Source: Alphaproteobacteria bacterium (GTDB lineage Bacteria; Pseudomonadota; Alphaproteobacteria; JAVJRE01). From it: a stretch of 64,000 nt of DNA. Below the pieces are notes generated by a model. That model saw only the letters and a program-made list of their open reading frames with translations. It was not told where the DNA came from and did no database searches. This document shows, in pieces, positions 1-64,000 of this stretch. The DNA is taken from the NCBI GenBank assembly GCA_040218575.1, contig JAVJRE010000005.1, positions 26,419-90,418 of the forward strand, given 5' to 3'. The translations under genes were made by a program, and so were the position numbers. Position 1 is the first letter of the stretch. Each line of letters starts with the position of its first letter.

Positions 1-1274
1 GCCTGCTGGCCAGCGCGCCACTCAACGATACGCTGTTGGTGTGGCTGGCGGTGGCGGCGGCGGCGGCCGTGTCATGGCTGATGACGCGGGGCCGGCGCGG
101 CCAGAGTTTTCGCCTGCTGGCGGCGGACGAGACCGCTGCGGCGAGCATCGGCATCAACGGCGGCCGACTGCGTCACGAAGCACTGGTGGTTGCCGGCGCC
201 CTGGCCGGACTGGCCGGCGGCCTGCAGGCCCATGTGCTGAGCGTGATCAGCGCCGGCGCCCTGGCGTTCGAGGGCATGGTGTTGATTCTGGCCATGACCG
301 TGATCGGCGGCCGCGGCCATCTGGCAGGACCCATCGCGGGCGCTCTGCTGCTGGTGGTGATGCCGGAAGTGGCGCGGCCGCTGCAGCAATACTATCTGCT
401 GGCGGTCGGCGGTGTGATGCTCGCGGTGCTGATCGCGGCGCCCGATGGCCTGGTGCGCCGGCCACGACCCGGCACCCGCCCGGTCGGCCAGACCAGCTCG
501 GTCGTGGACCGGCCAATGAGGCCGCTGGCCAATGATGGTCCCGTCCTGCGGCTTGACGACGTGCACAAGCGCTTCGGCGGCGTACGGGCGCTGAGTGGTG
601 TGGGCCTGACGATCACGGCCGGCGAATGCGTCGGGCTGGTCGGCGCCAACGGCTCGGGCAAAAGCACCATCGCCAATATCGTCAGCGGACTGGTCCAGCC
701 CGATAGCGGCCGCATCATGATCGGGGGGGCCGTAATCGGGCCCGGGCTTGCGCCCTGGCGGCGGGCGCGCCTCGGCATCAGCCGGGTGTTTCAGAGCCGC
801 CGGCTGGCCGGCCATATGACCGTGCTCGACAATGTGGCGGTCGCCCTGGCGGGACAACCGACCGGTGATGCAGCCATACAGCAGGCGGCGGCTTTGCTGG
901 AGGAAATGGGCATCGCCGACCAGGCTCACGCCCTGGCCCATACACTGGCCCATGGCATGGCCCGTCGGGTGGAAATCGCCCGCGCCCTTGCCGGCCGGCC
1001 CGGCCTGCTGATCCTGGACGAGCCGGCCGCCGGCCTGACCGCCCAAGGGCGCGATCACCTGGCAATGGCCCTGCGGCGGCGACAGGCCCTGGGCATGGCG
1101 GTTCTGGTTATCGAACACGATCTGACCTTCCTCGGCCGCATCGCCGGACGGGTCCTGTGCCTGGCCGACGGAGTCATCGTCGCCGAAGCCCGCGGCGGTA
1201 CCGCGATGTCCGATCCGACCATTGCCGCGGCCCTGCTGGGCCGGACAGCCAGCGTGGCAGGCGGCGCCTCATGA
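1..1274 (+). CDS. Branched-chain amino acid ABC transporter, fused permease (LivM-like C-terminal part) and ATP-binding (LivG-like) protein; 5' end outside window
   Basis: Frame is open from nt 3 to the stop at 1272-1274. The hydrophobic permease end (GRGHLAGPIAGALLLVVMPE) continues without a stop into LRLDDVHKRFGG...GANGSGKST (Walker A)...LILDEPAAGL (Walker B). Confidence 0.8.
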   Translation, partial: LLASAPLNDTLLVWLAVAAAAAVSWLMTRGRRGQSFRLLAADETAAASIGINGGRLRHEALVVAGALAGLAGGLQAHVLSVISAGALAFEGMVLILAMTVIGGRGHLAGPIAGALLLVVMPEVARPLQQYYLLAVGGVMLAVLIAAPDGLVRRPRPGTRPVGQTSSVVDRPMRPLANDGPVLRLDDVHKRFGGVRALSGVGLTITAGECVGLVGANGSGKSTIANIVSGLVQPDSGRIMIGGAVIGPGLAPWRRARLGISRVFQSRRLAGHMTVLDNVAVALAGQPTGDAAIQQAAALLEEMGIADQAHALAHTLAHGMARRVEIARALAGRPGLLILDEPAAGLTAQGRDHLAMALRRRQALGMAVLVIEHDLTFLGRIAGRVLCLADGVIVAEARGGTAMSDPTIAAALLGRTASVAGGAS

Positions 1275-2047
1275 CCCGAGTGTGCCTGGATATTCAGAAC
1301 CTGACCGCCCGCTGGCCACAAACCGGCGACGGGGTGGAGGATGTTTCCCTGCAGATGACACCGGGCCAGCGGGTCGCCGTGCTGGGGGCCAACGGTTCCG
1401 GTAAATCCACGCTTCTGCTGGCGGTCATGGGCCTGCTGCCGGCGGCGGGCCGCATCGTTTTCAATGGCACAGACATCACGCACCTTGCAGTAGCGCGGCG
1501 GGCCCGTCTCGGTATCGGCCTGGTGCCACAAGGCCGCCGCCTGTTCCCCGGCCTCAGCGTGGAGGAAACCCTGATTGCCGCCGGGCCGGCCAGCCGCCGC
1601 CTGCGCCGCCAGCGACGCGACCGTGTGCTGACCCTGTTCCCGGGTCTGGGTCGCCGTTTACGCACGACAGCGTGGCGGCTGTCCGGCGGTGAGCAGCACA
1701 TGCTGGCCATCGCTCGCGCCCTGATGATGCAGCCAGCGCTGCTGTTGCTGGACGAGCCCAGCGCCGGCCTGGCACCGGCGGCCGCCGCCGGCCTCTATGA
1801 CCGGTTGGCCGACCTGGCCGATGACGGCATGGCCATGCTGGTGGCCGAGCAGAACATCACCGCCGCCCTCGCCTTTGCGCCGCGAACTCTGGTGATGTCC
1901 GCCGGGCGCGTTGTTGCGGACGAGGCAAGCCGACGCCTTGAACATGGCGGCCGCCTGGCCGACCTGCTGCTGCACGGCAAGAGGGGCCAATTGCCGACAC
2001 CGCGCAAAACACCTAAACAGGACGAAGCAAGTCCCGGGAGTTCCTGA
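1271..2047 (+). CDS. livF: Branched-chain amino acid ABC transporter ATP-binding protein (LivF-like)
   Basis: ATG at 1271 overlaps the upstream stop (ATGA). Motifs: GANGSGKSTLL Walker A, LSGGEQHMLAIARAL signature, LLLLDEPSAGL Walker B. Confidence 0.85.
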   Translation: MTRVCLDIQNLTARWPQTGDGVEDVSLQMTPGQRVAVLGANGSGKSTLLLAVMGLLPAAGRIVFNGTDITHLAVARRARLGIGLVPQGRRLFPGLSVEETLIAAGPASRRLRRQRRDRVLTLFPGLGRRLRTTAWRLSGGEQHMLAIARALMMQPALLLLDEPSAGLAPAAAAGLYDRLADLADDGMAMLVAEQNITAALAFAPRTLVMSAGRVVADEASRRLEHGGRLADLLLHGKRGQLPTPRKTPKQDEASPGSS

Positions 2048-2739
2048 TGGCCGTTCGTTCCAGCACCCCGACGCCCGCCCCCGGCGACGCCGTGGCGCGT
2101 TCAATCGCCCGCAGCCTGCTGGACATCGGTGCCGTGTCCATGCGTCCCGAGGCGCCCTTCACCCTGACCTCCGGCAAGCCAAGCCCGGTCTATGTGGATT
2201 GCCGGCGAATCATCAGCTTCCCGTCCGAACGCAACCAGATCATTACCGCCGCCGTAGCGCAGATCGACACCCGCATCGGCCGGACCAACATTGACATGGT
2301 GGCCGGCGGCGAGACCGCCGGTATTCCCTATGCCGCCTGGCTGGCCGACCGGCTTGGCTGTCCCATGCTGTATGTGCGCAAAAAGCCCAAGGGTTTCGGG
2401 CGCAACGCCCAGATCGAGGGTGTCGTCAAAGAGGGCGCCCGCGTATTGCTGGCCGAGGACATGACCACCGACGGCGGCAGCAAGATGGTCTTCATCGATG
2501 CCTTGCGCAACGCGGGCGCGGTGGTCAAGGAGTGCTGGGTGACATTTCGCTATGGTGAGGCGGCCGTAGCGCGCCTGGCCGAAGTCGGCGTCCAGTTGCT
2601 GAGCCTGGCAAGCTGGGCCGACATCATCGCCGTCGCCCGTAAGGAGCAGCGCATTGCGCCGGACATGCTGCGCGAGGTCGAATCGTTCCTGGCCGATCCC
2701 GCCGCCTGGCAGGCCCGCCATACGGGCGCCGGCCAGTGA
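2047..2739 (+). CDS. pyrE: Orotate phosphoribosyltransferase
   Basis: TGATG overlap with livF stop. PRPP-binding motif VLLAEDMTTDGGSK, plus GGETAGIPYAAWLA and YVRKKPKGFG, typical of alphaproteobacterial PyrE. Confidence 0.85.
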   Translation: MAVRSSTPTPAPGDAVARSIARSLLDIGAVSMRPEAPFTLTSGKPSPVYVDCRRIISFPSERNQIITAAVAQIDTRIGRTNIDMVAGGETAGIPYAAWLADRLGCPMLYVRKKPKGFGRNAQIEGVVKEGARVLLAEDMTTDGGSKMVFIDALRNAGAVVKECWVTFRYGEAAVARLAEVGVQLLSLASWADIIAVARKEQRIAPDMLREVESFLADPAAWQARHTGAGQ

Positions 2740-2746
2740 GTGGCAC

Positions 2747-3763
2747 GTGCCCGTGAGCGGCGCCAACACCCAGGTCTTTCTGGCCCGCCGTCCCGACCAT
2801 ATGCCGGGCGATGATGTGTTCGGCTTTCGCCAGATAGCCGTACCCGCGATCCGGCCGGGCGAGGTTCTGGTGGAGGCGGTGTATGTGTCGCTGGACCCCT
2901 ATATGCGTGGCGCCATGAACGGCAGTTTCGTGGTTGGCGAGGCCATGAGCGGCGGCGTGGTCGGGCGTATTGCCGACGGCGGCAACAGCGGCCTGCGCCA
3001 GGGGGCCTGGGTCCAGGCCAGCCTGCCGTGGCAGTCCTTCAGCGCGGTAGCGGCCGACCAGGTCCGCCTGCTCGACGCCGATGACGCGCCGGTCAGCACG
3101 GCACTGGGCGTCCTCGGCATGCCCGGGCTGACCGCCTGGACGGGTCTGCACAATGTGGCCGGTATCGAGCCCGGCGAGAGCGTGTTCGTGTCCGCCGCCA
3201 CCGGCGCCGTCGGCAGCGTCGCCGGCCAGATCGCCCGGCTGCACGGCTGCCGGGTGATCGGCTGCGCCGGCAGCGACGAGAAGTGCGCCTGGGCGCGGGA
3301 CGTGCTGGGCTATGACGGGATGATCAACCACCGCAGCGCAAGTGACCTTGCCACAGCCATCGCCGCGCTGGCGCCGGATGGTGTGGACGTGGATTTCGAA
3401 AATGTAGGCGGCCCGGTGATGCAGGCGGTGATCGCCAATATGAACACGCATGGCCGCATCGCCCTGTGCGGCATGATCTCGCAATACAACCGCCTGGGGG
3501 CAGAGGCCGGCCCTAACAATCTGTTCAGGCTGATCTATGGCCGTATTCGCATGCAGGGATTCATCGTTTCCGACTATGCGGAGGAGGCGGAACCGTTTCG
3601 CCGCCAGGTGGGAGCCTGGGTCCGCGCCGGCAAGTTGCACTATCGTGAGGACATTGCAGAAGGCTGGACGGCATTGCCGCAAGCCTTTCGCAGCCTGCTG
3701 AGCGGCGACAATTTCGGCAAGGTTCTGGTGCAGGTCAGCGACGACCCGAGCCGCCGGACCTGA
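2747..3763 (+). CDS. NADP-dependent oxidoreductase, medium-chain dehydrogenase/reductase family (YncB/CurA/alkenal reductase-like)
   Basis: GEVLVEAVYVSLDPYMRG N-terminal motif and AATGAVGSVAGQIA nucleotide-binding loop. Start set at the GTG just after the pyrE stop; the ORF-track 5' extension overlaps pyrE. Confidence 0.75.
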   Translation: MPVSGANTQVFLARRPDHMPGDDVFGFRQIAVPAIRPGEVLVEAVYVSLDPYMRGAMNGSFVVGEAMSGGVVGRIADGGNSGLRQGAWVQASLPWQSFSAVAADQVRLLDADDAPVSTALGVLGMPGLTAWTGLHNVAGIEPGESVFVSAATGAVGSVAGQIARLHGCRVIGCAGSDEKCAWARDVLGYDGMINHRSASDLATAIAALAPDGVDVDFENVGGPVMQAVIANMNTHGRIALCGMISQYNRLGAEAGPNNLFRLIYGRIRMQGFIVSDYAEEAEPFRRQVGAWVRAGKLHYREDIAEGWTALPQAFRSLLSGDNFGKVLVQVSDDPSRRT

Positions 3764-3785
3764 TCCGCCGCCAGGCCCGCCGCCT

Positions 3786-4709
3786 CTAGCCGGCGGCGAT
3801 GACCTCAGGAGCCGCCGCCATGTGGCGCTCTATCTCGCTCGCCCGCGGCATGGCGGACTGCGCCCCCAGCCCCAGACAGGCGAGAGCGCCGGCGACCCCG
3901 GCGCGGCGGGCCGCCTCGCGAAGATCGAGCCCGCCATCGAGTGCGGCGGCGAGGACACCGGCGAAGCAGTCGCCGGCCCCGGTGGTATCCACCGGCCTGA
4001 CCGGCAGTGCGGCCATGGAGAAAACACCGTGGCCATCAACCCCGACGAGACCATCGCCGCCGAGTGTGATGATCACCTCCAGCCCGTGCGCGGCGGCGAG
4101 ATCGCGCGCCAGGTCGGCCGGCGGACGAGCGTTCTCCGCCACGCCCATGGCCATGGCCGCCTCGATGCGGTTGACCAGCAGGACGTCGCTCGCCGCCAGC
4201 AGACCGGCCGGCGGCGGCATGGCCGGCGCCAGATTGAGGATGACCCGACCGCCGGCATCGTGTATCCGCCGGGCGACCGCGGTCGACTCGCCGGCCGTTA
4301 TTTCCATCTGCAGCAGGAGAGTGGCGTCGGCCGAATACCACGCCGCCGGCACATGACCGGCCCGCAGATCGCGATTGGCGCCGGAAGCGACCATGATGGC
4401 GTTCTCGCCGGAGGCAGCGACGGCGATGGCCGCACATCCGGTCGGTGATTGCGTTCGCACCACCGCAGCGAGATCGACCCCGGCACCACGCACGCCGGCG
4501 AGTGCGGCCGTGGCGAAATCGTCGCGGCCGACCGCCGCCACAAGCCGGACGTCAGCGGCGCCGGCACGGCTGGCGGCCAAAGCCTGGTTTGCGCCCTTGC
4601 CGCCGGGGGCCATGACATAATCATCGCCCAGCACGGTCTCGCCCGGCTGCGGCAACCTGGCCAGCGGGAAAGACAGATCCAGATTGACCGAACCGAAGAC
4701 CAGGATCAT
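3786..4709 (-). CDS. PfkB-family carbohydrate kinase, ribokinase-like
   Basis: MILVFGSVNLDL..., GGKGANQALAA and TTGAGDCFAG motifs characteristic of ribokinase/PfkB kinases. Confidence 0.8.
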   Translation of the reverse strand: MILVFGSVNLDLSFPLARLPQPGETVLGDDYVMAPGGKGANQALAASRAGAADVRLVAAVGRDDFATAALAGVRGAGVDLAAVVRTQSPTGCAAIAVAASGENAIMVASGANRDLRAGHVPAAWYSADATLLLQMEITAGESTAVARRIHDAGGRVILNLAPAMPPPAGLLAASDVLLVNRIEAAMAMGVAENARPPADLARDLAAAHGLEVIITLGGDGLVGVDGHGVFSMAALPVRPVDTTGAGDCFAGVLAAALDGGLDLREAARRAGVAGALACLGLGAQSAMPRASEIERHMAAAPEVIAAG

Positions 4710-4724
4710 CGGCCGGTCAGTCGC

Positions 4725-5558
4725 CTAGTGGCCGAGCAGCACCGGCACGGTCATGCTGCGCAGTATGCCGCGGGTGGCCCCACCGAGAACCAGTTCCCGC
4801 ATACGCGAATGGCCGTAACCACCCATGACCAGCATTTCCGCGCCTTCATCGGAAATGAAGTTGAGCAGAATGTCGGCGACGGAGGAATCGGCGCCCTGTT
4901 CGGTCCGCGCCGTCACATCAAGGCCGTGACGGGCCAGGTGCGCGGCCATGTCGGCCCCGGGCAACGGCCCCAGATCCTCGGCATCCGGCGCAACAGACAA
5001 GAGGGTCACCTTTTCCGCCATAGCCATCAGCGGCAATGCGTCATGAATGGCGCGGGTCGCGGCCCGGCTGGCGTCCCACGCCGCTACCACATGGCGCGGC
5101 GGCGGCGTGAAGGCACCGGCGTAGGGCACCACCAGAACCGGCCGCCCGGCATTGAGCGCGGCGCTGGCGGCGACGGTGCTGGAGCCGCCGGGCGGGGTCG
5201 GCTCGTCAGGGTCAGGCTGACCGACGATAATAAGATCCGCATAGCGACCATGCAGGGCGACCGCCTCGTCAACGCCATCGCGCGCCTCACGCCACTCGAC
5301 GGAGCCGCCCGCGCCGGAGACCGCCTTCTCGAACATCGCCTTCGATCGGGCGGCGCCCTCTTTCGCCACGTCCATCAGGGTTTCATACACTTCCGCCGTC
5401 ATGGGCTGGCCCATACTCGCCATCACCATGGGCGTCCCTACCACATAGAGGCCGGCGATCCGCGCCTTGCTGCGCTCGGCCAGAGCCAGGGCGTAGGCCA
5501 GTCGGGCCGGCAGGTGGCGCGACGCGTCCGCATGCACGAGAATGTCCCTGATGGTCAT
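4725..5558 (-). CDS. Universal stress protein, tandem UspA domains
   Basis: Two Usp modules. The second ends in LVMGGYGHSRMRELVLGGATRGILRSMTVPVLLGH. Start moved to the ATG at 5558, preceded by GGAAGGA. Confidence 0.75.
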   Translation of the reverse strand: MTIRDILVHADASRHLPARLAYALALAERSKARIAGLYVVGTPMVMASMGQPMTAEVYETLMDVAKEGAARSKAMFEKAVSGAGGSVEWREARDGVDEAVALHGRYADLIIVGQPDPDEPTPPGGSSTVAASAALNAGRPVLVVPYAGAFTPPPRHVVAAWDASRAATRAIHDALPLMAMAEKVTLLSVAPDAEDLGPLPGADMAAHLARHGLDVTARTEQGADSSVADILLNFISDEGAEMLVMGGYGHSRMRELVLGGATRGILRSMTVPVLLGH

Positions 5559-5749
5559 GGATCTGTCCTTCCTGAGAGCCGTGCGCGTGGCTTTGGCCAA
5601 ACGCCGCGGCGGGGGATTGAGCCGACACAATGCCTGGGCCAGCCAGTCAGCGGACGCGGCCAGGGGGTATGACACGTGAAACTTAGGCCGCTGTCCGGCT
5701 GGCCGCCAGCCACTGCACAGGGATAAACGCCCTTGGCCGGGAAAGACCA

Positions 5750-7198
5750 ATGATTCAGATCAATACGCCCCGTCCACTGGTGCCGGTCATCCTGTCCGGC
5801 GGCGCCGGCAGCCGTCTGTGGCCGTTGTCCAGGGCCGGCTATCCCAAGCAATTGCTGCCGCTGGTGACGGAGCGGTCACTGTTGCAGGAAACCGTGCTGC
5901 GGGCCGGCGTCGCGGCCGGGTTCCTGCCGCCGGTCCTGATTTGCAACGAGGCTCAGCGCTTTCTGGTGGCCGAACAGATGCGAACCGTCGGCGTCACCGC
6001 GGGATGCATCGCTCTGGAGCCGGAAGGCCGCAATACGGCGCCGGCGGTGGCGACAGGCGCCCTGCTGGTGCGCCGGCAGTCGCCGGGGGCCCTGATGGCG
6101 GTCTTTGCCTCCGACCATGCGGTGGCGGATACAGACGCCTTCATCAAGGCGGTCTCCACCGCCGCCGGCGCCGCTGCGCAAGGCTATCTGGCGACACTCG
6201 GCATCACGCCAGACCGGCCGGACACCGGCTATGGCTATATCCGTCGCGGCGCGCCGCTGGCCGGGTGTCCCGGCGCGTTCGCCATACAGCGGTTTGTGGA
6301 GAAGCCGGACCGGGCGCGAGCCGAAGCCATGCTGGCGGAAGGCGGCCATGACTGGAACAGCGCCATGTTCGTATTCGACCCCCAGGTCTTTCTGGACGAG
6401 CTGCAAACCCTGGAGCCGGAGATATACGCCGCGTGCGGTGCGGCCGTGGACAGAGCCGCACAGGACCTGGACTTCCTGCGCCTGGACAGCGAGGCGTTCT
6501 GCCGGTCGCCGGCCCGACCGGTGGATACCGCCGTGATGGAACGCACGTCCAGAGGCGTGGTGGTGCCGGCCGACCTCGGCTGGAGCGACGTAGGGTCATG
6601 GCATGCGTTGTGGCAGATCGCCCGGCGCGACAGCGATGACAATTCCCTGCACGGCCCGGTTGTCGCACTGGACAGCCATGGCAGCTATGTGCGGGCGGAG
6701 CATGGGGTGGTTGGCGTTGTCGGTCTGACGGACATGGTGGTGGTGGCCACCGACGATGCGGTATTCGTCGCCCCGCGCGACCGCGCCTCAGAGGCCGGCC
6801 TGCTGGTCGAGCGGTTGCGGGCACAGAATTACAGCGCCGCCGATGAACCGACCCGTATCTATCGGCCGTGGGGCTGGTACCAGAGTCTGGACCAGGGGCC
6901 GGGCTATCAGGTGAAGCACCTGTACGTCTACGCCAACGCAAAGCTGTCGTTGCAGATGCACCACCGGCGGGCGGAGCACTGGATCGTCGTCAGCGGCACC
7001 GCACAGGTTGTGCGCGGCGACAGCCACTTCGCGCTGGAGGCCAATCAAAGCACCTACATCCCGGTGGAAACGCTCCACCGTCTGGGCAATGACGGGCCGG
7101 AGCCCCTGTCCGTGATTGAAATCCAGTCCGGTGACTATCTGGGCGAGGATGACATCGTCCGTTTCGAGGACGATTTCGGCCGCACGGCCAGCGACTAG
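5750..7198 (+). CDS. manC: Mannose-1-phosphate guanylyltransferase / mannose-6-phosphate isomerase (type II PMI-GMP)
   Basis: PVILSGGAGSRLWPLSR...YPKQLLPL nucleotidyltransferase N-terminus. C-terminal cupin with QMHHRRAEHWIVVSGTA. Confidence 0.9.
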   Translation: MIQINTPRPLVPVILSGGAGSRLWPLSRAGYPKQLLPLVTERSLLQETVLRAGVAAGFLPPVLICNEAQRFLVAEQMRTVGVTAGCIALEPEGRNTAPAVATGALLVRRQSPGALMAVFASDHAVADTDAFIKAVSTAAGAAAQGYLATLGITPDRPDTGYGYIRRGAPLAGCPGAFAIQRFVEKPDRARAEAMLAEGGHDWNSAMFVFDPQVFLDELQTLEPEIYAACGAAVDRAAQDLDFLRLDSEAFCRSPARPVDTAVMERTSRGVVVPADLGWSDVGSWHALWQIARRDSDDNSLHGPVVALDSHGSYVRAEHGVVGVVGLTDMVVVATDDAVFVAPRDRASEAGLLVERLRAQNYSAADEPTRIYRPWGWYQSLDQGPGYQVKHLYVYANAKLSLQMHHRRAEHWIVVSGTAQVVRGDSHFALEANQSTYIPVETLHRLGNDGPEPLSVIEIQSGDYLGEDDIVRFEDDFGRTASD

Positions 7199-7791
7199 CC
7201 ATCGAGCCAGGTTTCCCGTCCCCGCTCCAGCACCAGAATGGCCTCGTGCGGAAACGATTCCAGGGCGGTCACCCGATCGCGGCCAAACCCGCCATAGACG
7301 CCGCGCAAAATACGATTGAACACACCATGTCCGACAACCATGTGAGTGGCCGACATATCGATAGTGTCAAGCCAGGCGCGTGCCCGCAGCGCCATGTCGG
7401 CCCGGCTCTCACCACCGGGCGCTGCCGCCATCCAGAGATCGGCCTGGCGGCGCCAGGCGGTCCACGCCGCTTCGTCACGGGCCATCATCTCACCATCGGT
7501 CAATCCATCCCACGGACCGAGGGACTGTTCGTTGAGGCGAGCGTCTCGCCGGATGGCCGCAGGGTCGCAGGCCAGTTCAGCCGCAAGCAACCGGGCCGTA
7601 TGCCAGGAGCGGTCAAGGGCGCTGGCCCAAAGCGTGAGCGGCGGCCCCACCGCCAGCAGCGGCGCCAGACGCCGGCCCATGGCTGCCGCCTGCGCCCTGC
7701 CCCGTGCGGTCAGCGGCGAGTCCTTCTGTCCCTGTAGCCGGCCGGCCACATTCCACTCAGTCTCGCCATGGCGCATGAGATATATCGTCAC
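7195..7791 (-). CDS. Histidine phosphatase family protein (phosphoglycerate mutase-like)
   Basis: VTIYLMRHGETEWN...RLQG catalytic RHG motif. GTG at 7791 preceded by AAGGA. Stop overlaps the manC stop by 4 nt (convergent). Confidence 0.75.
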   Translation of the reverse strand: MTIYLMRHGETEWNVAGRLQGQKDSPLTARGRAQAAAMGRRLAPLLAVGPPLTLWASALDRSWHTARLLAAELACDPAAIRRDARLNEQSLGPWDGLTDGEMMARDEAAWTAWRRQADLWMAAAPGGESRADMALRARAWLDTIDMSATHMVVGHGVFNRILRGVYGGFGRDRVTALESFPHEAILVLERGRETWLDG

Positions 7792-7970
7792 GGCGCCTGA
7801 TCCTTCCGCCAATACCGCCGGCCCGGGCCTTTTCCGCGGCCGCCCGCTCACCGCCCGGTGAGCGCGGGAGGTCGTGGAATGCCATCGCGCGGAGTATAGA
7901 CTGTCAGCCAGACACCGGGCGACCATCTGCCGTCCACCCGGCTGAGGCAGCAGGCCAACAGGGGAACACC

Positions 7971-9371
7971 ATGACCACGCCAGACGGAATCAATTCGGCC
8001 GTGGGCCGCGACAAGGCCTACCACCTGCACCCCTATTCGAATCCACGGGCGATCGAGCGCGACGGCCCCATGGTCATCGCTTCGGGTCGCGGCGTCTATG
8101 TGACGGATGAGAACGGCAAGGAGTATCTGGAGGGCCTGGCCGGCCTGTGGTGCACGTCGCTGGGCTTTAGCGAGGCACGGCTGGCCGACGCCGCCAACCG
8201 GCAGATGCGACGCCTGCCTTTCTATCAGAGCTTCACCGCCAAGGTGCCGGACATCACCACCGAACTGGCCGAACGCCTGATGCGGATTGCACCGGACAAT
8301 ATGAGCAAGGTGTTCTTCGTCAACTCCGGCTCAGAGGCCAACGACACGCAGGTCAAGATCGTCTGGTACTACAACAACGCCCGTGGTCGCCCGGAGAAAA
8401 AGAAGATCATCGCCCGCCAGCGGGCCTATCACGGCATTACGCTGGGCGCCCTCAACATGACCGGGGTCGCCTATGCACAGAACGGCTTCGACGTGCCGTT
8501 CGACCGCTTCAAGCATGTGAGTTGTCCGCACTATTATGACTATGCCGAACCTGGCGAAAGCGAAGAGGCCTTCGCCACCCGTCTGGCCGAAGAACTGGAC
8601 CGGATGATCGTGGCCGAAGGGCCGGAAACAGTGGCCGCCTTTATTGCCGAGCCGATCATGGGCGCCGGTGGCGTGGTGATTCCGCCACCTACATACTATG
8701 AGAAGATTCAGGCGGTGCTGAAAAAGCACGACGTGCTGCTGATCGCCGACGAAGTCATCTGTGGCTTTGGCCGCACCGGCAAGATGTTCGGCAGCCAGGC
8801 ACTGGGCATGAAGCCGGACCTGATTTCCATCGCCAAGGCCCTGTCGTCGGCCTATCTGCCCATCGGCGGCGTGATGATGAGCGACGAGATCTTTCAGGGC
8901 ATCGCCGACCTGTCGGACAAGTATGGCCAGTTTGGCCACGGCCACACCTATTCCGGCCACCCGGTGGCCGCGGCGGTCGCGCTGGAAACCCTCAAGATCT
9001 ATGAGGAGCGCGATATCCTGAGTCAGGTAGAGCGCATGGCGCCAGTACTGCAGGACGGCCTGCGCGCCTTTGCCGACCACCCGCTGGTGGGCAATGTCCG
9101 GGGTATGGGATTGATCGGCGCGATCCAGCTGGTGGCCGACAAGACGACCGGCCGGCATTTTGACCCGCCGCAGAAGGTGGCCATGCACCTCTATCAGCGG
9201 GCCCAGCACCACGGGGTGATCCTGCGCGCTGTGCCCGTGGACACGATCGCCTTCTGTCCGCCGCTGATCATCACGGCGGACGAGATCGCCACCATGCTGG
9301 AGCGCTTCGGCAAGGCGCTTGACGACACCTGGGCGTGGGTCAATGAAACCGGGCTGGTGGAAGCCGCCTGA
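7971..9371 (+). CDS. Class-III (omega) aminotransferase, aspartate aminotransferase superfamily
   Basis: 466 aa with SGSEANDT, YHGIT, LLIADEVICGFGRTG, SIAKALSS (PLP lysine) and HGHTYSGHP motifs. Confidence 0.85.
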   Translation: MTTPDGINSAVGRDKAYHLHPYSNPRAIERDGPMVIASGRGVYVTDENGKEYLEGLAGLWCTSLGFSEARLADAANRQMRRLPFYQSFTAKVPDITTELAERLMRIAPDNMSKVFFVNSGSEANDTQVKIVWYYNNARGRPEKKKIIARQRAYHGITLGALNMTGVAYAQNGFDVPFDRFKHVSCPHYYDYAEPGESEEAFATRLAEELDRMIVAEGPETVAAFIAEPIMGAGGVVIPPPTYYEKIQAVLKKHDVLLIADEVICGFGRTGKMFGSQALGMKPDLISIAKALSSAYLPIGGVMMSDEIFQGIADLSDKYGQFGHGHTYSGHPVAAAVALETLKIYEERDILSQVERMAPVLQDGLRAFADHPLVGNVRGMGLIGAIQLVADKTTGRHFDPPQKVAMHLYQRAQHHGVILRAVPVDTIAFCPPLIITADEIATMLERFGKALDDTWAWVNETGLVEAA

Positions 9372-9643
9372 AGCGGCGGTGGATCGCGCCCGGCCCATGC
9401 TCCCAATGGTCGCACCCCGGCCGGCCGGGCGGCCCTCGACGCCCCCGGCAGGACGTAATATCGTGCCGCCAGTTAGGCGGGCGTTAAGCCTGTTTGGACA
9501 TACTGAGCGCCATGTTTGCTCGTCAGGCACAGGAACGGATATGGCCCAAGGGGGAACCCGGCGGAGTCCCCGACCGGGGGGCCGACGGGAGCCCGGGCCG
9601 CAATTGTGAACCCATCAGCGTAAAGCCGACGGTCGGGGCTTTC

Positions 9644-10861
9644 ATGGATTACGACAGATTTTTCGCGGATTCAGTGGACGCCTTGCGCGCGGAAGGGCGT
9701 TATCGCGTCTTCGCCGACCTGGAACGGGTTGCCGGCCAGTTCCCTCGTGCCCGCCGCCATGTGAATGGCCAGGTGCAGACGGTGGATGTGTGGTGCAGCA
9801 ACGACTATCTGGGCATGGGCCAGCATCCGGCGGTGACCGGCGCCATGACCGAAGCGATTGCCGCCCACGGCGCCGGGGCCGGCGGTACCCGCAACATCTC
9901 CGGCACGGCCCATGTGCATGTGCAGCTTGAGGCGGAGCTGGCGGCCCTGCATAGCCGCGAGGCGGCGCTTATCTTCACCTCCGGCTATATCGCCAACGTC
10001 ACGACGCTCGGCACACTGGCGGCGCGCCTGCCGGCGGCGATCGTCTATTCCGACGGCTACAACCACAACTCACTGATCGAGGGGATGCGCTGGAGCCGGG
10101 TGGAAAAACGCATCTTCCGCCACAACGACGCCGCCCATCTGGACGCGCTGATGGCGGCAGACGATCCGGCCCGGCCAAAAATCGTCGTCTTTGAGTCGGT
10201 GTACTCCATGGATGGCGACATCGCCCCCATCGCCGATCTCTGTGATGTGGCGGACCGCCATGGCGCCTTGACTTATCTGGACGAAGTTCACGCGGTTGGC
10301 ATGTATGGCCCCGGCGGCGCCGGCGTGGCGGCACGCGACGGCGTCGGCCACAGGCCGGCCGTCATTCAGGGCACATTGGGCAAGGCCTTCGGCGTGGTTG
10401 GCGGCTATATCGCCGGCTCCGCCTCGCTGATCGATTTTGTGCGCAGCTTCGGCAACGCCTTTATCTTCACCACCGCTCTGCCACCGGCCATCGCCGCCGG
10501 GGCGCTTGCCGCGGTCCGACACCTGCGCAACAGCGATGTCGAACGTGAGCGCCATCAGGAACGCGCCACCACCGTGAAGCAGCGCCTGGCCGCGGCCGGC
10601 CTGCCGGTAATGAACTCCGCCAGCCATATCGTGCCGGTCATGGTCGGCGATGCTCGGCTGTGCAAGCTGGCCAGCGACCGTCTGCTGGATCATTTCGGCA
10701 TCTACGTTCAGCCGATCAACTATCCGACCGTCGCTCGCGGCACGGAACGTCTGCGCATTACGCCCACCCCCCTGCACGATGACGCGGCGGTGGACCGTCT
10801 GATCGCCGCCCTTGGCAGCGTCTGGGAAGACCTGAAGCTGGGCCGCAGCCAGGCGGCCTGA
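9644..10861 (+). CDS. hemA: 5-aminolevulinate synthase
   Basis: MDYDRFF...EGRYRVFADLER...WCSNDYLGMGQHP...ESVYSMDGD...TLGKAFG. 405 aa from the ATG at 9644; the upstream part of the ORF is non-homologous. Confidence 0.9.
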   Translation: MDYDRFFADSVDALRAEGRYRVFADLERVAGQFPRARRHVNGQVQTVDVWCSNDYLGMGQHPAVTGAMTEAIAAHGAGAGGTRNISGTAHVHVQLEAELAALHSREAALIFTSGYIANVTTLGTLAARLPAAIVYSDGYNHNSLIEGMRWSRVEKRIFRHNDAAHLDALMAADDPARPKIVVFESVYSMDGDIAPIADLCDVADRHGALTYLDEVHAVGMYGPGGAGVAARDGVGHRPAVIQGTLGKAFGVVGGYIAGSASLIDFVRSFGNAFIFTTALPPAIAAGALAAVRHLRNSDVERERHQERATTVKQRLAAAGLPVMNSASHIVPVMVGDARLCKLASDRLLDHFGIYVQPINYPTVARGTERLRITPTPLHDDAAVDRLIAALGSVWEDLKLGRSQAA

Positions 10862-10877
10862 CGCGGCCGCCTGCGGG

Positions 10878-11744
10878 CTAGTGCACCATCAGGACCGGTA
10901 CCGACGCGGTCTTGAGCACATGGCGGGTGACGCCGCCGAGTACCCGCTCGCTAATGCGCGAACGACCGTAACAGCCCATCACCAGCAGATCGCCGCCCTT
11001 CTCCCGCACCGCGTCCAGCAGGGCGGCGCCAACCGTCTTGCCTTCGGTCGGACAGGTGACCAGCTCCGGTTCGATGCCATGCTGGTTGAGGTAGTGGACC
11101 AGATCATCAACCGTCGTTCCGCGCATGCGCGGGTCCGCCGCGGTCAGCACATAGACCTTCTTGGCCTCGTGCATCAGGGGCATGGATTCCATGGCGGCGC
11201 GGGCCGCTTCCGGGCCCCCGTTCCAGGCCAGACAGATGGTATCGGCGCCGCTCACGGTGCGATCCGGCGGCACCAGCAATACCGGCCGTGCCGTATCAAA
11301 CATGGCCGCATCCAGAGTGACCGCCTGCTCCACATTGTCGGCGTCCGATGGCCAGGACATGACCACCACGTCCACCATGCGTCCGATACGGCGCACGACA
11401 ACCTCTTCGCGGCCGACCACTTCACGCCACGAGCAGGTGGCCCCGCCGCGGCCGCCCGGCCGCTCCACCATGTCGATGCCGGCGGCCTTGACCGCCTCGG
11501 TGAACCGCTTCTTCGCCTCGCGGGCGCGTTCGTCGCCTTCTTTCTCGGTCGCCGCCATGAGCTCCGTCACCAACGCGCCGGACGCTCCCTCGCTGATATA
11601 GGGCATGACATCGCGCGGGTCGGGCTTGATGTGCAGACCGGTCAGGTGGCCGGCGCTGCGCCGGGTCAGAGCGATGGCGGTCTGCAGCGCCGCCGGCTCT
11701 GCCGTGCCGCCGAGAAGAGGAATCAGAATGGCGCGATAGGTCAT
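10878..11744 (-). CDS. Universal stress protein, tandem UspA domains
   Basis: C-terminal LLVMGCYGRSRISERVLGGVTRHVLKTASVPVLMVH. ATG at 11744 preceded by AGGAG. Confidence 0.75.
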   Translation of the reverse strand: MTYRAILIPLLGGTAEPAALQTAIALTRRSAGHLTGLHIKPDPRDVMPYISEGASGALVTELMAATEKEGDERAREAKKRFTEAVKAAGIDMVERPGGRGGATCSWREVVGREEVVVRRIGRMVDVVVMSWPSDADNVEQAVTLDAAMFDTARPVLLVPPDRTVSGADTICLAWNGGPEAARAAMESMPLMHEAKKVYVLTAADPRMRGTTVDDLVHYLNQHGIEPELVTCPTEGKTVGAALLDAVREKGGDLLVMGCYGRSRISERVLGGVTRHVLKTASVPVLMVH

Positions 11745-11899
11745 GGTCACTGGCTCCTGCGTGATCGAACACCGCCATAGCGGGGCGGCACCCGGAGGAC
11801 GCAGTCTAGACCGACCGCGAGGGCGCTTCCACAACACGCGCCTGCGTCATAGTGGGCCGGACAACGGGCTCGCCGCCAGTTTGGCTGGCTGGCCGGCGA

Positions 11900-12865
11900 T
11901 CAGGCCAGGCGGGGTGGCGGCTCTTCCTCGCCTTCCGGGTCCTCATGGATCAGAACCTCAGCCGTGGGAAAGGCGGCGATGATCTCCGCTTCCACCTCGT
12001 CGGCGATCTGGTGGGCCCGGCGCAGGCTCATGTCGCCGTCCATTTCCAGGTGCATCTGGATGAATACCGTAGGACCGGACAGGCGCGTGCGGAGATCATG
12101 CAAAGAGCCTACTTCCGCATGAGCGAGGGCAATGGCGCGGATACGCTGGCGGTCGCCTTCCGGCATTTCGCGGTCCATCAGCATGAGAATGGCGTCACGG
12201 GCGATAGTGCGGGCACTCCACAGGATGAATAGCGCAATCGCGCCGCCAACAACGCTGTCGACCCACAACTGGCCGGTTGCCCCGACCGCCAGGATGGCGA
12301 CGATGACGCCGGTATTGACCAGAACGTCCGAGGTGTAGTGAACGGAATCGCCCCTGACCGCCAGTGATGCGGTCTGGCGCACCACATGCCGCTGAAAGAG
12401 GACCAGGGCGATGGTCAGCACGATGGATACCACCATGACGCCGATGGCGATGGCGCCGTTCGGCAGAGGCTGTGGGTTGGCCAGCCGCTGCACCGCCTCA
12501 AACATCAGATAGACGGCCGAGCCGGAGATAAAGATGGCCTGGCCAAGGCCGGCAATGGCTTCCGCCTTGCCATGGCCGAAACGGAACTTGCGGCTGGGCG
12601 GCTTCAGTGCATGGCGCACGGCCAGGAGATTGAGCAGCGAAGCGCCGGCATCGAGCAGCGAATCCACCGCCGTTGACAGGACGGCCACCGAATCCGTCAG
12701 CCACCAGGCCCACGCCTTGATGGCCACCAGGCTCACCGCCAGCGCCACCGCACTGGCGGTGACCAGACGCAACAGACGGGCCTCGCGCGGGCCATGTGGC
12801 GCCTGTGCGGCAATCCGCGCATCGCTGGCCTGGTCAGTGGCGACCGTGTCGTCCGGCGCCATCAC
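11900..12865 (-). CDS. Cation diffusion facilitator (CDF) family metal efflux transporter
   Basis: About six hydrophobic helices, then a cytoplasmic domain (HDLRTR...[29 protein letters not shown]) typical of FieF/CzcD-like CDFs. ATG overlaps the pdxH stop. Confidence 0.8.
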
Positions 12866-13518
12866 GGATACAGCCGGTACTGCCGCCAGCCATCACCCGC
12901 CGCCTCGAACACCAGGCGGTCATGCAGGCGGAAAGGCATGTCCTGCCAGAACTCCAGCCGGTGGGGCACCACGCGGTAGCCGTGCCAGTGGTCCGGTCGC
13001 GGCACGGTGCCTATGGCATGACGTGCCGTGGCCTGGGCGACGCGCTTGACCAGGGTGGCGCGACCCGGCAGCGGGCGCGACTGGTCCGACGCCCATGCGC
13101 CGATCTGGCTGCCGCGCGGCCGGCCGGCGAAATAGGCATCCGCCTCTTCGTCAGCCACTCTTTCCACACGGCCGTCAATACGCACCTGGCGTTTGAGACC
13201 CTGCCAGTGAAAGCACAGGGAAGCGACAGGGTTGGCGGCCAGCTCCTGCCCCTTGCGGCTGTCGGTGTTGGAGTAGAAGACGAAGCCACGGGCATCGGCC
13301 TCTTTGAGGAGCACCATACGGACAGCGGGGACACCATCCGGCGAGGCGGTGGCCAGCGCCATGGCATCATAGAATCGCCCCTCGTGCTGCCGCGCCTCGG
13401 CATACCAGCGGTGAAACAGGTCCAGCGGCGAATCCCCTTCGGGCACCAGCGCGGGCTCGTCAGGCACGCCAGCCTGGGCCTGAGCTGCTGTCTGGTCGGT
13501 CACGCTGTCCCTGGCCAT
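12862..13518 (-). CDS. pdxH: Pyridoxamine 5'-phosphate oxidase
   Basis: [40 protein letters not shown] and C-terminal [16 protein letters not shown]...YRLYP. Start chosen at M113 of the track ORF, giving 218 aa; alternative starts at 13569/13578 are possible. Confidence 0.85.
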
Positions 13519-13662
13519 CCGTCTTACGTCCACCGTCGCCTGTGCTGTCTGGGCATCCACCGGCACCATCCAATCCATGCCACAGCGGCGGCCGGCGCGC
13601 CACCGCCCTGGCGCCGGCGGAACGGCGCGACGCTGCCGACCGGCGCGGCAGGGCGCTGGAGA

Positions 13663-13692
13663 TTGGCCGCTTCCGGCCACAGGTGGTATAGA
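13663..13692 (+). promoter_or_regulatory. Candidate sigma-70 promoter for fabI (TTGGCC-N18-TATAGA with extended -10 TGG)
   Basis: TTGGCC at 13663-13668 and TGGTATAGA at 13684-13692, about 40 nt upstream of the fabI ATG, in the pdxH/fabI divergent spacer. Confidence 0.35.
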
Positions 13693-13729
13693 ATTGGACC
13701 ACCGTCCGCCGCACCGCATGAGGCAGATC

Positions 13730-14569
13730 ATGACAGACGTTCCGGGCCTCATGCGCGGCAAGCGCGGACTGGTCATGGGTATCGCCAACGACCGGTCCAT
13801 CGCATGGGGCATCGCCCAGGCGGTGGCCCAGGCCGGCGGCGAGCTGGCCCTCACCTATCAGGGCGACGCCCTGGAAAAACGCATCCGCCCGCTGGCCGAA
13901 AAGGCCGGCGCCAAACTGGTGCTGCCGTGCGACGTGACCGACCCGGCCAGTCTGGACAGTGTCTTTGCCACCCTGCAGCAGGAGTGGGGCGGGCTCGATT
14001 TCCTGGTCCACGCCATCGCCTATTCCGACAAGGCAGAGCTGACCGGCCGCTACGTGGACACCAGCCGCGAGAACTTTCTGCGGACGCTGGATATCTCCTG
14101 CTATTCGTTCACTGAAGTGTGCCGACGGGCGGCCGCCATCATGACCGGCGGCGGCAGCCTGCTGACCCTGTCCTATTATGGCGCCGAACGGGTCATGCCC
14201 CATTACAATGTTATGGGCGTGGCCAAGGCGGCACTGGAAGCCAGCGTGCGCTATATCGCCGCCGATCTTGGCGCCCGTGGTATCCGCGTCAACGCCATCT
14301 CCGCCGGGCCCATCAAGACGCTTGCCGCATCAGGCATCGGCGACTTCCGCTATATCCTGAAGTGGAACCAGTTCAATGCCCCGCTGCGCCGCAACGTGAC
14401 TATCGAGGAAGTCGGTGCGTCGGGCCTGTACCTGCTGAGCGACATGGGGCGATCAGTCACCGGTGAGGTGCACCACGTTGACGCCGGCTATCATGTGGTC
14501 GGCATGGTGTCGGTTGACGCCGCCGCCGACGTGGCGGACCTGTTGAGCGGCCTGAAGCCCGAAACCTGA
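13730..14569 (+). CDS. fabI: Enoyl-[acyl-carrier-protein] reductase (NADH)
   Basis: [25 protein letters not shown]-terminus, [22 protein letters not shown] catalytic [20 protein letters not shown] lies 6 nt before the ATG at 13730. Confidence 0.9.
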
Positions 14570-14587
14570 TTTTCCGGAGCGCAACCC

Positions 14588-15688
14588 ATGGCCGGCAACA
14601 GCTTCGGCACTCTGTTCCGTTTCACCACCTGGGGCGAAAGCCACGGGCCGGCAATCGGTTGTGTGGTGGATGGTGTGCCGTCACGTATTCCCCTGACGGA
14701 AGACGATATCCAGCCCTGGCTCGACCGGCGGCGGCCCGGACAGTCCCGTCACACCACCCAGCGGCGCGAAGCGGATCAGGTGAAAATCCTGTCCGGCGTG
14801 TTCGAGGGCCAGACCACCGGCACGCCCATTTCGCTGCTGATCGAGAATACCGACGCCCGTAGCAAGGACTATGGAGTGATCGCCCAGCAGTACCGACCGG
14901 GCCACGCCGACTACGCCTATGATGCCAAATACGGCATTCGCGACTGGCGCGGCGGCGGTCGCGCCAGCGCGCGCGAGACCGCCAGCCGGGTCGCCGCCGG
15001 CGCCATTGCACGACTGGTTCTGGCCCATGTGTTGGGTGCGGACGCCGCGATCCGCGGTGCGCTGGTGCAGATCGGACCACACGCCATTGACCGCACCCGG
15101 TGGGACTGGGACCAGGTGGACGAGAACCCGTTTTTCTCTCCCGATGCCACAAGTGTGGAGCCCTGGGAGTCCTATCTCGACACGGTCCGCAAGGACGGAT
15201 CCTCGGCCGGTGCGGTTGTCGAGGTGGTGGCATCGGGCATTCCGGCCGGGCTGGGTGAGCCGATCTATGACAAGCTTGACGGCGACCTGGCCCGCGCCTT
15301 CATGACCATCAATGCGGTCAAGGGGGTGGAGATCGGCAACGGCTTCGCTGCCGCCGCCGCGCGCGGCGAGGACAATGCCGACGAAATGCGCCGGTCCGGC
15401 AACGCCGTGACCTTCCTGTCCAACAATAATGGTGGCGTGCTGGGTGGTATTTCAACCGGCCAGGACATTGTCGCGCGCTTTGCCGTCAAGCCGACCAGCT
15501 CGATCCGCATTCCCCGGCGCAGCGTGGATTCGGCAGGCAACGAGGTGGAGGTCAGCACCACCGGCCGGCACGATCCGTGCGTCGGCATCCGCGCCGTGCC
15601 GGTCGGCGAGGCGATGATGGCCTGCGTTCTGGCCGACCATGCGTTGCGACAGCGGGCCCTGACCGGCGGTATGGCGCCCGGCGGCTGA
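14588..15688 (+). CDS. aroC: Chorismate synthase
   Basis: [29 protein letters not shown]...RPGHADY...[10 protein letters not shown]...GRHDPCV. Confidence 0.95.
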
Positions 15689-15711
15689 GCAGAAATGCGC
15701 GAAGCCCCCCG

Positions 15712-17499
15712 ATGAGCCTGCTGCGACGCCTGACCCTGCTGGTCCTGCTGCTGTCCGGTGGGCTGACGACGCTGTTTGTCTGTGGCCTTCTTCTGCTGCT
15801 GGCGGCCAGCCTGTGGCAGATCGTGCCGGAACCCCTGCCGGACCGGTTTATCCTGACCGTGGACCTGCGCGACGGTGTGGCGGAACAGCCGGCCCTTGCC
15901 GGCCTGCCCGGCGGCGGCGAGATATCGTTGATCCACATGGTGCTGGCGCTGGAAGCGGCGGCCGACGATCCGCGGGTGACGGGCCTGTTCGCCATCGGCG
16001 GCGGGACGCAACTGGGCCCAGCCCAGGTGGACGAACTGCGCGAAGCGGTCCTGCGCTTTCGCCGCAGTGGCAAGCCCACCGCCCTGCACGCAGAGAGTTT
16101 CGAGACTAACGGCACCCGCGGCTATACCCTGGCCACCGCCTTTGACGAGATATGGATGCAGCCATCGGGCATGGTGGCCATCACCGGGTTCCGGCTGGAG
16201 CAGATCTTTGTTCAGGGGGCGCTGGCGTGGGCCGGCCTGAAGGGCGATTTCATCACGCCCAATTCCTATAAGGGCGGCGCGGAGAGTCTGACGCGGTCAG
16301 ATTTCAGCATATTGGTGCGCATCAATCTGGAGCGGTTCGTGCAATCAGATCTGGCCCACGCGTCAGGCCAGATAGCCAGCGCGCGACGGATTGCCCCGTC
16401 GCGATTGGAATCCCTGATCGGCCGCGCGCCGGTGATCGCCAGCAACGCCAACGTCCACAACCTGGTGGACCGTCTCGGCTATCGCGATCAGGCCCTTGGC
16501 GCCCTGCACCGCCGAACCGACGGCCCGCAAACGGCGGCAGAGGTGGAGACGGGGGCGGCGTTCGGCACCGTGCCAACGGTGACCCTTGATGCCTATGCCT
16601 CACACCTTGAGGCGGATAGTGAGGCGGCGGACATCGCGCTGATCCGCGTCGTCGGACCCATCGTCGCCGGAAGCAGCGGCGACGGGCTGAACGGGACGTG
16701 GAGCGGCGCCGACACGATCATCAATGCGCTGGAGACCGCCGCCGCCAACGATGCCATGCGCGCCATCATTGTCCGCATCGACAGTCCCGGCGGTTCCTAT
16801 TCGGCGTCCGACGCCATCTGGCACGCCATGCGCCAGGCCGCCCGGACCAAGCCGGTGGTCGTTTCCATGGCCGATACCGCCGCATCGGGCGGCTATTTCA
16901 TCGCCCTCGGCGCCGACCACGTCATTGCCAATCCGGCGACGCTGACGGGCTCCATCGGCATCTTTGCCGGCAAGATTCATGACGATGGTCTGGGGCCGGC
17001 CCTGGGGCTCACTATCGACGGCGTGCAGGCCGGCACCAACGCCGACCTGTGGAGTCCGGCCCAGGCCTTCACGCTGGAGGGGCGGCAACGGATTTCGGAG
17101 TTTCTGTCACAAGCCTATGACGATTTCACGGACAAGCTGATTGCCGCCCGCCACATTGATCCCGAAGAGGTGCGGAGCATCGCCGACGGCCGCATCTGGA
17201 CCGGACTGGACGCCCGCCGCCATGGCCTGGTGGACGCGCTGGGCGGCATACACGAAGCGATGACCGCCGCCCGACGGCTGGCAGGACTACCTGCGTCCGG
17301 CACCCTGCGTCTGGTCGATGTGCCGCCACCCGCGACGCCGCTGCAGGCGCTGCTGAGCCTGCTGGACAGGGGCAGCAGCCCGTTCGGCCTGCTGCGCGCC
17401 GCCGTGCTGCAAACGCTGGGCCTGCCGTCCCTGCCGGCGGCGACCCAGCCTGCCGGCGAGCGTCTGCTGGCGGCGCCGGCGTTTCGCCGCGTGGGCTGA
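15712..17499 (+). CDS. sppA: Signal peptide peptidase SppA, 67K type
   Basis: N-terminal TM segment (MSLLRRLTLLVLLLSGG), two ClpP-fold repeats, and the second-repeat motif DSPGGSYSASD...ASGGYFIA...TGSIGIF. Confidence 0.8.
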   Translation: MSLLRRLTLLVLLLSGGLTTLFVCGLLLLLAASLWQIVPEPLPDRFILTVDLRDGVAEQPALAGLPGGGEISLIHMVLALEAAADDPRVTGLFAIGGGTQLGPAQVDELREAVLRFRRSGKPTALHAESFETNGTRGYTLATAFDEIWMQPSGMVAITGFRLEQIFVQGALAWAGLKGDFITPNSYKGGAESLTRSDFSILVRINLERFVQSDLAHASGQIASARRIAPSRLESLIGRAPVIASNANVHNLVDRLGYRDQALGALHRRTDGPQTAAEVETGAAFGTVPTVTLDAYASHLEADSEAADIALIRVVGPIVAGSSGDGLNGTWSGADTIINALETAAANDAMRAIIVRIDSPGGSYSASDAIWHAMRQAARTKPVVVSMADTAASGGYFIALGADHVIANPATLTGSIGIFAGKIHDDGLGPALGLTIDGVQAGTNADLWSPAQAFTLEGRQRISEFLSQAYDDFTDKLIAARHIDPEEVRSIADGRIWTGLDARRHGLVDALGGIHEAMTAARRLAGLPASGTLRLVDVPPPATPLQALLSLLDRGSSPFGLLRAAVLQTLGLPSLPAATQPAGERLLAAPAFRRVG

Positions 17500-18273
17500 C
17501 TAAGCAGCGGATGCGGCCTTGCGGGCCGCCACCAGGAACTCACGATTGCCGTCGGCGCCAGTCACCGGGCTGGCCATGACGCCGATCACCGCCCAGCCCA
17601 TGTCCTGCTCCAGCCAGGTACACAGGCGCGCTTTGACCTCTTCATGCAGCGCCGGGTCGCGGACGATTCCGCCCTTGCCCACACGGCCTGGGCCGACCTC
17701 GAACTGCGGCTTGATGAGGGCCACCAGCAGCGCCCCCGGGGCGGCCAGCGCCAGCGCCACCGGCAGCGCCACCTGCAATCCGATAAAGCTGAGGTCGGCG
17801 GTGATGACCTGCGGCGGAGAGCTCAGACTGTCGGCCGTCAGGTCGCGGACGTGGGTCCGGTCATGGACGATGACCCGGGCGTCCTGGCGCAGCCGCCAGT
17901 GGAGCTGGCCATAGCCCACGTCCACCGCATGCACGCAAGCCGCACCACGGGCCAGCAGAACATCGGTGAAGCCGCCGGTGGAGGCGCCAAGATCCAGGGC
18001 CACGCAGCCGTTCACATTGAGCGCAAAATGATCGAGCGCGGCAGCCAGCTTAAGGCCACCGCGCGACGCCCAGGGGTGGTCCGGCCGGGCCAGCCGGATG
18101 TCGGCATCCGGCGCCACCGGCGTACCGGGCTTATCAACCCGGCGCTCGCCCACATGCACCTTTCCGGCCATGATAAGCGACCGCGCGCGGCTTCGGCTTT
18201 CGGCCAGACCGCGCGCGACGACGCATTCGTCGAGCCTGATTTTCTGTGGGCGTGGCGCCGGACGGTCGGCCAT
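17500..18273 (-). CDS. tlyA: TlyA-family rRNA (cytidine-2'-O)-methyltransferase
   Basis: S4-like N-terminus (RLDECVVARGLAESRSRARSLIMAGKV) plus FtsJ fold (ALDLGASTGGFTDVLL). Its stop codon abuts the sppA stop codon with no spacer. Confidence 0.85.
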   Translation of the reverse strand: MADRPAPRPQKIRLDECVVARGLAESRSRARSLIMAGKVHVGERRVDKPGTPVAPDADIRLARPDHPWASRGGLKLAAALDHFALNVNGCVALDLGASTGGFTDVLLARGAACVHAVDVGYGQLHWRLRQDARVIVHDRTHVRDLTADSLSSPPQVITADLSFIGLQVALPVALALAAPGALLVALIKPQFEVGPGRVGKGGIVRDPALHEEVKARLCTWLEQDMGWAVIGVMASPVTGADGNREFLVAARKAASAA

Positions 18274-18303
18274 CGCTGAACGACGTTGGCTCAGGCGGCG
18301 CGG

Positions 18304-20259
18304 TCAGGCACGGACCGGACCGTCCCGCGACGCCACATCGAAGCCCGTGTCATTGCGGCCAAGAGCGGCCAGCGCCGCGACGGTGATGTGGTGCGCCGTA
18401 AGGCCGGCCTGATCATATTGGACATCGGGCGAATCATGATCGATGAAGCGGTCCGGCAAGGTCAGCGGTCGCACCTTCAGGCCGCGGTCGAGCAGACCAT
18501 CCTCCGCCAGGAACTGCAGCACATGGGCCTGAAAGCCGCCGACCGCGCCTTCCTCTATGGTGATCAGAACCTCGTGCTCCGTGGCCAGCCGCCGGATCAG
18601 ATCATGGTCCAGCGGCTTGGCGAAGCGAGCGTCGGCGACGGTGGCGGAGAGACCGCGGGCGGCCAGCGCGTCCGCCGCCTTCAGGCATTCCTGCAGGCGG
18701 CCGCCAAGGCTGAGCAGGGCGACGGCCGAGCCTTCGCGCAGAACCCGGCCACGACCAATCTCCAGCGGCTCCGGATCGCTGTCCATGGCGACGCCGACGC
18801 CGTTGCCACGGGGGTAACGGAAGGCCGACGGGCGGTCATCAATCACCGCCGCCGTCGCCACCATCGCCGCCAGCTCCGCTTCATCAGATGGCGCCATGAC
18901 CACAAACCCGGGCAGGCAGGTGAGATAGGCCAGGTCAAAGGCGCCCGCATGGGTGGCGCCATCGGCCCCGACCAGGCCGGCACGGTCTATGGCGAAACGC
19001 ACCGGCAGGCTCTGGATCGCCACGTCGTGCACCACCTGATCATAGGCCCGCTGCAGGAAGGTGGAGTAGATGGCGGCGAAAGGCTTGAACCCCTCCGTCG
19101 CCATGCCGGCGGCAAAGGTGACGGCGTGCTGTTCAGCGATGCCCACATCGAAGCAGCGATCGGGAAAACGCCTGGCGAAGCGATCAAGCCCGGTGCCCGA
19201 TGGCATGGCGGCCGTGATGGCGACGATATTGCTGTCACGCTCTGCCTGATGGATCAGGGCGTCGGCGAAAACGCTGGTGTAGCTGGGCGGGGTGGCGTCG
19301 CCGCCGGCCGGCCTGGCGGCATCCGGCTTGCCGGTGACCACATTGAAGCGGGACACACCGTGAAACTTGTCCGGTGACTCCTCGGCCGGGCCATAACCCT
19401 TGCCCTTCTGGGTCACCACATGGAGCAACACCGGGCCCGGTTCGCGATCATCACGGATGTTTTTCAGGACCGGCAGCAGGTGGTCCAGATTGTGGCCGTC
19501 GACCGGACCCACATAGTAGAAACCCAGCTCCTCAAACAGAGTGCCGCCGGTGACCAGACCGCGGGCGTATTCTTCCGCCCGCTGTGCCGCCGTGCGGGCG
19601 AAACGCGGAAAACGCCGGGTCATGTCCTTCGCCATGTGGCGCAGCGAACGATAGGGCCGCGATGAGATCAGGCGTGAGAGATAGGCGCTCATGGCGCCAA
19701 CCGGCGGCGCTATGGACATGTCATTGTCGTTGAGAATGACGATCAGCCGGGAATCGCTGGAGCCGGCATTGTTCATGGCCTCATAGGCCATGCCCGCACT
19801 CATGGCGCCATCTCCGATGACGCACACCACGTTGCGGCGGTCACCCTTGAGATCGCGCGCCACCGCCATGCCGAGACCGGCCGAGATTGAGGTCGAGCTG
19901 TGCGCCGCACCGAACGGGTCGTAAGCGCTTTCGCTGCGCCGGGTGAAGCCGGACAACCCGCCACCTTTGCGCAAGGTGCGGATACGGTCACGCCGGCCTG
20001 TGAGAATCTTGTGGGGGTAGGCCTGGTGCCCCACATCCCAGATCAGCCGGTCGTCCGGCGTGTCGAAGACATGGTGCAGGGCAACCGTCAGTTCAACCAC
20101 GCCGAGGCCAGCGCCAAGGTGACCGCCAGTGACCGACACCGCCTCCACCAGTTCCGTGCGCAGCTCCGCCGCAACCTGGCGCAACTCCTCCACATCCAGC
20201 CCGCGTAAATCACGCGGCTGATGGATACGGTCAAGGAGCGGCGTCTTGCTGTCAGTCAT
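18304..20259 (-). CDS. dxs: 1-deoxy-D-xylulose-5-phosphate synthase
   Basis: 651 aa: [56 protein letters not shown]. Confidence 0.95.
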
Positions 20260-20330
20260 GAGCGATCAGGTGGAAGTGGCAAACAAGCTTGGCAAACGGA
20301 CGCGCGTTATGCCGATCGGGTGGCCGGTCT

Positions 20331-21281
20331 TTAACTTTGCCGCAGCACCGCAAAGCGCGCGGCGGATCGCAGAAGGTCGGCCTTCTGGCCAAACAAATCA
20401 AGGCACTCGCCGGCGCGGGTCGCCGCCTGCCAGGCCTCTTCACGGGCCGCCGCCACACCCCGCTGCCCGGCCAGGGTGGCCTTGCCAAGAGCCCGGTCGC
20501 GACCCAGCGGCTTGCCGACCGCCAGCGGATCGCCTTCCACATCAAGCAGGTCATCCGCGATCTGGAAGGCCCAGCCCAGCCACCGACCATAGTCCATAAG
20601 CGCCTGGAGCTGGGCCGCCGGCGCCGCAGCCAGCATGGCGCCAACGGCGGCCGACCAGGCCAGAAGGGCGCCGGTCTTCATATCCTGCAACCGGCGGAGG
20701 TCCGTCGCGTCCGTCACCGTTTCAGCCGCACGCAGATCAAGCATCTGGCCGCCGGCCATGCCGGCAAGGCCGGATGCGGCGGTGAGCCGGGCGATCAGGT
20801 CCACCCGCACCGCCGGATCAGGGTGCGTCGCCGGGTCGGCAAGGACGGCAAACGCCTCCGTCAGCAGAGCATCGCCGGCCAGAATGGCGGTTGCCTCGTC
20901 GAAAGCGAGATGCAGGGCGGGCCGGCCACGCCGGGTACTGGCATCGTCCATGGCCGGCAGATCGTCATGCACCAGAGCATAGGCATGCAGCATCTCAACC
21001 GCCGCGGCGACGCGCAAAGAACGGTCGGCCGGCACCTGCAGCATAGTGCCGCCGGCGATAACCAGAAACGCCCGCAATCGCTTGCCGCCGGCCAGGGCGG
21101 CCTGGCGCATGGCCGCCGCCAGGCGCGCCTCGCCGCCGGCCGGCGCCGGCAGCAGGCGGTCCAGCGCCTCAGCAACCTGTGCGGCGGCGGCGGCCAGGGC
21201 CGCGGCAAAAACCTCATCCGCCGGCTGCCCGGCCGCGCTGCCCACAGCGCTGAGCGGACGATTGGCGGACGGTGGGGTCAC
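20331..21281 (-). CDS. ispA: Polyprenyl (farnesyl/geranyl) diphosphate synthase
   Basis: First DDxxD region LVHDDLPAMDD and second FQIADDLLD. Sits in the conserved xseB-ispA-dxs order. Confidence 0.9.
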   Translation of the reverse strand: MTPPSANRPLSAVGSAAGQPADEVFAAALAAAAAQVAEALDRLLPAPAGGEARLAAAMRQAALAGGKRLRAFLVIAGGTMLQVPADRSLRVAAAVEMLHAYALVHDDLPAMDDASTRRGRPALHLAFDEATAILAGDALLTEAFAVLADPATHPDPAVRVDLIARLTAASGLAGMAGGQMLDLRAAETVTDATDLRRLQDMKTGALLAWSAAVGAMLAAAPAAQLQALMDYGRWLGWAFQIADDLLDVEGDPLAVGKPLGRDRALGKATLAGQRGVAAAREEAWQAATRAGECLDLFGQKADLLRSAARFAVLRQS

Positions 21282-21580
21282 CCGGGCTTTGAGGGGGATG
21301 CGGAATCCCCGTCGAACGGTTCCGTCTGGGGCGCCCCGTCGCTAGCAAGGGTGATCTTTTCCACCTTGCTGCGCGCCTCTTCCAGCCTGGCCTGGCAATG
21401 GCGCTTCAAAGCCGCGCCCCGTTCGTAGGCGCGGATGGAATCATCCAGCTTCGCTTCGCCGCGCTCCAGCCGGTCAACGATGGTCTCGAGCTCTTTCAGG
21501 GCGTCTTCGAAGGACATGGACTTGATGTCATCCGGCACCGGGCCGGCCTTGCCGGCGGATTTTGTGGCTTTCGCGTTCAC
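21278..21580 (-). CDS. xseB: Exodeoxyribonuclease VII small subunit
   Basis: SFEDALKELETIVDRLERGEAKLDDSIRAYERG. Stop overlaps the ispA start. Confidence 0.85.
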   Translation of the reverse strand: MNAKATKSAGKAGPVPDDIKSMSFEDALKELETIVDRLERGEAKLDDSIRAYERGAALKRHCQARLEEARSKVEKITLASDGAPQTEPFDGDSASPSKPG

Positions 21581-21605
21581 TGCCGTCTCCTGTGTCGGTC
21601 GACCG

Positions 21606-22529
21606 TCAGGCCATGAGAGCCGCTACGTGTGCTGCCGCGCTGGCGGCCAGCGCCGGTAGATTGTAACCACCCTCCAGCGTTGAGACGATGCGGCCGCCGG
21701 CAGATTTCCCGGCCAGGCCAACCAGTTCGGCCGTGATCCATGTGAAGTCCGCCTCCGTCAGGTTGAATTCCGCCAGCGGATCGTCACGATGGCCATCAAA
21801 CCCGGCGGAAATCAGCAGAAACTCCGGCGCGAAATCGGCCACCGCCGGCAGCAGCCTGTCCCTGACCGCCGTGCGCCAGGCAACGGAGCCGGTCCCGGCC
21901 GGCAGGGGCAGATTGACCACATTGCCATCGCCACGGTCGTCTGCGCGACCGGTACCGGGGTAGTGCGGCCACTGGTGAACGGAGGCAAAGAACCACTCCG
22001 GCCGGCCGCGCGCCATGGCCTGGGTTCCATTGCCGTGATGGACATCGAAATCAACGATGGCGACGCGCGTGAGGCGGTGCACCGCCACCAGGTGGGCGGC
22101 CGCCACGGCGATGCTGTTGAACAGGCAGAACCCCATGGCCTGGGCCGGCTCCGCATGGTGGCCGGGCGGCCGCACCGCGCAGAAAGCGCGGGCCGCCTCT
22201 CCCGCCATCACCGCATCCACCGCGGCGACGGCGGCACCGGCCCCGTGCCGGGCGGCCAGCGGCGAGTCCGGACCGGTGATCGTGTCCGCATCGAACGCCC
22301 GCAAGCCGCTTGCCGGCCCACCGTCCAGCACATCCGCCACATGGCGCGGATCATGCACCCGCTCCAGCGCCTCGCGGCTGGCCGCCGGCGCCACCCGGCG
22401 GTCGAGCGCGGCGAAATCCGGCTGATCAAGGCGGGTAAGGACCGCCTCCAGCCGCTCACGGCACTCCGGATGGCCGGGGCCGGGATCGTGCGCCAGGCAG
22501 GCCGGATGGGTAAAAAGCATGACGGTCAT
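21606..22529 (-). CDS. Histone deacetylase-family (arginase/deacetylase fold) amidohydrolase
   Basis: [19 protein letters not shown] and EGGYNL motifs. Start reset to MTVMLFTHP (ATG at 22529). Confidence 0.8.
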
Positions 22530-22841
22530 CGCGGCATGATGGGGCCGGCCCGGGCGCGCCTCAAGCGCGGACGCCAGCAGACCGATGCCGGCAGACCGAT
22601 GGAAGGGCGCGCCGGGCCGGCGGCAGTCAGGAGCGACGCCTGGCCACACTCTGTGACAATCGGCCCGGCTGTCAGTGGAGGCCGGGCGGAACGCAGGGCA
22701 ATTGGCCCGCCATGACCGGCGGTACAGGAATTGGTCCATGGAGTCTGGACCAATCATCCGCCGCCTCGCCTTTCCAAGAGCACCGTCGGTGGGCATGATC
22801 TGCCAAGTTCATGTGGCCGGGAAACGCAGGAGCCTGACGCG

Positions 22842-22961
22842 GTGACCGAGCTCTTGTTTCGCGGTCTCATCGCGGCGGGCCTTGTGGTGCTGATCCTGAC
22901 TGGACTGGGTCTGGCCGGCTGCGAGATCACCATTCCCGTATTCACGGGCAAGACCTACTGA
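22842..22961 (+). CDS. Possible micro-lipoprotein (39 codons, lipobox LAGC, 13-residue mature part)
   Basis: GTG at 22842 lies 9 nt after AGGAG. Translation: VTELLFRGLIAAGLVVLILTGLGLAG|CEITIPVFTGKTY. Prediction rests on signal-peptide logic only. Confidence 0.3.
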   Translation: MTELLFRGLIAAGLVVLILTGLGLAGCEITIPVFTGKTY

Positions 22962-23052
22962 ACCGATCCGGCCCGCAGAGGCCGGCGGCAGACCACAATC
23001 GACAACTGGCCAGGCCGTTTGCGCCCACGCGGCCGACGAGGGAGAGCATGAG

Positions 23053-23652
23053 ATGATCCTTTTCGACACGCTGCGTTCCGGCAACGCCTGGAAAGTGCGC
23101 CTGTTGTTGCGCAACATGGGGCAGGACTTCGAACGCAAGACCCTGGACCTGGCCAAGGGCGACACCAAGACGCCTGAATATCTGGCCATGAGCCCGCGCG
23201 GCCAGGTGCCGGTAATGCAGTTCGATGACGGCACCTATCTGGCCCAGTCGCCAGCCATCCTGGCCCGCATCGCCGAGGGCACGACATATTTTCCGGCCGA
23301 CCCGGTGACCCGCAACAAGATTCTGGAGTGGATGTTCTTTGAACAGTGCGACCTGCTGAAGCCGCTGGCCATTCCCCGCTTCATCGTCGCTCTGGCTGGC
23401 CAGGGCGAAGAAAAGGCCGATGTGGTGAAACAATTCCAGGACCAGGGCTATCCCATGCTGGCCATAATGGAAAAGCGTCTGGCGAAAAGCGATTTCCTGG
23501 TGAATGGCTATTCGATCGCCGACATCAATCTCTACCCCTATACCAGCATGGCGCATCTGGGGAATTACGACATGGACCGCTTTCCGGCCATTCAAGCCTG
23601 GATCAAGCGGGTCGAATCACAGCCGGGCTGGGTGCCGTTGATCGAAGAGTAG
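23053..23652 (+). CDS. Glutathione S-transferase family protein
   Basis: 199 aa. Thioredoxin-like N-domain (SGNAWKVRLLL..., GQVPVMQFDDGTYLAQSPAIL) followed by a helical C-domain. Confidence 0.75.
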   Translation: MILFDTLRSGNAWKVRLLLRNMGQDFERKTLDLAKGDTKTPEYLAMSPRGQVPVMQFDDGTYLAQSPAILARIAEGTTYFPADPVTRNKILEWMFFEQCDLLKPLAIPRFIVALAGQGEEKADVVKQFQDQGYPMLAIMEKRLAKSDFLVNGYSIADINLYPYTSMAHLGNYDMDRFPAIQAWIKRVESQPGWVPLIEE

Positions 23653-23692
23653 ATCACGCGCAGACACCCCCGGACGCCCAAAACAGGAGAAC

Positions 23693-25351
23693 ATGACCAT
23701 GGCTGCCACGCGTACGCTTCGCCGCCCCAACGTCAATATCAAGGCCACCACCGGCACCCAGTTGCGCTGCAAGAGCTGGCGGGCGGAGTCCATCCTCCGC
23801 ATGCTGGAGAACAATCTGGAGAATGGCGAGAATCCGGACGAGCTGGTGATCTATGCCGGCCGGGCCAAGGCAGCGCGGGACTGGGAAAGCTATGACCAGA
23901 TCGTCGCCGCGCTGAAAATACTGGAAGAAGACCAGACCCTGGTCATGCAGTCGGGCAAGCCGCTTGGCGTCTTCCGCACCCAGAAGTCCATGCCCATGGT
24001 GATCATGGCGTCGGGCGGTGTGGTCGGCGCCACCAACCGCGACCCCATTCACCAGGAACTGGAAGAAAAAGGCCTGACCATCATGCCCGGCATGACGGCG
24101 GCCGCATGGCAGTACATCGGCAGCCAGGGCATCCTGCAGGGCACCTACGAGACCTTCATGGCGGCGGCGCGGGAGAACTTCGGCGGGACGCTGGAAGGCC
24201 GCATGGTGCTGACCGCCGGCTGCGGCGGCATGGGCGGCGCCCAGCCGCTGGCCGGCAAGCTGGCCGGTGCGGCGACTCTGGTTCTGGACGTGGATGAAGA
24301 CCGCATTCAGCGGCGCATCGACTCCGGCTATTGCGACGTCATGACCCACGACCTGGACGAAGCCCTGAAGTGGATCGACGAAGCCAAGAAGGCGCGCAAG
24401 GGCAAGTCGGTGGGCCTGGTGGCCAATGTGGGTGATATCTATCCGATCCTGCTGGACCGCAACATCATTCCTGAGATCGTCACCGACCAGACCACCGTAC
24501 GACCGGGCCGCGGCTACGTCCCGCAGGGCATGACCTCGGACGAGGCCTACGCCATGTTCGACACGGACCGGGAACAGGTGGTGCGGCGGGGCCACGCCAC
24601 CATCAAGATCCATGCCCAGTGCATGATGGAGTTCGAGAAGCGGGGATCAATCGTCTTTGAGTATGGCAACGGTCTGCGCCTGGAGGCGGAAGCCGCCGGC
24701 TATCCCGAGGCCCGCAAGATGCGCGGCTTCATCGAGCGCTATGTGCGGACGCTGTTCGAAGAGGGCAAGGGCCCGTCGCGCTGGCTCGCCATCTCCGGCG
24801 ACCCGCACGACATCGAAGTGGTTGACGACATCATCGAGGCCAACTGGTCGGACAACAGCTCCATCGTCCAGTGGATCCGCCAGGCCCGCGAGCACGTGCA
24901 CTTCACCGGCCTGCCGGCGCGTATCGGCTGGCTCGGCTATGGCGAGCGCGCCAAACTGGCCAAGCTGGTGAATCAGGCGGTGAAAGAGGGCAAGACCAAG
25001 GGCCCCATCGCCTTCACCCGCGACCATCTGGACTCCGGCTCCACCGCCATCCCCTTCCGCGAGAACGAGAAGATGATGGATGGCTCCGACCGTATCGCCG
25101 ACTGGCCGATCCTGAACGGACTCATCAACGCCTGTTCCGGCGCCGACGTGATTGCCATTCACGGTATCGGCTCGGCCGGTCAGACCACGGTGGCCGACGG
25201 CAGCGATGATGCCGGCGAGCGGCTGGAGCGGGTGATGACCACCGACACCGGCATCGGCGTCCTGCGCCATGCGGAAGCCGGCTATGAGACCTCCAAGAAA
25301 CTGGCCAATGAGTCTGGCCTGGCGGCGTCTGTCGCCGGCCGCAAATACTAA
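23693..25351 (+). CDS. Urocanate hydratase-family protein, divergent paralog 1
   Basis: 552 aa. WRAESILRMLENNL, QSGKPLGVFRT, GMTAAAWQYIGSQGILQGTYETF, GCGGMGGAQPLA (NAD site), TRDHLDSGS and GVLRHAEAGY match the urocanase fold. Several loops differ from canonical HutU as I remember it. Confidence 0.85.
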   Translation: MTMAATRTLRRPNVNIKATTGTQLRCKSWRAESILRMLENNLENGENPDELVIYAGRAKAARDWESYDQIVAALKILEEDQTLVMQSGKPLGVFRTQKSMPMVIMASGGVVGATNRDPIHQELEEKGLTIMPGMTAAAWQYIGSQGILQGTYETFMAAARENFGGTLEGRMVLTAGCGGMGGAQPLAGKLAGAATLVLDVDEDRIQRRIDSGYCDVMTHDLDEALKWIDEAKKARKGKSVGLVANVGDIYPILLDRNIIPEIVTDQTTVRPGRGYVPQGMTSDEAYAMFDTDREQVVRRGHATIKIHAQCMMEFEKRGSIVFEYGNGLRLEAEAAGYPEARKMRGFIERYVRTLFEEGKGPSRWLAISGDPHDIEVVDDIIEANWSDNSSIVQWIRQAREHVHFTGLPARIGWLGYGERAKLAKLVNQAVKEGKTKGPIAFTRDHLDSGSTAIPFRENEKMMDGSDRIADWPILNGLINACSGADVIAIHGIGSAGQTTVADGSDDAGERLERVMTTDTGIGVLRHAEAGYETSKKLANESGLAASVAGRKY

Positions 25352-25414
25352 CATCAGAGCCTTTGACAAGACTCCCGGGGAAACTGGGAACCACAACAGA
25401 CAGGAGGGCGGACC

Positions 25415-27064
25415 ATGGCGGTCGGCACGCTGAAACGTAAGAACGTCAGTATCAAAGCCACCACCGGCACTCAGTTGCGCTGCAAGAACTGGCGGGCGGA
25501 GTCCATTCTCCGCATGCTGGAGAACAATCTGGAGAATGGCGAGAATCCGGACGAGCTGGTGATCTATGCCGGCCGGGCCAAGGCGGCGCGGGACTGGGAA
25601 AGCTATGATCAGATCGTCGCTACCCTGAAGTCGCTGGACGAAGACCAGACCCTCATCATGCAGTCGGGCAAGCCGATCGGTGTCTTCCGCACCCAGAAGA
25701 CTGCGCCCATGGTGGTCATGGGCAATGGCAACGTCGTTGGTATGGACTTCGGCGATCCGATCCGTCAGGAGCTGGAGGATAAGGGCCTGACCATCATGCC
25801 CGGCATGACGGCGGCCGCATGGCAGTACATCGGCAGCCAGGGCATTCTGCAGGGCACCTACGAGACCTTCATGGCGGCGGCGCGGGAGAACTTCGGCGGG
25901 ACGCTGGAAGGCCGCATGGTGCTGACCGCCGGCTGCGGCGGCATGGGCGGCGCCCAGCCGCTGGCCGGCAAGCTGGCCGGTGCGGCAACTCTGGTGCTGG
26001 ACGTGGACGAGAAGCGCATTCAGCGGCGCATCGACTCCGGCTATTGCGACGTCATGACTCATGATCTGGACGAAGCGCTCAAACTGATCGACGAAGCCAA
26101 GAAGGCGCGCAAGGGCAAGTCGGTGGGCCTGGTGGCCAATGTGGGTGACATCTACCCGATCCTGCTGGAGCGCAACATCACACCGGACATCGTCACCGAC
26201 CAGACCACAGTGTGGGCCGGTCGCGGTTATGTCCCCCAGGGCATGACCTCGGACGAGGCCGTGGAAATGTTCCGCACCAACCGCGAGGAAGTCATCAAAC
26301 GCGGCCATGCGACCATCAAGATCCATGCCCAGTGCATGATGGAGTTCGAGAAGCGGGGATCAATCGTCTTCGAATATGGCAACGGCCTGCGCCTGGAGGC
26401 GGAAAAGGCGGGTTATCCCGAAGCCCGCCAGATGCGCGGCTTCATCGAGCGCTATGTGCGGACCTTGTTCGAGGAGGGCAAAGGTCCGTCGCGCTGGCTG
26501 GCCATCTCCGGCGACCCGCACGACATCGAGGTAATTGACGACATCATCGAGGCCAACTGGTCGGACAACAGTTCCATCGTCCAGTGGATCCGCCAGGCCC
26601 GCGAGCATGTGCACTTCACCGGTCTGCCAGCGCGTATCGGCTGGCTTGGCTATGGTGACCGGGCCAAGCTGGCCAAGCTGGTGAATCAGGCGGTGAAAGA
26701 GGGCAAGACCAAGGGTCCCATCGCCTTCACCCGCGACCACCTGGACTCCGGCTCCACCGCCATCCCCTTCCGCGAGAACGAGAAGATGAAGGACGGCTCC
26801 GACCGCATCGGTGACTGGCCGATCATCAACGCCCTGCTGAACACCTGCTCCGGCGCCGACGTGATTGCCGTCCACTCCGGCATGAGCGCCGGCCAAACCA
26901 CCGTGGCCGATGGCAGCGACTCGGCCAGCGAAAGGCTGGAAGCGGTGATGAACGCGGACACCGGCATCGGCGTCCTGCGCCATGCGGAAGCCGGCTATGA
27001 GACGTCGATGGATCTGGCCAATTCGACCGGCCTGGCAGCGACCATCCCGGACCGCAAATACTAG
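25415..27064 (+). CDS. Urocanate hydratase-family protein, divergent paralog 2
   Basis: 549 aa, collinear with paralog 1 (about 88% identical by manual alignment). AGGAGG lies upstream of the ATG at 25415. Confidence 0.85.
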   Translation: MAVGTLKRKNVSIKATTGTQLRCKNWRAESILRMLENNLENGENPDELVIYAGRAKAARDWESYDQIVATLKSLDEDQTLIMQSGKPIGVFRTQKTAPMVVMGNGNVVGMDFGDPIRQELEDKGLTIMPGMTAAAWQYIGSQGILQGTYETFMAAARENFGGTLEGRMVLTAGCGGMGGAQPLAGKLAGAATLVLDVDEKRIQRRIDSGYCDVMTHDLDEALKLIDEAKKARKGKSVGLVANVGDIYPILLERNITPDIVTDQTTVWAGRGYVPQGMTSDEAVEMFRTNREEVIKRGHATIKIHAQCMMEFEKRGSIVFEYGNGLRLEAEKAGYPEARQMRGFIERYVRTLFEEGKGPSRWLAISGDPHDIEVIDDIIEANWSDNSSIVQWIRQAREHVHFTGLPARIGWLGYGDRAKLAKLVNQAVKEGKTKGPIAFTRDHLDSGSTAIPFRENEKMKDGSDRIGDWPIINALLNTCSGADVIAVHSGMSAGQTTVADGSDSASERLEAVMNADTGIGVLRHAEAGYETSMDLANSTGLAATIPDRKY

Positions 27065-27087
27065 AGTCAGACGGGCTTAGCGAAGAC

Positions 27088-27117
27088 GGGCGCCGGAACA
27101 CCACCGGCGCCCTTTTT
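27088..27117 (+). terminator. Rho-independent terminator after urocanase paralog 2
   Basis: GGGCGCCGG-aacacca-CCGGCGCCC followed by TTTTT. Confidence 0.8.
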
Positions 27118-27130
27118 CGTTGCTATTTAA

Positions 27131-27145
27131 TAGGCGACCGGTCTA
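27131..27145. promoter_or_regulatory. Candidate TetR operator 1 (TAGGCGACCGGTCTA)
   Basis: 11 nt upstream of the tetR-family ATG. Matches site 2 at 13 of 15 positions, and the shared flank continues as (C/T)TTTT. Confidence 0.45.
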
Positions 27146-27155
27146 CTTTTTCCTG

Positions 27156-27740
27156 ATGGCAGGACAAGATACCCGTATGCGACTGATCGAAGCCGGCGCC
27201 CAGTTGATCTGGGCCCAGGGCTTCCACGCTACCGGACTGGCTGAAATCCTCGCGGCAGCCGAAGTTCCCAAGGGCAGTTTCTACCATTTCTTCGCGGACA
27301 AGGCCGCCTTTGGCCTGGCGGTTATTGACTGGTTTGCCGCAGAGCGCCTGACTGATCTGCAGGACGCCCTGGCCCGTGACGATCTGAAACCGCTTGACCG
27401 CCTGCGGGCCTATTACCAGGACAGCCACCGCACTCAGATGGCGCTCGGCCCGGAGAATGGCAGCCCCCTTGGGAATCTGGCCCTGGAGCTGGGGCGGCCC
27501 GGCAATCCCTTCGCCGCCGCCATCACCATCGCCTTGCAGCGCGAGCAGACTCTTGTCATGCACTGCCTGGCAGAGGCAAAGGACAGCGGCCAGTTGCCGG
27601 CCGGGGTCGAACCGGAAGGAACCGCCCGCTATCTTCAGGCGGCCTGGGAGGGCGCGGTGCTGCAGATGAAAGTGACCGGCGGCGCAGAACCCCTGGATGC
27701 TTTTCTGGCACTAAGCTTCGGCCGCCTGTTACAGTCTTGA
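27156..27740 (+). CDS. TetR/AcrR-family transcriptional regulator
   Basis: N-terminal HTH: RLIEAGAQLIWAQGFHATGLAEILAAAEVPKGSFYHFFADK. Confidence 0.85.
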   Translation: MAGQDTRMRLIEAGAQLIWAQGFHATGLAEILAAAEVPKGSFYHFFADKAAFGLAVIDWFAAERLTDLQDALARDDLKPLDRLRAYYQDSHRTQMALGPENGSPLGNLALELGRPGNPFAAAITIALQREQTLVMHCLAEAKDSGQLPAGVEPEGTARYLQAAWEGAVLQMKVTGGAEPLDAFLALSFGRLLQS

Positions 27741-27748
27741 AGCATAAC

Positions 27749-27763
27749 TAGACGACTGGTCTA
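27749..27763. promoter_or_regulatory. Candidate TetR operator 2 (TAGACGACTGGTCTA, near-perfect palindrome)
   Basis: 6 of 7 arm positions pair around a central C. Lies between the tetR stop and the ABM gene ATG at 27782. Confidence 0.45.
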
Positions 27764-27781
27764 TTTTCAATGGAGAGTTCT

Positions 27782-28069
27782 ATGAGCCGCATCGCCCTTG
27801 TTGTCACCGTGGATGTCGCAGACGGTCAGCGTGACGCGCTGCTGGACATCCTGCGCCATCATGCGGCACGCAGCCTGTCGCTGGAGACCGGCTGCCTGCA
27901 GTTCGACATTCTGCTGCCGGAGGACAAGCCCGGCCGTATCATGATCTTCGAGTTGTACCGCAACCCCGCCGCCCTGGAGGCACACCGCGCCTCCGAACAC
28001 CTGAAGCGCTGGCGGACGGAATCAGCCAGCATTCCGCACACCATCGACGTGGTGGTCTGCCAGGCGTGA
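27782..28069 (+). CDS. Antibiotic-biosynthesis-monooxygenase (ABM, ferredoxin-like) family protein
   Basis: 95 aa: RIALVVTVDV...CLQFDILLPEDKPGRIMIFELYRNPAALEAHRASEHL. GGAGAG precedes the ATG at 27782. Confidence 0.7.
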   Translation: MSRIALVVTVDVADGQRDALLDILRHHAARSLSLETGCLQFDILLPEDKPGRIMIFELYRNPAALEAHRASEHLKRWRTESASIPHTIDVVVCQA

Positions 28070-28791
28070 CTTCCGGGCACAGTGGCGGCGACGGCGGCGC
28101 GCCAGATGGCGGCGGATGCGACCGGTGCGACGGTCGGCGCGGAGACCAGGGCGGCGGTTCGGACCATAGTCCCCGACCAACGCGGAACTGGGCGGCATAC
28201 TATGCCGGGCGCGGCCTGCGCCCGCCCCATGACACAGTGTGCTTTGTCCTAGACCAGGCAGCCGCCCCGCAGGGCAAGCGAACGGCCGCACAGGACGCGC
28301 CGCTGGCGATGGACCTCGGCTGTGGGGCCGGGCGCGACAGCCTGGCCCTGCTGGCCGCCGGCTGGCGTGTCATCGCCATTGACCGCCAGCGCGAGGCCAT
28401 GGCTGAGCTGGAGCGCCGCGTACCGCCGGCGCTTCGCCACCGCCTGGAGCCGCGAACGGGCGACATTCGGACCGAACCATGGGGCAGCGCTGATCTGGTG
28501 GTGGCCAGCTTTGTCCTGCACACCCTGGCGCCGCCCGACTTTCGGGCTCTGTGGGCGACCATTCCGGCAAGCCTGCGTCCGCGCGGCCGTTTTGCCGGAC
28601 ATTTCATCGGTAAGCACGACACCTGGGCGGGACGTGATGACATGTCCACCTTCAGCCGGGACGATCTGCACCACCTGCTGAACGGGCTCGAGGTCGAGTT
28701 TTGGGCCGAACGGGAGAATGACGGCGAGACGGCAACCGGCCGCGCCAAGCACTGGCATGTCCACCACATCGTTGCCCGGCGCACCGCCTGA
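28066..28791 (+). CDS. Class I SAM-dependent methyltransferase (TehB-like), Gly/Asp-rich N-terminus
   Basis: Motif I is AMDLGCGAGRDSLALLAAGWRVIAIDRQ. GTG at 28066 overlaps the ABM stop (GTGA). The exact start is uncertain. Confidence 0.65.
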   Translation: MTSGHSGGDGGAPDGGGCDRCDGRRGDQGGGSDHSPRPTRNWAAYYAGRGLRPPHDTVCFVLDQAAAPQGKRTAAQDAPLAMDLGCGAGRDSLALLAAGWRVIAIDRQREAMAELERRVPPALRHRLEPRTGDIRTEPWGSADLVVASFVLHTLAPPDFRALWATIPASLRPRGRFAGHFIGKHDTWAGRDDMSTFSRDDLHHLLNGLEVEFWAERENDGETATGRAKHWHVHHIVARRTA

Positions 28792-28815
28792 CCGCGACGG
28801 CGCATCGGCGAGCCG

Positions 28816-30135
28816 TCAGCCCCAGCGCACGGCCTCGGTCGCCATCCAGGCCGCCTCGCCTTGTGTTGTCTGGCGGTCCAGCGCCTTGTTGCGCCAGGGA
28901 AATCGACCGAACAAAGCGATGGCCTCATGATGGTGGCGGGCGCTGGCCTGAGCGAATCGATGCTCCGGTTCCTCGCCGAGACCAGCAAACAGACGAATCG
29001 ATATCTCCTGATCGGCCAGGTCTTCGCTGTGCTCAAAGGGCAGATAGAAGAACCAGCGATGAACCGGCAGCACATGGCGGTCGAAGCCATGCATGATCGC
29101 ATGTCGCGCCACCTGGCGCGCCTTTGCGTCGGCCGCATGAGCCGCCGACGTGCCGCGGTAGAGGTGACGGGAGACCTGATCCAGCAGAACAATCAAGGCC
29201 AGGCATAAGGCGGGCTTTGCCGCCCACTCGTCCAACCGGCCAGCCACCGCCGCGCCGTGCAGATCGCTGAATGCCGCACGGATGGCATCATCCTGCTGGC
29301 GCCCGTGCTCGAACCACACAACGCGCCGGGCGCCATAGCCGGTTTCACCGGGCCTGAGAAACCAGAACGTCAGCACGTCCCGTGCCGCCGCCGGTACGTC
29401 CCCGTCCTGCAACGCGTCCGCCACCGCATCGCCAAAGACCGAGGCGGCGGGGCGCGGCACCGGCGGCAGAACGATGGGCCCCTGATCGGGCTCGTCACCG
29501 GGCGATTCGCCCCAGCGAATCCGTGTGGCGATCTGATAGGCCCGCTCTTCCGCTGTTGATTCGCGGCCCAGTGCGTCATTGCGCAACGGATAGCGACCGA
29601 AGCGGAAGACGGTCTCCTGGTGGGCGATGGCGCCGGCAATGGCGGAGAGGCTTTCGGAATCCTCCCCCAGCTCGCGGTACAGACCGACCGAACGATCCTG
29701 ATCGGCCAGGTCCTCGCTGTGCTCGAACGGCAGATAGAAAAACCAGCGCTGGACCGGCAGCACATGACGATCCCAACCGCGCAGCACCGCATGGCGGGCC
29801 AGCGCCCGGGCGTCGGCGTCACGGGCGAAGGCGCGCCCCTCGCCGCGGAACATGTTCCGTGAGAACTGATCGTAAAGAATGATGTTGGCGAGACAAGTGG
29901 CCGGATGGTCCCGCCAATGGGCCAGCGCACCGGCCTCGGCCTCAGCAAAGGTTGCAGAAAAACGCTGCCGGATAGTGGAGTCTATGGCATCACCGCCGGC
30001 AAACCACAGACGGCGGGAGACGCCCCACAGGGAGGAGTCCGGCCGACCGAACCAGAAGGTCAGGATGTCGGCGGCCGTATGGGGCAGGTCATCCAGGTCA
30101 TGGGACAGCCGGTCTGTCACCCACGCACCCATCAT
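28816..30135 (-). CDS. Protein with two tandem DUF924 domains
   Basis: Two copies of the pattern ILTFWF...WF...LDQFSRN(M/L)(F/Y)RG...F(F/L)YLPFEHSEDL...FGR(Y/F)P(L/W)RN. ATG at 30135 overlaps the upstream stop (ATGA). Confidence 0.75.
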   Translation of the reverse strand: MMGAWVTDRLSHDLDDLPHTAADILTFWFGRPDSSLWGVSRRLWFAGGDAIDSTIRQRFSATFAEAEAGALAHWRDHPATCLANIILYDQFSRNMFRGEGRAFARDADARALARHAVLRGWDRHVLPVQRWFFYLPFEHSEDLADQDRSVGLYRELGEDSESLSAIAGAIAHQETVFRFGRYPLRNDALGRESTAEERAYQIATRIRWGESPGDEPDQGPIVLPPVPRPAASVFGDAVADALQDGDVPAAARDVLTFWFLRPGETGYGARRVVWFEHGRQQDDAIRAAFSDLHGAAVAGRLDEWAAKPALCLALIVLLDQVSRHLYRGTSAAHAADAKARQVARHAIMHGFDRHVLPVHRWFFYLPFEHSEDLADQEISIRLFAGLGEEPEHRFAQASARHHHEAIALFGRFPWRNKALDRQTTQGEAAWMATEAVRWG

Positions 30136-30806
30136 GACGCGGATGAACCCGATGCGTTGCGTCGCGCCGCCTGTTCGGCCCGCCACCGGGCGCGCTGCTC
30201 CTCCAGCTCCTTCAGATACTGTGCCTCTTCAGCGGTTGTCTGGCGGCCGAGCGCGGCATTGCGGTAAGGAAAGCGGCCGAAGCGCGCGATCTCGTCATGG
30301 TGGCGCTGAGCCTGGCGCATGGTCATGTCACCGTCACCGTCAGGCGAGCCGTCCACCAGCGATCCGAACAGCTCCAGGGCACGCTTCTGAATGGCGATGT
30401 CTTCGCCATGCATGAAAGGCATGTAGAGGAAGAGCCGCTCATAATAGGACAACGCCGTATCGCCGCCGCTGGCGATTGCCGCGCCGGCCAGTTGGCGCGC
30501 CCGTGCATCCGTTTGGAAGGCACGGCCGTCATCGCGGAACATGTTGCGCGAGAACTGATCGAACAGAATGACCAGGGCGAGCGTCCCGCGCGGCGACCCG
30601 GTCAGCTCATCCAGTTGCCCGGCGGCGGCGGCTTCATAGGCCGGTCCGAAGCGGCGGCGGATTTCCTCGTCCACCGCCGGACCGCCGGCGAACCAGTGGT
30701 CGCGGCGGCGGCCATGTTCGCCATGGCCGGCCGGCGCGAACCAATAGTCCAGAACGTCCCGCGCCACCGCCGCAGGATCGAGCGGCGCAGCGGTCTCAGC
30801 GCTCAT
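30132..30806 (-). CDS. DUF924 family protein (single domain)
   Basis: VLDYWF...HWFAGG...LFDQFSRNMFRD...FLYMPFMHGEDI...FGRFPYRNAALGR. ATG at 30806 overlaps the upstream stop (ATGA). Confidence 0.75.
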   Translation of the reverse strand: MSAETAAPLDPAAVARDVLDYWFAPAGHGEHGRRRDHWFAGGPAVDEEIRRRFGPAYEAAAAGQLDELTGSPRGTLALVILFDQFSRNMFRDDGRAFQTDARARQLAGAAIASGGDTALSYYERLFLYMPFMHGEDIAIQKRALELFGSLVDGSPDGDGDMTMRQAQRHHDEIARFGRFPYRNAALGRQTTAEEAQYLKELEEQRARWRAEQAARRNASGSSAS

Positions 30807-31165
30807 GCGGCGACCAGCGCGCGCAGGCCTTCGAGCCTGAGTGGCAACGGCACACCGAGCCACAGACAATTGACCGCATGGTCGGCGTAAGCGTCGTCTG
30901 TATTGGGGTGAACCAGGATGTCCAGGTCGCGGCGGTTCAGCATCAGCCAGGGCACCAGCCGGTCAAACTGATCATTGGCGAAGGCCACCTGATACATGGA
31001 CTGAGGGTGCGGCCCGACGGGCGCCTCGCGCCAGCGGCCCATGACCACCCGGAACCTCTGCTCGATTTCCTGGCGCAGCCACTCCGCCACCGGCCGGCTG
31101 GCTCCGTCGTAGTAGATGTGCGCGTGAAAACCGTCGATATCGGACTCGTCGCGTGGCTGATCCAT
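30803..31165 (-). CDS. DOPA 4,5-dioxygenase-family protein
   Basis: 120 aa: FHAHIYYD...PVGPHPQSMYQVAF...VPWLMLNRRDLDILVHPNT.D...DH...LWLG. GGAGAGG RBS before the ATG at 31165. Confidence 0.65.
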   Translation of the reverse strand: MDQPRDESDIDGFHAHIYYDGASRPVAEWLRQEIEQRFRVVMGRWREAPVGPHPQSMYQVAFANDQFDRLVPWLMLNRRDLDILVHPNTDDAYADHAVNCLWLGVPLPLRLEGLRALVAA

Positions 31166-31306
31166 GCCGCCTCTCCGCTGTATTCCACTGTGTTCGGCCC
31201 CATTGTCCCATCCGGCTGATACCCGGGTCCAGACCGGGCGGAGCGACCTTTCGGCCTGCGCTACCATCGCCTAGGGTCCGCCCGGGCAGCGTTTGGGGAG
31301 CGATTG

Positions 31307-32356
31307 ATGACCGTATTGATCACCGGTGGCGGCGGCTTTGTCATGGCCAACCTGGCGCGGCTGTGGCTGGAGTCCACGCCCGATGGCCAATCGCCTGACG
31401 TGGTGGTGCTGGACGCGGCCGCACCCGACCCAGTATTCCGGCGCGCCTTTGCCGATGCGGGCGACCGGCTGACCTATGTTCAGGCCGACGTTACGCGGCC
31501 GGAAAGCTGGAACCATGCGGTCGCCGGCCGCACCATCCGCGCCATCGTCCATGCCGCCACCATCACGCCGAATACCCAGGGGCCACCGGAGAAAGCCAAG
31601 GTGGTGCCAGAGCGCGATATTCCGGCGCGCATTCTCGACGTCAACATCATGGGCACCGTGCAAATGCTGGAGTTCGCACGTCAGTGCCCTGACCTGAAGC
31701 GGTTCATCTATGTCAGTTCCGGGTCGGTCTATGGCGATCATGGACCGGACATCGCTGGTGCGCCGTTGCCGGAGGACGGATGGGTCGAACCGCACGAGCT
31801 GTACGCTGTTTCCAAATACAGTTCGGAGCTGATCACCCGACGCTATGCGGAACTGTTCGGCCTGAGTGCCGTGTCGGTCCGCCTGTCCGGCGTGTTCGGC
31901 CCGTTCGACCGGGCCACACCGGCCCGCACCTATGAGTGCGCACCGAACCGTGTTGCGCATCTGGCGCTCGCCGGGCGCACCATCCGGGTCGACCGCCTGG
32001 ACGCCATCGGTGACTGGATCAGCGCGCCGGACATTGCCCGTGCGCTGGTCCACCTGCTGCTGGCGGAGTCGCCCCGTCACTCCGTTTACAATATCGCCCA
32101 GGGCCGCACCGATACCGTGGCTGATCTGCTGCGCCATACCCGGGCGGTGCTGCCCCAGACCCGCTGGCAGGAGAGCGCGGCGGACAGCGCCGACGTGCTG
32201 CAGGGCGGCCCCTATACCGGCGGCCGCTGGGGTGCCTATGACATCGCGCGGCTCAGGGACGAGTTCGGCTGGCAGCCAACACCGCTGGCCGCGGCGATGG
32301 CCGAGTACATAGGCTGGATCCGGCAGATCGAGATGCCGGCCCGGGCATTACGCTAA
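31307..32356 (+). CDS. NAD-dependent epimerase/dehydratase (extended SDR) family protein
   Basis: VLITGGGGFVMANL Rossmann motif and YAVSKYSSE catalytic YxxxK. GGGGAG lies 6 nt before the ATG at 31307. Confidence 0.75.
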   Translation: MTVLITGGGGFVMANLARLWLESTPDGQSPDVVVLDAAAPDPVFRRAFADAGDRLTYVQADVTRPESWNHAVAGRTIRAIVHAATITPNTQGPPEKAKVVPERDIPARILDVNIMGTVQMLEFARQCPDLKRFIYVSSGSVYGDHGPDIAGAPLPEDGWVEPHELYAVSKYSSELITRRYAELFGLSAVSVRLSGVFGPFDRATPARTYECAPNRVAHLALAGRTIRVDRLDAIGDWISAPDIARALVHLLLAESPRHSVYNIAQGRTDTVADLLRHTRAVLPQTRWQESAADSADVLQGGPYTGGRWGAYDIARLRDEFGWQPTPLAAAMAEYIGWIRQIEMPARALR

Positions 32357-32581
32357 AGACCGGGCAAAAGCCCAAAAACGGACACGCCCTTGCCATAATC
32401 CCTATTAATCATAGCTTTAACAAAGAAGGTTGCAATACAGCTACAATTCATGGTTGTATGTTGCGTTGTTAACCCTAAGAACGGCCGCACAAGCGGTTGT
32501 TATCCACAGGAGGGGGCCCCTGTAGTCGGGGCCGGCAAGGCGTCTCGACCCTGGTGCGATGCAGCCGGGATGGAGTGAGCC

Positions 32582-33865
32582 ATGAAAGCCACGCGAAGAG
32601 CCCCCACGGTCCCAGCCGCCCAAGCTCCAATTGCTGAGGGCACCGCCGCGACACCGGCTGTCGTCGTCATGCCCACGCCCCGGCCAAGCAATCCATCAGC
32701 CGACGCGCCAGCCCTGGATGCGATTCTCGACTCGCTGCAGGAAGGGGTTGCCGTGTTCGACGCGAGGGACCGGCTGGTGTGCTGCAACAACCGCTTCCGC
32801 GATCTCTTTCCCCATCTTGGCCAGATGATCCGACCCGGTGTCCGTTTCAGGAGCCTGGTCCGGGTGGAGACCCGCGCCGCGGCGCGCAAACAGGCCCGTC
32901 GCACCGGATCGGTGGAAGAGCGGCTGCGTCAGCGTATGCTTAGACATGAACACCCGTCCGGCGCCTTCGAGCAGCAACTGCCCGATGACCGCTGGATCTG
33001 GGTCCGCGAACGAAAGCTGGACGATGGCACGACGATTTCCACCTATGTGGATATCAGCGATGTCAAACACCGTCAGGCCGCGCTTGAAACAGCGCGTCTG
33101 GAGGCCGAGGCGGCCAGTGACAGAAGCCGCCGCCTGCTGGCCGATGTGACCCATGAGTTGCGTACGCCGGTGACGGCCATCATGGGATTTTCCGATCTGA
33201 TGCGCGAAGGCCATATGGGCCCGCTGAACAACCCACGCCTGGCCGAGTATCTCAAGGACATTCACGATTCAGGCGAGCACATGCTGGCCCTGATCAACGA
33301 CCTGCTGGATCACGCCAAGCTGGAGGCCGGCGCCGTCCGGCTGACCGAATCGGAAGTGAGCCTGGCTGACCTGGCCACAGAATGTACGCGCATGCTGAAG
33401 CCGGACGCCGACCGCCGCGGCCTGACTCTGTCCCTCAAAGTCCAGCCGCTGCCTCCGTTTATCGTTGATCACCGAAGCTTGCGGCAAGTACTGCTCAACC
33501 TCCTGTCCAACGCCCTCAAGGCGACACCGCCCGGCGGTCGCGTCAGCCTGCGCATTGCCAGGGCGGCCAACGGGGACGGCCACCTGGTGGTGCGCGATAG
33601 CGGGCGCGGCATGACGGCCCGCGAGATCGCCATCGCCTTCACGCCCTTCGGCCAGATCACCGGCAGCGATAATTCAGGCAGCGACTCCGGAACCGGCCTC
33701 GGCCTGCCCATCGCCCGCCGCCTGGTCGAGCTGCATGGCGGACGGCTGGATATGACCAGCCGGCCCGGACACGGCACCACGGCGCTCGTGGTGCTGCCGG
33801 CGGCGCGGGCACGGGGCGTCGCGGCCAACCACGACATGCCGGCGGACCAAAAAGAAGCGGGCTAG
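32582..33865 (+). CDS. Cytoplasmic PAS-domain sensor histidine kinase (no adjacent response regulator)
   Basis: PAS-like LDSLQEGVAVFDARDRLVCCNNRF, H-box THELRTPVTAIMGFSDL, N-box LLNLLSNALKA, G-boxes RDSGRGM and GTGLGLPI. No TM segments. Confidence 0.85.
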   Translation: MKATRRAPTVPAAQAPIAEGTAATPAVVVMPTPRPSNPSADAPALDAILDSLQEGVAVFDARDRLVCCNNRFRDLFPHLGQMIRPGVRFRSLVRVETRAAARKQARRTGSVEERLRQRMLRHEHPSGAFEQQLPDDRWIWVRERKLDDGTTISTYVDISDVKHRQAALETARLEAEAASDRSRRLLADVTHELRTPVTAIMGFSDLMREGHMGPLNNPRLAEYLKDIHDSGEHMLALINDLLDHAKLEAGAVRLTESEVSLADLATECTRMLKPDADRRGLTLSLKVQPLPPFIVDHRSLRQVLLNLLSNALKATPPGGRVSLRIARAANGDGHLVVRDSGRGMTAREIAIAFTPFGQITGSDNSGSDSGTGLGLPIARRLVELHGGRLDMTSRPGHGTTALVVLPAARARGVAANHDMPADQKEAG

Positions 33866-33957
33866 CCCTGAGGGCCGCGACCGGGGCCGACAGCAGAACG
33901 GCGGGAGGCTAGGATCGTTTGATCGATTTCCCCCGCCTCCTACGGACGGACCTGCCA

Positions 33958-35202
33958 ATGGCCCTGCTGGAAGACAATACCGCGTGCGAGCGGCCGACCT
34001 TCACAACCCATCTGGAGTGCAGCCGCACCGGCGCCACAAGGCCGGCTGACGCGCTGGTGGGACTGTCCGATGCGGGCGCGCCGTTGCTGGTGCGCTATGA
34101 CCTGGCGGCTGTCGGTCGCGCCGTGGACCGCGACGCCCTGCAACGGCGCGCACCGGACTTCTGGCGCTATCGCGAATTGCTGCCGGTGCGCCGGACCGAG
34201 GATATCGTATCCCTGGGCGAGGTGATGACGCCGCTGGTCAGCCTGCCACGCTGGGGTGGAGAGCTGGGCGCCAGGCGCCTGACGGTCAAGGATGAAAGCC
34301 GCCTGCCCACCGGGTCATTCAAGGCGCGGGGTCTGGCCATGGCGGTGAGCATGGCGAAAGCCCTTGGCGTCACGCGCATGGCCATGCCGACCAATGGCAA
34401 TGCGGGGGCGGCACTTGCCGCCTATGGCCGTCGCGCCGGCATGGAGACCTATGTCTTCTGCCCGGACGACACGCCGGAGGTGAATGTACGGGAGATTGCC
34501 CTGCAGGGCGCCCGCGTGTGGCGAGTCAATGGTCTGATCAATGACTGCGGCCGGATCGTCGGCGAGGGCAAGGAGCCCATGGGCTGGTTCGACACATCGA
34601 CCCTGAAGGAGCCCTATCGCATCGAAGGCAAGAAGACCATGGGCCTGGAGCTGGCGGAGCAGCTCGGCTGGACCCTGCCGGACGCCATCTTCTATCCCAC
34701 CGGCGGCGGCACCGGCCTGATCGGCATGTGGAAGGCCTTTGACGAGATGGAGCAGCTTGGCTGGATCGGCGCCGGGCGACCGCGCATGGTGGCGGTCCAG
34801 GCCAGCGGCTGCGCCCCCATGGTCCGCGCCTGGGAAGACGGTGCCGACAGCGCCCCGGTCTGGCCGGACGCGCACACGGTAGCGGCGGGCATCCGGGTGC
34901 CGGTGGCCATCGGCGATTTCCTTATCCTGCGGGCGGTGCGCGACAGCGGCGGCTTTGCCATCGCCGTGGACGATTCGGATATTCTGGCGGCACAAGCGCA
35001 GATCGCCGCGGCGGACGGCATGCTGCTGGGACCGGAGGGCGCGGCCACGGCCGCCGCCTGGCGCCAGGCCGTAAGCCGCGGGCTGATCCACAAGGATGCC
35101 CATGTGGTTCTGTTCAACTGTGGCTCACCGCTCAAATACCCCATGCCGGCGGCGCCAGCGCGGCTCGACCGCCATGGTCCGATCGCCTATGAGCGGCTCT
35201 GA
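33958..35202 (+). CDS. Threonine-synthase-like PLP-dependent (fold type II) enzyme
   Basis: PTGSFKARG PLP-lysine motif, TNGNAGAALAAY, YPTGGGTGLIGMWKAF. The N-terminus resembles the short ThrC type. The start could be 33919 (TTG) or 33958 (ATG). Confidence 0.7.
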   Translation: MALLEDNTACERPTFTTHLECSRTGATRPADALVGLSDAGAPLLVRYDLAAVGRAVDRDALQRRAPDFWRYRELLPVRRTEDIVSLGEVMTPLVSLPRWGGELGARRLTVKDESRLPTGSFKARGLAMAVSMAKALGVTRMAMPTNGNAGAALAAYGRRAGMETYVFCPDDTPEVNVREIALQGARVWRVNGLINDCGRIVGEGKEPMGWFDTSTLKEPYRIEGKKTMGLELAEQLGWTLPDAIFYPTGGGTGLIGMWKAFDEMEQLGWIGAGRPRMVAVQASGCAPMVRAWEDGADSAPVWPDAHTVAAGIRVPVAIGDFLILRAVRDSGGFAIAVDDSDILAAQAQIAAADGMLLGPEGAATAAAWRQAVSRGLIHKDAHVVLFNCGSPLKYPMPAAPARLDRHGPIAYERL

Positions 35203-36790
35203 GAAGGCGGCAGGCCCGCTGGCAGACAATCAGGCCAGCCAGGCCCGGACGGTCCGCCTGCTGGCTGACCCGGCGACCCATGGCGGCGTCCCGGTCACGG
35301 TAATCGAGACCCATGTGCACCGGGTCTTTCTGGCGGGAGAACGGGCCTACAAGCTCAAACGCGCCGTCCGCTATCCCTATCTCGACTACAGCACCGTCGA
35401 TCGGCGACATGCCATGGCCGGGGCCGAGGTCGGGATCAATCGCCGCACGGCACCCGAGCTCTATCTCGGCCTGACGCCCGTGGTGCAGCGCGGTACGGGC
35501 CTGGCTCTCGGCCGTCTGACGGAGCCCGATGCGACCGTGCCGGAGGCGGACAGCGTGGTGGACTGGCTGGTCACCATGCGTCGGTTCGACAATGACTGTC
35601 TTATGTCCGCCATGGCCGAGGCCGGCCGGCTGAACCTGGCGACCGTCAACCGCCTGGTGGATGAACTGGCGCACTTCCATGGCTCCGTGCAACCGCGCCG
35701 GCAGGACAATACGACGGCTCGCTTTGCCTCCAGCCTGGAGGAATCTCTGGACGAGCTGCGCAGCGCACCGCATCTCTTTCCCTCCACCGACGTCGCGGCG
35801 CTGAGCCAGGCGGCAAGGCAGGCTATGGCCCGCTTCGGACCGATGATGGACCAGCGCGGACGGGACGGTTTCGTTCGCCACTGTCATGGCGATCTGCATC
35901 TGCGCAATGTCTATGTGACGGCGGACGGACGGCCCGTGCCGTTCGACGCGGCGGAGTTCAGCATTGATCTGGTGACGGTAGACGTGTGGGACGATCTGGC
36001 CTACCTGCTGATGGACCTGTGGCATCGCGGCGCCCGCCATCTGGCCAATGGCGCCATGAACCGTTACGCGGAGAACACCGCTGACTATGCGGGAATGGCG
36101 CCGCTGCCTCTGTATCTGGCGGCACGCGCAGTGATTCGGGCGAAGGTTGCGGCCAGCGCCCATGCACTGGCGCCCCCTGGCGGCCGGGCGGCTCTGGCCC
36201 ACGAAGCCCGTGCCTATCTGCGGAGCGCCCGCCTGTTTCTGGCGCCGCGCCCGCCACGGCTGGCGGCCATCGGTGGCCTCTCGGGCACCGGCAAGACGAC
36301 CCTGGCCCGGGCGCTGGCCCCTGACCTGGGCACACCGCCGGGCGCCCTGGTCCTGCGTAGCGATGTGACCCGCAAGATCATGGCCGGGGCCGGCCGGCTG
36401 GACCGCCTGCGGCCGGATTCCTATACGCCGCAGAGCAGCGCCGCAGTCTATGGACGGTTGTGGCAGATGGCGGCCGATGGCCTGGCGCGTGGTCAGAGCG
36501 TCATCGTTGATGCGGTCCATGGCCGGCCGCAGGAGCGAACCGCCATTGCCGACGTGGCGCGGCACGCCGGCACGCCCTTTGCCGGACTGTGGCTGGAGGC
36601 GGATACGGCAACCCTGACGTCGCGCATCGCCGGTCGAACCGGTGATGAATCCGACGCAACCCCGGAGGTGGTTGCCATACAGGCCGCCCGTGATACCGGC
36701 CCGATGACATGGTCAAGGCTGGACGTATCGGGGGAGCGCAGCGACGCCGTCCGTTCCGCCTGGGCCGCGCTGCGCCGCGCCGGTCTATAG
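35189..36790 (+). CDS. Bifunctional APH-fold phosphotransferase / P-loop (AAA_33-like) kinase protein
   Basis: N-domain with Brenner motif HCHGDLHLRNV. C-domain with Walker A GLSGTGKTTLARALA. The ATG at 35189 overlaps the preceding gene by 14 nt. Confidence 0.7.
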   Translation: MSGSEKAAGPLADNQASQARTVRLLADPATHGGVPVTVIETHVHRVFLAGERAYKLKRAVRYPYLDYSTVDRRHAMAGAEVGINRRTAPELYLGLTPVVQRGTGLALGRLTEPDATVPEADSVVDWLVTMRRFDNDCLMSAMAEAGRLNLATVNRLVDELAHFHGSVQPRRQDNTTARFASSLEESLDELRSAPHLFPSTDVAALSQAARQAMARFGPMMDQRGRDGFVRHCHGDLHLRNVYVTADGRPVPFDAAEFSIDLVTVDVWDDLAYLLMDLWHRGARHLANGAMNRYAENTADYAGMAPLPLYLAARAVIRAKVAASAHALAPPGGRAALAHEARAYLRSARLFLAPRPPRLAAIGGLSGTGKTTLARALAPDLGTPPGALVLRSDVTRKIMAGAGRLDRLRPDSYTPQSSAAVYGRLWQMAADGLARGQSVIVDAVHGRPQERTAIADVARHAGTPFAGLWLEADTATLTSRIAGRTGDESDATPEVVAIQAARDTGPMTWSRLDVSGERSDAVRSAWAALRRAGL

Positions 36791-36800
36791 AGGCAGACGA

Positions 36801-37337
36801 TCAGAACAAATCGTCGATGGCGTCCTGACCAAGACTTTCCCGTCCGGCATTAACGATGGCGCGGGCCTCGACAAGCATCAGGTCCAGTTGCTCGCGGGTG
36901 GCGGCACTGACCGCTTGCAGCGCTTTCTGGTCGTCAGCGGCAATGGCTTTCTCAATGGCGACGATATTATCTCTGATGAGATCGTTCATGCACTCGATCA
37001 GAGAGTCGAACTCCCTCCTGTAAGGGTCGGGCGACTGCTCATAGGCCTCGACGGCAAGCTCGCGAAAGGCTAGCTGGCTACGATGGAAATGCTCCTGGTA
37101 GCTGACCGGCTTCCAGTTGCGGACCTCGTCCAGGGCGCCTCGATCCTCGGCAATGAGATCGATCACCATCTGGATTTCGTTGAACCGATTGAGGTAGTCG
37201 GTCGTCAGGAGGGTTTCGTCATTGATCGACGTGCCGCGCACCTGCTCGCGAATCGCCTCCAGACGCCCGTCGCAATCGCCGGCGTCCTGCGATATCACAC
37301 TTGCATCCCGGCGCAGCGCCGCTTCGGACTCAGTCAT
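36801..37337 (-). CDS. Hypothetical protein (178 aa, predicted helical, acidic)
   Basis: ORF with a strong RBS (GGGGGAGGG) before the ATG at 37337. I recognise no family motif. Confidence 0.55.
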   Translation of the reverse strand: MTESEAALRRDASVISQDAGDCDGRLEAIREQVRGTSINDETLLTTDYLNRFNEIQMVIDLIAEDRGALDEVRNWKPVSYQEHFHRSQLAFRELAVEAYEQSPDPYRREFDSLIECMNDLIRDNIVAIEKAIAADDQKALQAVSAATREQLDLMLVEARAIVNAGRESLGQDAIDDLF

Positions 37338-37479
37338 GAATCCCTCCCCCGAGGCCGTAGGCATAGCGCCCAGCCGCACAGCAAAGCATCCCCGTCTTAA
37401 CCAAAGGTTGAAAGAAGAGCGAAAATGGCGCCCCGCGGCCGGCTCTTGATCGATCCCCGGCGTTCTGTATGCCATAGGC

Positions 37480-38166
37480 ATGGCGCAAATCCTTGCCGGA
37501 CGGCTCTATGGCTGGCCGGAGTTCAGCGATGACGGACAGGATATCTGGCTCATTCACCTGGAGGAGCCGGGTTTTTTCATGCGCGTAGTGGAACCGCCGG
37601 CCGAAGACCCGGATGCGGATGGGGACGGCGAGGAGGATGGGGACGCTGCAGCCGATGGCCTGGTCCGCCTGCCCGAGGCGCGGATCGCCTTTGCCAACCG
37701 GTCGGGTCTGGCGCTGGGCAATCTGGTCTTCTTCGAACCGCGGCCCGCCGACATGGCGGTTGTGGCGCAGGCCATTGCCGGCATGGTCGCGGCCATCGAA
37801 GACGATATGGTCCTCGACCTGATCGGCATCACGACCCGTGGCTATGCCCCGGCCCAGACACGGGTGGAACTGGAGGACATGCCGACGGGATATCTGATCG
37901 GCAGCCTGTATGACAGCGATGAAGGGCTGGTGGGCGACGATGCGTGGGTCGCCCATCTGGGGCCGCCGCCCTTTGCCCTGATGGCCAGCGACATCACGCA
38001 GGAAGACGTAGCGGACGAGGCGATCTGGGCGACGGTGGATGGCGACCGGGTGCTGACCGGCCTTATCTGGCTATCGAGCCTGGCCTGCGCGCCGGAAGAA
38101 CTGCGTCGTATCGCCGGTGAGGCGGCGGCCCTGCTGCGTGACAGCGAGGACCCGACGGCGGACTGA
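37480..38166 (+). CDS. Hypothetical acidic protein (228 aa, Asp/Glu-rich insert)
   Basis: Long ORF with GC-rich third positions like its neighbours. No motif recognised. Confidence 0.5.
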   Translation: MAQILAGRLYGWPEFSDDGQDIWLIHLEEPGFFMRVVEPPAEDPDADGDGEEDGDAAADGLVRLPEARIAFANRSGLALGNLVFFEPRPADMAVVAQAIAGMVAAIEDDMVLDLIGITTRGYAPAQTRVELEDMPTGYLIGSLYDSDEGLVGDDAWVAHLGPPPFALMASDITQEDVADEAIWATVDGDRVLTGLIWLSSLACAPEELRRIAGEAAALLRDSEDPTAD

Positions 38167-38198
38167 TCCACCATCCATACAAACCAATCCACAAGAAA

Positions 38199-38274
38199 TG
38201 GCGTCCCCTACGGGAATCGAACCCGTGTTTCCGGCGTGAGAGGCCGATGTCCTGGACCGCTAGACGAAGGGGAC
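38199..38274 (-). tRNA. tRNA-Glu (anticodon CUC), CCA encoded
   Basis: The reverse complement folds by hand into a cloverleaf: acceptor GTCCCCT/AGGGGAC, D stem GTCT/GGAC, anticodon stem TCGGC/GCCGG with loop CTCTCAC, T arm ACGGG-TTCGATT-CCCGT, discriminator G plus CCA. 76 nt. Confidence 0.92.
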
Positions 38275-38412
38275 CGGCGGACCTTCACCTAAGGGAAGGG
38301 GCGGCCGGATTCAAGGCCTGACCGCAGCCGGCAGGGGCCGCGCCGGGTGCGCCACGGCAAACGGCGCAAGCCGCCTCGCCCTTGCGGCCTGACCTGTGGC
38401 AGACTCCGGCCC

Positions 38413-39102
38413 ATGACACGGCATTGTCAGTCCGGCTGGTGTGACACCGGCACCATGGCCTGGACCGGGAGTCCAGCCGGCGGCGTATCCCGCAAGCGCC
38501 TGATTCATCTGGGGCCGCCCGAGTCCGGCCAGGTGACGTCGGTGGTGCGCTTTGCGGCGGGCAGCCGCTTTGCCATGCACCCTCACCCGGGCGGTGAGGA
38601 AATCCTGGTCCTGGACGGTGTATTCAGCGACGCGCAGGGTGACTGGCCAGCCGGCACCTATCTGCTGAACCCGGAAGGGTTCGTCCATGCCCCATGGTCG
38701 GAAACAGGCTGTACGCTGTTCGTGCGGCTGCGCCAACACCCGGGCCCGCGCCGGGCGATCGCCATGACCACGAGCGGCGAGGCCGCCTGGCGGGGCCAGG
38801 TCGGCGGGCCGCAGCACCTCGACCTGCACCGCCCTGCCGACCAGCCCGACGCCACCTGGCTGGAGGACTGGCCGGCCGGGCACGTCCACACGCCAACGGC
38901 CTGCCCGGACGGGCTGGAGATATTCATTGTCACGGGCACACTCACCAGTGGTGGCGGCACACGGCCGCCCGGCGCCTGGCTCAATCTGGCGCCCGGAGAA
39001 TCGTTCACTGGCTCCACTGCCGATGGCTGCCGCCTGTATATGCGCCGTGGCGGCGGCGTGCATCTGGCTGCCGCATCACACGTTGAACCCCTGACCGCCT
39101 GA
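38413..39102 (+). CDS. Cupin-domain protein (ChrR-type cupin, apparently bicupin)
   Basis: GSRFAMHPHPGGEEILVLDGVFSD..G.WPAGTYLLNPEGFVHAPWS, plus a second beta-rich half. Start uncertain: 38347 (GTG) or 38413 (ATG). Confidence 0.6.
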   Translation: MTRHCQSGWCDTGTMAWTGSPAGGVSRKRLIHLGPPESGQVTSVVRFAAGSRFAMHPHPGGEEILVLDGVFSDAQGDWPAGTYLLNPEGFVHAPWSETGCTLFVRLRQHPGPRRAIAMTTSGEAAWRGQVGGPQHLDLHRPADQPDATWLEDWPAGHVHTPTACPDGLEIFIVTGTLTSGGGTRPPGAWLNLAPGESFTGSTADGCRLYMRRGGGVHLAAASHVEPLTA

Positions 39103-39118
39103 CCCGGGAGATCCACCC

Positions 39119-40120
39119 ATGTCCAACAGCCAGCCCCCAGCCGGATCAACGCCGTCGTTCGACAGCGTACCGGTCATCGACATCGAAGGCGCCGACCGCG
39201 ATGCCCGGCGCCTGCAGGAAACCGCCGACAAAATCTATGACGCCTGCACCCGCGTCGGTTTTTTCTATGTGGCAGGCCATGGCCTCCCGGCGGATCTGGT
39301 GAGCCGCACCTACGATCTGTCGCGGCAGTTTTTCGACCTGCCCGAAGCCCGCAAGAAGGCGGTGGAGATCAACGCCATTAACCGCGGCTGGATTGCCGAG
39401 GGCCAGGCGAAAATGACCGGGGCCAAGCTGCCGGACCTGAAAGAGAGCTTCAAGATCGGGCTGGACCTGCCGCTGGATGATCCGGATGTGCTGGCGGGCC
39501 TGCCTCTGGCCGGACCGAATGTTTGGCCCGACGATGTTCCGGGCATGGCAGATACGGTCTATGCCTACTTCGAGGGGGTCATGGGCATAGGCGCCAGCAT
39601 TCTGCGGGCCACGGCGGTGAGTCTTGGTTTGGCCGAGGACTTCTTCGCCAAACGCTATGCAAAGCCCATCGCCCGTACCGGACTGCTCTACTATCCCGAC
39701 CAGGATCCCACACGGGGCGATGACCAGTTCGGCGTGGCGCCGCATACGGACTATGGCTGCCTGACCGTCCTGTCACAGGATTCCAGCGGTGGCCTGCAGG
39801 TAATGAACAAGGCGGGCCAATGGGTCGAAGCCCCGCCGATCCCCGGCACATTCGTCATCAATGTAGGCGATTTGCTGGAGCGCTGGAGCAATGACCGGTT
39901 TACGTCAACGCCGCACCGGGTCATCAATCGGTCGGGCCACGCGCGCTATTCCATCTCGCACTTCTACGACCCGACCTATGAGACGGTGGTTGATCCGCGC
40001 GACGCCGGACTGCCCGCAGGCATGGACTCGAAGTATGAACCCGTGCTGGCCGGTGACTATGTGCTTGGCCGCTTCGATACAACCATGGCTTATCGCAGTA
40101 AGTTCAAGGCAACCGCCTGA
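39119..40120 (+). CDS. 2-oxoglutarate/Fe(II)-dependent oxygenase (isopenicillin N synthase-like family)
   Basis: VPVIDI...FFYVAGHG N-terminal motif, HTDYGCLTVLSQD (HxD), FTSTPHRV...RYSISHF (distal His and Arg). Confidence 0.8.
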   Translation: MSNSQPPAGSTPSFDSVPVIDIEGADRDARRLQETADKIYDACTRVGFFYVAGHGLPADLVSRTYDLSRQFFDLPEARKKAVEINAINRGWIAEGQAKMTGAKLPDLKESFKIGLDLPLDDPDVLAGLPLAGPNVWPDDVPGMADTVYAYFEGVMGIGASILRATAVSLGLAEDFFAKRYAKPIARTGLLYYPDQDPTRGDDQFGVAPHTDYGCLTVLSQDSSGGLQVMNKAGQWVEAPPIPGTFVINVGDLLERWSNDRFTSTPHRVINRSGHARYSISHFYDPTYETVVDPRDAGLPAGMDSKYEPVLAGDYVLGRFDTTMAYRSKFKATA

Positions 40121-40130
40121 CCCGTCCCCA

Positions 40131-40442
40131 TCAGGGTTCTGTCGCCTCAACCCGGCCAAGGATGCGGCCATCATCAGGGTCCATCAACAGCACGGACCGG
40201 CGACCGTCTCTGGCCTCCACCAGGATGGCCAGTCCGTCATCGGTGGCAACGACTGAAAGAATGGTAGCGGCCGCTGCGATCTCTACCTGCCAGGCAGGCG
40301 GCGGCGTATGGCGGCTCTCCGCCCCGCCGGACAGGCGAAAAGCAATGACCGCGACAATGGCTGACGCCACCAGAACGATGAGAACTGCCATGATGACCAC
40401 GGCCATCTTGAGGGCGCGGAGATTGACCGGAGTCGTCTGCAT
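40131..40442 (-). CDS. Small membrane-anchored hypothetical protein (103 aa)
   Basis: One TM segment (LKMAVVIMAVLIVLVASAIVAVIAF) then a soluble tail. This is only the last 103 codons of the 520-aa track ORF; the rest is antisense to rluD. Confidence 0.45.
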   Translation of the reverse strand: MQTTPVNLRALKMAVVIMAVLIVLVASAIVAVIAFRLSGGAESRHTPPPAWQVEIAAAATILSVVATDDGLAILVEARDGRRSVLLMDPDDGRILGRVEATEP

Positions 40443-40472
40443 GATCGTGTCGCCCCAATCCACTGCCTGTGA

Positions 40473-41534
40473 ATGACGGTGCCCGCGGACCCGCCCCAAC
40501 GCCATATGGCCATCGTCGGCCAGGAGGATGCCGGCAAGCGGCTGGACCGGTTTGTCGCCGAAGCCCTCAGTCCGCTGTCCCGCTCCCGCGCCAAGGCGCT
40601 GGTGGAAGGCGGCCATGTCGCCCTTGTGGGCGGCCGGACCATAAGAGAGCCGGCGCACCGGGTCAAACTGCAAGAAGAATGGCGCGTTGACGTACCGCCA
40701 GCCGAGATCACCACCCTGCCGGCGCAGGCCATGGACCTGGCCGTCGCCTATGAGGACGACCACCTGATCGTGGTGAACAAACCGGCCGGTCTGGTAGTGC
40801 ATCCCGCCCCCGGCAATCCCGACCGCACACTGGTCAACGCCCTGCTGGCCCACTGCGGCGACAGCCTGACCGGCATCGGCGGCGAGCGCCGGCCGGGTAT
40901 CGTCCACCGCCTGGACAAGGATACCAGTGGCCTGCTGGTTGTCGCCAAGACAGGGATTGTCCATGCGGATCTGGTGTCCCAGTTCTCCGCCCGCACGGTG
41001 CATCGGCGCTATCTGGCGCTGGTTCACGGCCAGCCACGGCCGGCCACAGGACACTTCAGCGGCGCCATTGGCCGCAGCCCCCACGACCGCAAGCGCATGG
41101 CGGTCGTGGACAGCGGCGGCCGCGACGCCGCCACGGCGTATTGCCGCCTGCTCAGCTTTGCCCCCTATGCCAGCCTGCTGCTGTGTCGCCTGGCCACCGG
41201 TCGCACCCACCAGATTCGGGTTCACCTGAGCCATGCGGGCCACCCGCTGGTCGGCGATCCGGTCTATGGCCGGCGCCGGCCGCGCCGGGCGAGCACAAGC
41301 CACCAGACGGAGATGGAGGCCGCAGCGGCCACTTTGCTGGGCGCATTTCCGCGCCAGGCCCTGCATGCCGCCAGCCTTGGTTTCCGCCACCCGGCGAGCG
41401 GAGACTCCATGCTCTTTCGGGCTGAACCACCGGCCGACTTCAACAAGTTGGGGGCGGCCCTGGCCGGACTGAGTGGCGGCCAGTGGCCAGACACGCTGGC
41501 AAGGGCCGAAATCCTTGATCAGATGCTGGACTGA
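40473..41534 (+). CDS. rluD: RluA-family 23S rRNA pseudouridine synthase (RluD-like, S4 domain)
   Basis: GKRLDRFVAEAL S4 region, catalytic HRLDKDTSGLLVVAKT, TGRTHQIRVHL. Confidence 0.88.
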   Translation: MTVPADPPQRHMAIVGQEDAGKRLDRFVAEALSPLSRSRAKALVEGGHVALVGGRTIREPAHRVKLQEEWRVDVPPAEITTLPAQAMDLAVAYEDDHLIVVNKPAGLVVHPAPGNPDRTLVNALLAHCGDSLTGIGGERRPGIVHRLDKDTSGLLVVAKTGIVHADLVSQFSARTVHRRYLALVHGQPRPATGHFSGAIGRSPHDRKRMAVVDSGGRDAATAYCRLLSFAPYASLLLCRLATGRTHQIRVHLSHAGHPLVGDPVYGRRRPRRASTSHQTEMEAAAATLLGAFPRQALHAASLGFRHPASGDSMLFRAEPPADFNKLGAALAGLSGGQWPDTLARAEILDQMLD

Positions 41535-41646
41535 ACCGGCCCCGACGTGAACGAATTGGTCACGGACGCCGTTTGTAATACATTGGATTGTCCGTGCCCC
41601 GCGGGCCCACTGGGGATTTGTCGTCCATGACCGTTCGGAGGCTGGA

Positions 41647-42552
41647 ATGAGCGGTAGCCGGGCTTTGGCCCCCGTTCTGACACCGGAGAGCAATCTCTCC
41701 CGCTATCTCCATGACATCCGCCAGTTTCCCATGCTGGAGGCGGATGAAGAGTATGTGCTGGCCAAAAGCTGGAAGGAGCACGGGGACCAGGAGGCGGCGC
41801 ACCAACTCGTGACCAGTCATCTGCGCCTGGTGGCCAAGATCGCCATGGGGTATCGCGGCTACGGTCTGCCCCTGGCTGAACTTATTTCCGAAGGCAATGT
41901 GGGCATGATGCAGGCGGTCAAGCGTTTTGACCCGGAGCGCGGGTTCCGCCTGTCCACCTACGCCATGTGGTGGATTCGTGCCTCGATTCAGGAATACATC
42001 CTGCATTCCTGGTCACTGGTGAAGATGGGCACGACCGCGGCACAGAAGAAGCTGTTCTTCAATCTGCGACGGCTCAAGGGACAGATGAAAGCCATTGACG
42101 AGGGCGACCTCAGCCCCGAGCAGGTAAGCGAGATCGCCACCACCCTGGCGGTCAGCGAGGACGACGTTATCCAGATGAACCGGCGGTTGGCCGGCCCTGA
42201 CCGTTCACTCAACGTCCCGGTGCACGAGGACGGTGACGGGGAGTGGCAGGACTGGCTCAGCGACGACCGCCAGACCCATGATGTGGCGCTGGCCGAACAG
42301 GACGAGACAGAAGCCCGGCGCCACCTGCTCAACCGGGCGCTGAAGACGCTCAACACCCGCGAACGCCGCATACTCGAGGCCCGCCGCCTGCGTGAGGAAC
42401 CGCTTACTCTGGAAGCCCTGAGTGAGGACTATGGCGTCAGTCGGGAGCGAATCCGACAGATCGAGGTGCGCGCCTTCGAGAAGCTGCAGCAAGCCATCCG
42501 CGACATGGCGCAGAAGGAGCGGCTTGACGACAATCTCACCGTGCCGGCGTGA
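41647..42552 (+). CDS. rpoH: RNA polymerase sigma-32 (heat-shock sigma factor)
   Basis: LRLVAKIAMGYRGYGLPLAELISEGNVGMMQAVKRFDP, and the RpoH box QKKLFFNLRRLK. Confidence 0.92.
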   Translation: MSGSRALAPVLTPESNLSRYLHDIRQFPMLEADEEYVLAKSWKEHGDQEAAHQLVTSHLRLVAKIAMGYRGYGLPLAELISEGNVGMMQAVKRFDPERGFRLSTYAMWWIRASIQEYILHSWSLVKMGTTAAQKKLFFNLRRLKGQMKAIDEGDLSPEQVSEIATTLAVSEDDVIQMNRRLAGPDRSLNVPVHEDGDGEWQDWLSDDRQTHDVALAEQDETEARRHLLNRALKTLNTRERRILEARRLREEPLTLEALSEDYGVSRERIRQIEVRAFEKLQQAIRDMAQKERLDDNLTVPA

Positions 42553-42567
42553 CTGGATCGTCGGTGG

Positions 42568-43086
42568 TCAGAGTCTCACCCGCGGCGTCGGGCCGTTGTC
42601 GCCTTCGGCCACCTCCGGCCCCCAGTCCTGAACCAGGCGCACCTGCTCTTCACGGTCAAGCACGATGCGCCGCTCGGCCCAGGCATTGAAGAAAACGCCT
42701 GCAATTCCCGGCATCATGACCGTCAGGCCCCAGCCGATTCCGGCCGCACCATACATGGCCAACCAGGCATAGACGTTGCCGACAATGGCAACCGCGGTCG
42801 CCAGCGTGTTGGCGCCACTCCACAAATCAAAGACGAACGGCATGGTTCCCGCCATATTGAGCAGGCCGATGGTGTAGGTGCGATAGCGCGGCCGCTCCAC
42901 ATCCGCGACAAAGGCGACGATACTCGGCGCCATTCCGACGCCAACGACGATAGCCGTCGGCAGGGCAATGGCCAGAAGGCCGATCAGGCCGACCAGCAGA
43001 ACAATCCATGCCGTCGGTATCCGCGAGCTCGGCACACCGGTGGCGTCAGCGGTTGGACGTGACACGCGGGCGGGCGGACGAACCAT
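42568..43086 (-). CDS. Hypothetical integral membrane protein (about 4 TM)
   Basis: Four hydrophobic stretches. The ATG lies 2 nt after the stop of the upstream kinase-like gene. Confidence 0.55.
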   Translation of the reverse strand: MVRPPARVSRPTADATGVPSSRIPTAWIVLLVGLIGLLAIALPTAIVVGVGMAPSIVAFVADVERPRYRTYTIGLLNMAGTMPFVFDLWSGANTLATAVAIVGNVYAWLAMYGAAGIGWGLTVMMPGIAGVFFNAWAERRIVLDREEQVRLVQDWGPEVAEGDNGPTPRVRL

Positions 43087-43088
43087 GA

Positions 43089-45146
43089 TCAGCCGCTCAC
43101 CACGACGGCGATAACGCCGGCGGAAATTGCGCCGGCCAGCGACAGCGCCAGGCGGTTGCCAAGAGCCCGGATACGGCCGGTGCGCCAGGCCGGATTGGTC
43201 TCCAGTTGATGGACCTGAGTGGCCAGCGCGCGATAGCGCTGTCGGGCGGCGGCGAAACCGGCATTGTCGGCCTGCCGGGCGGCGGGGTCTTCCAGGATGC
43301 GGTGCATCTCCGTCAGACTGCCCGCCGTAGCGGCTTCTGCCACTTCGCGCTCCAGCCCGTTGCGCACTTTTGCGTGGCGATAGGTGAGAAAGGCCGGCCG
43401 CAGCACTTCATTCATCCATGCCGCCAGCGCCGGCAACGGGCCATGCCGATACCGTTTCTGCATCTCGGCAAGAGCATAGAGGCAGGCACGAGCGCTGCCC
43501 GCCGGTTCACCGGCCGGACGGATTCTTTCCAGCGTCGTTTCCAGCGCACGTCCGCCACGGGCCGCGATAAACGCCGCCACATGCCGGTCGATCGGCAGCC
43601 TCTGACGGTCGGCCGACTCCGCCGCCCGGTTCAGCGCCGGCAGCAGCATCTCAGGGTCGCTGACAAGTTCCTGCTCCAGAACCCGGCTGAGACAGGGCAT
43701 GGCGGCATCGGCTTCGTAAACGCAGCGCTCTACGCCGCGCCCTGTCGCCGGGGACCGCAGATAGGCTCTGAGAGTGTCAAACGTGCGATTGGTGGCGTCC
43801 GCTTCCTGGCCAGGGCGTATCGATGCCTGCATCCGTGCCCAGAACTGCGGCGTCATGCTGGTCAGGAGGGAAATCAGCGAGCGGATGCGTGTCTCATCAC
43901 CCATGGCCGAGGCCAGCATGGAACCGGTGGCATCGGGGAAGAAGGCCAGCCCGCGAAACCGGAGAGGGGCCGCCGGATCAAGCGCGGCCGCCGCCCGCGA
44001 CACTTTGTGGTCATCCGAGAGAGCCACAGATTGCGGCGTGTCTGCGGAAACCAGCAAGGCATCGGCGCGTTCTGGCCGGGCCGCACTGCGCCGTATCCAG
44101 ATATCAAGCTTGCTGTCCGCCAGCAGCTCCGGCGCTTCCTGCCAGTCCACCGACAGGTGGTGCGCCACCGCGCGCAGGGTGCCGTGACGGGCACCACGCC
44201 ACTCGAACGGCCGGGCCGCCTGTCGCTCAACCGGCGCCTGACTGTATCCCAGCCGCTGGCCGGCCAACCATGCAGACAGCCGGTCCGCCGTCCAGCGCGC
44301 CTGTCCGTCATCGACCAGAAGGCCGCGCAGCACCTCGGCAATATCCCGCGACAAGGTGTACTCACCGGCCAGCGTGGCATAGCTGCCCCGCTCCAGCTTT
44401 TCCCGCAGCAGAGCCGCATCATCAAGATCAATCCGCGGCCATCGACCGGTCGCCAGGACCAGCAGGCAAACACCTACCGCATACATGTCATCAGGCGGTC
44501 TGCCGTCGCCACGACCCGCCGGGTCCGCCATCATGGACTCCACGGGCTCAAAGACCGCGGGCTGATCCATGGCCGGCGGCGCCGAGACGGCTTCGCCAAG
44601 AACGACGGCGTCGCTCTCTCCGACGCGCCACAAATTGGTTGGCCGAACAGCGCGGCTGGTCAGACCATGGCTGGCGAACGTCATCATCGCCCGCGCCGCC
44701 GGTTGCAGGAACCCATCCAGCAGGGCGCGCGCCGGCCATGGCGTAAATTGCGCTTGCGGCCCGCTCATGATGCGTGCGCCCGGCGGCCGCGACATGATTG
44801 TCACATGAACCGTGCCACCGGCCGCCGCGCCGGCGGCCGGTGGCCATGGCGTCGCCATGGTGTCATAGACGCGCACACTATCGGGCACTTCGAAGCGCAC
44901 GAGCTTATCCAGCATGGCGCGTCGCGGCGGCAGGCGTCGACCGGCGACCAGGGCCACAAGGTCGCGGCGCCCGGACTCGCGATCTGTGACCGCATAGGCG
45001 CGGGCCTGCGGGGAATCGAAGGATTCCAGGCGCTGACTGACAAGAATGTCATAGCGGCCGGCCGTGACCACCGCGCCATCCCCCTGGTCTGAAAACTGGC
45101 TGGCGGGCTGGTGAACGGCCGCCTCGGTCTGGCCCGCATCGGCCAT
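43089..45146 (-). CDS. Protein-kinase-like (apparently catalytically degenerate) protein with long helical region and C-terminal TM anchor
   Basis: HGLTSRAVRPTNLW replaces HRDxKPxN. DMYAVGVCLLVLATGRWP matches subdomain IX. No GxGxxG, VAIK or DFG equivalents seen. Terminal LALSLAGAISAGVIAVVVSG. GGAG RBS before the ATG at 45146. Confidence 0.6.
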   Translation of the reverse strand: MADAGQTEAAVHQPASQFSDQGDGAVVTAGRYDILVSQRLESFDSPQARAYAVTDRESGRRDLVALVAGRRLPPRRAMLDKLVRFEVPDSVRVYDTMATPWPPAAGAAAGGTVHVTIMSRPPGARIMSGPQAQFTPWPARALLDGFLQPAARAMMTFASHGLTSRAVRPTNLWRVGESDAVVLGEAVSAPPAMDQPAVFEPVESMMADPAGRGDGRPPDDMYAVGVCLLVLATGRWPRIDLDDAALLREKLERGSYATLAGEYTLSRDIAEVLRGLLVDDGQARWTADRLSAWLAGQRLGYSQAPVERQAARPFEWRGARHGTLRAVAHHLSVDWQEAPELLADSKLDIWIRRSAARPERADALLVSADTPQSVALSDDHKVSRAAAALDPAAPLRFRGLAFFPDATGSMLASAMGDETRIRSLISLLTSMTPQFWARMQASIRPGQEADATNRTFDTLRAYLRSPATGRGVERCVYEADAAMPCLSRVLEQELVSDPEMLLPALNRAAESADRQRLPIDRHVAAFIAARGGRALETTLERIRPAGEPAGSARACLYALAEMQKRYRHGPLPALAAWMNEVLRPAFLTYRHAKVRNGLEREVAEAATAGSLTEMHRILEDPAARQADNAGFAAARQRYRALATQVHQLETNPAWRTGRIRALGNRLALSLAGAISAGVIAVVVSG

Positions 45147-45248
45147 GGGCGTTCGCTCCGGCAGTGGCTTCCCGCCACGAGTCTTGCCGAAGACGGCAAA
45201 GAAACTGTTAACGACCCGGCCGCATTGCGCCAGCCGGATCAGGGCCGT

Positions 45249-46541
45249 TCAGTCGGCGAAGGGATCGTGAACCAGTATGGTGTCATCCCGCTCCGGACTG
45301 GTGGACAGCAGGGCTACGGGACAGTCGATCAACTCTTCAATGCGACGGATGTATTTGACCGCCGTCGCCGGCAACTGCGCCCAGGAACGGGCGCCACGGG
45401 TGCTGTCCGACCAGCCTTCCATGGTTTCATAGATCGGCTCGACTCCCGCCTGGCCGCTGACGGAGGCCGGGAAGTAATCAAGGGTCTCGCCCCGGTAGCG
45501 ATAACCGGTACAGACCTGTATGGCCTCGAATCCATCCAGGATGTCCAGCTTGGTCAGGGCGATTCCGTTGATACCAGCGACCTGGACGGCTTGCCGCACC
45601 ATGACGGCATCGAACCAGCCGCAGCGCCGCGCGCGGCCGGTAACCACACCGAATTCGCGGCCACGCTCACCAAGCAACCGGCCCGTATCGTTATTCTGCT
45701 CGGTAGGAAACGGACCGGCGCCGACCCGGGTAGTGTAGGCCTTTGTAATGCCGAGCACATAGCCGATGGCGTCGGGCGCCAGACCGCTGCCGGTTGCCGC
45801 CTGGCCGGCGACGCTGTTGGACGAAGTGACGTAGGGGTAGGTGCCGTGGTCCACATCGAGCATGGCCCCCTGCGCGCCCTCGAACAGCAGGCGACGGCCG
45901 GCCCGGCGCGCCGCGTTCAGGCTACGCCACACAGGCTCTGCGTATGGCAGAATCTTCGGGGCCACGTCACGCAGGGCCGAGAGCAGGTCGGCCGCATCTT
46001 CCTCTGGCGCACCGACGCCCCGCAGGAAGGCGTTGTGATGGTCGAGCAGGGCAGAGACCCGCCGCGCCAGAACATCGTCATCAGCCAGATCGCAAACGCG
46101 GATCGCCCGACGTCCCACCTTGTCCTCATAGGCCGGACCGATGCCGCGGCCGGTGGTGCCGATGGCATCTTTCTTCAGCGCCCGCTCCCGCGCTTGATCG
46201 AGACTGCGGTGAAGCGGCAGAATCAGCGCCGCATTGTCCGCCAGTCGCAGGGTCTCCGGCGTCACCGTGACGCCGGCGGCCCGCACGGTCTCTATTTCCT
46301 TGAGCAACGCCCACGGATCCACCACCACACCATTGCCGATGACCGACAGTTTACCCGGCCGCACGACACCCGACGGCAACAGGCTCAGTTTGTAGGTGGT
46401 ATTACCCACCTGCAGGGTGTGGCCGGCATTGTGACCGCCCTGAAAACGCACGACCACATCGGCCCGCTCCGACAACCAGTCGACGATCTTGCCCTTGCCC
46501 TCGTCACCCCACTGGGCGCCGACCACCACCACATTGGCCAT
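45249..46541 (-). CDS. purA: Adenylosuccinate synthase
   Basis: [21 protein letters not shown]...GGHNAGHT...[14 protein letters not shown]. Confidence 0.95.
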
Positions 46542-46563
46542 TCTTCAGATCTCCGGAAAGGAT

Positions 46564-47742
46564 TCAGACGGATACGACTCCGGCGGATGAGGCGAGCCTG
46601 GCTTGCTCCCACCCCCAGTCCAGCCAGGGGAAAAGGGCGTCCAGATCGGCTCCGTCCACGGTCGCCCCAGCCCACAGGCGAAGGCCCGGCGGCGCGTCAC
46701 GATAGGTCTTGATGTCAAAGGCCACGCCATGGCGCTCCAGTGTGCCGGCCAGACTATCGATAGTGGCCGCGCGGGCGCGCTCCGGCAACGCGGTATACCA
46801 GGGCGCCACCGGGTTAAGGCAGACACTGGTCCACGAACGGCTGGCCTGATCGGCAGCGAGAAACGCCACCCAATCGGTGCGCTCCACCCAGTCTTCTATG
46901 CGCCGATAGTTGTCGCGGCTGCGACGGATGACTTCCGGGATACCACCGATCGACTCCATCCAGCCCAGCGCGTCGAGCGCGTCTTCCACACACAGCATGG
47001 AAATGGTGTTGATGGCCTCGCCACGCCAGACATGGTCCAGCGGCTCACCATTGGCGGTCAATTGATAGAGCCAGGGCAACGGCCATGACGGGGTGTGGGC
47101 GCGCAGCCGGTCAATGGCGCGGGGACCAAGCGCCAGCATGCCATGGGCCCCCTCGCCGCCCATGACCTTCTGCCAGGACCAGGTGACCACATCCAGCTTT
47201 TCCCATGGCAGGGTCATGGCGAAGGCGGCGCTTGTGGCGTCGCACATGGCCAGGCCCTGGCGATCGGCCGCGATCCAATGGCCATCCGGTATGCAAACGC
47301 CACCGGCGGTGGCGTTCCACACGAAAGTCACGTCCCGTGACCAGTCCACCCGGTTGAGGTCAGGCAGCCGCCCGTAGGGCGCCGCTATCTGTCGCACGTC
47401 CGGCAGCCTCAACCGGTCACGGGCGATATGATGCCAGCGGGCGCCGAAGGCGTCAGACCACACGCAATCCACGCCGCGCGGCCCCAGAAGATTCCACATG
47501 GCAGACTCGAATGCGCCGGAATCAGAACCGGGAACGATGGCCAGGCTGAAGTCGTCCGGCAGGCCCAGCAGCCGCCGGCTTCGGGCAATCAGTTCATGCG
47601 CTTTTGCGTTGCTGGCCGGCGAGCGGTGCAGACGCGACACCGCAGCACCCGCCAGCACATCGGGCGACCAGCCAGGCCGCTTGGCGGTCGGCCCGGACGA
47701 GAAGTGCGGCCGGGCCGGACGCAGATTGGGTTGGGCGATCAT
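46564..47742 (-). CDS. serC: Phosphoserine aminotransferase (alphaproteobacterial long type)
   Basis: RPARPHFSSGPTAKRPGW N-terminus and SWQKVMGGE (PLP lysine region). ATG at 47742 with GGAG upstream. Confidence 0.8.
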   Translation of the reverse strand: MIAQPNLRPARPHFSSGPTAKRPGWSPDVLAGAAVSRLHRSPASNAKAHELIARSRRLLGLPDDFSLAIVPGSDSGAFESAMWNLLGPRGVDCVWSDAFGARWHHIARDRLRLPDVRQIAAPYGRLPDLNRVDWSRDVTFVWNATAGGVCIPDGHWIAADRQGLAMCDATSAAFAMTLPWEKLDVVTWSWQKVMGGEGAHGMLALGPRAIDRLRAHTPSWPLPWLYQLTANGEPLDHVWRGEAINTISMLCVEDALDALGWMESIGGIPEVIRRSRDNYRRIEDWVERTDWVAFLAADQASRSWTSVCLNPVAPWYTALPERARAATIDSLAGTLERHGVAFDIKTYRDAPPGLRLWAGATVDGADLDALFPWLDWGWEQARLASSAGVVSV

Positions 47743-47813
47743 CACACGCACTCCGGGCCCCGGGGGCAGCCTCGGCGCCGCCCCGGCGCATCCATCCGGG
47801 TGGCAGGAAGCTC

Positions 47814-48479
47814 TTATTCAGCGGCCTGGCGAGGCGCCAGTCTTGCCCGCCAGGATTCAACGAACGACTCCGGCGGATTGGCCGTCTGCCGGGCCGACTC
47901 CCGTTGGCGCATGACGTCGACCCACTTCAGCGTGTGGACGCAGTCGGCAGGTATGGCGATACCGCGCGCCTCGGCCAGGGCGGTCCAGCGCTCAAACCAT
48001 GGCCAATAGGTGATATCCACCAGGCTGACATCACGGCCCAGCCAGTAGGGACCGTCAGCGAAGCGGGCAAGACCATTGCTCTCCATGGTATGGACATGGG
48101 CCATAAGCGTGTCGACCGCCGCCTTGTCCGCATCGGGATGATATATCACCGCGCCATAGGCAGCGGTGAAACGGGTATTGGCGAAATCAATCCAGATGCG
48201 GGCCCAGGCGCGCAGATAGGGATCGCGCGGCAGCAGCGCCGGCTGCGGAAAGATCTCATCAAGATATTCATTGATGATGGCGGACTCGAACACCACCTCA
48301 TCGCCACGCCGGACCACCGGCACCTTGCCGTATGGCGACAGGCGCAAGAACCAGTCCGGTTTGTTGGACAGGTCAACGGCCTTGTAGTCAAAGTCGACAC
48401 CCTTTTCGACCAGCGCCATGCGGCTGCGCTGGGCATAGGGACAAGTCTTGGTGCTGACAATTTCGATGTCGGCCATCAC
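47814..48479 (-). CDS. Glutathione S-transferase family protein
   Basis: CPYAQRSRMALVEKGV...GKVPVV...ESAIINEYLDE thioredoxin-like N-domain. Confidence 0.75.
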   Translation of the reverse strand: MMADIEIVSTKTCPYAQRSRMALVEKGVDFDYKAVDLSNKPDWFLRLSPYGKVPVVRRGDEVVFESAIINEYLDEIFPQPALLPRDPYLRAWARIWIDFANTRFTAAYGAVIYHPDADKAAVDTLMAHVHTMESNGLARFADGPYWLGRDVSLVDITYWPWFERWTALAEARGIAIPADCVHTLKWVDVMRQRESARQTANPPESFVESWRARLAPRQAAE

Positions 48480-48540
48480 GCATATCTCCCGCTTTGTTTC
48501 ACCCCATCATAGGGTGCGGCAAAGGCCACGGCCAGCCGCC

Positions 48541-48954
48541 TCAAGACCGCCGCAGGCGGCCAAAGGCGCTGTCCAGCGGGGCAAGCCCGATACGCGGGTA
48601 GTATTCCATCGCCATCGGCGCCGATAGCAGAATGAGAGAAACCTTGTCGCCGCCGGCCAGACGGTGAGTTTCCGCCACCAGCCGGCGGCCGATGCCCTGA
48701 CGCTGCGCGGCGCGGTCCACCGCCAGATCAGCCAGATAACAGCAGGACTGGAAATCCGTAATGGCCCGCGACACACCCAGCAGAACACCGTGCGCGCGCG
48801 CCGTCAGGACCAGATCGCTGTTCGCCAGCATGGCGGCCATGCGCTGCACCTGATCGACCGGTCGCCGTTCGGCCAGACCGGAGCGGCGCAGCACGTCGAT
48901 GAAGTCCGTCACCGGCAGGTCGGCCTGGGCCGCGATGATCACGGAGTCAGCCAT
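48541..48954 (-). CDS. GNAT-family N-acetyltransferase
   Basis: Acetyl-CoA motif LAVDRAAQRQGIGRRLV. The ATG at 48954 overlaps the thiD end by 8 nt. Confidence 0.7.
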   Translation of the reverse strand: MADSVIIAAQADLPVTDFIDVLRRSGLAERRPVDQVQRMAAMLANSDLVLTARAHGVLLGVSRAITDFQSCCYLADLAVDRAAQRQGIGRRLVAETHRLAGGDKVSLILLSAPMAMEYYPRIGLAPLDSAFGRLRRS

Positions 48955-49762
48955 CAGCCGTGTCGCTACACTGTGCGGCCGCGTGACCAAGCGGGCCTTG
49001 CCCGTGGCCCAGGCCAGGCGCCCGGATGATCGCTTGCCGGACAAAGGCGCGGGCCCGGGCCACCGCCTTGTCGAGCGGGATGCCGGCCGCCAGCCCGCAG
49101 GCTATGGCCGCGGCCAGGGTACAGCCGGTTCCATGGGTGTTGCGCGAGGCAATCCGCGCATCCGCAAACCGCGTCACGCCGCCGGACCATAGCAGCAGGT
49201 CCACCACCTGCTGGCCCGGCATATGGCCGCCCTTGACCAGAACAGCGCCGGCGCCGCGCTTTTTCAGACTCTCCGCCGCCCGCGCCATGTCTGCCGTGTC
49301 ATGGATAGACATGCCGGCCAGGCTTTCGGCCTCCGGCACGTTAGGAGTCAGCAGACTGGTCAGCGGCAGGAGGGCGGACAGGAGGGCGTTGACCGCGTCA
49401 CGGTCGAGCAGGCGGGCACCGCCCTTGGCGACCATGACCGGATCCACCACAACCGGCACACCGGAGCGCTGCGACAGCGCCTGAGCAACGGTTTCGATAA
49501 CCTCCACACTGTGCAGCATTCCGGTCTTGACCGCATCAACGCCGATATCGTCAAACGCCATGTGAATCTGGCGGCGAATGAAACTGGCCGGCACCGGCTG
49601 GACGGCGCCTACCCCACGGGTGTCCTGAGCAGTGAGCGCGGTAATCGCCGTCTGGCAGTAGCCGCCAAGAGCCATGACCGTCTTGATGTCCGCCTGAATA
49701 CCGGCGCCGGCGCCGGAATCAGACCCGGCAATTGTCAGAACGCGGGGCACGGGCGTGGTCAA
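48947..49762 (-). CDS. thiD: Hydroxymethylpyrimidine/phosphomethylpyrimidine kinase
   Basis: [21 protein letters not shown]...[11 protein letters not shown]...[12 protein letters not shown]. Confidence 0.92.
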
Positions 49763-51102
49763 CCGGCCTCCAGAGCGCGGGCCAGACCGTCAACAATGGC
49801 GACGACCCGCTGCTGGTCCTCTCCCTCCGCCATGACCCGAACCACAGGCTCGGTGCCAGACTTGCGGACCAGAATACGGCCAGCGGCGGCCAGGCTGGCT
49901 TCCGCCTGCGCCAGGCTATCGCGGAAAGACGCGCTATCGAGCCGGGCAATGGCGCGGTCACCGCGCACACTGCGCAGGACCTGCGGCAGTGGCGTGAAGG
50001 GATGGCCGATCTCGCTCAGGCGCTTGCCGGACTTGACCAGCACACCCAGCACCTGCAGGCCGGCGATCAGGCCATCGCCGGTGGTGGCGTGGTCACTCAT
50101 GATCAGGTGGCCCGACTGCTCGCCGCCCAGATTAGCGCCGCTTTCCGCCATCTGCTCCAGAACATAGCGGTCGCCCACCGGCGCCCGGTCGAGGCGTATG
50201 CCAAGGCCCGACAGATGACGCTCAAGCGCCAGATTGCTCATGACCGTGGCAACCACCGAGGGCGTCGCCAGGCGCTGCGACGCGGCCCAGTCGGCGGCGA
50301 TGACCGCCAGCATCTTGTCGCCGTCCAGCAAAGCGCCTGTCTCATCACACATGATGATACGGTCGGCGTCCCCGTCCAGGGCGATGCCGGCATCGGCCTT
50401 GTGAAAGCGCACCTGATCGACCATGCGCTCTGTATCCGTGGCGCCGCAGCGGGCATTGATATTGAAACCGTCGGGCTCCACGGCAAGCGGTATGACATCG
50501 GCCCCCAGTTCCCACAGGACACTGGGGCCAACCCGATAGGCGGCGCCATTGGCACAATCGATGACGATGCGCAGGCCATTGAGGCTGAGGCCCGGCGGCA
50601 GGGTCTGCTTGACGAACTGGATATAGCGTCCCTGGGCGTCGTCGAGCCGGCGGGCGCGACCCAGATCCCTGGGCGAGGCCAGGTGGTCCTCTACGCCGTT
50701 TTCCACCAGCGCCCCGATCTTGCCTTCGATGGCGTCCGACAGCTTGCCGCCGTCCGGGCCGAACAGCTTTATGCCATTGTCCTGAAACGGGTTATGCGAG
50801 GCAGAGATCATCACCCCGAGATCGGCCCTGAGCGAACGGGCCAGCATGGCCACGGCGGGCGTCGGCAGCGGTCCGAGCAGGACCACGTCCATGCCCATGG
50901 AAATGAACCCGGCCGTCATGGCCGGCTCCAGCATATAGCCAGACAGACGCGTATCCTTGCCGATGACCGCCAGCCGATGGGGGCCGTCGCGGCGAAAATG
51001 CATACCCGCGGCCATGGCGACACGCAACGCCGTCGCCGCAGTCATGGGCTCGGTGTTGGCTGTGCCGCGGACGCCGTCAGTGCCGAACAGGGTGCGTGTC
51101 AT
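49759..51102 (-). CDS. glmM: Phosphoglucosamine mutase
   Basis: LFGTDGVRG, active-site [29 protein letters not shown]. Confidence 0.95.
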
Positions 51103-51186
51103 GGCAGGCCTCCACCGGACGGTCCGTCCGGCCTGTGGGTCTTATATCACGCTCCGGCGCGGCCAGAACCGGCCTGACCGCCCCTG

Positions 51187-52332
51187 TCAGGACGGCGCCG
51201 CCCGCGCCACGGCGCGCCACAGGGCCAGGGCCTGGACCGTGGCGGCCACATCGTGCACACGCAGGATGCCAACCCCGGCGCGGACGCCGGCCAGGGCCAC
51301 CGCCAGCGACCCCGGCAGCCGCTGGCGCGCCGTCTCGCCACGGCTCAGGCGCGCGATGAAGCCCTTGCGCGACGCACCCAGCACAATCGGGCAGCCCAGG
51401 CCATGCAGGAGCTCCAGCCAGTGAAGGATCTGCAGGTTGTGGGCGACGGTCTTACCGAAGCCGATACCGGGGTCAATGGCCATGCGGTGGCGGGCAATAC
51501 CCGCCGCCTCCGCCGCTGCGATGCGGTCCGCCAGATAGTCGAACACGTCCAGCGGCGCGCACGCGTAGCGCGGATTGTCCTGCATGGTGCGCGGATCGCC
51601 CTGCATGTGCATAAGAATGATGGACGGTTCAGCCCCCTCCCTGGTGGCCAGGGCGGGCACGGTGATCAGGCTGCTGTCGTCGCCGGCCAGCGCGGTCACA
51701 TCGTTTATGACAGTCGCTCCCACACTGACGGCAGCGGTCATGACCGCGGCCCGTCGCGAATCAACCGACAGAACCGGCCCGGCGCCGACAAGACCGCCGA
51801 TCACCGGAAGCACCCGTTCGATCTCTTCCGCCGGATCGACCGGGGTCGCTCCCGGCCGGGTGCTCTCACCCCCGATATCCAGTATATCCGCGCCGTCGTC
51901 CACCATGGTCTGGCCACGGGCAATGGCCGCCGCCGCGTCGGCGAACTGGCCGCCGTCGGAAAAGCTGTCCGGCGTCACATTGACGATGCCCATGACCCGG
52001 GTGCGGACCAGCGAAAGGCCGGCAAAGGCTGTTGCCCGCCGCCGCACCCGCTCTTGCAACAGCGCCAAACGGTCCTGCACCGCTGTCGACTGAGCGGCCG
52101 ACCAGGCGGCCAGACCATCCGGCGCAACCCGCACCGCCAGCGCACCACCGGTCCGCCGCACCAGGATGTCCCACCCGGCCGGAACCGTGCTCGGGCCAGG
52201 CGCGGCATGGTCGAATACAGGGCGCAGATAGACACTGCGCGCGGCAATGTCCGTGATCGCCGGCAGCGCATCCACAGCACTGACGCGCTCTATGACCTGA
52301 TCAACAGTGGGGGTTTGATCAACAGAGGACAT
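51187..52332 (-). CDS. folP: Dihydropteroate synthase with an N-terminal extension of about 113 residues
   Basis: The pterin-binding core starts at MGIVNVTPDSFSDGG, followed by DIGGESTRPG. The ORF is continuous upstream to the ATG at 52332. Confidence 0.85.
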   Translation of the reverse strand: MSSVDQTPTVDQVIERVSAVDALPAITDIAARSVYLRPVFDHAAPGPSTVPAGWDILVRRTGGALAVRVAPDGLAAWSAAQSTAVQDRLALLQERVRRRATAFAGLSLVRTRVMGIVNVTPDSFSDGGQFADAAAAIARGQTMVDDGADILDIGGESTRPGATPVDPAEEIERVLPVIGGLVGAGPVLSVDSRRAAVMTAAVSVGATVINDVTALAGDDSSLITVPALATREGAEPSIILMHMQGDPRTMQDNPRYACAPLDVFDYLADRIAAAEAAGIARHRMAIDPGIGFGKTVAHNLQILHWLELLHGLGCPIVLGASRKGFIARLSRGETARQRLPGSLAVALAGVRAGVGILRVHDVAATVQALALWRAVARAAPS

Positions 52333-52411
52333 GACAGCAACAAATCGCAGACCCGGATGAACCCTGCCCGTGCCGGTTCACCCGGCGCGTGGCACAGCCC
52401 CGTAGCCCGGC

Positions 52412-54364
52412 TCAGGAGCCCGGCTGGGGCTCCGGCGCCATTCCCCCGGAGCCATCCTTGCCGCGGCCGCCGGCGCTGGGCACCGACGACGCCGGCGCTT
52501 CCGGCTTTGCCGGATCGCTGCCCCGCGGCGGCGCAGAATCCGTATCCTCTGGCCGACTGATGCTGTCACCGCGGGCCAGCGCCTTGATTTCTTCACCGGT
52601 CAGCGATTCATACTCCAGCAGACCCTGGGCGATACGTTCCAGCTCATCGCGCCGTTCCGTCAGAATCTTGCGGCAGGCGACCTCCGCCGTATCAATGATG
52701 GCACGCACCTCTTTGTCGATGAGGCGCGCGGTGTCATCCGACACGTTCTTACGCTGGGTCACCGAGTGTCCGAGGAACACTTCCTCGTCATTGTCGTCAT
52801 AACGCAGCGGACCGAGAACATCGCTGAGGCCCCATTCGGTGACCATCTTGCGAGCGATCTTGGTGGCCTGCGAAATATCGTTGGAGGCGCCGGTCGTAAC
52901 CTTGTTACGGCCAAACACCAATTCTTCCGCCACACGGCCACCAAGGGCGATGACCAGAAACTGCTCCAGTTGCTCGCGGGTCTGCGACAACTGGTCTTTT
53001 TCCGGCAGACGCATGACCATGCCCAGCGCACGGCCACGGGGAATGATCGTCGCCTTGTGGATAGGATCGGACGCCGGCGAGTGAATCGTCGCCAGCGCGT
53101 GACCGGCCTCATGATAGGCGGTCAGCGTCTTTTCCTCGTCGGTCATCACCATGGAGCGCCGCTCGGCTCCCATCATAACCTTGTCCTTGGCCTCTTCGAA
53201 CTCGACCATGGCGACCATGCGCTTGTTCTTGCGCGCCGCCAGCAACGCCGCTTCGTTGACCAGATTGGCCAGATCGGCGCCGGAAAAGCCGGGTGTGCCA
53301 CGGGCGATGATGCGGGCGTCCACGTTAGGCGCCAGCGGCACCTTGCGCATGTGCACCTTCAGAATCTTTTCACGGCCCAGAACGTCAGGATTGGGCACCA
53401 CCACCTGGCGGTCGAAACGACCGGGCCGCAGCAAGGCCGGATCCAGAACGTCCGGCCGGTTGGTCGCCGCAATCAGGATGACGCCTTCATTGGTTTCAAA
53501 GCCATCCATTTCCACCAAAAGCTGATTCAGCGTCTGCTCGCGTTCGTCATTGCCACCGCCCAGACCGGCCCCACGGTGACGACCGACCGCATCAATTTCA
53601 TCGATGAAAATGATACACGGCGCATTCTTCTTGCCTTGCTCGAACATATCCCGCACGCGGCTGGCGCCGACGCCAACGAACATCTCGACGAAATCCGAAC
53701 CGGAAATCGTGAAGAACGGCACATTCGCCTCACCGGCAATGGCCCGGGCCAGCAGCGTCTTCCCGGTGCCGGGCGGACCGACCAGCAACACGCCCTTGGG
53801 AATCTTGCCGCCGAGGCGCTGAAACTTCTGGGGATCCTTGAGGAACTCCACCACTTCCTCAAGCTCCTGCTTGGCCTCATCGATCCCGGCCACATCATCG
53901 AAGGTCACCCGACCGACCTTCTCGGTCAGCAACCGCGCCCGCGACTTGCCGAAGCCCATGGCCCGGCCGCCACCGGACTGCATCTGGCGCATGAAGAAAA
54001 TCCACACACCAATCAGCAGAAGCATCGGGAACCAGGAGATCAGGATGCTCCACAACGGACTCATTCCGGAATCCGCAGGCTGGGCCTTGATGCGCACCCC
54101 GGCGCTGGTCAGTCGCTCCACCAGATTGGCGTCATTGGGCACATAGGACGTAAAGGGCTCGCCGGTGGACAGGGTGCCGCTGACATTATTTCCCTGGATC
54201 AAAACATCGGACACGCGGCCGGCGTCCACTTCCACGAGAAAGTCGGAGAAAGCCAGGCTCGTATCGCTGCTGCGCATGGAAGAGCCCTGAAAAAGATTGA
54301 ACAGAGCCACCAGCAACAGGCCGATGATGATGTATAGAGCGAGGTTCTTACCGAGATTGTTCAC
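52412..54364 (-). CDS. ftsH: ATP-dependent zinc metalloprotease FtsH
   Basis: [13 protein letters not shown] Walker A, IIFIDEID Walker B, HEAGHAL zinc motif, two N-terminal TM segments. Confidence 0.97.
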
Positions 54365-54519
54365 GTGCGCTGATCCGCCTTGCCTGCGCGACCCGAGAAG
54401 CGAGCCGCAGTTGCGTCATTGTCGTGGGTCCGGCGGCAAGCGCAACAGACTGCGCCAGACATCGTTCAGGATAGTGCCAGTATCAGTCACAAAGATACCA
54501 AGACCCAGGCCCAAACATA

Positions 54520-54543
54520 CCAAGACATAGGCCAAGACATAGG
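54520..54543. repeat. Perfect 12-bp tandem duplication CCAAGACATAGG x2 (CCTATGTCTTGG on the ftsH-coding strand), plus a third partial copy at 54495-54504
   Basis: Read directly: 54520-54531 equals 54532-54543. ATACCAAGAC also occurs at 54495-54504 and 54517-54526. Confidence 0.9.
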
Positions 54544-54555
54544 GTCGCAGCCAGA

Positions 54556-56016
54556 TTACACAATGGCGGCCTTACGCAATGGTGAACACAAACCCGCGTC
54601 AGGCGACGAAAACCCGGCCGCCACGACCGGGTGCGGCGGCTCAAAACTGAGCCTCTGGAACGGTGGAATGGCCCGGCCAGCCGCCAGATATCCCGATCCG
54701 GCGCCCAGACCCGGCACCGCCAGCACCCGGTCAGCCTGCCACAGAGCCGGCAGGGAAAAACGGGCCGGGGCCGGCGGCGCGGTGCGGGCCAGGTCCGGGC
54801 GCAGGCGCCGGACCTCGGACCAGCCCGCGACGGTCAGGGCGCCGACCGCCATGTCCGCCTGCCGGTAGGCAGGATCCAGGCAAAACGCAAACCTTCCGTC
54901 CCACCGGCCACGCTCCCTGGCGGCCACAGGGCGCGTTCGCGCCACTTCGCGCACTACCAGCAGGGCCGCACCGCGGACGACCACATGGCAGCCGGCCAGT
55001 GTCGCCCCTCCGGCCCCGGCGATGAGTCGCGTCGCCGCCCTGTCCGCCTGCCGCAGCCGCGGGTAGGGCACACCGGCAATGCACCGGCACAGGACCTCCA
55101 GCAAACCTGTCAGGGCAGTTGGCGAGAGGGCGCGCCAGCGGTTCAGCCAGGCGAAACCGCGCGCGTCGATGCAGACATGGCGGGCCGCCAGCCAGGCGAC
55201 ACCGCAGGCATCGGACCAGCGCATCGCGGCGGCGGACGCGGCCTGCCGCAGCCACCATGCGGAACCGCCGGCGGCGGCTTCGTCCGGCATCCCGCCCCTT
55301 GCCGCCGCATCCTGCTGTTTCAGGTGGTGGCGCATGCGACTGCGCCGCCATGCGTGGTCGTGGTTTGATGGATCCTCGATCCACGTTTCCCCCAACTGGC
55401 GAAGAGCCAGCCGGAGATCAGCCGGCGACACCGCCAGGAGCGGTCGCAGGACACGCAAACGGGGGAGGAAGAGCTGCGCGCTCATGCCCGCCCGGCCGGC
55501 CGTGCCCGAGCCGCGTTCCGCCCGCATGGCGGCGGTCTCTGCCTGGTCCAGCGCCTGATGACCGAACAGCAGATGAAGCACGTTGTGATCTTCGCACCAG
55601 CGCCCCAGCAGGTCGTAGCGCGCCTGGCGCGCCGCCGCCTGCACCCCGGTGGCGGGCTTCCGGCCCGCCCAGACCAGACGGTGGTGGGGGATGCCCCGGG
55701 CGGCCAGACGCGACCCCAGGGCGGCACACTCGGCGGCGGACTCCGACCGCAGGCCATGATCAACCGTCAGCGCCGTCACCTGGCCGCCGACGGCAGCCGT
55801 CCAGCGCCGGGCGAAATGCAGCAGGGCCACGCTGTCCGGCCCGCCAGAGACGGCTATGGCCAGGTGCGGGCAGGGTTCGAAAGGCCGGAAGAGGGCCATG
55901 GCCCGGCGAAAGGCGTCCTCACCCGGCAACCACCGATCCGGCAGGCAGGGCTGCGCCGCCGCACGGTCAGGCCCCGGCGCACCCCGGGTCAGAACGCGCG
56001 CCGGGCCAACCGTCAT
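54556..56016 (-). CDS. tilS: tRNA(Ile)-lysidine synthetase
   Basis: PP-loop motif AVSGGPDSVALL. Position between ybgF and ftsH, as in many Alphaproteobacteria. Start reset to the ATG at 56016. Confidence 0.85.
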   Translation of the reverse strand: MTVGPARVLTRGAPGPDRAAAQPCLPDRWLPGEDAFRRAMALFRPFEPCPHLAIAVSGGPDSVALLHFARRWTAAVGGQVTALTVDHGLRSESAAECAALGSRLAARGIPHHRLVWAGRKPATGVQAAARQARYDLLGRWCEDHNVLHLLFGHQALDQAETAAMRAERGSGTAGRAGMSAQLFLPRLRVLRPLLAVSPADLRLALRQLGETWIEDPSNHDHAWRRSRMRHHLKQQDAAARGGMPDEAAAGGSAWWLRQAASAAAMRWSDACGVAWLAARHVCIDARGFAWLNRWRALSPTALTGLLEVLCRCIAGVPYPRLRQADRAATRLIAGAGGATLAGCHVVVRGAALLVVREVARTRPVAARERGRWDGRFAFCLDPAYRQADMAVGALTVAGWSEVRRLRPDLARTAPPAPARFSLPALWQADRVLAVPGLGAGSGYLAAGRAIPPFQRLSFEPPHPVVAAGFSSPDAGLCSPLRKAAIV

Positions 56017-56021
56017 CGCGG

Positions 56022-56900
56022 TCAGGGACAGGACAGGTTGTCGCGCTCCGCCGCCATGCGCTGACGGATATTGCTGGCGATCGTGCGGAAGGCGGCATCC
56101 AGCTCGTCGAAGGTGGCGCAAGCCTGCTCGTTGCGGCCAAGACGCGCCAGGGACATACCAAGCTTCAGCAAATAGTCCGGCCCCTTGGTGCTGGCCGGGT
56201 AGGTCTGGTAGCCATCAACGAACGCCAGTGCCGCATTCTCAAAATCACTGCGCACATAGTAGGTTTCCCCCAGCCAGTACTGGGCGGCGGCGGCCAGATC
56301 GTCGGTCGGATGGGTCTCTACAAACTGACGCATGGCAATCTCCGCCGCGGCGAAGTCCTGGGCGAGAAGCAGGCGGCGCGCCTCATCATACTGCTCCTGC
56401 GGCGTACCGGCGGTCGGGCGGGCGGCCGCTGTCGTCGGCGCAGGATCGGCCGCCGCCGCCACGGCGCCGCCGGTTGCGCCGTCCTCCAGCGCACGCAGAC
56501 GGAAATCCATGTCAGCAACCAGCTTGTCCAGACGCTCGCGCACCTGACGGATCTCGAAGGAAAGCTCCTCCACCAGGCCGGTGGTGGTGCGCAATTCCGA
56601 TTCGAGCGTCTGCAGGCGAACCAGAAGGGCCGCGGTGTCAGCCGGCGCAGCCGATGCCGCCTGGGCAGCCTGGCCCTGGGCAGCCTGGCGGAAGACCTGC
56701 TGCTCCAGGGTGGACAGGGACCGTTCGAGGCTCTGGATGCGGGCGAGCAGCGCCTGAATGTCGTTCGGCTGCACGGTCTGGCCGGCGGCTGGCAGAGAGA
56801 ACAGGAGCCCGGCAGCCACAATCAGCCCGCCGGCAAAGGCGGCCAGATGGCGGCCAGCCAGCCCCAAGAGCGGCCCGAAGGTTGACAGTAGCGACGTCAT
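56022..56900 (-). CDS. ybgF: Tol-Pal system protein YbgF/CpoB
   Basis: Signal/TM segment, coiled-coil region, then C-terminal TPR (YWLGETYY...YLLKLGMSLARLG). Confidence 0.85.
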   Translation of the reverse strand: MTSLLSTFGPLLGLAGRHLAAFAGGLIVAAGLLFSLPAAGQTVQPNDIQALLARIQSLERSLSTLEQQVFRQAAQGQAAQAASAAPADTAALLVRLQTLESELRTTTGLVEELSFEIRQVRERLDKLVADMDFRLRALEDGATGGAVAAAADPAPTTAAARPTAGTPQEQYDEARRLLLAQDFAAAEIAMRQFVETHPTDDLAAAAQYWLGETYYVRSDFENAALAFVDGYQTYPASTKGPDYLLKLGMSLARLGRNEQACATFDELDAAFRTIASNIRQRMAAERDNLSCP

Positions 56901-57083
56901 GTCCGGTCCCTGATAGGCCCAGTCCTGGGCAACAAAAAGGCGGCGGACGACAGGCGACCGGACCTTGCGGCCCTTATCCTGTACGACCCGCCACCTGAAC
57001 ATGACGGCCATAGCCGCCCGATCCTCGACACGTCTGCAGCGGCTGCGGGCGGGCACACCGGCCCGCCCGCGCCTCTGCGGTCC

Positions 57084-57590
57084 TTACTCGGCGGGATTGA
57101 CCACCGTTACCGCCCGACGATTCAGCGCCCATGCAGCCTCGTTGCTGCCGAGAACGGCAGGGCGTTCCTTGCCGAAGCTGATGACGGTCACACGGCTGCC
57201 GTCGACACCCAGCGCAACCAGGAACTCCTTGGCTGAATTGGCACGACGCTCACCCAGTGCGAGGTTGTACTCCCGCGTACCACGCTCGTCCGCATGGCCC
57301 TCGATGGTGACCGTCACAGACGGGTTGCGGGCAAGCCACTGCGCCTGCGCGCGCAGGGCATTCTGGGCCTCGTCCGTCAGGTCGAACTTGTCAAAGGCGA
57401 AATAGACACGGTCGCCAACATTGACAGCCAGGTCCTCTTGCGACCCCGGCACAATGCCAACCGCCGCAGCGACCTGCGGTGCGGCAGCCGCTCCGCCGCC
57501 AGCGTCGGCACCGGCACCCTGATCGCCAGCCGTGGTACATGCGGCCAGCAGAAACAGACCCGCGATAAGGGTAACGACTTTAGTCTTCAT
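57084..57590 (-). CDS. pal: Peptidoglycan-associated lipoprotein
   Basis: Lipobox LLAAC and OmpA-like domain (VTIEGHADERGTREYNLALGERRA). Confidence 0.93.
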   Translation of the reverse strand: MKTKVVTLIAGLFLLAACTTAGDQGAGADAGGGAAAAPQVAAAVGIVPGSQEDLAVNVGDRVYFAFDKFDLTDEAQNALRAQAQWLARNPSVTVTIEGHADERGTREYNLALGERRANSAKEFLVALGVDGSRVTVISFGKERPAVLGSNEAAWALNRRAVTVVNPAE

Positions 57591-57729
57591 CTTACGATAT
57601 CCCCCTCGGCGACATCCGGATGGTAACGGAGCCTGGGTGTCTCCCGGATATACACCGACAGACCCAAAGGCTGCGTGGAGTCGCCGGTGCGCCAGTTGCA
57701 GCTTCCACTTATTCTATACTTTGAGAACC

Positions 57730-59088
57730 CTAAGGAATCAAGGGCGACCAAGCGGGGTCTGAGCCGTCTGACGGCGTCAGAATCTGACGCTCGTTGAACC
57801 CGGTCAGATCAATGGAATGCAGGCGTACCGCCTTGCGCAGGCCCCCGGGATCAACGTCGGTCTCCTTAAAAAAGATCAAAACCCGACCATTGGGGGCCCA
57901 GGTCGGCGCTTCCACCCAGTCGCCCTCCGCCAGCAACCGCTCGCCGCTGCCGTCCGGCGCCATGACGCCGATAAAGGCCCGCCCGCCGGTCAGTTTGGTG
58001 AAAGCGATCAGATCGCCACGCGGCGACCAGACCGGGGTCAGATAGCGCCCCTTGCCGAAGCTGATGCGCCGGGGGTCGTCGCCGTCCGCATCCATTACAT
58101 AGATCTGTGGGGTGCCGCCGCGGTCGGACGTGAAAGTGATCTGGCTGGCGTCCGGTGAATAGCTGGGTGAGGTATCAATCGCCGGGTTCTTGGTCAGGCG
58201 GCGCACCGCCCGGGTGCGCAGATCCATGGTGTAGACCTCCGAATTGCCAGCCGTGGCCAGGCTCATGATCACCTGATTGCCGTTGGGCGAAAAGCGCGGC
58301 GCGAAGGTCATGCCAGGAAAATCACCAAGCAGTTCGCGCTGGCCCGATTCGATATTCAGCAGATAGACGCGCGGCTCATCGTTCTCATAGGACAAGTAGG
58401 TAATCTCCTGAGCCGCCGGTGAAAAGCGTGGCGTCAGCACCAGAAAACTGCCGTCAGTCAGAAAGCGGTGATTGGCACCGTCCTGGTCCATGATGGCCAG
58501 ACGCTTGATCCGGGCATCGCCGGGGCCGGATTCCGATACATAGACGACTCGCGTATCGAAATAGCCCGACTCGCCGGTCAGGCGCTCATAGATCTTGTCG
58601 GAGATAAGGTGGGCCACACGACGCCAGTTCTGCGGCTGGGTGGTGAAACGCTGGCCTTCCATCTGCGTCTCAGCGAAAACGTCCCACAGTCGAAACTCCA
58701 CCTGCAGCGTGCCATCGGCCTGCAGGTCCGCGGCCCCATGGACCAGCCCCTGGGCATTGATGATTCGCCAGTCCCCGAAGCGCGGCCGGGAATTGACGGC
58801 GGTAGCGGTATCGATGAACGATGCCGGGTCGATTGGCCGGAACAGGCCGGAACGCTCCAGATTGGCGCTGATCACCTGACTGATCTCGCGACCGATGCGG
58901 GTTGCGTCGCCGCCCTCGCCCTGAAACGGCACGATGGCAACCGGCACCGGTTCCACCTGGCCGCGAGTGATGTCGATCCTGAGTTCGGCCCGCGCCGGCG
59001 CCGCCAGCAGCACGACCGCAAGCAACATCAGACCGGACAAGAGAACCCCGCGCCGCCAAAGCGGTCGGGTCGGCAGCGTTTCAGTCAT
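57730..59088 (-). CDS. tolB: Tol-Pal system beta-propeller protein TolB
   Basis: Signal peptide ending APARA, repeated PxFSPDG/WSP propeller motifs. The ATG at 59088 overlaps the tolA stop (ATGA). Confidence 0.92.
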
Positions 59089-59936
59089 GAGCGGATCATG
59101 TCCCTTGGATTGAATGACAGAATAAACGACTTCCACTCTTCGTATTTGCCGGCGGGAAGGCGCAGTGGACTGCAGATGTGGACCGCGCGACGGGCGCTTT
59201 CGGCGACGCTGCGATAGAACGGATCCGACATGCGACTGAGACTCTGGATCTCGGCCCGCAGAACTTCGCCGTCAGGATTGACGTCCACCGCCACGTCTAC
59301 CACCATTTCGCCGACCCCGCGGGCGCCAACCGGTACGCTCCAGCAGCCATAGATCTGCTGGCGGATGGCGTCGATCTCGCTGAGGGTCATGCGGGCGCCG
59401 TCACGCACCTGCGGCGGCTGTGGCTCGGTTGCCGCCTGCGCTGCGGCCTGGGGCTCACTCTCTTCGGCCGACTGTGACTGGCGCCGTTCCGTGAGATCGC
59501 GCAGCACCGAGCCGAAATCGAGCCGGTTTTCGTCCGCGGGCCGGCGGCGCACGGCGACAGCCGGGTCGCTCTGGCGCGGCTGCACCTGCGTCTGTTCGGC
59601 CGGCGCGGCCGGCGGCACCGCCGGTACGGGCTCCGGCACTGCCTTCGCCACCTCCAGTGGCGGCGGCGGGGCGACCGCCTGCGGCGGCGAGGGCGGCGGG
59701 CTTGCCGGCTCCGGTGGCGGCGCCTGGGGCGGTGGCTGCGGCCGGCTTACCACTTCCGGTTCCGGCAGCGCCTGCGGCACCCGCCGCGGCGCCTGTGTGA
59801 TCTGATCGATCTCGACCACATCGATGGGGATCACATTAGGCGGCGGCGGCAACGGACGCGCCAGAAACGGCACGCCGAAAATGGCGACAACGCCCAGCAC
59901 CACGTGCGCCGCAATGGATGTGCCCAGTCCGCGCAT
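59085..59936 (-). CDS. tolA: Cell envelope integrity protein TolA
   Basis: N-terminal TM, a long Pro/Ala/Glu-rich linker, a conserved C-terminal domain, and its position in the tolQRAB cluster. Confidence 0.85.
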
Positions 59937-59945
59937 CGCTATCGG

Positions 59946-60419
59946 TCAGGGCGCGCCGCCCGCCTCCGTATCCGGCACCGCCACCTCGGCCACCAGCGCA
60001 ACGCGAACAAAACCGGCCTGACTGATCAATCCCATAACCTGCATGACCCGCCCATAGTCGATGGCACGGTCACCGCGAACATAGATGCGGGCTTCGGTAT
60101 TCTCTTCCGTCACGGCAAGCAGACGCGGCACCAGTGTCGCGGAGTCGATCTCTGTCTCCTGCAGATAGATGCGCCCCTCCGCATCAACCGAAACGACCAC
60201 GGGTTCCACCGAGTCGGTCAGTGGCCGGGCGTCCGTCCGGGGCAGATCGACCGACACGCCGGCGGTCAGCAATGGCGCCGTGACCATGAACACGATCAGG
60301 AGAACCAGCATTACGTCGACAAACGGCGTGACGTTGATATCGCTCATGGGCCGGTAGGTACGGCGGCGGGACGGACCGGCGGAGCGACCGATGGACCCGC
60401 CAGTGAGATTGCCGGCCAT
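59946..60419 (-). CDS. tolR: TolR (ExbD/TolR family)
   Basis: INVTPFVDVMLVLLIVFMV TM motif and its position after tolQ. Confidence 0.9.
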   Translation of the reverse strand: MAGNLTGGSIGRSAGPSRRRTYRPMSDINVTPFVDVMLVLLIVFMVTAPLLTAGVSVDLPRTDARPLTDSVEPVVVSVDAEGRIYLQETEIDSATLVPRLLAVTEENTEARIYVRGDRAIDYGRVMQVMGLISQAGFVRVALVAEVAVPDTEAGGAP

Positions 60420-60421
60420 GG

Positions 60422-61147
60422 CTACTCTGATTCCTCAATGCGTCGCGACAGAATGGCGCTGAACTCGCTGGTGAAGTCGTCCAGACGCGCCGCATAGCGG
60501 GCAATATCCTGACCCAGCTTGTTGTAGGCGACCACCGCCGGGATGGCGACAGCGAGGCCCAGAGCCGTAGCAAACAGCGCTTCAGCGATACCCGGAGCCA
60601 CGGTCACCAGGGTCGTATTCTGGGTCGCGGCGATGGAACGGAACGAGTTCATGATGCCCCATACCGTGCCGAACAACCCGACAAACGGCGCCACCGATCC
60701 GGCGGTAGCGAGGAAGATCATGTAACGCTCCAGGCGCGACGTCTCCCGCCCCATGGTGGTTTCCATCGAGCGTTCGATACGATTGCGAACCGAGCCCGCC
60801 GCATGGCGCAGCGCCGGACTGTCGAGAGACCGCCGCCACTCACGCATGGCGGCGGAGAATATGCTCGACATGGGTTCGGCCGGCGTCTGGCCTTCGTGCT
60901 CATACAGATCATCAAGCGAGCCGCCGGACCAGAAGCGATCCTCGAAGGCGTCCGTCTGCTGATTGATGCGGCGAAGGCGAAGCCATTTTTCGAAGATGAT
61001 CGCCCACGACCAGATCGAACTGGCGAACAGCAGCAGCAACACCGTCTGCACCACGGGATCAGCCTTCACGATGAGCCCGATGAACGAAAAATCCGCAGCC
61101 CCCACGGATGTCCCGATGGTGACGGATTCGACGACGCTATTTTCCAT
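60422..61147 (-). CDS. tolQ: TolQ (MotA/TolQ/ExbB proton channel)
   Basis: Three TM segments and the GLFGTVWGIMNSF motif. Start reset to the ATG at 61147 with GGAGGAAGG upstream. Confidence 0.92.
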   Translation of the reverse strand: MENSVVESVTIGTSVGAADFSFIGLIVKADPVVQTVLLLLFASSIWSWAIIFEKWLRLRRINQQTDAFEDRFWSGGSLDDLYEHEGQTPAEPMSSIFSAAMREWRRSLDSPALRHAAGSVRNRIERSMETTMGRETSRLERYMIFLATAGSVAPFVGLFGTVWGIMNSFRSIAATQNTTLVTVAPGIAEALFATALGLAVAIPAVVAYNKLGQDIARYAARLDDFTSEFSAILSRRIEESE

Positions 61148-61202
61148 ACCCTGGCCTTCCTCCCCTGTGCTGTATGGCCAATGTCCGTCCTGACAGACGG
61201 GC

Positions 61203-61712
61203 TCAGCCGGCTCCGACCCCGCGGGCAGCGGGTGACCTGACCACGTCTTTTCGACGTGAAAATGGCAAATCCGACTCAAGTTTGGCGAAAGCGGCGCGTA
61301 CCGGGCCCGGTATCCGGGCCGCCCGCCCGTCCCGTACGCAAACGATGGTCACGAACAGTTCAACCAGGGTGAGGGCCTCGCGGCGGATCGTCTGGTTGAG
61401 GTCCAGATGGGCCGGTCCCTGCCCGACCAGGGCGCTTTCCACCGTCAGCACATCGTCCAGATGGGCCGGCCGGTGAAAGTCACAGACGCACCGCCGCACC
61501 GCCAGAGCCAAACCCTGGGTCCGGCGCAGCATCTCCTGCTCGACCCCGAGACTGCGCAGAAACTCTGTCCGCGCCCGCTCCGCATAGCGCAAGTAGTTGG
61601 CGTAATAGACAACGCCGCCGGCGTCGGTGTCTTCGTAATAGACGCGGACGTCGTGGCGATGGCCGCCGCCGGCGCTGCCCTGGCCTGTGGCTGGCCGCCG
61701 GTCAAGGGTCAT
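61203..61712 (-). CDS. ybgC: Tol-Pal-associated acyl-CoA thioesterase YbgC (hotdog fold)
   Basis: [32 protein letters not shown]. The ATG at 61712 overlaps the ruvB end by 11 nt. Confidence 0.85.
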
Positions 61713-62874
61713 GGCTATCCGGGTCCGGCTCATCCAGGTCCGGGTCGGCGCCGGCCAGCAAGCTGAGCTGCGCCGCCGCCGGCGGCGCCAGATCCAGGTG
61801 GCGCCACGCCCCTTCGGACAGGACCCGGCCACGCGGTGTGCGGTGCAGCATCCCCTGCTGCAGCAGGAAGGGCTCAATCACCTCTTCCAGCACGTCACGC
61901 TGTTCCGACAGGGCGGCGGCAATGGTCTCCACGCCGACGGGCCCGCCGCCATAATTCTCAGCGATACACCGCAGATAGCGCCGGTCCATGGCGTCCAGAC
62001 CGCTGCCATCCACCGCCAGCCGCAGCAGCGCCGCGTCGGCCACGCGCGCGGTCACTTCGCTGACCTGATCCACCGCCGCGAAGTCCCGCACCCGGCGCAA
62101 CAGGCGCAGGGCAATGCGCGGTGTGCCGCGGGCGCGGCGGGCGATTTCCGCCGCGCCGTCGTCGCTGATCACCATGTCCAGCAGACCGGCGGCGCGACGC
62201 ACGATGATCTCCAGGTCGCGCGGCGCATAGAAAGACAGGCGAAGCGGTATGCCAAAGCGTTCGCGCAGGGGCGACGCCACCAGGCCGGTGCGGGTGGTGG
62301 CCCCAACCAGTGTGAAGGGCGGCAGGCTGATACGGATGGACCGCGCGCCCGGGCCCTCGCCGATCAGCAGGTCCAGCTCAAAGTCCTCCATGGCCGGATA
62401 AAGGATTTCCTCCACCGCCGGGTTGAGACGGTGGATTTCATCAATGAACAGAACGTCGCGCGGTTCCAGATTGGTGAGAATCGCCGCCAGGTCCCCGGCC
62501 CTGGCCAGAACCGGGCCGGAGGTGGCGCGAAAGCCGGTGCGCAGCTCACGCGAGACAATCTGCGCCAGGGTGGTCTTGCCGAGGCCCGGCGGGCCATAGA
62601 GCAGCACATGATCAAGCGCCTCGTCGCGCTGGCGGGCGGCGGCGATGAAAACGGAGAGGTTGCCACAAAGATCCGGCTGACCGACGAAATCCGCCAGCCG
62701 TTGCGGTCGGAGCCCGCTTTCGACCGTGTCGCCGGTCTGCGGTCCGGCCGCCACATCGCGGCCCGCGCCGCCGGCGCCATCCGTATCGGCGGCGGCCACA
62801 GGGTCGCGCGGCGCGGCGTGGTCCGGACGCTGGCCTGAGCGCTGGTTGGAGCGTCGACCAGAAGGACGGCTCAC
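61702..62874 (-). CDS. ruvB: Holliday junction branch migration DNA helicase RuvB
   Basis: [32 protein letters not shown]. Confidence 0.96.
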
Positions 62875-63494
62875 GATGCCAGCTCCCGCAGGCTCTCGCG
62901 GATCAGGGACTCAAGGGCGGCATCCGGTCCCAGTCGGCGCTCGGCCGCCGCCAGGGCGGCGAAGGCCTCACTGCGGCCGTAGCCCAGATTGGCCAGCACC
63001 GACAAAGCCGATCCGCCGGTCCGGTCATCATCGAACACAGCCGGCGCGGCGCCGTCGGCACCGGCCGCCAAAGCGCCGGACATCAGGGCCAGGGTGGTCG
63101 CCCGGTCCTTCAACTCCGTAGTGATGCGCGCCGCCAGTTTCGGCCCGACGCCATCAGCCGCCGTCAGGGCACGGCGGTCGTCAGCGGCAATGGCCTGCGC
63201 CAGGCGGCGCGGCGGCATGACCGACAGGACCGCCAGGGCCAGCCGACCGCTGACGCCCTGCACCCCGTTCAGCAAACGAAACCAGTCACGCTCCGCCGGT
63301 TCGGCGAACCCATAGAGGCGAATATGGTCCTCGCCCACGTCGGTTTCGATCAGCAGGCTGACCTTACGTCCATGGCCCGGCAACTGGGCCAGCGTCACCG
63401 CCGACGCCTGCACCAGATAGCCAACGCCGGACACATCAATAATGAGGTGATCGCCCCGCACCTCGTCCACCAGTCCGGTAAGCTTGCCGATCAC
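62871..63494 (-). CDS. ruvA: Holliday junction DNA helicase RuvA
   Basis: [12 protein letters not shown]...VSGVGYLV and helix-hairpin-helix region [10 protein letters not shown]. Confidence 0.93.
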
Positions 63495-64000
63495 CGGCCG
63501 CGTCCGTTGCCCGCGGCGGCGTGGTAGTTGTCCCAGGTGGCCGTGGTAGCGGCGGCCGTGCTGCCGGCGCCCACCCGCTGCGCGGTGGCCGCCAGATGGG
63601 CATGACAGATGGCCACGGCCAGAGCGTCAGCGGCATCGTGGCTGGCAGGTCGGGCGGTCGGCAGAATGCGCCGGACCATGAGCGCCACCTGATCCTTGGC
63701 GGCATGGCCGACGCCGACGACGGTCTTCTTGACCAGATTGGCGGCATATTCATGAACCGGCAGTCCGGCCGCGGCCGGCGCCATCAGAACCACACCGCGC
63801 GCCTGACCGAGTTTCAGGGCAGAGGCCGGGTTGCGATTGACGAAGGTCTCCTCCACCGCCGCGGTATCCGGCCGGTGATCGGCGATAACCGCCCCCACGC
63901 CGTCAAACAGGGCAACCAGCCGCAGAGCCAGAGAGTCGCCGCCGGACGTGTCGATCACACCACTTGCCATATGGTCGAGGCGGTTGCCGGTGAGAGAAAT
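63491..64000 (-). CDS. ruvC: Crossover junction endodeoxyribonuclease RuvC (N-terminus outside window)
   Basis: The frame continues upstream of the track's Met (…ISLTGNRLDHMASGVI…). AVEETFVN.N..SALKLGQARG and DAADALAVAICHA motifs are present. Confidence 0.88.
   Translation of the reverse strand: MSLTGNRLDHMASGVIDTSGGDSLALRLVALFDGVGAVIADHRPDTAAVEETFVNRNPASALKLGQARGVVLMAPAAAGLPVHEYAANLVKKTVVGVGHAAKDQVALMVRRILPTARPASHDAADALAVAICHAHLAATAQRVGAGSTAAATTATWDNYHAAAGNGRGR

Follow-up and report, generated by a model that had tools for sequence, protein, structure and literature searches.

The tandem urocanase-family genes

Two adjacent urocanase-family genes, URO1 and URO2, were analysed. Both proteins are named urocanate hydratase in public records. 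The genes are collinear on the + strand, and neither a terminator nor a promoter was predicted in the 63-nt spacer between them (Table 1). The preliminary description of the window (the whole stretch of DNA analysed, 64 kb) had reported tandem collinear frames of 552 and 549 aa, 63 nt apart, and ORF calls gave the same result. For URO1, the ATG at 23699 is the better start by RBS spacing and is also the one in the database gene call, and the protein is therefore likely to be 550 aa long. In BLASTP, 484 of 548 residues were identical (88%, as estimated earlier) with no internal gaps. The codon alignment contained 215 nt differences in 1650 (87.0% DNA identity); 396 codons were identical, 89 differed only synonymously and 65 nonsynonymously. 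The divergent peptide patches quoted earlier were all located as described, and so were GCGGMGGAQPLA and RDHLDSGS, which are found in both proteins.

A tandem pair might also arise if two strain variants of one gene were misassembled, and chimeric single-gene versions do exist on short contigs (P0273, P0274/L014). We regard this as vanishingly improbable. Contigs 40 kb and 353 kb long show the tandem arrangement, and an independent MAG contig (L001) matches the window at all but 1 nt of 21.6 kb. The junction was spanned independently by a separate metagenome contig (L002), which carries copy 1 and then the beginning of copy 2. Moreover, the copies are preceded by separate RBSs and divided by a distinct spacer.

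Table 1. Features of the urocanase locus, with positions in the window.
Feature	Position	Strand	Description
GST gene	23053..23652	+	Probable first operon gene; 40 nt 5' of URO1; Pfam GST_N/GST_C
URO1 (copy 1)	23693..25351	+	552 aa ORF; urocanase-family NAD-dependent hydratase (predicted); 3 Pfam urocanase domains
Patch 1, URO1	23969..24067	+	aa 93-125; beta strand end, loop, helix start; ...MASGGVVGATNRD...
Clearest gene-conversion tract, URO1	24071..24273	+	Partner URO2 25784-25986; 1 difference in 203 nt
Patch 2, URO1	24458..24592	+	aa 256-300; DQTTV-R-PGRG, EAYAMFDTDREQVVRRG; URO2 counterpart 26171-26305
Ser362 URO1 (Ser359 URO2)	24776..24778	+	Replaces Phe361 (P. putida numbering)
Asn458 URO1 (Asn455 URO2)	25064..25066	+	Replaces near-invariant Thr457, P-x-R-E-T-E loop
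Patch 3, URO1	25073..25243	+	aa 461-517; shortened beta-hairpin turn IHGIGSAGQ
Intergenic spacer URO1/URO2	25352..25414	+	63 nt; RBS AGGAGG serving URO2
URO2 (copy 2)	25415..27064	+	549 aa; paralogous hydratase (predicted), 88% identical to URO1
Patch 1 counterpart, URO2	25682-25780	+	...MGNGNVVGMDFGD...
Patch 3 counterpart, URO2	26786-26956	+	VHSGMSAGQ
Intrinsic terminator-like hairpin	27088..27120	+	9 G-C pairs + T run; 3' end of GST-URO1-URO2
TetR-family regulator	27177..27740	+	Pfam TetR_N; separate transcription unit; membership in system uncertain
ABM-domain protein	27770..28069	+	Pfam ABM; conserved downstream neighbour; membership in system uncertain

Placement within the urocanase family

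Both copies contain all three Pfam urocanase domains in order (PF17391, PF01175, PF17392; E 1e-36 to 1e-72). The AF2 model of URO1 (pLDDT 85.9, pTM 0.87) has the urocanase fold, with TM 0.90-0.92 to 8Q9V, 7NED, 2FKN and 1UWK. The top NCBIfam model was NF058531, S-methyl thiourocanate hydratase (846.8 bits for URO1 and 854.4 for URO2, 26-33 bits short of its curated cutoff of 880). The pair scored approximately 200 bits lower with the models of thiourocanate hydratase (NF058530; 654 and 663, below the cutoff of 930) and hutU (TIGR01228). PDB entries ranked in the order 8Q9V/8Q9U, 7NED and then the canonical enzymes, the best sequence match of URO1 being 8q9v (E 9e-193). In a neighbour-joining tree the pair lay on a long branch within a 33-sequence clade containing 8q9v (bootstrap 100), outside canonical HutU (bootstrap 100) and outside the 7ned clade. 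Only 3 protein clusters of this lineage were found among 5.8 billion. URO1 and URO2 are thus a rare, long-branched lineage inside the S-methyl thiourocanate hydratase clade and not canonical HutU. The profiles, PDB matches and tree agree with the earlier view of the pair as non-canonical family members related to thiourocanate-type hydratases, which had, however, missed that the nearest characterised relative is specifically the S-methyl thiourocanate enzyme.

The public name would fit a duplicated canonical HutU for histidine catabolism, with the remaining hut pathway elsewhere in the genome, and both proteins do pass the TIGR01228 cutoff (635 and 644 vs 375). However, these are their lowest scores among the three urocanase-family models, and the tree excludes them from the canonical clade. 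The motifs ANSNLVPHW, DQTSAHDP and HHGGGVGMGFSQH are missing from both copies. The canonical motifs cited earlier (ANSNLVPHW, DQTSAHDP, FCRGxGPFRW, HHGGGVGMG) match the HutU of eight canonical loci and PDB 1UWL. In seven of these eight loci hutH lies beside hutU, and a GST homologue was found in none. Tree, motifs, model ranking and gene context together largely refute a canonical HutU identity, and we consider it very improbable.

The S-methyl thiourocanate hydratase of Variovorax sp. RA8 (8Q9V/8Q9U) is 54% identical to the pair (TM 0.92). Its clade shares with the pair MxNGN, PGMTAAAW, a one-residue deletion in DQxxx-xP, TRDHLDSGS and a shortened HG..SAG hairpin, which in the pair is 4 residues shorter still. 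The thiourocanate hydratase of Paenibacillus (7NED, ergothioneine catabolism) is a further case in which a urocanase was recruited to act on a 2-thio-substituted urocanate. It resembles the pair in fold and NAD+ site (TM 0.91); unlike the pair, it belongs to a separate clade, retains DQTSAHD and the long GGGGYAGYMTSAG loop and reads I-M where the PxRETE loop has R-E. Canonical HutU (P. putida 1UWK/1UWL) has the same three-domain fold, although it is only 44-46% identical to the pair.

The shortfall against NF058531 is small, and some accepted members reach no more than 883-892 bits. Nine other clade members score 883-979, and P0274, from the ortholog lineage, scores 858.9. Therefore, the pair may simply be divergent S-methyl thiourocanate hydratases. 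URO1 and URO2 would then be redundant isozymes or a dosage duplication, and their divergent patches would be tolerated loop variation. The top model, the top structure and the position within the clade all suit this explanation, which we nevertheless consider unlikely on the evidence given below.

Conserved and altered residues

Residues were numbered as in P. putida, and the numbering was validated against 1UWL. E44, Y52, T133, R362 and D443, which we take to be catalytic and carboxylate-binding residues, are kept in URO1, URO2 and the ortholog, as they are in canonical HutU, together with the glycine-rich NAD+ motif. R455 and GxGxxG are also kept in the pair.

The pair departs from the consensus at 10 of 136 columns with at least 90% conservation, among them those of F361, T457 and W112. 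Phe361, conserved in 98% of the family, adjoins the carboxylate-binding Arg, and the Asn458 site lies two residues past the Arg mutated in PDB 8Q9U (R450A). In 30 clade sequences F361, T457 and W112 show 93-100% conservation, and four aligned urocanases linked to DUF917 (S-methyl thiohydantoin desulfurase) have them unchanged; the pair reads S, N and T/D at these positions. Changes at all three argue against ordinary S-methyl thiourocanate hydratases. D269, otherwise near-invariant, is replaced by R in URO1 and by W in URO2 and the ortholog. Two loops of the lineage are the shortest in the family. The FEEG reading emphasised earlier is not a trait of the lineage, as the ortholog reads FCEG; GPSRW and RENE are the changes shared by the whole lineage.

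A conserved GST partner and the gene neighbourhood

The preliminary description had noted the absence of hutH, hutI, hutG/F and hutC from the 64 kb, and searches with Pfam on gene calls and tblastn confirmed it. The same searches found no genes for a HAL-type lyase, amidohydrolase, arginase-family protein or DUF917 in the window. The window lacks the usual partners of S-methyl thiourocanate clusters (DUF917 desulfurase, lyase, hydrolases, transporter).

The GST had been described as a flanking gene, and it does lie where reported, but it is more than a flank. In all six S-methyl thiourocanate-type clusters inspected, a GST adjoins DUF917 (NF058532) and urocanase; these include L012, L013, L017/18, L030 and L031. 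Identity to the window GST was measured in three of the six and was 42-45% over the full length (L012, L013, L017/18), and in L030 and L031 a GST is annotated in the corresponding position. The L014 GST is 91% identical to that of the window. In contrast, the other GST of the window has only 29% identity over 85 aa. The GST adjacent to the pair is thus the clade's conserved partner and not a random neighbour. This consistent association emerges from the present analysis; none of the libraries searched gives a function for the GST accompanying these clusters. The presence of the GST fits two ordinary S-methyl thiourocanate hydratases, while the lack of a nearby DUF917, adjacent in 6/6 related clusters, does not.

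The gaps within GST-URO1-URO2 are 40 and 63 nt, and the strong predicted terminator past URO2, which is conserved in L014, makes the three genes an apparent single operon. They are apparently co-transcribed.

The downstream TetR/ABM/methyltransferase flank spans 27177-28791, as described before. The best NCBIfam match of the TetR protein was AcuR, the acrylate regulator (125 bits, under the cutoff of 247). An operator-like palindrome, TAGRCGACYGGTCTA, has exact copies only at 27131 and 27749 and is absent upstream of the GST. In L014, an ABM gene with 78% identity lies 3' of the urocanase gene and the TetR body is missing.

Gene conversion and copy-specific patches

The mosaic structure seen earlier at the DNA level was confirmed. 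The clearest tract covers the MPGMTAAAW...GCGGMGGAQPLAG core, no difference from URO2 was found in 24599-24657, and divergent blocks fall to 64-75% identity. The longest identical run was 140 nt (permutation mean 42) and was reached in 0 of 10,000 permutations. Ortholog comparisons involved one metagenome lineage, whose copy 2 was represented by 43 aa; on this basis scaffold dS was 0.16-0.29 between the paralogs vs 0.45-0.61 between copy 1 and its ortholog. In codons 136-195 the corresponding identities were 0.99-1.0 vs 0.89-0.93. Site patterns were heterogeneous across regions (chi2 = 88.9, p = 8e-14). Both window copies read IKATTGTQLRCK and both metagenome copies IKAQRGTELRCK. Recurrent gene conversion homogenises the scaffold of the two genes (concerted evolution), as had been proposed; the dS, identity and site-pattern contrasts all support it.

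It had also been proposed that selection keeps the divergent patches distinct. This holds for patches 1 and 3. Both are old, with dS of about 0.8-1.2, and copy-specific; between orthologs they evolve under purifying selection (omega 0.01-0.07), as strongly constrained as the scaffold. In patch 1, the copies differ with dS = 1.19 and dN = 0.29, and copy 1 differs from its ortholog with dN = 0.027 (omega = 0.07). The respective dN values for patch 3 are 0.215 and 0.012 (omega = 0.013). The proposal fails for patch 2 (TVRPGRG / EAYAMF...), a mosaic in which the copy 1 ortholog is closer to copy 2 (dS 0.46 vs 0.92). The column next to patch 1 holds S in urocanate enzymes, C in thiourocanate enzymes and G in S-methyl-thiourocanate enzymes, and patch 1 contains the lost W112; the patch 3 loop, a hairpin in the AF2 model, is the shortest in the family. 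We observed no signature of positive selection (paralog omega in patches 0.25-0.28).

Differences between the copies were not enriched at columns that discriminate canonical enzymes from the clade (Fisher p = 0.13). They sit in the generally variable columns of the clade (entropy 1.67 vs 0.93), a pattern that drift would likewise give and that isozymes with tolerated loop variation would show. With such isozymes, the patches would escape conversion only because their sequences are too different to pair. However, scaffold-like omega between orthologs is not expected of freely tolerated loops.

Purifying selection on copy-specific patches would equally fit co-adapted interfaces. The proteins could form an obligate heterodimer, or one of them could be a regulatory or non-catalytic partner, with the patches serving as interface or asymmetric-function elements. 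Urocanase is reportedly a homodimer with an interface formed by the core domain, and the apparent co-transcription would suit such a complex. We know of no heteromeric urocanase, though, every catalytic and NAD-binding residue checked is kept in both copies, and patch 1 adjoins the column that tracks known substrate classes. We consider this quite improbable, less so than the canonical HutU reading.

Although not noticed before, the tandem arrangement is not peculiar to this locus: in two sister lineages (L015, L016) urocanase paralogs also stand in tandem and diverge in the corresponding loops. Such an array was seen in none of a further 21 long urocanase loci. Primate L/M opsin genes and bacterial tufA/tufB undergo concerted evolution with selectively retained differences. 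There, as in the pair, conversion homogenises most of the sequence and a few segments stay paralog-specific and conserved across lineages; in the pair, unlike in these genes, the retained segments are enzyme loops, compared in two lineages. The locus is a clean natural case of gene conversion alongside maintained paralog-specific segments, which offer a tractable map of loops for swapping.

Proposed function of the operon

The account that we favour, and hold to be reasonably probable, is an operon of S-methyl-thiourocanate-clade hydratases acting on modified urocanates, with two non-equivalent enzymes and the GST as an accessory. Its host would be an uncultured marine-type alphaproteobacterium. 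From the sequences we infer that URO1 and URO2 are catalytically active and differ in specificity. They derive from this clade and not from HutU, and would be competent NAD+-dependent hydratases with the urocanase fold. By analogy with the family, a conserved Tyr/Thr/Arg carboxylate clamp would hold the imidazole-acrylate, bound NAD+ would act as the electrophile, and addition of water would yield an imidazolone- or thiohydantoin-propionate.

As invariant positions are remodelled and two loops shortened, the substrates are likely to be modified urocanates, most likely ring- or thio-substituted, rather than plain urocanate and probably not S-methyl thiourocanate. "Urocanate hydratase" therefore probably names the wrong substrate. 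The altered near-invariant residues point to a candidate new substrate class, of the thiohistidine/ergothioneine catabolism type. The modified-urocanate hydratases have been characterised only since 2021-2024, and the pair represents a rare branch of them.

Gene conversion recurs and keeps the scaffold nearly identical, and the two loop-containing patches have been copy-specific since before the split from the metagenome lineage. Because these patches are under purifying selection, URO1 and URO2 appear to be two maintained, non-equivalent enzymes, differing in substrate preference or kinetic role. As the clade's conserved accessory enzyme, the GST may carry out a putative glutathione-dependent step. 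A more specific version, which we put forward tentatively and think rather doubtful, is that URO1 and URO2 hydrate two new modified urocanates, that the route is short and glutathione-dependent, with the GST replacing the missing DUF917 through C-S or isomerisation chemistry, and that the loops set the two specificities. Candidate substrates for such a GST route are marine thio- or seleno-histidine derivatives and oxidised or glutathione-linked products of ergothioneine.

A tandem pair of urocanase-family genes with mosaic DNA

We analyzed URO1 and URO2 (copies 1 and 2), tandem urocanase-family genes 63 nt apart. For URO1, the ATG at 23699 (550 aa) is the start favoured by its ribosome-binding-site spacing and by the gene call in public records. 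The two proteins were identical at 484 of 548 positions (88%), with no internal gaps. In the codon alignment there were 215 nucleotide differences in 1650; 396 codons were identical, 89 differed only synonymously and 65 nonsynonymously. Segments 24071-24273 and 25784-25986 differed at a single position in 203 nt, and other blocks fell to 64-75% DNA identity. The longest identical run was 140 nt, a length reached in 0 of 10,000 permutations (mean 42). These data confirm the mosaic tandem reported in the preliminary description, and every motif quoted there was found in the sequences.

We rejected an assembly artefact as the source of the tandem, because two other contigs agree with it. An independent MAG contig (L001) differed from the window by 1 nt in 21.6 kb, and a separate metagenome contig (L002) covered copy 1 and the beginning of a copy-2-type gene.

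Coordinates of the features in the window and at the compared loci
Feature	Location	Strand	Description
URO1	window 23693-25351	+	ORF, 552 aa
URO2	window 25415-27064	+	ORF, 549 aa
Terminator-like hairpin	window 27088-27120		9 G-C pairs and T run, after URO2
Operator-like palindrome	window 27131-27145		before TetR
Operator-like palindrome	window 27749-27763		before ABM
TetR regulator	window 27177-27740
Intergenic region	window 22530-23052		523 nt, upstream of GST
L014	1-2644, JGI 3300036808		order GST, single urocanase (P0274), terminator, ABM
L015 (P0011 locus)	2-3866, GCA_009772125.1		two tandem urocanases, 73% identical
L016 (P0013 locus)	2-3643, JGI 3300066662, 3.6-kb contig		three tandem urocanase-family genes
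UbiD-family decarboxylase	L012:2134-4145
UbiD-family decarboxylase	L017:339-1844
Molybdopterin S/N-oxide reductase	L031:10632-12971 (Agrobacterium tumefaciens pAtAF1_95)		directly after urocanase gene

Family placement

Both proteins contained all three Pfam urocanase domains. Their best NCBIfam model was S-methyl thiourocanate hydratase, NF058531 (846.8 and 854.4 bits, just below the cutoff of 880); scores were 654 and 663 bits with the thiourocanate hydratase model (cutoff 930) and 635 and 644 bits with the hutU model (cutoff 375). Among solved structures, the S-methylthiourocanate hydratase of Variovorax sp. RA8 (8Q9V/8Q9U) ranked above thiourocanate hydratase (7NED), which ranked above canonical urocanases. 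The AF2 model (pLDDT 85.9) gave TM scores of 0.90-0.92 to all three. In a neighbour-joining tree of 63 sequences, copy 1, copy 2 and P0003, the ortholog of copy 1 on L002, formed a long-branched group with 100% support. This group nested in the 100%-supported clade of 8Q9V; neither canonical HutU nor the 7NED clade included it, in agreement with the earlier view that the urocanases are non-canonical. Nine other tested clade members all passed NF058531 (883-979 bits); therefore the lineage of the pair lies on the periphery of that family. In public records the source MAGs are listed as 'Alphaproteobacteria bacterium' and the proteins as 'urocanate hydratase', which is probably a misnomer for this pair. 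The pair is a divergent, concertedly evolving tandem of the S-methyl thiourocanate hydratase clade.

The lineage is rare. Only three clusters of a 5.8-billion-cluster protein database exceeded 62% identity, namely the two window proteins and P0003, and no further member was found in the GTDB representative scan (best 50%) or the metagenome scan (best 59%, a fragment). In a search of 50%-identity representatives the whole clade collapses to one representative.

Residues kept and changed

Residue numbering follows P. putida, the sequence of which was verified against 1UWL. The catalytic and binding roles given to these residues are those reportedly described by Kessler et al. 2004, together with PDB entry titles. 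Both copies are probably active, because E44, Y52, T133, R362, D443, R455 and the glycine-rich NAD motif are retained in each.

Among 47 family members, 136 columns are conserved to 90% or more; at 10 of these the lineage departed from the consensus. F361S adjoins the carboxylate-binding Arg, and T457N lies in the PxRETE loop, the Arg of which has been substituted in 8Q9U (R450A). These departures also include P352T and W112, which is replaced by T in copy 1 and D in copy 2. A further change affects D269, which is R in copy 1 and W in copy 2 and the ortholog. In the pair the HG..SAG hairpin is shorter than in any other family member. At the alignment position of S106, urocanases have S, thiourocanate hydratase has C and members of the S-methyl clade have G. 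This position is flanked by patch 1 (copy 1 aa 93-125), which reads A-S-G-G in copy 1, G-N-G-N in copy 2 and A-N-G-N in the clade; we infer that this patch borders the specificity pocket.

Concerted evolution and copy-specific patches

We compared both window copies with P0003, separating patch 1, patch 2 (aa 256-300) and patch 3 (aa 461-517) from the remaining scaffold. Scaffold dS was 0.16-0.29 between the window paralogs and 0.45-0.61 between orthologs, and codons 136-195 were 99-100% identical between paralogs and 89-93% between orthologs. Site patterns differed by region (chi2 = 88.9, df = 12, p = 8e-14): in the scaffold the ortholog stood apart from the other two, whereas copy 2 did so in patches 1 and 3 and copy 1 in patch 2. 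The N-terminus was IKATTGTQLRCK in both window copies and IKAQRGTELRCK in both copies of the other lineage. Since copy 1 and P0003 were sisters in the tree (bootstrap 99), the duplication is older than the lineage split, with conversion ongoing since.

Patch 1 gave dS = 1.19 and dN = 0.29 between paralogs, and dN = 0.027 and omega = 0.07 between orthologs. The values for patch 3 were dS = 0.76 and dN = 0.215 between paralogs, and dN = 0.012 and omega = 0.013 between orthologs. Between orthologs both patches were under constraint equal to that of the scaffold; paralog omega in the patches was 0.25-0.28. Because patches 1 and 3 are old between paralogs and constrained between orthologs, the sequences support two maintained, non-equivalent proteins, which does not prove that their substrates differ. 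The columns at which the copies differ are the generally variable ones of the clade (entropy 1.67 vs 0.93).

The preliminary description had proposed that gene conversion homogenises the scaffold while selection keeps the specificity loops different. The homogenised scaffold and the constraint on patches 1 and 3 agree with this proposal; patch 2, which was not consistently copy-specific, and the differences between the copies, which were not enriched at columns discriminating canonical from clade sequences (OR = 0.47, p = 0.13), lend it no support. The observation itself was confirmed, and its interpretation partly supported. We consider it rather probable that the pair would perform NAD+-dependent hydration of modified urocanates, with copy-specific loops keeping the two enzymes functionally distinct. 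The main rival reading, that the copies are redundant S-methyl thiourocanate isozymes, seems unlikely to us.

The GST partner and the putative operon

A gap of 40 nt separates the end of the GST gene from URO1. Because of this gap and the hairpin with its T run after URO2, GST-URO1-URO2 looks like one operon; TetR-ABM-methyltransferase looks like a separate unit. Pfam scans and tblastn detected no HAL-type lyase, imidazolonepropionase-type amidohydrolase, arginase-family enzyme or DUF917 in the 64 kb, in agreement with the reported absence of hut genes from this stretch.

A GST stood beside DUF917 (S-methyl thiohydantoin desulfurase) and urocanase in every clade-member context inspected (L012, L013, L017/L018, L030 and L031), two of which are plasmids of Lichenihabitans psoromatis and Agrobacterium tumefaciens. 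These clusters usually included an M20/Zn hydrolase, an amidohydrolase, a HAL-type lyase and an ABC transporter, and in L012 and L013 the DUF917 protein passed the corresponding model, NF058532. Along its entire length the window GST shared 42-45% identity with its counterparts in L012, L013 and L017/18; with the other GST in the window it shared only 29% over 85 aa. No homologue was present at the 8 canonical hutU loci examined, in 7 of which hutH adjoins hutU. Since the GST has homologues in the former clusters and is lacking at canonical hutU loci, the window retains the GST-hydratase core of an S-methyl thiourocanate-type cluster, with the hydratase doubled and the remaining cluster genes absent locally. 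By the same comparisons we regard the GST as a signature gene of the clade, in a predicted operon with the pair.

The nearest solved structures to the GST were uncharacterised structural-genomics GSTs, and its best NCBIfam match was maleylacetoacetate isomerase (68 bits, cutoff 171). Its N-terminal RSGNAWKVRLLL weakly resembles the zeta-class signature, which suggests, as a lead only, a GSH-dependent cis/trans isomerase of the acrylate. PGAP labels the clade-cluster GSTs only as 'glutathione S-transferase family protein'.

Tandem arrays and mosaic alleles at other loci

Tandem arrays recur close to the window pair in the tree. The L015 pair belongs to its nearest sister group, with a divergent HAL-type lyase and an arginase-family gene on the flanks; the second copy, read through from the first, lacks residues about 35-97. 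At L016, two 86% identical copies of the S-methyl thiourocanate clade accompany one thiourocanate-hydratase-like gene (61% to 7NED; DLTSAHDALYGY). At both loci paralogs grouped within their own locus (100% support). Of 21 further urocanase loci for which 10 kb of sequence or more was available, none had a second copy.

Chimeric alleles were seen on short contigs, including those of P0271 and P0273, the latter a copy2/copy1/copy2 mosaic. P0274, on the short contig L014, combines the N-terminus and patch 1 of copy 1 with patch 3 and the C-terminus of copy 2. Such alleles could be genuine products of recombination or deletion, or they could result from chimeric assembly at the identical tracts. 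L014 also lacks the TetR body (equivalent of window 27113-27691) and retains ABM.

Two S-methyl thiourocanate-type clusters contain UbiD-family decarboxylase genes, in L012 together with a flavoprotein (UbiX-like) gene. Because UbiD enzymes act on acrylic acids, these genes suggest a possible side route for thiourocanate-type acrylates. The S/N-oxide reductase gene, which lies inside the L031 cluster, hints at the processing of substrate sulfoxides.

Regulation and surroundings

The exact operator-like palindrome TAGRCGACYGGTCTA occurred only before TetR and before ABM, with no further mismatch-free site in the 64 kb and none before GST. We therefore rejected TetR control of GST-URO1-URO2. The best NCBIfam match of the TetR regulator was the acrylate-responsive AcuR (125 bits, cutoff 247), a likeness that, beside enzymes of acrylate-bearing rings, is suggestive but weak. 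No riboswitch or other RNA element was found near the operon. The intergenic region upstream of GST gave neither a sigma-70 promoter prediction nor an Rfam match; a small hydrophobic ORF may be present in it near 22843-22962.

Recent horizontal transfer seems unlikely, as composition and codon score were native-like. The window consists of ordinary alphaproteobacterial chromosomal DNA, with aroC, sppA, dxs, ispA, xseB, an HDAC-family gene, purA, glmM, folP, ftsH, tilS, tol-pal and ruvABC. Two adjoining DUF924 genes that overlap by ~55 nt, followed by a DOPA-dioxygenase-family gene, lie at 28816-31165 (- strand), and the sole RNA gene detected was a tRNA-Glu(CTC) at 38199-38274 (- strand).

Follow-up and report, generated by a model that had tools for sequence, protein, structure and literature searches.

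A run of three overlapping minus-strand genes, lying in a window of 64,000 nucleotides (the whole stretch of DNA analysed) from an Alphaproteobacteria bacterium, raises the question of whether a gene of the DOPA 4,5-dioxygenase family (gene A) works together with two DUF924 genes (B and C), and whether their linkage tells us anything about DUF924. The original prediction read the tight coupling and the triple DUF924 dosage as signs of an enzyme with several subunits, or of a pathway. Among 1.84 billion representative proteins searched, 6590 matched DUF924 (clusters at 50% identity), from bacteria and eukaryotes, and for a family of this size with no assigned function any robust genomic linkage would be useful. 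That no function has been assigned, as previously stated, agrees with the family name in Pfam (2025 copy) and with the description of 2I6H, the one solved structure of the family, as a 'protein of unknown function', sources by which a newer characterisation could be missed.

Organisation of the locus

The ORF map and reading of the sequence placed A, B and C on the minus strand exactly where they had been predicted, and the ATGA stop-start overlaps said to link them were borne out at both junctions (Table 1). Terminator-like matches fell only in coding repeats and were not above expectation (4 found against 1.4 ± 1.5 expected from shuffles), and a short inverted repeat (GACGGC...GCCGTC) inside the spacer between C and the methyltransferase gene was not called by the terminator scan. 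Sharing a strand and stop-start overlaps with no internal terminator, the three genes have the layout of an operon and are probably co-transcribed. No motif like the GGAGAGG ahead of A was found before B or C, which fits translational restart at the ATGA overlaps. The start of C is annotated by NCBI at a GTG (30186, giving 456 aa); the ATG within the ATGA overlap is the start kept in the one sister lineage in which the cluster recurs (loci L084 and L085, from two separate samples, with B and C 78–79% identical).

A sigma-70 scan of positions 28600-31500 found no promoter-like site, the intergenic region between A and the epimerase gene included, and Rfam gave nothing credible across 27000-33000, again including this intergenic region, which is partly kept in the sister lineage. 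The GC content of A, B and C is 0.65-0.67, compared with 0.665 for the window. Horizontal transfer of the three genes was considered and rejected, since their GC and GC3 are in line with those of the neighbouring genes.

Table 1. Features of the A-B-C locus and its flanks (window coordinates)
Feature	Position	Strand	Description or basis
Gene A, intact	30803..31165	-	120 aa, PF08883 (DOPA 4,5-dioxygenase family)
Gene B	30132..30806	-	224 aa, one DUF924 domain and a C-terminal helical extension
Gene C	28816..30135	-	439 aa, two DUF924 domains fused in tandem
A stop/B start ATGA overlap	30803..30806	-	Sequence reading
B stop/C start ATGA overlap	30132..30135	-	Sequence reading
Shine-Dalgarno-like GGAGAGG	31170..31176	-	Upstream of the ATG of A (31165); sequence reading
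Divergent intergenic region, A and epimerase gene	31166..31303		Presumed promoter region; ORF map
NAD-dependent epimerase gene	31304..32356	+	Divergent from A
Spacer, 24 nt	28792..28815		Separates the stop codon of C from that of the convergent methyltransferase gene; sequence reading
Module C1	29536..30066	-	Residues about 24-200 of C; Pfam stretch 24-200
C1-C2 linker, Pro-rich	29428..29514	-	Residues about 208-236 of C; low-confidence AF2 stretch
Module C2	28834..29391	-	Residues about 249-434 of C; HMM envelope

Three DUF924 modules in two genes

Profile searches against Pfam matched B to PF06041 (COG3803) at 6.6e-61 (206 bits, cut-off 27), confirming the single DUF924 domain proposed for it. 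C matched the same profile over two stretches (3.4e-113, 376 bits, cut-off 27), as expected from the internal duplication that had been proposed, and DNA direct repeats at a spacing of 680-690 nt confirm the three-module structure. The string WFFYLPFEHSEDLADQ does occur twice in C, with W in both copies where W or F had been given. Similarly, the motif reported for all three modules, LDQ(F/V)SR(N/H), holds as DQ(F/V)SR(N/H); the leading L is found in C2 only, the preceding residue being F in B and Y in C1. C2 has His in place of Asn in DQFxRN.

B, C1 and C2 each have all of the family-invariant residues, namely W22, D83, Q84, R87, R91, H133, E135, R178, P180, R182, N183 and R188 (B numbering). 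One well-conserved residue differs: the His of the FPHRN motif, found in 83% of 282 DUF924 family sequences, is Tyr (Y181) in B, Leu in C1 and Trp in C2, and these three residues are identical in the sister lineage. As about 17% of the family also lacks this His, its replacement marks a variant and is no ground for exclusion from the family; the substitutions draw attention to a site that is likely to adjust specificity. A non-His FPHRN motif was also tried as the mark of a PF08883-linked subfamily and rejected; one such protein (P0180) sits in an unrelated context.

The fusion in gene C

The 439-aa ORF of C recurs unchanged in NCBI MAGs and in 4 Logan contigs, which come from 3 runs, and a 438-aa orthologue with 79% identity and an uninterrupted frame was found in two JGI samples. 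Separate adjacent DUF924 genes do occur elsewhere (L123), and an assembly or frameshift error could in principle have joined two such genes into one. Since the fusion recurs in the sister lineage as well as in several independent assemblies, and its two halves and their junction are kept at a dN/dS of about 0.12, a frameshift artefact is refuted, with a negligible chance of being right.

No other DUF924-DUF924 fusion was seen among the top matches of the 1.84 billion representatives. Only the sister protein P0122 spans both domains (763 bits, the next match scoring 182 bits), and 14 longer top matches that were checked proved to be fusions to unrelated enzymes, never of DUF924 to DUF924. C1 and C2 are 52% identical and, together with their sister copies, form one clade (66/100 NJ bootstraps) with B outside, which places the duplication before the split of the two lineages. 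The sequence comparison thus points to an old internal duplication and fusion as the origin of C.

Predicted structures of B and C

The AF2 model of B (pLDDT 95, pTM 0.90) matched 2i6h with an E of 1.3e-11 and a TM of 0.90-0.93 normalised to the target. A fold search with this model gave no significant match beyond 2I6H, itself uncharacterised; the further matches, to designed helical repeats, 14-3-3, Tom20 and Fis1, were weak (E > 0.1, TM < 0.4). C was modelled with a pLDDT of 88 and a pTM of 0.78, the latter hinting at a defined domain arrangement, although the alignment behind this model was deep over the first domain only, since every single-domain homologue was aligned to C1. The linker between C1 and C2 was predicted at pLDDT 56-71 and had no secondary structure.

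The all-alpha fold predicted by AF2, with those weak resemblances as the only ones beyond 2i6h, could mean that B and C are non-catalytic, TPR-like adaptors or chaperones, the fusion in C enlarging a protein-binding scaffold and A being unrelated to them. The promiscuous fusion of DUF924 to many unrelated enzymes would suit such a general accessory module. However, the structural similarities are not significant, and charged or polar residues occupy most of the invariant positions (D, Q, R, H, E, R, R, N, R), a pattern more usual at small-ligand or catalytic sites than in repeat scaffolds. We regard an adaptor role as unlikely.

Gene A is an intact PF08883 gene

The predicted assignment of A to the DOPA 4,5-dioxygenase family was upheld by a Pfam match to PF08883 (E 2.6e-32, 111.7 bits, cut-off 25) over profile positions 1-105 of 106; no NCBIfam model matches A, B or C. 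By sequence, A also matched the PDB entries 2peb (2.9e-43) and 2nyh/2p8i (5.3e-28). The strings FHAHIYYD, PVGPHP, LVHPNT and DH can be read in A, and its His-rich motifs (HAHxYY, GPHP, VHP, DH) align with those of 2PEB and 2NYH. A keeps each of the 44 columns that do not vary across 21 homologues, including H14, H16, H53, H86 and H96; equally, Y18 and Y19 are invariant.

The pairing of A with DUF924 is not conserved

The gene-neighbourhood survey proposed for DUF924 and the DOPA-dioxygenase family showed that their association is not conserved. No DUF924 gene lay within 6 kb of PF08883 in the 80 closest loci from reference genomes (0/80), and no PF08883 gene was present at the 80 closest DUF924 loci from metagenomes (0/80). 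Clustering of the neighbourhoods of 80 DUF924 loci found no gene family in more than 7 of them. Around the 80 closest PF08883 loci the neighbours included monomeric IDH (21/80), M15 peptidase (17/80), SDR (11/80) and Rieske oxygenase (6/80), and the recurrent ones (monomeric IDH, M15 peptidase, SDR, amidase, luciferase-like) appear to reflect local synteny and not a pathway.

In the sister lineage B and C are intact and keep their 4-nt overlap, but A is a pseudogene. A 72-nt deletion takes the HAHIYYD motif and two 1-nt deletions shift the frame, all three lesions being shared by L084 and L085; the ATGA overlap of A with B is lost. Compared with this lineage, dN/dS is 0.123 for B, 0.126 for C1 and 0.122 for C2 (0.15 for the neighbouring ABM gene), so that all three modules are under purifying selection. 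With A a pseudogene while B and C persist, the stable unit is B plus C, whose adjacency and overlap are conserved in both lineages; as the cluster is found in these two lineages only, conservation of the pair comes from a single comparison. TetR and most of the methyltransferase gene are also gone from the sister lineage, so the loss of A may reflect regional decay and not independence from B and C.

These results bear directly on the proposal that one multi-component enzyme or pathway has A, B and C as its subunits or consecutive steps, A being a metal-dependent catalyst for an aromatic or heteroaromatic substrate and the DUF924 modules its stoichiometric partners. Two 4-nt overlaps do join the three genes, and A is intact with every conserved His present. 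One homologue of A (P0003) is flanked by a Rieske oxygenase and a 3-hydroxyanthranilate dioxygenase, a Rieske alpha subunit is close to A homologues in the 6 loci counted above, and small metal-enzyme folds (Glyoxalase/VOC, Cupin_2, haem-oxygenase-like) are occasional fusion partners of DUF924. Yet the partners in DUF924 fusions also span hydrolases, CoA enzymes, ligases and transporters, and are so varied that the metal-enzyme fusions are not specific. Neither survey found the two families together, and the sister lineage has lost A while selection maintains B and C. The original prediction had itself named a gene association not conserved in related genomes as grounds for refutation, and by that standard the multi-subunit proposal is not supported; we judge it quite improbable. 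No evidence was found for an aromatic substrate of the DUF924 genes, nor for a tie to the convergent urocanase/TetR/ABM/methyltransferase block, of which TetR and the methyltransferase gene are affected in the sister lineage as described.

A lineage-restricted operon with B plus C as the probable selected unit

We consider it likely, with a probability of about 65%, that the locus is a lineage-restricted operon in which B plus C is the selected unit and A is a losable accessory and not an obligate subunit. An intact PF08883 gene would have come to lie directly upstream of two diverged DUF924 paralogues, one of which, C, is an old tandem duplication joined into one chain by a flexible linker of roughly 30 residues. 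A is predicted to be co-translated with B in this genome, yet it would be losable. The invariant polar residues of the DUF924 modules (D-Q-x-x-R, H-x-E, R-x-P-x-R-N, R) most plausibly line a putative pocket whose ligand would be small and probably anionic, and B, C1 and C2 may then provide three non-equivalent functional sites. B and C could form a hetero-assembly in which C is a covalent pseudo-dimer, or they could be isoforms of altered specificity.

In the window A is intact, with every invariant residue in place and its end overlapping B, so in this one organism it may still be functionally linked to B and C. A heteromeric B/C complex with three non-equivalent sites (Tyr/Leu/Trp), working here on a single metabolite together with the PF08883 metalloprotein, would make the locus the first genetic way into what the widespread DUF924 family does; we think it very improbable.

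Since the dioxygenase–DUF924 pairing is found only in a narrow group of uncultured Alphaproteobacteria and is decayed in the closest relative, it says little about the role of DUF924. With the dioxygenase-family neighbour a recent and dispensable association, the locus offers no robust linkage for DUF924, and overall it is a modest curiosity. The rare covalent fusion of DUF924 to DUF924, kept beside a third paralogue, suggests that members of the family may function as oligomers, and B and C are a natural construct pair for tests of oligomerisation and ligand binding.

Comparison with known systems

The LigB-type DOPA 4,5-extradiol dioxygenases (plant DODA, E. coli YgiD; PF02900) share with A the name of a reaction only. 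A has no Pfam match besides PF08883 and so stands outside the LigB-type family, and betalain-type chemistry is not transferable to it from those enzymes.

To PF08883 itself, whose type member is DodA of Amanita muscaria, A is alike over 105 of the 106 profile positions and in every invariant residue of its closest homologues. Its bacterial structural-genomics entries, 2PEB and 2NYH/2P8I, are named 'putative dioxygenase', and we know of no activity for the short (about 120 aa) bacterial PF08883 proteins, a group that the original prediction had likewise described as essentially uncharacterised. Elsewhere, PF08883 genes stand alone or beside varied genes, whereas A overlaps a DUF924 gene.

The DUF924 profile is matched along its full length by B and by each half of C, and the DUF924 proteins of this locus match 2I6H (Atu0120 of Agrobacterium tumefaciens) by sequence at 2.5e-33 and 7.2e-25. 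The DUF924 motifs DQxxR, PFxHxE and RxPxRN are also present here, although an RW-containing tail replaces the C-terminal PGSxF that is usual in the family. Typical DUF924 proteins have a single domain of about 190-200 aa and are encoded by stand-alone genes with no conserved neighbourhood; in contrast, this locus carries three modules in two overlapping genes.

Gene organisation and family assignment

Three consecutive minus-strand genes, termed A, B and C, are joined by ATGA overlaps, as the original prediction described and the coordinates bear out. In minus-strand reading, the stop of A is the start of B at 30806-30803 and the stop of B is the start of C at 30135-30132. A GGAGAGG motif lies seven bases 5' of the ATG of A; no similar motif was seen in the sequence before B or C, which fits restart at the ATGA overlaps. 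The NCBI call starts C at a GTG (30186, 456 aa, 55-nt overlap with B), and the Logan and JGI calls start it at the ATG at 30135 (439 aa, ATGA overlap with B). The sister lineage conserves the ATG/ATGA start. RNA-family and promoter scans around A-B-C detected no RNA family and no consensus promoter, and base composition bore no sign of recent transfer.

Coordinates of the features discussed
Feature	Position	Strand	Remarks
Gene A	31165..30803	-	120 aa; PF08883
Gene B	30806..30132	-	224 aa; PF06041/DUF924
Gene C	30135..28816	-	439 aa; two DUF924 stretches
Tandem urocanase paralogues	23693-25351 and 25415-27064	+	proteins 88% identical
GST gene	about 23053-23652	+	just upstream of urocanase pair
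Four genes past divergent epimerase and PAS histidine kinase	33919-36790 and beyond	+	
Context of P0003, outgroup of A	L173 3513-5896 (JGI 3300062132)		
Sister region of methyltransferase remnant and missing TetR	L084 3121-3252 and 3529-3672		compared with window 27120-28791

Pfam profile matches confirmed the proposed families: A belongs to PF08883, the DOPA 4,5-dioxygenase family (E 2.6e-32), B to PF06041/DUF924 (6.6e-61), and C matches DUF924 over two stretches, C1 and C2 (3.4e-113). No NCBIfam model was found for A, B or C. A retains all invariant residues of its family and matches the PDB 'putative dioxygenase' entries 2PEB and 2NYH/2P8I. The motif strings quoted in the original prediction are present, except that the "LDQ" assigned to all three modules is wrong: DQ follows F, Y or L, and the string common to B, C1 and C2 is DQ(F/V)SR(N/H). 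Direct DNA repeats spaced at 680-690 nt confirm the three-module periodicity.

All three modules retain the DUF924-invariant residues W22, D83, Q84, R87, R91, H133, E135, R178, P180, R182, N183 and R188 (B numbering). The His of the FPHRN motif, found in 83% of 282 family sequences, gives way to Tyr (B), Leu (C1) and Trp (C2), and the sister lineage shows the same replacements. In C2, DQFxRN additionally carries His instead of Asn, and tails containing RW replace the usual C-terminal PGSxF in the modules of this locus. Judged from database records rather than the literature (the Pfam 2025 description, the PDB title and NCBIfam, which has no model), DUF924 is an uncharacterised family.

Structure prediction with AF2 gave an all-helical domain for B (pLDDT 95, pTM 0.90) and two B-like helical domains for C (pLDDT 88, pTM 0.78), connected by a linker modelled with low confidence (residues about 208-236). 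The sole significant PDB match to the modules, by fold or sequence, was 2I6H (Atu0120, function unknown); the PDB searches otherwise returned just weak helical-repeat resemblances (E > 0.1). The way the charged and polar invariant residues cluster suggests a site for catalysis or for a small ligand, and the retention of a covalent tandem beside a third paralogue suggests an oligomeric function.

The fused gene C is genuine and rare

Gene calls on four contigs, drawn from three sequencing runs, give an identical 439-aa C product; the same block is present in two MAGs that NCBI labels Alphaproteobacteria bacterium, and a 438-aa orthologue (79% identity) occurs in two JGI metagenomes. This recurrence in independent assemblies rules out a frameshift artefact joining two genes; the internal duplication is real. 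Sequence identity is 52% between C1 and C2 and 43-44% between B and either of them, while ordinary single-domain DUF924 proteins from other taxa share 47-54% with each module. Neighbour-joining analysis of 278 domains placed C1, C2 and the sister copies in one clade (66/100 bootstraps), with B outside it. This grouping indicates that C is an old internal duplication and fusion predating the split of the two lineages.

Over a 25-codon patch, DRHVLPV(Q/H)RWFFYLPFEHSEDLADQ, the DNA of C1 and C2 is 92% identical, against 58% overall; either strong constraint or a conversion tract may be the cause. Terminator-like hairpins with T-rich runs occur at equivalent positions in both modules (29742-29763 and 29052-29068, minus strand). 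Both fall inside the near-identical PV(Q/H)RWFFYL coding patch, whose repetition probably accounts for them.

Scanning all 1.84 billion representative proteins with HMMER returned 6590 DUF924 hits. The sister protein alone spanned both C domains (763 bits; next hit 182 bits), and none of the hits had the roughly twofold single-domain score expected of a second tandem protein. The 14 longer hits checked were apparent fusions to unrelated domains, including DUF938 methyltransferase, MFS, alpha/beta-hydrolase, HAD, enoyl-CoA hydratase, GDSL, GNAT, SnoaL with a haem-oxygenase-like domain, glyoxalase, LuxC, Mur ligase, cupin, Fe-S, adenylosuccinate-lyase-like and nitroreductase. Precomputed Pfam annotation adds 4HBT thioesterase. 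Among public proteins P0123-P0131 and P0262-P0401, the apparent DUF924 partners are highly diverse, unrelated enzyme domains, VOC included, and several of them act on CoA esters; such proteins may be real fusions or read-through calls. One metagenome locus carries two separate adjacent DUF924 genes.

The pairing of A with DUF924 is not conserved

A profile of A and 20 homologues was run against one genome per species (185,579 species), and the best 80 of 597 confirmed loci were analysed together with their 6-kb flanks. Their homologues share 50-67% identity with A, and most come from Alphaproteobacteria, Binatia and Stellaceae MAGs. A DUF924 HMM that picks up the modules of the window itself at 1e-97 to 1e-206 had no match in these best 80 loci even at E = 10, nor did tblastn with B and C. 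Equally, none of the 80 metagenome loci nearest to B (37-55% identity) contains a PF08883 gene, and the DUF924 genes P0180 and P0195 lie in unrelated contexts. The association is not conserved.

The nearest outgroup of A (P0003, 68% identity) is flanked by a Rieske oxygenase (alpha and beta subunits) on one side and 3-hydroxyanthranilate 3,4-dioxygenase on the other, and a Rieske alpha subunit occurs near A homologues in 6/80 genome loci. This is the sole aromatic-metabolism context met here for the family of A.

B and C are maintained while A decays

Contigs from two different JGI samples (L084, L085) represent the sister lineage, each with the epimerase, an A remnant, B, C and ABM. Sister B and C are 78% and 79% identical to the window proteins and keep their 4-nt overlap. 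Sister A has lost the FHAHIYYD region to a 72-nt deletion and carries two frameshifting 1-nt deletions; Leu stands in place of the invariant Pro of GPHP, and A no longer overlaps B through ATGA. These lesions are identical in both contigs. The methyltransferase is reduced to a 44-aa remnant and TetR is missing, so A, the methyltransferase and TetR were lost together, with B, C, ABM, epimerase and urocanase kept. The joint loss could be regional decay or a hint that the three belong together. ABM is followed directly by urocanase in this lineage.

Between window and sister lineage, dN/dS was 0.123 for B, 0.126 for C1 and 0.122 for C2 (neighbouring ABM, 0.150). B, C1 and C2 are thus kept by selection, while A is dispensable. 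A closer strain (L086, about 97% nucleotide identity) has 13 substitutions and a 9-nt in-frame deletion within 41 nt of A (window 31064-31104), in the first helix; its B and C have scattered changes only. None of 21 homologues has an indel there, and the region is a local hypervariable or recombined patch.

Elsewhere in the window, the tandem urocanases are a recent duplication, and both are also called in an NCBI MAG locus (L167). The four genes at 33919-36790 and beyond encode a PLP-dependent (PALP) enzyme, an APH/AAA_33 fused kinase-like protein, Cupin_7 and a 2OG-Fe(II) oxygenase; together they may form a cluster for modifying small molecules.

Analysis of this locus turned up no link between the DUF924 genes and either aromatic chemistry or the convergent urocanase/TetR/ABM/methyltransferase block, and the aromatic or heteroaromatic substrate proposed earlier gained no support. 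A multi-subunit enzyme including the dioxygenase-family protein is likewise unsupported, given 0/80 loci in both surveys and the decay of A in the sister lineage. The evidence supports a lineage-specific operon, known from two lineages, in which selection acts on B plus C as the unit, with A a recent and dispensable neighbour upstream. The locus is of modest interest as a new architecture within a known family of unknown function.
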